A DNA stretch of 32,346 nt from Catajapyx aquilonaris (taxonomy: Eukaryota): NCBI GenBank assembly GCA_000934665.2, contig KZ539141.1:1-32346 (forward strand), given 5' to 3'. The position numbers and the translations under genes are program-made. The first letter of the stretch is position 1, and the number at the start of each line of letters is the position of its first letter. The notes below the pieces were generated by a model. The model had not been told where the DNA came from, did not search any database, and worked only from the letters and a program-made list of their open reading frames with translations. This document shows positions 1-32,346 of the stretch, one piece after another.

Positions 1-921
1 AGGGCGAACAAAAAATGTCACTGAAAAATAGCCAGTGTCATTCGTCATCATTTCGACAGTGGTACTTCGTGTAATTTTTCCGTAATAATCGGAGACCTAG
101 CCCTGACAGCCTCCGCCTGATTTGAAATGGAACCACCCTAATACATGTTTCATGTGTGAAATTGTCTCCTCTTTCCGACAAAAATAGTCACTTTCTGATA
201 GCTGTGCAAATTCATGTCGAAATGCGACATTTTTGCAAACAAATGACATTTTCAAAAAAAGAGCCAAAGTCAAATGTCATCACATTGATATCAAAATACA
301 CCTCACAGTGTCCTCTATCAGTGGTACAAACGGAATTTTGGAATACGAAATGGTTACGGAGCTATAGGTACTGACCTGGAGCCCTGCCATCAGCGCTATA
401 GTGGCCACGCCACTGAATGAAAATGAGCGGCCCACCTAGGTCCGTCTTCATGTCTCAGGTAGTGTACGCTTGTCCTTTGTGTTTAATTCACTTAATAATA
501 TATTTCAAAAAAAATTTACCATAGGATAGTAAGAATAAATGAAAATTCCCTTGTCATGTTCAACTCAAGTTTCACAAGTGTCAAGTGCCGCGATTTATTC
601 ATTTGACATGACCTTGCTGCATCACTCCAAAGTGTGTCCCGAGTTTTCCCGGGAATAAAAAGTTCACACTCCTGGCTCATTTTTCTATGTCACAAAATAG
701 TTTAAATGTTTTGAAATACGAGGGCGGTTCAATAATATTTATCTACCCGAGTATGAAAGCGTGGAGGTGCAAGTCCTTAATGCGAAAATATTTTACACTA
801 TAATTATTACTGCACGCTTAATAAGATTTTATCGGATATCATCCGGGCATATATTGCATGTAATTTTTCATATGATTACCCCCCTTCCCCCACCCACTTC
901 CCTCCTCCCCCNNNNNNNNNN

Positions 922-960
<39 letters not shown>

Positions 961-1170
961 CCGGAAATGGGCCTTTCCGATGTTTCAAGATGGCCGCTTC
1001 CAGAGAGCGTCCAACTACGTGACCCTCAATTTGCTCGCAGTTTTTATTTTCATTTCTCTCTCTCTTTCTTCGGACAGGAAACTAAGACTTGGAGCGATGG
1101 TCTTATGAGAGGTTTTCCTTGCACTCAGGCGAACAAAGGTTTTGAGAAACATACCTCAGGAACAACAAAT

Positions 1171-3715
1171 ATGACCATGTCCCAACTAGACATTAGGCAG
1201 CTTTTCAACTACAGCAGGTGAGGAGGAGGGGGAAAAAAATGCTTTGTTCTCACCATTTTGGGCAGTTTATTTAATATTTAATCGAATAATTAGATTGCTG
1301 TTTGCATAGTACATGTGTTGTACAGCTTATTTGCATGTTTTTTTTTCCCGCTAGATTGCCGGACGGATGGCGTAGGCTCCCGCTGCTGCTGTACGCTCCG
1401 CTGGGTCTAGTGCTGTCTGTCATCCGGCTGTTCATCGGTCTTCAGGCGCTTCTGGCCGCCACCGTTCTCTCGCCATGCGGTCCACTACGCAGGTGCGTGC
1501 GCCGCATTTTCACGACTAATCAGACGTTCAACTAATATGTGAAAGAAAGTAGCGTAAACGAAAAATGAAATTACGACACACAAGTTAACATGTTGAGAAT
1601 GATTTTTATTGATACTGTAAGCTCCCGACAAAAAGGCCTGTTTGGCCCATAAAGCAGTAGATAAGAAATATAAATTATGCTGGAATTTCCCCAAAAAAGG
1701 CATGTTTGGCCCATAAAGGGGCAAATATATATTTAAGTAAGCCATCAGTGTGCCACTCTCAGTAGTCTGAAAGTGGGTTAGGTAGCCCAGACAAACATAT
1801 AGACAAACTTTCTGCTTTATATACAAAGATGTAGTTCGTTGTGTACATATTAGCTAAAGTTGGTCAGCGACTACCAGTTAACCGGTCCTTACGTTACAGT
1901 GCGGCGTTACGTGTGATGGCGTTCGTTTTGGGTATGGTTGTGCACTGCGAGTCTGGCAGTCCGAATCCCAGAGCCAAGTTGTTCCTGGCCAATCATGTAA
2001 CCGCATTGGATTCAGTTGCGCTTCATCTTCTAACAGGATGCAGTGCGGTAAGCTCAATTCCAATGAATTTATCATCATCTTCACATATTTCTCTATAAGG
2101 GGTAGTTAGCGAATAACGAAAAGATCCTCGTTACCCGCACATGAATAATTATTTTGATGTTCAACTTCTTTCCGTAATGTTTTCAGATGTCGGAACCAGA
2201 TGAACCATCAGGAGTGAGCCGATCATTTGGTTTCCATCCTGGAAGGCGAGTTGCCAAGCAGACTATCCAGTCAAGTGTACTTCCCATTGTAGTTTTTCCA
2301 GAGGGCTCTACAACTAGTGGAAATTCTGCTCTGCTCAGGTAATGTTTGTCGAACCCCTTTTTCTGAACTGCAGGAGTATACATTTCATTTGTACATGAAA
2401 AAGGTTCTCCTCATGGCCACTCGAAAACGATGCGATGATCCAGCCTGTGTGTCTCCGAGTGTGGCGTCCACCGCCGTCACTCAATCCATCTGTGTTGGGA
2501 TCAACATGGTGGGGAGACCTGTTTGCGTTGCTCTTCAGCCCTGTCACAGTCTATGGATTCAGGTCAGTCACATCTATTGACCTTCAAACGCATTCTTGGT
2601 GGGTCAGTGTGCTTTTCTGGCCTGTATCCATTCTTCGGTCTCTTGTTATTGTCAGTTGGCACTAATTTTTTTTGGACATGTTTTGCTTCAGAAAGTATCG
2701 GCGGTGCAATATGCTGACCTTCAAATGTATTCTTAATGGGTCAGTGTGCTGTACAGGGTTTCGATTTAAAATTAGCGGCTGGCTTGTTGGGTTGTGTCCA
2801 AAGTTGATGCCTCGTAGATCTTACAGGCATGTGTTTTCTTAAGGAAGGATCATACACGTAAAATTTCAAAAACCGAGAGATCCTAACCAATTTGTTGTGA
2901 TAGAAGACATCAGGACATCACGTAAGACACGCTTTATTGCAGGTTCCTTCCAGAAGTCGAGGTTCCTGTACGGAGTGGCGATTCCGAAGAAACCTCAGTA
3001 TTGGACACGTTGGCCAAAAAGATCCAGTGCGACATGGCTCAGGAGCTCAAAATTGCTGCCACTTCACATACAGATGCTGACAAGGTACCCTTTACATTAT
3101 TAAAGCTATTTGTAAAATTTCTGACACTCGTGCTTTGCAGAAGGAACTTCTGAAGCGACTGACTCCGCCACAACCATTGTCATCCTCCACTCCTGCTCCT
3201 CGTCGTTCCTCAGTCCCCTCAACGCCACAGCACCAGCCTAAACTTCCATTGGAGTTGGGAAGACTGGCACAGCAAGTTTGCGAAGTCTTGCCGCAAGTTT
3301 CTCGAGAGGTCGTCCTTCGAGACCTTGGTAATACCATTCTTTTTATGAACCGTATCTGAGCGTGTAGCTACTAAACTGCAATTTTTCTTCTTCCGCATGA
3401 CTAGCCGTAACAGGAAGTGTGGATCTCACCATAGCGAACCTTCTGGAAATGGCCCAGAGGTCGAGTGAAGTTGACCCGACACCTCCCGTAACTTCCACCA
3501 CTCCTCCGACCCAATCAACACCTTCCCAGTCCCCCAGTTCTTCTCCATCATCCCACGCACCTACTCCCAGACTGACTTTAGACACCGCGGCCAACTCATT
3601 TGGGAGGACAGCCTGTGAACGCATGGCCTCGTTCCAGGAGAGGAAGAACCGTCTGGTGGCCAACGCCAGGCAACGATATGTCGAGAAGCATGGACTCCAG
3701 GCACAAAAGGAGTGA
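1171..3715 (+). CDS. AUP1: Ancient ubiquitous protein 1 (lipid droplet/ERAD factor), 8 coding exons, ~427 aa
   Basis: Exons 1171-1217, 1355-1492, 1900-2047, 2187-2338, 2404-2562, 2943-3084, 3141-3327, 3405-3715. All introns are GT-AG and the phases join to 1284 nt. N-terminal hydrophobic hairpin (LLLYAPLGLVLSVIRLF), acyltransferase-like motifs NHVTALD and VFPEGSTTSG..LLRFSSW, CUE domain (QVCEVLPQVSREVVLRDLAVTGSVDLTIANLLE), C-terminal G2BR (SFGRTACERMASFQERKNRLVANARQRY). Confidence 0.95.
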
Positions 3716-4126
3716 TTGTTCCCCCCCGGCCCGCCAATCGCAATATGATTCGAACAATTTTTTTTAGAACATCATAAAAAAATTTACCGGTATTTATATA
3801 CAGCGTTGTCTTTTAATCCCCCCCTGCCAGGATTTCTTTTCTTATGAAGAGAAATAAAGACAAAAAAAGTTACCAGTTAAGTGCATTTTTATGAGACCAT
3901 AACCAGTTTCAGTCACAAAAATTGATTAAAAAGTTGTCCACTTTGGCATCCAAGTACACATTTCATTTTACCATTTAAAAAAAAAAAACATAATTAGAGT
4001 AAACCATGCCGACTTCAAACCCATTGGGACTGGGCCCTAAATGGAAGCTAGAGTTAAAGTTAAGGAGGGGGAGGGTTTCGCTTTGATACTGTGTCGTGTA
4101 ATACCTTCTCCAGTTTCGTATTGTGT

Positions 4127-7100
4127 TCAATCTAGCAGCTCCACATAGTTGGCAGGGAACAATCCGTATGAACCATCAGGCGCCAGTCCCTGCCACCAAC
4201 CCTCGTCAATTTGATCCACATGTGTAATTAAGTCGCCAGGATCAAATGATATTTCTGTCTCATCCGCTGTAAAATGAACGCACATTGCTACAAATGAAAC
4301 ATGAACAGTCAGCAAAACGTACCTGCTTGATAGTCGTACAGAGCCCTTGCACTCAGTCCCAACGTCTCAGTCTCCTCCTCCAGCATCTTCTCCACTGAAG
4401 CTATAGTCAAAGGAGCCTGTGGCGGCTGCTGCGGAACCGGCTGTGGTTGCCTTGCAGGTGACGCTTGCAGTTCAACCACTTTCGGCGACTGCTGTTGGAT
4501 CACCGGATGCTCCATCACTTTCGGAACGACAGGTGGTTCCTCAACTGGCTCTTGAATGACTTGTGCAGGTTCGGCTGGAGAACAACATTTGATTATCATC
4601 TTAGCAAGTGTGTAGTTTTCTCTAATAACAACCGACCTCTGCATGGCTTTACGGGCTCCTCCTTCCTTCCGTTGATCTCTCCGTTGTTGTTGGCTACCAC
4701 TGCTGGTGCTACTCCCACCGCAGCCTGCCCCTGGCTGCTTCTCCTCTGCGCCATCTGCCCTGCGCTAGTATTCCTTTCGAAGAATCCGGCCCTGTCGTCC
4801 ACTAGCGCCCTGCCCCCAATGGCCCGTTGGACTTCCTTCACTCTTTCCCTCCTCATTTCCTCGCCTTTGGTTCGCCTTCCTCTCTCCTCCGCTTCCTCCT
4901 CTTCCTTCTGTCGCTCCCATCTTTTCTTCTCTTCCTCTCCCACTTCACTCAGTCGCCTCTGGGCTGCTACCCTTTCCGCCTGGAATGCTTCGGATGCCCT
5001 CCTGTCAAACACTGCATTCCTCTGCTCACGACGCATTGACTCGTCAGCCTCCCTAGCCCTCGTCTCCTCCTCGAACTTCCGACGCTCTTCTCCTCTCCTC
5101 TTTGCTTCGGCCTCCTGACGCAGCTTCTCCTCCCTCTCCTCCTGCTCCCAGAAACGATCACGAGCGGCAGCATCAATCTCCTTCGCAGCTTCAACACGCT
5201 TGTATGTGGTGCCCTGAAAACAGATTTATTAAAAATAATATTCATATGGTCCACAACAGTACGTTTCATTTACACAGTCACAAATTTTTGTGAATTAATT
5301 TAACTGCTTTTCTAACTCTCAAAATTTTTGAGAAATATTAATGAACAGTTTCAAAGTAACCTGTATAAAAATATATTATTAAATCTTACAATATGGTGCT
5401 TCAATATGATAGCACCCGCACTTTATCCGGATATAATCAGGCGATTGTGATAACAGATGTTTGCAAATGGTGTGACCGACATGCCTAGAACAAATACTCT
5501 GCATATGATGACGATACTTCGACTTAAAAATAGGCAGTTATCAGGCGACACAGCCTTGTGCAATATCCTTCATGCAAAGTATGCTGACTTCAATGAGTCA
5601 TACAACATTTTCTCATATATGCAACGAACAAATCCCGCTTGTAAATTATGTGAAAGTGCTTTTAATGCATTTCTTCTGGCACAAATTGCACCCAGGTCCG
5701 TGAGTTCTACATATCCACTCACATGGAAGAACCAACAAATTACTCCTTCAGGTCAAGGCGGGTAAATTACATGACGGTACAGAAGCAAGGACTCGTACCA
5801 ATTCTACGTACAGATATTGGTGTCAAATCAATAAAATGACTGGTGCATTATGAGGTTTGCTGCTGGTTAATTATTAATGGCTGCTACTTTTGTCATATGT
5901 AGGTCAAGTCAATAGTACATATCCACAAACAGAAGGTAGCCTTTCATTGCAGAGAATAAGGCTTTGTTATACGGGAGCTGATATTACGTGACTAATTTTG
6001 TGTAAAATTACCTTCCCTTAGAACAGAACTATACTCACCACGGGCCCAGCCTGCGGCATGTCCCCCCTGGCTGAGAAATTGTAGTTGGTCCCCGTGGCCT
6101 TGGCCACCTTGGACAGGATGATGTCCGGCTCCACCTCGTCCTCCGTCCTGGCGTTCAGGGTGAGCTGGTTCCTGAGCAGGGCGGAGATGTCCCTCACGTG
6201 GTTGGTGCACATCCCCTTCCGCCCGGACGGGGCTCCCTCCCCCTGCCAGTTGATCAGCACCATCCTGGGCAGCCCGCTCTGGGGGTCCAGCACTCGGCAA
6301 AACGCGTACATTATCTTGCCGCTGCTCAGCTCCTCCTGCATCTCTTCCAAACCACCATCTGACAGTCATTATATGGATCATCATCATCATCATCATCATC
6401 GATTCATATGAATTATTAGTTATTCTTAATTATTATTTACTCTACATTATTGGTTATTATGAACTATTAGCTATTCTGTGTTATTGGTTATGAACTAGTA
6501 GTTATTTTTTAATTATTGGTTATTACGAACTATTAGTTATCTTGAATTATTGATTATGAACTCTTATTCTGAATTATTGGTTATTACGAACTATTAGTTA
6601 TTCTGAATTACTGGTTATTACGAACTATTAGTTATTCTGAATTACTGGTTATGAACTATTAGTAATTAGTTATTCTGAATTATTGGTTGGTGGAATTATT
6701 ATTTTTTAAATAGTTATTCTGAATTCCAAATCATATGAATTATTGGTATTGGCTATTATACACTATTGGTAATTTGCATTATTGGCTATTGTACAGTATT
6801 AGTTATTATACATTATCAGGTATTTGAATTATCAGCTATCATATATTAATCATTTTTTTGCATTATTAGCTATTACAACTTATAAGTAGCTATTGCTGAG
6901 TTATTGAGTATTATTATTAGTTATGTTGAATTATCAGTTATTACAGCTAGTTATTCAGAATTATTATTATTATTGTTGTTATTATTAGTTGAATTATCAG
7001 TTATTACAATTTATTATAACCAGTTATTCAGAATTAATACCATCATCATCATCATAGGTAAATGTCATGATGTTGATGATGATGATTATTATTATTATTA

Positions 7101-7551
7101 AGCAAACTTGACCCATTCCCAGGGTATGAGACTGGTTATTGAGTATTATAACACTAGTTATTTTGCACTGTCAGTTATTACAACTTATTGTAACTAGTAT
7201 TATTCTTCATTATTGTGTATTATAATTAAGCAAACTGGATAGCCATAAATTCCAGGATGTGAGACCTGGTGAGACACTGACCTCCTTTGGCAACGACTTT
7301 GAGGTCATTGGTCTGTCCTTCGTATCCGAAGACGGCCCTGAAATGGACATGGAATATAATCTAGGAGGATTCCTTGCTTCTTATTTCGGCAGTGCAGTTG
7401 TCAAAGAATGGAAATCCATAACAGTATGATTCCCTGGCAAAGAGAGCCGAGTCATCAGCCAAACAGACCAGTCCGTGGGCGTCTTGTCGTCGACCACCTC
7501 CTTCCATGCCCCTTGGATGGCCTCCCTGTTCTTGTCCAGATTCACAGCCAT
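4127..7551 (-). CDS. DBNL: Drebrin-like protein / actin-binding protein 1 (ADF-H, charged helix, SH3), 6 coding exons, ~475 aa
   Basis: Exons 7551-7469, 7337-7282, 6358-6039, 5213-4637, 4574-4323, 4266-4127 (1428 nt, in frame). ADF-H start [66 protein letters not shown], then [10 protein letters not shown]...RDRFW, and C-terminal SH3 [21 protein letters not shown]...GWWQG...[12 protein letters not shown]. Confidence 0.95.
6378..7230. repeat. AT-rich degenerate minisatellite (~30-32 bp unit) plus (CAT)n microsatellite in DBNL intron 2
   Basis: Repeated GAACTATTAGTTATTCTGAATTA(C/T)TGGTTATTAC units are best preserved at 6520-6690; (CAT)7 at ~6378-6399. Confidence 0.85.
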
Positions 7552-7699
7552 GGCCTCCTCCTCCAGCCCTGCATCAACTGGAATGCCGTCTTCTACAGAC
7601 CGGCTGAGCCAGGCACAGGCAGGAAGGAGGTGAAACCGCCTGCGATAAAGTAAAGGAAGGGGGTGACCGACCCTTATCTTCTTCTTCTCTCGACTAGGT

Positions 7700-8230
7700 A
7701 GCCTGTCAGTTGTAGGGCCGTCGGCTTATCCCCACCGGGCTTCCACACACATTCGGACAGGTGGAGCCAAGGTCAGGGGAGTGGGGACCCAATGGGGGCT
7801 GACATATTGGGACTCGGACTCACGGGATTGGTCCGTAACCCATTTGGATCCAAAATGGCCGACGGACAACAACAACCTGATTGGCCAGCCTACGGTGTTC
7901 CAACGTGGCGCGGAAGCAGCGGGGGTATCTAAGGGCTATTTTGAAAGTAGCGACTTTGGGGGGCGATTGGAACAAATATGCCGTTAATTGCTATATGTAA
8001 TTAATGGTCCTGCGATCCAACTGATGGTGGTAGTCACCGGGCTGCAGCTGACACTGGTTCTCATACATGTCATTTTTTATTTAACACATCGCACATACAG
8101 TGAAGGCGGCAAATAACTAGTTTAAAAACACAGCTCTTCATGCTGCACTAGTGGCGATCTTGTAAGTAACAGCGATTAGTGTCCCCCCTCACCGTTCGCG
8201 AAACGCTGCATGCGAACTGAACGCACCCGG
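7700..8230. promoter_or_regulatory. Divergent promoter region DBNL / PCGF3 with clustered CCAAT boxes
   Basis: Head-to-head genes; ATTGG at 7806, 7827, 7880 and 7966, and CCAAT at ~7789. Boundaries are approximate. Confidence 0.5.
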
Positions 8231-8505
8231 TCCACTCTCTCTCCCCCGTTCGCAATTTTTTTTTCCCCCTCTCCACTTTTTATTCCCCTTTTTTTATATT
8301 TTCCTCTCTCTCTCTCTCTCTCTTTGGCTGCTTCCCCCTTCCGTTGTATGTGTCGCCCCCACAGCGAGAAGAAGAGGAAGGCAGCAGCAATGGCGATGGA
8401 TTGACTCGGCGGAGACGGTCTCCGGCCAGACTGGGACCGACCCCTCTACCCCTCCCTCTGACCCTCTCCCTCACCCTCACCCAACTGGGACTACTGCAGA
8501 GGAAG
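8230..8505 (+). other. Probable non-coding first exon (5' UTR) of PCGF3; 5' limit approximate
   Basis: Strong donor AAG|GTAATT at 8505/8506 and acceptor TTTCTCGCAAG at 9060, 13 nt before the PCGF3 ATG. The upstream sequence is pyrimidine-rich and CpG-containing. Confidence 0.55.
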
Positions 8506-9073
8506 GTAATTATTAAAAAATCTAACTTAGGGAGGCTCTCATTAAGATCACTGCAGTAGTGTACTCCACATGACCCAACCGTTGGACGCACTTGGGGTCA
8601 AACGGTGGCCGCTCCGTTACCATTTTTTTGGCTTTTTAAAAATGTGTCGGATACGACACATGTGAGCGGACATGGGTCGAGTGGATTTTGTTGTGTCATA
8701 ATTTTTTTGTGATTGATGTTAGTAGGTTAGCGGCTTTTGAGAAGCTGGCATGGCAAGCAATAAGTCATTGACTGCTAAAGGAAGAGAGGATTCTGTTGGA
8801 AATATTGCAGTCTATCTACACCAGAGGTACACTAAAGTTACGTCTGTTTTTAAGAGTGTGGTCGTGTTGTTTCAATAAGCTTCAATCGTTGCATTTATTG
8901 ACAAATTTAAAAATTAAATACAGTTGAAAATCCGGATATAACAACCTTAAAGGGACCACATTGCCACTTTTTGCAATATTTATAATGGATTCACAGTGAA
9001 ATCAAGCGTCTTTTGGATGACCTTGACCAAATTTTCTAACTACATTTTGTTTCTCGCAAGGTGTGAGGAGACA

Positions 9074-10166
<1,093 letters not shown>

Positions 10167-11059
10167 CCCAGACAAACGAAAAAACGAAAACATCACATCC
10201 TGGATTGTGAAAATTCACGTCATTTTTTTTTTTAATGTTGCAAAAAAGAGTTCAAGTGTCCTTCCCTCCTAAGATTTTTACTCCACATCCCCAAAGAGAA
10301 GGATAATTGACCGTAAGCAAACAAAACAATATGAAAAATCATAATATGCGACGTGGTATTTTAAAATCTGTGTTCCCGGTGCCGGCAGAATGGGGAGGGT
10401 TAAAAAGCGGGGGGGTTAGACGTTGCACTTCATGGTTAAACGATGAATTTATAACGCATTTTTTCACCTATTTCTTTGCCCCGGTTTTGTGGTTATTGTC
10501 AGTTGCACTCATGGATTATTCATTCACCAGCGTGAGAGTAAGTGTGTGCGTGTGTATTTCTGTGCAAATGAAGAAACTCTTCATCTTATTTAAGTTGTGG
10601 TGCTCAACCAAAACTAAAAAAACTTTTAAAAAAAAGCAAGCGTATGTTTCAGCAAGTGAAGGCTCCATCCAATCAGTTATATTTTTTTTTTCGTTCGTGA
10701 AACTCCAATAGCTTAGCCGTATTTGAGAAAAAACTGCCAATATGTATTGTGCTAATTTATGTGTTGCCGGGTGTTTTGGCAATATTAATGCAGTTTTTTG
10801 CACACTGGTGAGGAAGAAGGTATTTCGTACAAATTGCACTCAGAAGAGAAGAAGAAGAAAAAAAAAATCATTTCACCCCTTTTCTGTTTTCTCTTTCAAA
10901 AAAAATGTCATAGGTGTTAATAAATCTATTTTGAGCAATTTACATATTGGATTTATTTTTTTCACGCGTACGAAACTTCCTTCAGGTCAATTTGAAGGGT
11001 TTTAATTCATTTCCTGAATAATTTAATCCAGTTCATTTACAGCGCCATTATTTTCAGTA

Positions 11060-11080
11060 TATTATTATTATAGCTTTATA

Positions 11081-11131
<51 letters not shown>

Positions 11132-11310
11132 CTATTTTTAATTTATTTATTATTTATTTTTTATCTATTTTTATTTTTTATTTTTTTATTTTTAATTTAT
11201 TATTTATTATTATAATTATAATTATTAGTTTTTAAATTTTAATTTATTAATTATTTTTTATTTTTTTTTATTTAATTTATTTATTATTATTATGTATTAT
11301 TTTTTTATTT

Positions 11311-11341
<31 letters not shown>

Positions 11342-11352
11342 TATTATTTTTA

Positions 11353-11433
<81 letters not shown>
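11060..11433. repeat. (TTA)n microsatellite / AT low-complexity tract between PCGF3 and R3HCC1L
   Basis: Long pure and degenerate TTA runs are directly visible. Confidence 0.95.
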
Positions 11434-11582
11434 GCTTCAGCTTGTTCCCACCAGTTGTCGCTACTGTCCAAGTCCCGATAACGACGTGCTTCATTTTTTC
11501 CTAACGAGATGTCGCCACTATCCTAATCGACCTCAACGCCACCTGTCCGCTTATTGTCGAACCTCCTTTTTCAGAATCGAAG

Positions 11583-14500
11583 ATGGCGTCGGATGAGTAG
11601 CGCGTTAAAAAAGTTGCTCTTTTGAGTCACAACATCTCCTTTTTTTGGAACACCTTTTTGGCCCACACCCCATCCAAAAAAAAAAAGAGGCTCCTCTAGT
11701 TTCCACCCTTTCACCCTGGAGGAAGGAACGGTCCCGTCTGGTCGGTTCCTGAGCCGGGACGACGCGGGCTTCATCCAGGCGGTACAGGAGGATGCCATCC
11801 GCTTCCTTGGCTGCACAGACACTGATAGGTAAAAACGGGTAAAAAAATCATTTGGAAGGACATTAAAAAGACGGACAGGGGGTAAACCGAACCCATTCCG
11901 GAACCGGTCTGGGTGGTGAAGGACACTGTTGCCAACAGTCGCCAAGGATTGCGGATTGGCAATGTTGTGTACGTAGCAACCAAATTGTTTGAAGGAGTCC
12001 GTTTGGATTTCAGTATATTCCGTAAAGGTACTTGTTCTGCGGATTGTACTACCAGTACAGATCATACAGATACATTGTCTCAGCGTGTAAGTGATGTCAC
12101 GACATTTCATTACGTAGTCATCGAATTCGGAAATCAATTACGGTTGGAGAGTCATACGCAATTTGAACCTTTATCAAAATGTATTGAGACTAATGGCATG
12201 TAATTCTCCGTTTCAGGGTTCTCCTCTTTCCTGCCGTGAGCAGCTACCACCGGTTCCTCATCCACAGCACTGTGCAGGCTGTGTTCCCAGCCCTGGTCAC
12301 GTTCTCCGTTGGGGTTGGGGACGCACGCCGAACTGTTGTCTGCTGTCAGTCCACTCTGTAAGGAGGTTATTAGTTATTAGAGGATGCAAAATATGGAATT
12401 CAGTTTGTTATGCCTGAAAAATTGTGAACTTCAGCTGGCCTGCGTTAATAATAGAATCTAGCGTTCACTGAATTCGTTGGCTAATTTCTCCATCAGACCT
12501 TATGCTAATAATGAATTCCTCATATGACCAGTATACCAGACTGTGCACGTTATTAGCTAATTATTTTATTCTTCCTACGCTACACATCCTCCGTACATCA
12601 ATTATTTCATTGACTATTTCATATAGTTGCCGAATGATGGCTCTTGAAGAATTGATGCAATATGGAGGAAATGTAAAACTTGGACGTACTGATGTTATGG
12701 CATTTTCTCAATCAGCATTCAATTTGTACCATTCAAGAGCAGCCCACACAGTCTTGAGCAGTGAAGAAGGCTTCCCCTTAGGCGGTGATCTCCTGGACAT
12801 GCACAACGCCATTCCAGAACAACCAAGGATAGCCCGAAAAGGTAACAAAATTATGCAACTCAACGAAGCTGGTATGTCAACTTTTTGTTAATTACAGCTG
12901 ATGCCGTTAGATACGTCCCACCAGCAGCTCGTAAGACACTCTCGCCACCTGAAGATGCGCATCGAGAACGAGCCAAACCTCGCCGCCCAGATCAGCAGGT
13001 GTACGTGCCCAAGGCCCGGAGGCAATCTGCTGTCCCCGCCTCTCCTCCTGTGCAGGAAGAACCAAAGGTCAAGAGAAAACCAACCCCACTTAAGGCGCCC
13101 TCACCCTCCACGACCAAATCGGTGACTGCAACCAAATCACCTCCAGTGGCTCAGCCTGTTAAAGTTCCTGAGTCACCTCCTCTGCCACACCCAGTGGTGG
13201 CACCAGCAGCGAAGGAGAAGCAAGCCGCACCTGTATTGCAAGCAGCACCGGTACTACAAGCCGCACCGGTACTACAAGCTGCACCGGTACTACAAGCTGC
13301 ACCGGTATTACAAGACGCACCGATATTACAAGACGCACCGGAGGAGGAACCGGAGGAAGGTTCGTGGGATGCGTTGTATGATGACAGTGGAGACTGCCTG
13401 GATCCAGATGTGTTGAGAGAGGTCAGTTGTACATGTTTTTCTGCTGGACTGGTTCATACATCCTGCGGTTGTGGTTTTTTTGCTGATTTTGTCTCGTAAA
13501 ACGGATGTCACTTTGTTCATTTAGATCCAAGTAGCTGTGGGAGCGGTGCATCTGGAACCTGCTGAGAAAACCTCATCTAGTCCGGTGGTGCGTAGGGAGT
13601 TCTTCTTGGGTACCGAGGAGGAACTTGGGCACGTGTTGGAGCTGTACAACTTCCCCGCAGACTTCAAGACGCAAGACCTAATGTCAGCGTTTTCCCCTCT
13701 AAAACAATCCTTCAGCATTAAATGGGTAGACGACACACATGCGCTTGCCATCTTCCCCAGTACAAATGTCGGTATGTGTACCCTCGTTGATCCTGTGATG
13801 GTGAGGGTACTTGTAATTTAATATGGTTCAGAGCTGGAGTCTTTATGACAAGAACCTAATAGATGTAACATAATGCTAAGGACAGCAACATCTTCAGTAC
13901 ATCAATTGTTCGACAATCAAGGTAAAAAGATGTTTTAAAAAATTGGACGTACGCTTGTAGTTACGGGCAATAATATTCCTTGCCCTCTACGGAGTCGATC
14001 ATACATTGGCTGTTATTGTTTTTATGTACGCATCGCAAAACGATCGCGGTAGATAAAGCACCCAACAAGTTCGGAGAAATGCGTTGCTGTAATTCATTCG
14101 ACGTTGGGAGGTTTGATACTGATTATGGTGTGTTCTCAGCTCAAGAGGCTCTCTCTCTGCCCTTGGCCGCCTTGCGAGCCCGTCCCCTATGTGAAGGCAC
14201 TTCAGAGTCACGTGTGAAGGCCCGCCGTAGCGCAGAAGCCCTCCAGCCTTACAAGCCCCGTCCACAAACCAGTGCGTCCTTGGCACGCAGGCTAGTCTCA
14301 AGTGCTCTTGGAATGAGAATCGACGCGCCTCCGGGAAAGAGAGAAGACGAGCGGAGGCAACTCAAAGAGGCCAAAGGTGATAAATTCTCTTGAGCGATTA
14401 ATCCTACGTCAAACTTGTTCATGCAAGGGAGACGGAGTGGCGCCGCGGTAACGCGCGCGCCCACGGAAGTTAAGGTCCCGGGTTCGATCCCCACCCGGGG

Positions 14501-15047
14501 TTCCCACCTTCTTTCGTGCAGAGTTGGGCCATCTCTGGCTTCGTTTCGGGTGGCAATTTCCGATAGACTAAGCCACCCGGGGGAGTTCACAAAATGACCA
14601 ATTAACGACAGCGCACATGCACTTTGCACATCCCCTCCTAACGACCCGTGAAACACACTAAATACTTTCAGTATACTAGTTTCACCACAGATGGTGGTAG
14701 CCCACCCCCCTAAACGAGCCTCAGGCTCGAGCACGGGGTATCAATAATAAAAAATAAATAAAAATAAAATAAAATAAAATAAAAAAAAACTTGTTCATGC
14801 AAAGCTGTACCTATATCTGTCAAATTGGATGGATATGATTTATGCAGTAGGCTACACCTAGCTTTGAGGTTGCACTTGTGTGTATTAAAATGCATTCGCG
14901 TGCCATGTGTGACCATTCAGTGCACAATGCATCCTGTCATGTACCTGCCTTCCGAGATACTGACCTCCTTTATGTTTGCCAGAACGGAAGAAGCTGGCAG
15001 CCAAGCAGAGAGCAGCTGCGTGGGACGGAACGATAGGAGACCTTTAA
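11583..15047 (+). CDS. R3HCC1L: R3H and coiled-coil domain-containing protein 1(-like), 8 coding exons, ~486 aa
   Basis: Exons 11583-11596 (short, least certain), 11700-11828, 12217-12357, 12738-12841, 12898-13421, 13525-13771, 14140-14376, 14983-15047 (1461 nt, in frame). R3H motif VLLFPAVSSYHRFLIH...TFSVG...RRTVVC, RRPDQQVYVPKARR, SWDALYDDSGDCL, RRM-like HVLELYNFPADFKTQDL..IKWVDDTHALAIF, PYKPRPQTSASLARRLVSSALG, C-terminal coiled coil. R3HCC1 versus R3HCC1L cannot be resolved by eye. Confidence 0.88.
13221..13340 (+). repeat. Coding 18-bp tandem repeat (QAAPVL, ~6.5 copies) in R3HCC1L-like exon 5
   Basis: CAAGCCGCACCGGTACTA-type units translate as QAAPVLQAAPVL...QDAPILQDAP. Confidence 0.9.
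14427..14786 (+). mobile_element. tRNA-derived SINE in last intron of R3HCC1L-like gene
   Basis: Pol III A-box-like TGGCGCCGCGG and B box GGTTCGATCCC near the 5' end, (AAAAT)n/A-rich tail, and perfect 16-bp TSD AAACTTGTTCATGCAA at 14411-14426 and 14787-14802. Confidence 0.9.
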
Positions 15048-15405
15048 CATAGATGGTGTGAATATATGTCGAACCAGAACGGCAGTGAATTGGAATAGCG
15101 CCGAAGCGTACCTGGAGCATGAACTGGCTGACTGCAATTGTGTGTGAAGATTCGACTGGTGCAGATTACTATCGAAAGCTGTTTGTCCTGTGGGCAACAC
15201 CTGTACTCGGTACTTTTCATACGTTGCTGTTCAGGTTCACTCTATTCTTCCTGCCCTTTAACTTTGGTACAAAAAACAATTTAGTTGTATATTTTCTTGC
15301 TTGTTTGTTAAAATAAATATAACTGTGTTTGGACAACTTTTATTTAGTACAAACTTTCTTACAACAGAATGTCAGTCAAGTATGGAGGAATGATAAGAAA
15401 CGGTA

Positions 15406-16752
15406 TCAAAAATCCATCACGTCATCCATGATGGGCTCCACGTCTGGGGAGTCGAGGCCTGAGTCATCATATGGCAGCCAGCAGTCGTACTCGGGCTCCT
15501 CTAGGGTCAGGTCCACAACTAAAAAAAGCAAAACAGGTATGAGTTTTATGATTTATAATCGCTGTAACTGTTTGCCCAGTACCTTCGTCGTCGTCGTCGT
15601 CGTACCTCCTCTGTCGGTCGCAGTTCATGAACACAGCCAGGAGCTGATCCTCTATCTCCTCAAGGGCGTTCTCAAGTTCCACGATGTCGTCATCCTCCTG
15701 CGGCATGAAATCTGGCTCGGGATAGTCATCCTCGTTCATAGGCGGCTCCACGACTATCTCCACCCTCCTGAACAGCTCCTTCTCCACAGGCTTCTCATCC
15801 GGTGGCTTCAGCGGGGTCGGAATGACAGCAGGCTTCTTCAGCGGTATCCCCAGCCTAGTGTTGGACTGGAACGGTGTCTGTTTGAAGGCATTGCTCACAT
15901 CTCCGAAAGTCCGGGCTGGTGTCATCAGGGTGTCCACTCGCTTTGTAACTGAAATGATGTCATGAAATTGCATTAGATTGCTCCATTTTGTCCTGAATTG
16001 AGTGCAATATTGCCTAAAAACCCAGTAATTATGTCAAATTGCCCAATTATTCATTAGAACGTTCCTTTTGTCCTGAATCGAACACAATATTGCCAAATTC
16101 TCTCATTATTCATTAGAACATTCCATTTTGCCCTGAAGCGAACGCAATATTGCCTAATTATTCATTAGAACGTTCCATTCCCCCCCTTCCCCATTTTGTT
16201 CTGATGAATCGAATGCGGCCTAGTAATGAATTGCCTCATGATTCATTAATTCATTAGAACGTTCCATTTTGTCCTGAATCGAACGCAATATTGCCTAATT
16301 GCCTAATTATTTATTAGAACGTTCCATCCCCCCACCCCCTTCCCCTTTGTGTTCTGAATCGAATGCAGCCTAGTAATGAATTCTCATGATTCATTAATTC
16401 ATTAGAACGTTCCATCTTGTCCTGAATCGAACGCAATAANCCCCCCTCCCCATTTTGTTCTGAATAGAATGCTGCCTAGTAATGAATTGCCTCATGATTC
16501 ATTAATTCCTTATAACGTTCCATTTTGTCCTGAATCGAACACAATAGTGCCTAATTGCCTATTTATTCATCAGAACGTTCCATTTTGTCCTGAATCGAAC
16601 GCAATATTGCCTAATTGCCTAATTATTCATTAGAACGTTCCATCATCCCCCCTCCCCCTCAATTTTGTTCTGAATCGAATGCGGCCTAGTAATGAACTGC
16701 TTCATGATTCATTAGAACGTTCCCATTTTTTTGTCATGAATCGAAAACAGCA

Positions 16753-16791
<39 letters not shown>

Positions 16792-16915
16792 CTTCTTCAC
16801 CTGAAGGCCCACCACGATGAGCGGCAGCGGCCTTGAGTGTGGCGGGAGTTGCTTGTGGCAGCACGAATCGAACGTCCGGGTTCTCCTTCATCCCGACGAC
16901 GTTGGCTGCCATCAT
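15406..16915 (-). CDS. Uncharacterised ~197-aa protein, putative securin (PTTG/Pimples/Pds1-like separase inhibitor), 3 coding exons
   Basis: Exons 16915-16801, 15948-15583, 15518-15406 (594 nt, GT-AG, phase 1/1). KEN box at residues 10-12, D-box-like ARTFGDVSN, several TP Cdk-type sites, basic/proline-rich N half, acidic C half, DDYPEPDFMP motif, and AATAAA on the minus strand at 15339-15344. The gene model is firm; the family call is motif-based inference. Confidence 0.7.
15970..16745. repeat. Minisatellite with two alternating unit types (~55-60 bp and ~80-85 bp) filling intron 1 of the securin-like gene
   Basis: Recurrent CATTAGAACGTTCCATTTTGTCCTGAATCGAACGCAATATTGCCTAATT alternates with a C-tract variant ending GCCTAGTAATGAATTGCCTCATGATT. 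Confidence 0.9.
16760..16787. repeat. (TA)n microsatellite next to the securin-like exon 1 donor
   Basis: About 14 TA units are directly visible. Confidence 0.9.
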
Positions 16916-17200
16916 TCCTCTTTCCAACAGCTCGAACTCGGTTCTAGGGACCGGTTTTAGGATGAAAAAATGAAGAACCAGACCTGAGAAAGAGACAGAC
17001 ACCGAATGCGGGTTCCACAAGAACGTTCCACAACAAAATCAGGGTTGCCAGATGCACACACACCCGGCGGCTTCTTATCAACAGGGTTGCCAGGTGGGAT
17101 GCTCCAGCTGGCAACACGCGGTGGAAATGTGGCAGCGTTGTGACTGGTGTCGCCGGCTGTCGGGCGAACGGGGCAACTAGGGAGCTACGACCTGGCAAAG
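16916..17200. promoter_or_regulatory. Bidirectional promoter between securin-like gene and SRP72
   Basis: Only 285 bp separate the divergent ATGs. The region is CpG-rich, with CAGGGTTGCCAG twice (17040, 17082) and inverted CTGGCAAC (17108). Confidence 0.75.
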
Positions 17201-20200
17201 ATGGCGGCGGCCAAGGGCAAAAACTTGAGCTCGCTCTTCGCTGAATTGAGCAAATTCGGGCAGAATGGGAACCACGACAGGGCGGTCAAGACTGCGGATA
17301 GGAGTGAGGACTTTGGGAGTACCCAAATCACTAGAATTAACGGCCGTCTGAAGGCCTGGAAGGAGATGAAAGGACGCCATATGTTGTGTGCATGCTTACC
17401 ATTCACTATATTATCAAGTGTGGTGTTCGAAAACTTAATTTTTGTACATGTCACTACCTTTCATGGTCTAATTAACCGCAACATGAACTACCTTACATGA
17501 TCAATGTCTGTTTAATTCATTTCTCTTGAATCAGTTTTACAGGAGGCTCCTACCAACCAGACGGCCTTTCATTGCAAAGTGGTGTGTCTCATTTACCAGC
17601 AGAAGTTTGAAGAGGTCCTGCAGGTCATGGGAAAGAATCAAAAGCTAGCTGGGTTAGTATGTCGCTCCAAACTGCTTTTAAATGTATAAACTACACTGTA
17701 CTTATGATTATCCGGGTGCAAATTATCCGTGCTTCGCCAAGAAAATAAAAAATAAAATAAAAATAAAAAAGCAGGGTACAGTGTGTGCAGTAGGTCATTT
17801 AAAACCTCTGAACAGCTCATTTTTAGGGTATCGAGAACCATTTTCCGATTATCCAGCGACACCCGTGCATTCATTAGACCAGATAATCAGGAGTACAGGG
17901 CATTAGGTGCTAACACTTAAAATCTTTGCATCGTTGCAATATTTTTCAGCGATATAGTAACTATTTTGATGTATGATAGTGATCAAATGTGCCAAGTGTT
18001 AATGAGAATTTCGTGGACTTTATTTTTGCAGGCCTCTGGTTCTGGAGAAGGCTTATGCGCAGTACAGGCTGAATCGCCCTCAGGATGCTCTGGTCACGCT
18101 CTCTTCTGAGCAGACCCTGAGCATGGATCTTAAGGAGCTCAAGGCGCAGGTGTTGTACCGCCTGGAGAGATATGAGGAGTGCTACGACCTTTATCGGGAC
18201 ATCATCAAGAACAGCAATGATGACTATGAGGATGAGCGGGAGACAAACTTCTCAGCTGTTGTGGCCAATCTTGCCGCAGAAGGAACGGTAAAGGACGGCT
18301 GCTCTTTTGTTCATGTTACGATTAGTTGAAGCAAGTACTGCTTGGCCCACTGAGTGATATTTCAACATGTGCATAATTTGTTGGCCCAAGCAAAGTGTAA
18401 TCTAGCTACACCCAGCTATTAATGATGGAGGAGTGACCTTGCCACTCCCTTGTTTACTACTATTGATTGTGGAAACATGCCAAAGGCTCTGCCTTAATTG
18501 CTTCTGGTTTATAGGGCTGAAGTCTGTCAAAAAATATATTTTTGTGATTATCTGTTGCAAAATTAGATGTGGTAGTAAATGCCTCTGCCTTTTGCAGTAT
18601 ACTCATAAGGTTTTCAAATCTGTAACATCGTCATCAAATCTGGTACTTTCAGTGAGCATTCACCCATTTCAATTATGTCAAATGCTTAACAAACGCTGAT
18701 TTGCTTTTCAGACTCGTGAGATGCCCACCCTGCGTAACCACACTTATGAGCTGTGCTACAATGCTTCTTGTCGCTCCTTGGCTCAAGGAAAGGTGGCTGA
18801 AGCACAGCAACATCTCCAAGAATCTGAGAAGTTATGCCGTGAGATGTTGGAGGAAGATGCAGAGGAAGGGGGCCCATCAGAAGAGGACATTGCGGAGGAG
18901 CTTGGCATAATTCGGGTTCAGCAAGCATACTGTTTGCAGCTGAAAGGGAACGAGAAATCATCGTTGGAGACCTACCAGGCGACATTGAGACGACGGCCTG
19001 CCGACATAGGTTTGGTTGCAGTTGCTTCCAACAATGCTGTGGCCATCAACCGTGACCAGAATGTGTTTGACTCAAAGAAGAAGATGAAGGCTGCCACTGC
19101 TGAGGGTGTTGAGCATAAGCTAACTTCTTCTCAACGTGACGCAATCCTCCTGAACCAGACTCTTGTAGCACTGCATACCAATCAAAATGAACAGTGTCGG
19201 CGTCTGTTAGCAACAATGGAAACGCAGGGTGGAGGTAAAGACGCCGCACTCATTCAAGCAGCACTCTTGGCACGTGAGAAGAAAATCAGCGATGCCCAGA
19301 AGGTGCTGGAACGGTATGCATCATCTCATCCAGATGAATTGCTAGCCATGAATTTGGCAACAGTGCAACTTCTGTTGGCCCAGGGGCAGATCCCAGATGC
19401 CTGCAAGACACTCCGTGCTCTTGGTCCACATACACACAAGCCAGGAATTGTCAGTGCATTGGTAACTCTGTACATGCACCTTAGTGACCTTCCTGCTGCA
19501 TCTGAGGTAATCTCTTTTCACTTTGTTCATGCAGATATGATCACATACTTTCGCAATTTTCTTCAGGTTTTGAAGGAGGCAGTGTCTTGGTACCAGCATA
19601 ATAAGGGTGGTCCCCGTTCAGCATTGACTTCGATGTGGCGCCAAGCAGCCTCTTTCCATCTGAGGTCAGGAGAAGCATCATTGGCAGCGCAGAGTCTGGA
19701 GGAGCTGCGCAAGACGGACCCCAAGAACCAGCACACTCTGGCCCAGCTGGTTATTGCCTATGCCCAATGTGACCCACCTCGTGCCAGGCAGCTGAGCCAG
19801 GAGCTTCCGCCGCTTACCGAACAGATCCAGGCTCTGGATGTTAACCTGCTGGAGAATATCAGTTGGACAGCCGGGAGCAAAAAGAAGGGTGGAAAAGATG
19901 CTGCCACTCCTAAGATTGGGTATGTAACCGGTGTTGAAAAGTGAATGTGGATTGCACTCGTACAATTTTTAAAAGTATATGAATAATTTTGGCAGTTGCA
20001 TTGCCAAACGTCAATGGGATTACAATTCTCACAGAGATCATTTTCACTGCAGGACTCCGGGATCGGACCTGATACAGCAGAAGAAGAAGAAGAAAAGGAA
20101 AGTTCACCTGCCCAAGAACTATAATCCCAACGTGGACCCTGACCCTGAAAGGTGGCTTCCGAGGCATGAGAGGGCTGGGTTCAAGAAGAAGAAGGACAAG

Positions 20201-20551
20201 AGGAGAGGAGGGGACATTGGAAAGGGAACGCAAGGGGCTGCCACTGGGCAGAGCGACCAATAGTAAGTTACGAGCCGAGGAGTGGAAAGCAGTTATCATT
20301 TTTATTGGCTGACAGTTACACTTATTTGTGGTTGGTATTAGTTTAGCTCTAACTAGAAGTAGTCATTCTAATAATCTGATCGCTCATCCTATTTCGTAGT
20401 GTAGAAAGAGCAGAATTAATTAAACATTTTCAATTGTAGCGATATTACGAAGATGGCTCCACAGCCAAAACAGCAACCGCAGGCATCCCACACCTCTGAA
20501 TCAGCCGGACCACGATGGCAACAACGAAAGAACAAGAAGAAGAAGAAGTAG
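17201..20551 (+). CDS. SRP72: Signal recognition particle subunit SRP72, 7 coding exons, ~648 aa
   Basis: Exons 17201-17303, 17535-17652, 18032-18287, 18712-19506, 19567-19919, 20053-20262, 20440-20551 (1947 nt). TPR region (AFHCKVVCLI, LEKAYAQYRLN, ELKAQVLYRLERYEECYDLY, TYELCYN), AVASNN..INRDQNVFDSKKK, and RNA-binding motif KKKKKRKVHLPKNYNPNVDPDPERWLPRHER followed by IGKGTQG. Confidence 0.97.
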
Positions 20552-20634
20552 AGATGCCCCTGTATTCACCCAGTGAATACGCCATTGGAAAAATCTTGCA
20601 TTAAAGAAAAACTGTGACGGGGAATCCTGTATTG

Positions 20635-21632
20635 TTACTCTGGACCAACACACCCTTTCTTCAGGATGATGTTGCCGTAAGGCGCAGCTTCCCTGCAATG
20701 AAGAAAAATTTCTCACTGAATTTTATGTCCTTTCTTCTAATTGACTTGGTGATTTTTTATGAAAATGATAATTATTGTCTTCGTTGTATTTGTTGTTGAA
20801 ATATGAACCATATGCAGTGAGTACTGGAAAATTTGTCATTTGCTTCAGCAATAGTAATTCCAAGGGAAATTTTCCAGATTATGTAGCCTAACCAAAAACA
20901 TGGTGAGAAGTTTAGCATGTATAAAAATTGTGATTTTTGTAACACTTTCATGTATGTACAGTGCACATAATAGCCGTCGCTGAATGTTTTTTTCCGGCGG
21001 AGGCGGCGTTACCTGGCAACCCCGTCCAGCGGGCCAATTCAAACATCAGCCCATGGAGAGCGCTTCCATTGTTGCCACTGTTTACAAATCGAGTGAGTGA
21101 GTGAGTCCGCAGGCAGAAGAGACCCGTCGCTGGGTCGTCCGCGTCACTCGTTCGATTTGTAAACAGTGGCAACAATGGAAGCGCTCTCCATGGGCTGATG
21201 TTTGAATTGGCCCGCCGGACAGGGTTGCCAGGTAACGCCGCCGCCTCCGCCGCCGGAAAAAAACATTCAGCGACGGCTATTTTGTCCAGCACTGTACATA
21301 GGTCACTGTCACTTCTTACCCAGTGTGCAAGATGGCATAGGCCCCTTTGGCCCGGTGATAGAAGTCATATCGAGGGAGCTGCAACATGCAGACTTCGGGC
21401 ACGTCCTTGGCGTGAGTGTCCAGTATGGCTTGGTACTCTTTCCAGATGGCTGGAGTCTCGTCCTTTGGCTCAGGCTTCATTAGCACCACAGGCTCCTGCA
21501 CATAGGTATCCAGAGGGAACAGAGGAAGAATGGCCTGCAGGAGATCCGTAATCTTGTGTCCATCTGCCCGGAGAAGCCTAGCATGGCCTGACTGGCAGAT
21601 GGATGCTGATGGAAAGTTGGCGTCTGCTAGAA
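20635..21632 (-). CDS. FUOM: Fucose mutarotase (RbsD/FucU family), last two coding exons; first exon not found in window
   Basis: Exon 21632-21320 VLADANFPSASIC...RADG...LLQAILPLFPLDTYV...FYHRAKGAYAILHTG spliced to exon 20692-20635 GEAAPYGNIILKKGCVGPE*. The expected N-terminal MGHGDEI segment is not seen and may lie in the gap at 22388-22479. Confidence 0.92.
20959..21294. mobile_element. Long-palindrome MITE (Tc1/mariner-like ends) in FUOM last intron
   Basis: TA|CAGTGC...GCACTG|TA ends. Inverted arms of ~140 bp are near-identical (e.g. GGGCCAATTCAAACATCAGCCCATGGAGAGCGCTTCCATTGTTGCCACTGTTTACAAATCGA and its reverse complement) around a ~45-bp spacer. Confidence 0.85.
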
Positions 21633-22387
21633 CTGAGTTGTAAAGGTCAAGCATTACTTGTAAGTGTTGTAACAAATGCATGTTACTTATTTAAACATCA
21701 TTAATATTCTGGGTGCGCTGTGGCAATGAAACATCCTGATACTATACTACTTATGGTACAAAATATTACATCCATGTTGTTTCCAAGGGGAGACTGCAGA
21801 AATAATTATTCCGCACGTATCGCAACCCACAACTGCACTGGACGGGTAGTATTTTCAGCTGCTTTGACGCATTCCGTCACTATAATGGTACAGTCCGAGA
21901 ATAATCTGTTACGTCCTGTTCCAAACAGATAATGCACATCGAAATACCTCCCACACGCGGTGCAGGGCACTGAACTATCAAGAGTCCATATAATCGGATA
22001 CAGATGGACAAGACTTACTCACCAACAATTGGATGATGGTTATTGACTGCTTATTCTAGCAACTACAGGGTGACTCTAAAGTCTGGACACAATAAAATAT
22101 TTCATTGCTGGTTGACAATACTTTGACTCTTCTCTTCAACTTGAGCAGTGTATCACCCTGCAAATAATGTATAATTCCTGCCATTTCATTGCACGCATAT
22201 CCTGACCAAAAATCGATATAATTATTATTAGGGACAGTCGGACAGAACCAATTGTTTTATTGCAATGAATATTTTGGAATACGCGCGAAGATTGGTATGT
22301 AAGTAATTAAAAAATCCTCTCCAAACTAATCATTCCATCCACTTTCCTCAAAGTTAAATAAGTTTCAGGCCATTACAGTATATATGA

Positions 22388-22479
22388 NNNNNNNNNNNNN
22401 NNNNNNNNNNNNNNNNNNNNNNNNNNNNNNNNNNNNNNNNNNNNNNNNNNNNNNNNNNNNNNNNNNNNNNNNNNNNNNN
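22388..22479. other. Assembly gap (N run) followed by poly-G
   Basis: Run of N; gene density drops sharply on the right side. Confidence 0.98.
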
Positions 22480-23867
22480 GGGGGGGGGGGGGGACACTTT
22501 GTAAACAATCATTCATTGACAAGTTTCCCTTATTGCTAAATACGGAACGATGCAAATAAAGTGCTGCAGGAATGCACACTAATTGTCCATTAATTAACTC
22601 CTCCCTCCATAGTCCATATATATTATACTCCCCCGCAATAATTAAGAGCTTTACTTGGTTTTGCAAGACTCTCCATTATGAAGGGGGTGGCTATCCTCCC
22701 AATTAAGTTGTCATTTTTAGTTCAGCAGTTATGCAATTATTTTGTGTACTGCGCACTGGGCATTCTTGAAAGTCTGCAAGACTTTCACAGACCTAAACAA
22801 AGAGTGTTGGGTTGCATAGCTCCGAAGGATAGGCCTGAATTTGCCCCCTTCAAAAAAGGCTGCGTTTCTGTAAACTGTAGGTTTTCCCCAGAGACACAAA
22901 TTATACACCGACAGCCTTATGCAACAGCAGTGTCACTGGTCCTTGGCCTTCGCTTTTTCCCTTTTTTTAAAAAAAATGATTGTCCCAATGAGTTTGTAAC
23001 CTGTCGGGCGCGACTAATCAGCCGTATCATAAGATGGCATAAAAGGTGGGGGCCAAAAGGAGTGAAGAATAAGTGCCCATGGGCTCAATATCCAGCACAG
23101 GTTGACCTTCTTCTTGTGCAAGAAAAGAATGCCACCGGCCACTTGGGAATTTCCTGAAACCCTTTCCCCCCCTCCCCTTTCCTCCACCAGATCCTCCTGT
23201 GTGTATGCACACACCTCCATCAAATCCTTTCACCACCTTTTGGCCTTTTTGTCTCCACCTTTTCTAACCCCTTTTTTTTCTGCTTCCTTTTTGGTACTGC
23301 CCCCTCCCCTTCTCCAGGACCATAAACTCGGGCATGATCCAACCCCCATTTATCAGTCTTTTTGCCTTTTGCCTAACAAGCCTATCCAAAAAGCCAAAAA
23401 CTTTACCTGTTCCCCACTACTTTTTTAAAACGACAAAAGCATCCCTCGTAAAGTTTACGACACGCCTAACTACAAGCCGCGGGACATTCTGGTCAGCCTC
23501 ACACACACACACACGATGGCCTCAAGCCTTTTCGCTCATTTTCTTTCCTAACTGACATTTTATATGATTTTGAACCCCTAGGCCCTTCTTCTTCTTTTTT
23601 TTCTGAGAACGTCTCTTCCCGTTCACTTTTCCAATTTAGGGACCTTCACTCCTTATACCACACACGATGTACCGGTGGGGGAGCCTATTTTTATACCGTC
23701 GTATTAAACTGACTCACATCTTGGGTGTAGGTCCCCTTACACCGGTACCTTTCTAAGGAGCCGCCTATAAATTACCGGTTACGTAATTATTGTAACGTCA
23801 TCGGTTGAACGTCATATGTAGGATAGACCCACGCTGTAATTTGGGCATCATCCCGCAAAAAAAAAGT

Positions 23868-24301
23868 TATGAAAAGTGATCTGAATTGCCAAAAAATTAA
23901 TTGATTTTCCTATAAAATGTGATCTGAAATATTGCCCAAAAAAATATTAATAAATTCTCCTATTATAACATCCTGGAAGAAATTGGCAGAATGTTGACCG
24001 ATATTGGCATTATACAAGAAAAGAAATCGCAGACAAAAGCTATGAAAGGTGATCTGAATTGCCAAAAATTAATACATTTTCCTATAAAATGTGATCTGAA
24101 ATATTGCCAAAAAAATATTAATAAATTCTCCTATTATAACATCATGGAAGAAATTGGCAGAATGTTGACCGATATTGGCATTATACAAGAAAAGAAATCG
24201 CAGACAAAAGAGATGAACAGGTGATGTGAATTGCCAAAAAATTAATACATTTTCCTATAAAATGTGATCTGAAATATTGCCAAAAATATTAATAAATTCT
24301 C
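23868..24301. repeat. ~172-bp tandem repeat, about 2.5 copies
   Basis: The unit ATGAAA(A/G)GTGATCTGAATTGCCAAAAA...GAAAAGAAATCGCAGACAAAAG recurs at ~23869, ~24042 and ~24213 with high identity. Confidence 0.9.
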
Positions 24302-27300
24302 ATATCAAACAACTTATTTTAAACTATATAGGAAGGCCGAAGAAATGTTATTTAACATTTTCTTCCTTCCGCCTTTGTGTTATACTGCGTATGCCCATAT
24401 ATGGCAAAATTATCAAACCTCAACATACATACGGACATCCGTCTAAATATATTACAGGAAGCACCCGATATAATGGGGAAGCTATAGGCAGGAAAAAGCA
24501 AAAACGATTTTATTCTATACGTGCGAATGCCTCTTGATTGTTATTCCTGTGATTTTTGGGATGACGTGTCGAGCGGAAGCTGAGTTCTTATTATGTACCT
24601 ATGACGTGCTGGTACGTCACGGTTAAAACGTATAGTAGGAGGAAATTAATTCTGACATCACCCAAAACCTATTATACGATCCGTGACGCCGACGACGTGG
24701 GCGACGTGCATTTTTGCGATGAGATTTCTGGGAACAACTTTGGCGCGACAAATCACTGACTGTTCAAACCCCCGCTTTTGGCTTCGAGAGTTTTTCGTTC
24801 CGGTACGTCGATCCAAGGCTGTTGTTTCCGCCTTTGTTTGCTGTTGCTCGCAAATAAATTATTATTGCAAAAACACACAAAAATTCGGACATTATTCTCT
24901 CAATCAGAATTGGATGGAGGGCAACATTCTTCCAAGTGGGACGCAGGAAATGCCTGGCGATCTTTTCTCTCCAAAAGGGCGCCTAGTGAATGGTCCTCTC
25001 AAAACCCAATGGCCTTAAAATATATGACGTCAGATGTCCACCGCAATGTTCCGCCGATGATTCCGGTCCTCTGACACACACACATGTCGCAACTATACCT
25101 GAAGGAATGAGGGGGGGCTCGACAAATAATGTGTGCATATTCTGGACCGGGCTCCATATATGGAGAGAAGTTATCTGGCGGAAGCTCCTTGTGGGAAAAG
25201 TAGTGACATCAGGAGAGCTGTGAAAACAGGATCTGAGGGGGTAGGCTAAAGAGATTTTGCAAAAGGTTCATCGCCCTTGAGAGGATCACTCTTGATTTGG
25301 TCACCCTTTTGTCCTTTGCTTCTGGAAGGAGAGAGAGGATGTTATACGCTTTCATTGTTTTAACGCCCATGCAATTTCCGAGTCAAACTTTTCAAGTTCA
25401 AAGGCTTTATTGACGACCTATAACTGCATTTATCTGCGTTGTCACTATAGTATTTTTCCACTCGTTTTGAGTGATTTTCACTTTCATCCAGCACTTGATT
25501 TGAATCCCACTGGTTTTGAGCGAAAAATCACTAAGATTCTTGACGAGTTATTCTGATTGCTTCCGTCATTATGATTTTCGCTACAGTGATGCTGATCAGG
25601 CTATAGAGTCCGGTTCTACACACGTTGATTATAGAAAACATTTAACTACACTTGGTGGAACTGCTGAACGAATTGAAAATGAGACTTCTATAGGTGAATT
25701 GGGGTTAAAACTTCTGGCTGGAGAAAAATGAAAGTGCCCCATCATCACACCAGCAGGATGGTCAGTCTCGCATAAAGGACGGTTCCTTGTCTGATTCCGA
25801 GAAAGAAACGTGCTCTATACCTCATTTTTGATTGTTATGCTTCATTTCATCTTTCGGAGAAAAACATTGGTTGATGTTCTTGTGTGTGTTATATAACAAT
25901 CATCCTGGTTTTGCTCTTCCGTGGAGCCGAATTATTGTATAAGCTTCAGTTATCGCAATCATTCACGTGTTGATGCCGCTAAAACTTAATTAACTCCACC
26001 AACTGAATCCTGAAAGACAAAAAAATGATACGAGGTATTTTATTCGTAGAATTTGTCACAAATAGCAAATAGCTTGAGAGATATACGCCCTATTTATGTT
26101 AATTGATATTCAGAAAACACGCGTAATTCAAGAAAACAATTTACATGAATCAGTAACATCGATAAATAATTGTCTTCGATGTGATATATACGCAGACACT
26201 CGCATCATCATTACAACTGTTGCTTATTTTCATGGAACTATAATGCTTGTACAGTACAGTGTAATTAATACTGATAATAATGCTAAAGGTGTATCTCAGA
26301 GAAGCAAGTCGACCTCGTAATGTGTCCCTTTGCCCCTTACGAGTTTCTCCGCAGCACAAAAAATGCTTATGTCAGGGGCAGAGCGCATTGATCCTGATGG
26401 GACAGCATTTTTTTTTTCAAATGAACAATGTCACACGCGTTTTCTGTGTCATAATAGGTAGGCTATACCCATATTTTTAGTTGTGGCAAACTAAGTCCAT
26501 CATCACCATCTCTCTAGCGACAAAACCCTGCAGTGAGTCTATATAGTATTGTCACAATTACGATAGATGCTGGAAGAAATGACCCCAGCAATGATAGCAG
26601 CACGACTGAAATTCATACGCTCTACAAAGCAGACGTTACAGCTGAACTTCAGGCTTGTTATGTCATATAATGGGCCATGTTCTGTCGGATGATCAGAGGA
26701 ATTCAATTAAAAGCTGATCCATTTTACAGTAATTATTGTGTTTGTGAGCATGTTGCTGGGCTGCCCCCATGCACATTCATTCGTGAGAAAAACAACATAT
26801 ATAATGACCCCCCCTTACAGAAAACAAAAGTAACTAGTCGCCTACTATAATAATTACAAATGATTTCACCCGAGTTAACGGTCATCGGCCTGTCTACAGC
26901 GTTGTACAGTATCCATAGTCACCATGGTTCCTTTACACCTATAATAAAGGCAGCGTGGCAGTCGCACTGTTTATACATACAAGAAGTATAGGGTGATGTT
27001 ATCACCGAATTGAAATGGTAATTCAAAAGATTTAATTGGATTTCTATATGCACGATCCTCATGCTACAGCATGATTCGCAGATATTTTAATACAAAACGG
27101 ATGAAAAATATTTTATTGCCTTCACAATTTGCATGGATAAATAAATGTGTACTTATTTACTCGTTGCGCACAGTGCTTTAAGAGAGATGAATGGTGACTG
27201 GCTTGAGAATTTTAAAAAATGGCCAAAAAAGGTGGTACAGAGTGTGCCATCGGGTATATAGGAAGGAGGCTGTGTGGACGCATCTCTTGTTCCCCCTTTG

Positions 27301-27687
27301 CCGGATCCAATAGCATCGGCTGCGGGCGGGATCTGCCTCAGACTCTCGGCCAATCAACATCACCTTGTCCGCCCTTTCTCTCTCTTCTCGCACCTGCCTT
27401 TTGCCTCAAGAGAGACCTTGCATGGACACCAACCCTCCCATTTCTATTCAACCCTTTCTGGGAATGAAAAAAAGAGGAGCAGACAGCAGTAGACAAGACT
27501 CCAGGAGGGCCTCCAGCTAAGGGGGGGGGCTTGGGAATCGCACAGGGCGCCAATGCTCCTGCAAATCGTTGCCAATCGCTTCCCTGGAACATACGTATCT
27601 CGAACTCTTGATTACTGGCATCAGGGCGTCAATGTCGAATCGAATCCCAGCAAAAACAACCGACAGAAAACTCGCTGCCAAAAGGAA

Positions 27688-27717
27688 AGAAGAAGAAGAA
27701 GAAGAAGAAGAAGAAGA
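27688..27717. repeat. (AAG)n microsatellite
   Basis: About 9 AAG units are directly visible. Confidence 0.85.
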
Positions 27718-30595
27718 GACTAAAAAATGACGAGTCCTCCTTAATCATCACGCTAGAGTTTAATGGCCGCACAATCGATTTCCTGACAAAAGAAAACCTG
27801 GATCTTAACCAGCTAGTTATTAAAGATGAGAATTGCATGCTTTCCTGGTGGAGGAAGTGTCCACGATATGTGCTAAATTATGAAACAATCACAGGTATCA
27901 ATAGTCGAATATTTTTGTTTCGTCCAGCAGCAGCTTCAAAATTTGCACTCCCAGCAGACATTCATATGGAGTGCAAATTACTTTACTAAGGAGGGATTAA
28001 TTTTTAATAACTGGATTTACATGGTCGTAAAAGCAGGACCAACTATATGCAGTGCAAACTTTGCGCTATATAAACGAGACAAACGGGCATCAAAATTCTG
28101 GGTATGGATAAGGCCAAGGATATACCAGCAGCAGAGGGTGGAGACAGGAAACCGCGCTGTTATTTTTAAGGTTTCGATTATATATTCAGGAGGATGTGAT
28201 CAATTATACTTGCAGGGTGATTTATTCGCTCACAACGTCGAAAACCTCGTGATAATGACCCCCTAATTCCTGTCAGCCCAAAGATACCCGGTACCGGAAA
28301 TTGTACATAGACCATGCGATATACCACAAAAAAGCTCCGGAAGCATTGCAAAAATTACTACTCCCGATTTTGAAGAGTTTCTGGAATGCAATCAATGGCA
28401 ATCATCGTGAGTGTTTCCAGGTATAAGATAGACCCGGAGTATATTGACTCAGGTCCGAAAAAGCAGGCGGTTGGTGCTACACAAGCAAAAGGCATTATAG
28501 ACAATCCAGCATGTCCACCCTCAGGGTGTTAGTTGACTGGAGCCACAAAAGCAACAATATTCCCCTGGCCCTAAGGGTCAGCATAGAAAATTATTCCATG
28601 CACATCATTTTCTTCTGTGAGTTCTCAGCAAGTAGTCGCACATCCCAACCTGATTAATGGGTACTCAATCGCCGCCTTATAACTCTCATCTTTCGCGTGT
28701 GCCGATGCATGTCTCTGCTGCTTCCAAACAACACTTCCTGCCCCTTTCGTTGCACGCCATGACTCATGCATGATGGACATCTTTGCAGTTTTCACCCGGA
28801 CCCCAAAAAGAAAGTCTTTCTTTTCTCTATATGCCTTTTTTATCCTAATTACATTTCTCTTCAGGTGACGTCAATGGCGTTTACAATCGCCTTTTTTTCG
28901 GTTTACCCCGGATTCTTCAGCCAAAGTATAGGCGGTGAAGATTATTTTACATTATGCTACAAGCATGTTTTATCATCATCACTGTAAAGTAATCATATTG
29001 AAAGTGCAAGCTTTCCATGAATCGATTTCAACAAGTGAAAAAAAAAGTAATTGTTCTGAAAAACCCCCAATGGCTCCGTATAACGGGCTGTACAAAACGG
29101 TACTGGATTTCTGAGTAGTACCCAGCGCAAGATTTCGTGACAATCTTTGATTTCGGGGGAAAGAAGTACCTGAAATACCCCCTAAAACAATGACGAGTAT
29201 ACTTTTACTTTCGTCCAGCACAGGTTAGTCACACAGTTCACCCAGAAATCTCCATTATATATGGACTTCCGAGTATCTTCTGTACGAAACAAATTGTTGC
29301 CCTTAAGGTATATATGCTGAGGCTACGAAATTCTACGAGAGGTCAATTATTTTCGTACGTCGTGAATGAGCAAAGATGTGGTAAACCACAATAACTATGT
29401 GTAGCTCATTCATCCACTCCAAGGTCTTTATCAGGCCCCGAAGGAAGTTATTCGGTCGGATTAATTGACCATACTCTAATTCCAGGGACATTACTCAACT
29501 AGACACAATTAGCCGTTGCTACACTGGGAAGCGACATACAATGGTACAGTATTAGTAAGTCAGGCAAAAAAAAAACATTCCGATTCAAAAGTTATTTTAA
29601 ATTTTGCATTTTTGATAACAATTTATCTGACAGCAATAGAATTTCTCCAACCAGTTTGGAAAGCGGGAAATGCGTAAGGCACATTATTAATTAAAAATAT
29701 GATTTCACAAAAGACAAACACTTTTGGAGAAGCGCCGCATACATGCCCCTGGAAAGGCATATTGAGGGGGGGAAAAATACTGGCACGAAAGGTGATCTCA
29801 CTGTATACAGGTTATGTAACATTCATTAAATACTGTACAGTACAGATCATACTGTAGTACCGCTATACATTAGCACCTGCAAGACTTGGGCTTTGTAATA
29901 ATGCGGTTGAATCATCGCAACGCACTTTAAAATGCTGTGGCTCGGAGCAATCACGAAAAATACACACATAACTTGCTGGTCACTCGGCATGAATTATTAC
30001 TGCCATATTCTTCTGAGAAACCATATTTCCATACGGCCATTAAAAAAAATTCAAGTTAACATCGACTCACATGCGGGCCAATGTTTCACAGTACTACATA
30101 AAGCACGTGTTGATATGATGTATAATGGGCACTGCAACAATTAGAGGTGTAAAAACCGCCTGGTTATGTTTCCTTGATTGTATAGATTATACTAAATAAT
30201 TTTTCGTCCTTAAAAGGTGGTTGATTGAAAAATGTTTCCCTTCTGTTCACAGTATAACTGATTTTACTCTCCTTTGATACCTCCGGATAACAATGAACAA
30301 TGCGTGATATCACAGTGTACTCAAACCTTTCCATTTTATGAATGTTCTAAACTCTAAAGAATCGACACTGCTATAATTCATTCAGTAACCGTGCGGTACA
30401 CAGGCCATGATTTGAATAATAAATGACATTTTTAAAACTTCATGCAAGTGCCAAATGAATCAGAAATGACGTGCGTCGGTGGACATTCCAGGTCATTAAT
30501 GCACAATTTTTTTTATAGCACGTGCACTTGCACAAGGCTAAACTGGAGATCCTGTTAGCTAACACTTTGCTACTTGTTATGCATCGCTATATATA

Positions 30596-32150
30596 CAGGG
30601 TGGTGCAAATCTCCAAGAACGAAAGCATATGTGGAAGAAGTCGTATATACTCGTATTTGTTATCCTTGCTGGAAGCAGCCAATTGAATTAAAATTGGTTG
30701 CTGCTGATGGGTTGAGCAATCAATAATACATAATTTTCCTAAACATTTCGGCAAATGTGTATGTAGTTCACCAGTGTGACCCTCCAAGCAAAATCTTTGC
30801 ACGACTATATTACTGTGGGCACACTAAAAATATACTGAAACGAGAAGTCACGTGGGCAATCTTTTATTACCAGCGTTTTACTGCTGTTTTACGCCACCGT
30901 TTGCGGGTCTGAAAGTGGGTAGTAACGACTCCAGTCAAAGCCTGTTATTCCGTGTCAATCACTACAGGACATACCTAATACTTGAAAAGAATTGCACGTA
31001 CAGTATATACACCTCAGCGGCGCCAATACTTGTTTAGAGAGAGATTGTGAATAAGAGCATTGCGGGTCGATTTTGGCTTGCTTATCGACCCTTTCCAAAA
31101 AGAATAGGGTGTGAAGCCTGCATTGCAAAGCCTTGACTTCAAGGTTAAATCACTGTTTAACTCTTTTTTTTCGGCGAAGTACGTCAATACACCACCTTAC
31201 ATGTAATAATCGGTACAGTCGTGTTAAAATTAAAGTCATAATATATTCCGTCTCTTTATTTCCAGCAATCTAAAAAAAAAACGACACTTTACCGCACGTG
31301 ACGTGCTGTACGTGCAAAATAAACCTGGGAAACACGCCTTTCAACTCGCATAATCGCTGCACAACCGCAGCATGTATTTATTTACTTCCGCCACGTTCAG
31401 CACCGATGAATCCAACAATAATTCTCCACCACTAGGTCATTTTTATATATTTTTAAAGCTATTTTAGTGACAGTGCTCCACCATGTATATAGATTCGGGC
31501 AAAATTACGATATCAGACCGTTAGATGCGTGACGTCGCTCATTAACATATGACTCGATAATCCCGTCGAAGGTACATAGTAAGTGCCTTCCATATGTGGT
31601 CAGATAAGTCCCACGCCCGGAGCTAAAGGTTCATTAATTCCCGCGCTTCGTGTGCGCAGCCCTGGAATGCAGAATCCAAAGTGTTGAGAAGTCCACAGGA
31701 GCATTCTTTCGAGAAGACATAATCCAACCTACTATATAGTATAATAAGCGCATACAGGCCAGGTCACGTCATGGCTGCAGGTGGGCAGCAAAGCACAACC
31801 TGTTAATGTGCCCAGAAGGTTCTGCCCGGAAGTCTTAGCTTCCGATGTACTACACAGCAGGGAGGTACAGAGAAATGGCAATATCGCGCGCACCTGAAAT
31901 GGTAATGATGCACAGTCCGCATGACTAGGTGTACTTTATCTCGAGTTTTACTGCAAATATTTTACATAAGCTGTTCGTTCATTCATATCTAAGAGCCTAC
32001 ATGGCCCAACATGATGGGATAAAATAAATAAATAAGTAGCTAAATATTTACGCATCTCAAGAGCCTACATGGCCAAACTTGGAGTACAATAATTTTTTTA
32101 AAAACGCCTCTCAAGTGATAGCAACTGGACTTGAACAGTGCACCACCCTG
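30596..32150. mobile_element. Possible non-autonomous Tc1/mariner-type element or two related element ends
   Basis: TA|CAGGGTGGTGCA at 30594-30607 and its exact inverse TGCACCACCCTG|TA at 32139-32152. The match is only 12 bp plus TA, and there is no transposase ORF inside. Confidence 0.35.
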
Positions 32151-32346
32151 TACCGACACACAAAAAATGGTCCGTTAGCGTGCAGCATGATGCGCTGAAT
32201 AATTTCGTCGGTCATATCCCACATATCATCTTTAAAAATGCATATGCAGGTACTTGACCTCTTGCTGTACACACGCAATGTGAACCACAATTATAGCTTC
32301 CAATTTTCGCACTAATCAGGAAATAATGCAATTAATCGACCCCCCC

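Follow-up and report, generated by a model that had tools for sequence, protein, structure and literature searches.

The 32,346-nucleotide stretch of Catajapyx aquilonaris DNA analysed here (contig KZ539141.1; hereafter the window) raises the question of whether scattered open reading frames on its minus strand hide a single gene, and whether such a gene would encode the securin of the lineage, as an earlier note on the sequence had proposed. The minus-strand ORF track at the locus holds fragments only, of 108, 188 and 48 aa. Joining three minus-strand exons (16915-16801, 15948-15583 and 15518-15406) across GT..AG introns gives one 197-codon frame with a spliced coding length of 594 nt (197 aa plus the stop), which confirms the three-exon gene that the note had recognized behind the fragments. 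Both introns (852 and 64 nt) are in phase 1, and each of the two split codons is G/TT (Val). The donor of exon 1 is CAG/GTGAAG, and exon 2 is bounded by the acceptor ...TTTCAG/TT and the donor AAG/GTACTG. The in-frame stretch of exon 2, from 15946 to 15583, codes for 121 residues and carries ARTFGDVSN, TPAR, TPLK and DDYPEPDFMP; these four motifs, together with GMKENP, were all found in the translations where the note had placed them. That of exon 3, from 15516 to 15406, adds 36 residues before TGA, with the sole Trp of the protein (W173, in WLPYDD) and the C-terminal DVEPIMDDVMDF. The features of the locus are listed in Table 1.

Table 1. Features of the locus in the window, and anchors matched by eye between the encoded protein and human securin (for anchors, the residue numbers are paired as human and here)
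Feature	Window position	Strand	Residues here	Human residue	Remarks
Short bidirectional promoter region	16997..17200	.			common to the gene and divergent SRP72; contig 5' end 16996
5' UTR	16916..16996	-			81 nt; contig-covered; without upstream ATG
Exon 1, coding part	16801..16915	-	1-38 and first base of codon 39		starts MMAANVVGMKENP
KEN box	16880..16888	-	10-12		
RFVL	16859..16870	-	16-19		sole RxxL (minimal D-box) of the protein
Intron 1	15949..16800	-			852 nt; skipped by contig
Exon 2	15583..15948	-	39-161		split codons at both ends; contig-covered
TPAR-TFGDVSN	15890..15922	-	48-58		full Cdk consensus site and degenerate D-box-like stretch
TPLK	15806..15817	-	83-86		second full Cdk consensus site
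EKELFR	15767..15784	-	94-99		agrees with (S/D/E)xExxR, the consensus for cleavage by separase
DDYPEPDFMP	15701..15730	-	112-121		candidate separase pseudosubstrate patch
Predicted amphipathic acidic helix	15593..15691	-	125-157		AlphaFold2 on the exon 2 sequence
(GAC)5 Asp run	15587..15601	-			length-polymorphic; one more GAC in contig, in frame
Intron 2	15519..15582	-			64 nt; GT..AG; polypyrimidine tract; skipped by contig
Exon 3, coding part	15406..15518	-	161-197 and TGA stop		acidic
3' UTR	15327..15405	-			79 nt; AATAAA at 15344-15339
Anchor KEN			10	9	by eye
Anchor R-Φ-V			16	17	by eye
Anchor TP(x)R(x)FG			48	43	by eye; human TPRFG 43-47
Anchor EKxV			90	95	by eye
Anchor DD(A)YPE			112	108	by eye
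Anchor F-Φ-P			119	117	by eye
Anchor single Trp			173	174	by eye
Anchor DVE(L)P, then D-[IV]-x-D-[IF] C terminus			186	190	by eye

A 757-base contig from one public run aligns to the window at 16996-16801, 15948-15585 and 15520-15327, with both introns absent. Its first junction, 16801/15948, is exactly the predicted one, and its second becomes 15583/15518 if three additional letters are taken for a further GAC (Asp) codon of the (GAC)n run, the offset arising from a shared AG that the aligner had slid; both junctions named in the note are thus matched, the second after the extra GAC. The splice support comes from this one contig of the only run listed, and because the kind of run is not on record, the contig demonstrates the spliced form rather than, formally, an RNA. 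One run of unrecorded kind might thus be taken to reflect a non-coding transcript, an assembly artefact or a processed DNA copy, but this explanation is extremely unlikely in view of the coding character of the frame. Both GT..AG junctions keep the 197 codons open, and when the spliced transcript (754 nt) was shuffled 5000 times, a frame of at least 197 codons appeared only twice. All three base differences between contig and window (15454, 15466 and 15469, in codons 177, 178 and 182) are synonymous, and the single indel is one whole in-frame Asp codon. Moreover, the frame starts at the first ATG of the transcript, and the contig ends 12 nt past the last base of AATAAA. The gene is real, spliced and protein-coding, and it is an arthropod gene.

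The encoded protein is basic in its N half (residues 1-100; pI 10.5, 16 K+R vs 8 D+E) and acidic in its C half (residues 101-197; pI 4.05, 3 K+R vs 37 D+E), in agreement with the charge distribution given in the note. Such basic-to-acidic polarity is a securin trait. In an AlphaFold2 model from the single sequence of exon 2, a helix covers residues 86-118 of the exon 2 peptide, with a block pLDDT of 87-88 over 91-110, and the remainder is coil with pLDDT of 50-68; the protein is thus predicted to be mostly disordered with one helix.

Securins are described in the cited passages as disordered chains of very poor sequence conservation with N-terminal KEN and D-type degrons, whose C-terminal separase-interacting part begins with an acidic patch that includes a Glu and a hydrophobic residue with Pro after it; the only conserved features listed there are the N-terminal KEN/D boxes and the Glu patch that blocks the active site (PMC6690013, PMC10317155, PMC6858450). 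In human securin, the cited text places the KEN box at 9-11 and the D-box at R61-N68 (PMC2173548). The Catajapyx protein has its KEN box at almost the same place, and a KEN within the first 30 residues is found in only 0.4% of 20000 composition-preserving shuffles. Counterparts of the D-box are less clear. An RxxL within the first 100 residues is found in 33-40% of shuffles, and RFVL is thus weak on its own. RTFGDVSN (51-58), which begins with the Arg of the TPAR Cdk site, has the same 8-residue R-to-N span as the human D-box, but Gly takes the place of Leu; ARTFGDVSN is not a canonical RxxLxxxN D-box. No canonical RxxLxxxN was found at the expected mid-protein place in a motif scan of the spliced protein, so that human R61-N68 has no canonical counterpart here, and the candidates are RTFGDVSN, RLGIPLKK and RFVL.

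The acidic part is the place where an interaction with separase would be expected. According to the passages cited, separase cleaves at (S/D/E)xExxR (PMC10317155), and in a pseudosubstrate (S/D/E)xExx is followed at P1 not by Arg but by Pro or a hydrophobic residue (PMC10317155, PMC6858450). DDYPEPDFMP lies outside the strict [SDE]xExxΦ register. Its EPDFMP (116-121) fits the relaxed pattern alone, P4 being Asp and P1 Pro, and an alternative register is E116-x-x-F119. The strict pattern has three matches elsewhere in the protein (129, 136 and 186), and because 50-90% of shuffles contain the pattern, a generic pseudosubstrate pattern is uninformative in an acidic sequence. Similarly, a site of the EKELFR type is found in 19-22% of shuffles, so EKELFR may be due to chance.

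The placement of these motifs was compared with human securin (PTTG1, PF04856), using the sequence shown in Supplementary Fig. 7 of PMC6858450; the comparison was made by eye, unscored and post hoc. Eight collinear anchors, chosen after the fact in this way, occur at nearly the same residue numbers in the two proteins (Table 1), which are also close in length (202 aa in human vs 197 aa here). By eye, both proteins have a basic N half that is rich in Pro and Lys and bears Cdk-type TP sites, and an acidic-hydrophobic C-terminal part, the human polarity likewise being judged by eye from that figure. An acidic patch of the form DD(A)YPE...F-Φ-P, which would open the separase-interacting segment, lies at about 108-121 across the two proteins: by eye, DDYPEPDFMP resembles human DDAYPEIEKFFP at 108-119, of which EIEKFFP is given as the pseudosubstrate (PMC6858450). 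The human motif YPEIEKFFP quoted in the note is correct according to the same supplementary figure; the fission-yeast DIEYMP, also quoted there, was not found in the literature searched. Exon 3 resembles, again by eye, human W174 and the C-terminal DVELPP..DIDI. Differences are found as well. The patch is one residue shorter here (EPDFMP vs EIEKFFP in human), so that Glu and F-Φ-P cannot both sit in the human register. Unlike in human securin, no LPE follows 12 residues after the patch. Neither an [LV]PE docking motif nor NxLxΦE is present anywhere in the Catajapyx protein, in which the sole LP of the C half is LPY (175-177); LPE and NxLxΦE are conserved, as far as the cited passages go, in vertebrates and in only some other eukaryotes (PMC6858450).

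These comparisons suggest that the gene product is most likely the securin of the lineage, of the PTTG1 type, a reading that we hold to be reasonably probable. In architecture, the protein agrees with every feature that the cited passages of the literature attribute to securins. The gene structure, splicing, coding character, composition, motifs and predicted disorder are shown by the data; that the protein binds separase, depends on APC/C and is homologous to securin is inferred.

Searches for relatives were negative in all statistical tests of family membership. Pfam returned 0 families at E<=10 for 3/3 exon peptides, and PF04856 (securin) was thus not matched. With exon 2 (121 aa) as query, HMMER found no match at E<=0.001 among 1.84 billion representatives; a word-indexed search with exon 2 yielded no match from 4 candidates of near length or from 229 longer ones; and a metagenome contig scan confirmed 0 of 95 pattern matches. 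When five pieces (exon 1, exon 3, and exon 2 whole and in two parts) were compared by phmmer with PDB sequences, which include the literature-cited securin complexes 7NJ1 and 5U1T among others, no securin was found at E<=10, and the weak matches were to unrelated proteins: ING3 (E 0.18), a PAF1 homologue (E 0.49), eL34 (E 0.84) and DMIP24 (E 1.9). Nor did Pfam, HMMER or PDB phmmer match a family other than securin. The family searches used single exons rather than the spliced protein, and HMMER filters discard weak matches. In addition, even SRP72, a conserved neighbour, has no match of more than ~50% identity in the same protein database, which indicates that neither the species nor its close relatives are represented and that the blanks carry little weight.

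A search of the ESM Atlas with exon 2 gave a different kind of lead. The two nearest clusters consist of hypothetical proteins from arthropods, 181 aa (0.91) and 185 aa (0.90) long, and the third is a chordate cluster named securin (0.90), with PF04856 on 51% of its members; it is the only Pfam-bearing cluster among the matches listed. The recognition value is 1644 vs 2300, the level reached by 91 of 100 proteins of known families, and 160 of 256 features are in common, below 170. Five of the 10 best family-bearing matches agree on the family, and by the rule of the tool five or fewer mean that the family is probably wrong. The ESM Atlas lead to securin is therefore weak. As for the identity claimed in the note, the architecture, the by-eye collinearity and the ESM Atlas cluster speak for it, while no statistical membership test does; the gaps at the motif level and the lack of CHR, CCAAT, E2F and DRE patterns in the upstream region scanned speak against it.

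Given these results, the protein might instead be another cell-cycle protein regulated by APC/C (a KEN substrate or inhibitor) that does not act on separase, for example a lineage-specific regulator, or a substrate of separase instead of its inhibitor. KEN boxes occur in many APC/C substrates. The N-terminal KEN, the sole statistically unusual motif of the protein, would suit such a role, and so would the two full Cdk sites and the lack of a securin family match; EKELFR, in turn, has the form of a separase substrate site. This alternative is nonetheless rather unlikely, because the searches also gave no match to any other family, the only named ESM Atlas neighbour among the matches listed is securin, the frequency of EKELFR-type sites in shuffles is high, and, by eye, human securin shows a similar polarity and length and has its DDYPE..FMP-like patch and C-terminal tail at corresponding positions.

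A further explanation, which we consider distinctly unlikely, is that the protein is acidic, disordered and confined to the lineage, plays no part in the cell cycle, and has securin-like motifs by chance in low-complexity sequence. The absence of relatives from every search would follow from this, as would the ease with which acidic sequences yield ExE-type patterns on shuffling and the post hoc nature of the by-eye alignment. The upstream region may be read in the same way: the gene appears to share a housekeeping-type bidirectional promoter with SRP72, whose ATG is at 17201 on the plus strand and whose exon-1 contig spans 17209-17303, and no CHR, CCAAT, E2F, DRE, TATA or Inr pattern was found in the 334 nt scanned. 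However, relatives are expected to be absent when SRP72 itself has no match above ~50% identity; chance seldom places a KEN at residue 10; and eight collinear anchors, the single Trp and the C terminus among them, would be a large coincidence. The ESM Atlas neighbours, too, comprise a securin cluster and arthropod proteins of comparable length.

That a securin should be missed by sequence searches has precedents. According to the passages cited, PATRONUS/RSS1, Eip1, Pds1/Cut2 and IFY-1 keep only the KEN/D boxes, the Glu patch and the disorder and are usually missed by such searches, and it is stated repeatedly that securin is undetectable by sequence in many lineages (PMC6690013, PMC6743357). 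The Catajapyx protein fits this pattern of securins found without sequence similarity, as judged from its motifs and layout. In the sources cited, plant PATRONUS/RSS1, Candida Eip1, fungal Pds1/Cut2 and worm IFY-1 were established by genetics and separase binding, whereas here the case is made from sequence alone. Among arthropods, a survey of meiosis genes in Daphnia omitted securin because, according to the part of the paper cited, it is not findable by sequence (PMC2680839), and some arthropods, but not others, have separase divided between two genes, according to the cited passage (PMC5921967). No description of a non-dipteran arthropod securin was found in the passages of the literature searched. 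The Drosophila securin Pimples (PIM) acts with THR and SSE. In work by Stratmann and Lehner in 1996 and Leismann and Lehner in 2003, PIM is reported to be degraded via KEN and D-box degrons and to inhibit separase. PIM is a small protein of the same phylum and of about the same size as the Catajapyx protein; relatives of PIM may or may not be among the arthropod hypothetical clusters of the ESM Atlas.

If the protein is a securin, its acidic C-terminal part (about 112-197) would lie antiparallel along separase, with DDYPEPDFMP in or beside the catalytic cleft as an uncleavable pseudosubstrate, and the predicted helix at 125-157 and the C-terminal tail would bind the helical regulatory domain of separase. 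The basic N-terminal part (1-100) would carry the degrons, namely the KEN at 10-12, RFVL at 16-19 and perhaps the degenerate RTFGDVSN, through which APC/C with Cdc20 or Cdh1 could ubiquitinate the protein at metaphase, so that separase is freed and cohesin is cut. Of the two Cdk sites, TPAR overlaps the D-box-like stretch, and both it and TPLK could modulate degradation or binding.

A more elaborate version, which we regard as very unlikely, is a securin whose mid-protein D-box has decayed and whose separase cleavage-type site EKELFR makes it a self-sharpening switch. In TPAR-TFGDVSN, the Arg of the D-box-like stretch would at the same time occupy position +3 of a full Cdk site. With the mid-protein D-box decayed, destruction would rest on the KEN and the minimal RxxL and might be gated by Cdk phosphorylation. 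EKELFR is followed by a further Arg (residues 94-100) and lies 17 residues upstream of the pseudosubstrate patch, and active separase could thus cut the inhibitor away from its degron-bearing half. We know of no self-sharpening separase switch of this kind described for animal securins.

Should the gene encode the securin of the lineage, it would supply a missing regulator for the annotation of the cell cycle and meiosis in this arthropod lineage, and it would suggest that the vertebrate-type securin layout is older than the protostome/deuterostome split. Securins among the 'hypothetical proteins' of other arthropods could then be sought by three marks: the DDYPE..FΦP patch, a lone Trp and an acidic C terminus. 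For specialists such a finding would be useful rather than surprising.

The promoter region (16997..17200) contains two copies of CAACCCT and four of GGCAAC/GTTGCC. Intron 1 consists mostly of tandem units of 60, 108 and 148 bp, from 16046 to 16643, and also bears a (TA)14.5 run at 16760-16788 (Tandem Repeats Finder).

Read on the minus strand, the securin-like gene appears in a list of stop-to-stop ORFs only as pieces of 108, 188 and 48 aa, as the earlier note had said of the ORF track. Its three exons are separated by introns of 852 nt and 64 nt, the latter with a polypyrimidine tract; both have GT..AG ends and are in phase 1, a Val codon is split at each of the two junctions, and the spliced coding length is 594 nt (197 aa and the stop). 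The sole public run that contains this region is X1, in which 0.32 of the sampled words are present. Three X1 contigs align to 15000-17400, and one of them, of 757 bases, spans 16996-16801, 15948-15585 and 15520-15327, skipping both introns. It joins 16801 to 15948, precisely as predicted. At its second junction three additional letters separate the two sides, and on the minus strand these lengthen the (GAC)5 run by one GAC; because an AG common to both sides can be assigned to either, this joint is 15583/15518 plus one Asp codon inserted in frame. The Asp run (15587-15601, minus strand) is length-polymorphic, with one GAC more in the public contig. The contig begins 81 nt upstream of the first ATG, a stretch with no earlier ATG, and stops 12 nt past the last base of AATAAA. 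All three single-base differences between contig and window are synonymous, and a 197-codon frame arises in 2 of 5000 shuffles of the spliced transcript. It is thus evident that the gene is real and spliced as predicted, in agreement with the clean three-exon splice and both junctions proposed earlier, and it is almost certainly protein-coding. The 757-base contig shows a spliced form, short of formal proof of RNA origin; with the synonymous differences and the rare long frame, a non-coding or artefactual transcript is highly improbable.

Features of the securin-like gene, its protein and the neighbouring SRP72 gene (human residues were matched by eye, unscored, from the part of PMC6858450 that gives the human sequence)
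Feature	Window position (strand)	Residues, this protein	Human residue	Detail
Exon 1	16915-16801 (-)			38 residues, start MMAANVVGMKENP
Exon 2	15946 to 15583 in frame (-)			121 residues, including ARTFGDVSN, TPAR, TPLK, DDYPEPDFMP
Exon 3	in frame from 15516 (-)			36 residues, then TGA stop at 15408-15406
KEN		10-12	9	motif scan
RFVL		16-19		motif scan; sole RxxL
R-Φ-V		16	17	
TPAR		48-51		motif scan; full Cdk site
TP(x)R(x)FG		48	43	
TPLK		83-86		motif scan; full Cdk site
EKxV		90	95	
EKELFR, then Arg	15767-15784 (-)	94-99		fits separase cleavage consensus (S/D/E)xExxR
DDYPEPDFMP		112-121		motif scan; candidate pseudosubstrate patch
DD(A)YPE		112	108	
F-Φ-P		119	117	
Single Trp, within WLPYDD		173	174	motif scan
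DVE(L)P then D-[IV]-x-D-[IF] C terminus		186	190	
C terminus				DVEPIMDDVMDF
SRP72 exon 1	17201-17303 (+)			ATG at 17201; GT donor after 17303
SRP72 414-aa exon	18700-19944 (+)			TPR families; matches SRP72 proteins

All five motifs claimed in the earlier note (KEN, ARTFGDVSN, TPAR, TPLK and DDYPEPDFMP) are present in the translations, and the polarity described there is found as well: residues 1-100 have a pI of 10.5 (16 K+R, 8 D+E, 13 Pro), against 4.05 for residues 101-197 (3 K+R, 37 D+E). AlphaFold2, run on exon 2 as a single sequence, models it as coil (pLDDT 50-68) outside one predicted helix at residues 125-157 (block pLDDT 87-88). PMC6690013 names N-terminal KEN and D boxes, together with a patch whose Glu is pivotal for separase inhibition, as all that is conserved among securins. 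Securin is described in parts of PMC10317155 and PMC6858450 as a disordered, antiparallel pseudosubstrate whose separase-interacting segment opens with (S/D/E)xExx and then a hydrophobic residue replacing Arg; the human protein has 113-EIEKFFP here, and after it NxLxΦE, 130-LPE and a hydrophobic stretch. The present protein shows the KEN box, predicted disorder and, where it would be expected, an acidic Glu/Asp-Phe-Met-Pro patch, besides the polarity.

A canonical RxxLxxxN D-box, [LV]PE and NxLxΦE are all missing from the 197-aa protein in the motif scan. RTFGDVSN runs from R to N over eight residues like the human D-box (R61-N68, in the text available from PMC2173548), but with Gly in place of the Leu, and RFVL is a minimal D-box only, of a kind arising in 33-40% of shuffles. 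Compared with the human patch, the candidate has one residue fewer, so that the human register is met either by its Glu (as P6, with Asp P4 and Pro P1) or by F-M-P, never both; a third register, E116-x-x-F119, would retain a P4 Glu along with a large hydrophobic P1. Another APC/C-regulated protein, which would share the KEN box, is unlikely given the patch and the polarity. Strict [SDE]xExxΦ also occurs at residues 129, 136 and 186, matches that carry no weight because the pattern appears in 50-90% of shuffles. A cleavable consensus like that of EKELFR, 17 residues before the patch, arises in 19-22% of shuffles, and this match may be due to chance. Motifs of such frequency would suit a lineage-restricted acidic disordered protein carrying them by chance, yet such an origin is quite unlikely beside the collinearity with human securin.

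That comparison, made by eye, post hoc and unscored, used the human sequence in Supplementary Fig. 7 of PMC6858450; eight features run in the same order at near-equal residue numbers, and the proteins are 202 (human) and 197 residues long.

Homology queries were single-exon peptides or pieces, since splicing joins segments that lie apart in the window. None of the three exon peptides matched a Pfam family at E<=10. A word-indexed search of 5.8 billion proteins confirmed none of 4 candidates of near length and none of 229 longer ones; HMMER against 1.84 billion representatives gave nothing at E<=0.001, and 0 of 95 pattern matches in metagenome contigs were confirmed. A phmmer comparison of five pieces with every PDB chain sequence returned four weak unrelated matches and no securin. 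The divergent neighbour SRP72 lies head to head with this gene (start codons 285 bp apart), and its best matches, in polyneopteran insects, reach only about 50% identity; other insects, spiders, horseshoe crab and a centipede come next. Proteins of the species and its close relatives are hence absent from the searched database, and public protein sets cover this arthropod lineage poorly. Blanks are therefore expected for a fast-evolving disordered protein; they do not count against the securin reading, but leave membership in PF04856, the vertebrate PTTG1-type securin family, unestablished.

In the ESM Atlas, the two clusters closest to exon 2 consist of arthropod 'hypothetical proteins' (181 aa, 0.91; 185 aa, 0.90), and after them comes a chordate cluster that bears the name securin (score 0.90; PF04856 on 51% of members), with 160 of 256 features in common. 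The lead is weak by the tool's own calibration, since recognition is 1644 and, of the ten best family-bearing matches, 5 share the family, which is rated 'probably wrong'. Taken together, architecture, unscored collinearity and this lead make securin the best single explanation, and a probable one. The earlier identification is supported in part, by the architecture; the three absent motifs speak against it. If it is a securin, the gene would help arthropod cell-cycle annotation and the tracing of securin evolution, though it would come as no surprise.

The promoter common to both genes holds two CAACCCT and four GGCAAC/GTTGCC copies; a scan of it for cell-cycle and core elements found none. 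CARCCCT is a Drosophila core-promoter word. Within 17043-17121, CTGGCAACCCTG occurs twice, with CAACCCT at 17089 and 17047 (minus-strand numbering), and two more GTTGCC copies lie there. Tandem units of 60/108/148 bp make up a large part of intron 1 (16046-16643), each with the palindrome GAACGTTC within GGAACGTTC; a single further GGAACGTTC is found near 17030, in the promoter region. A (TA)14.5 microsatellite (16760-16788) begins some 12 nt past the exon-1 donor. Another X1 contig, of 496 bases, extends beyond 15000 and ends at 15240, 87 nt from the transcript 3' end (15327); ORFs near 15000-15240 matched no Pfam family. Elsewhere in the window, a 283-aa open frame (8951-9802, plus strand) has a C3HC4 RING finger (E 1.4e-11) and then the start of a RAWUL domain, a layout that, judged from its domains, is that of a Polycomb-group RING finger (PCGF/Bmi1-like).
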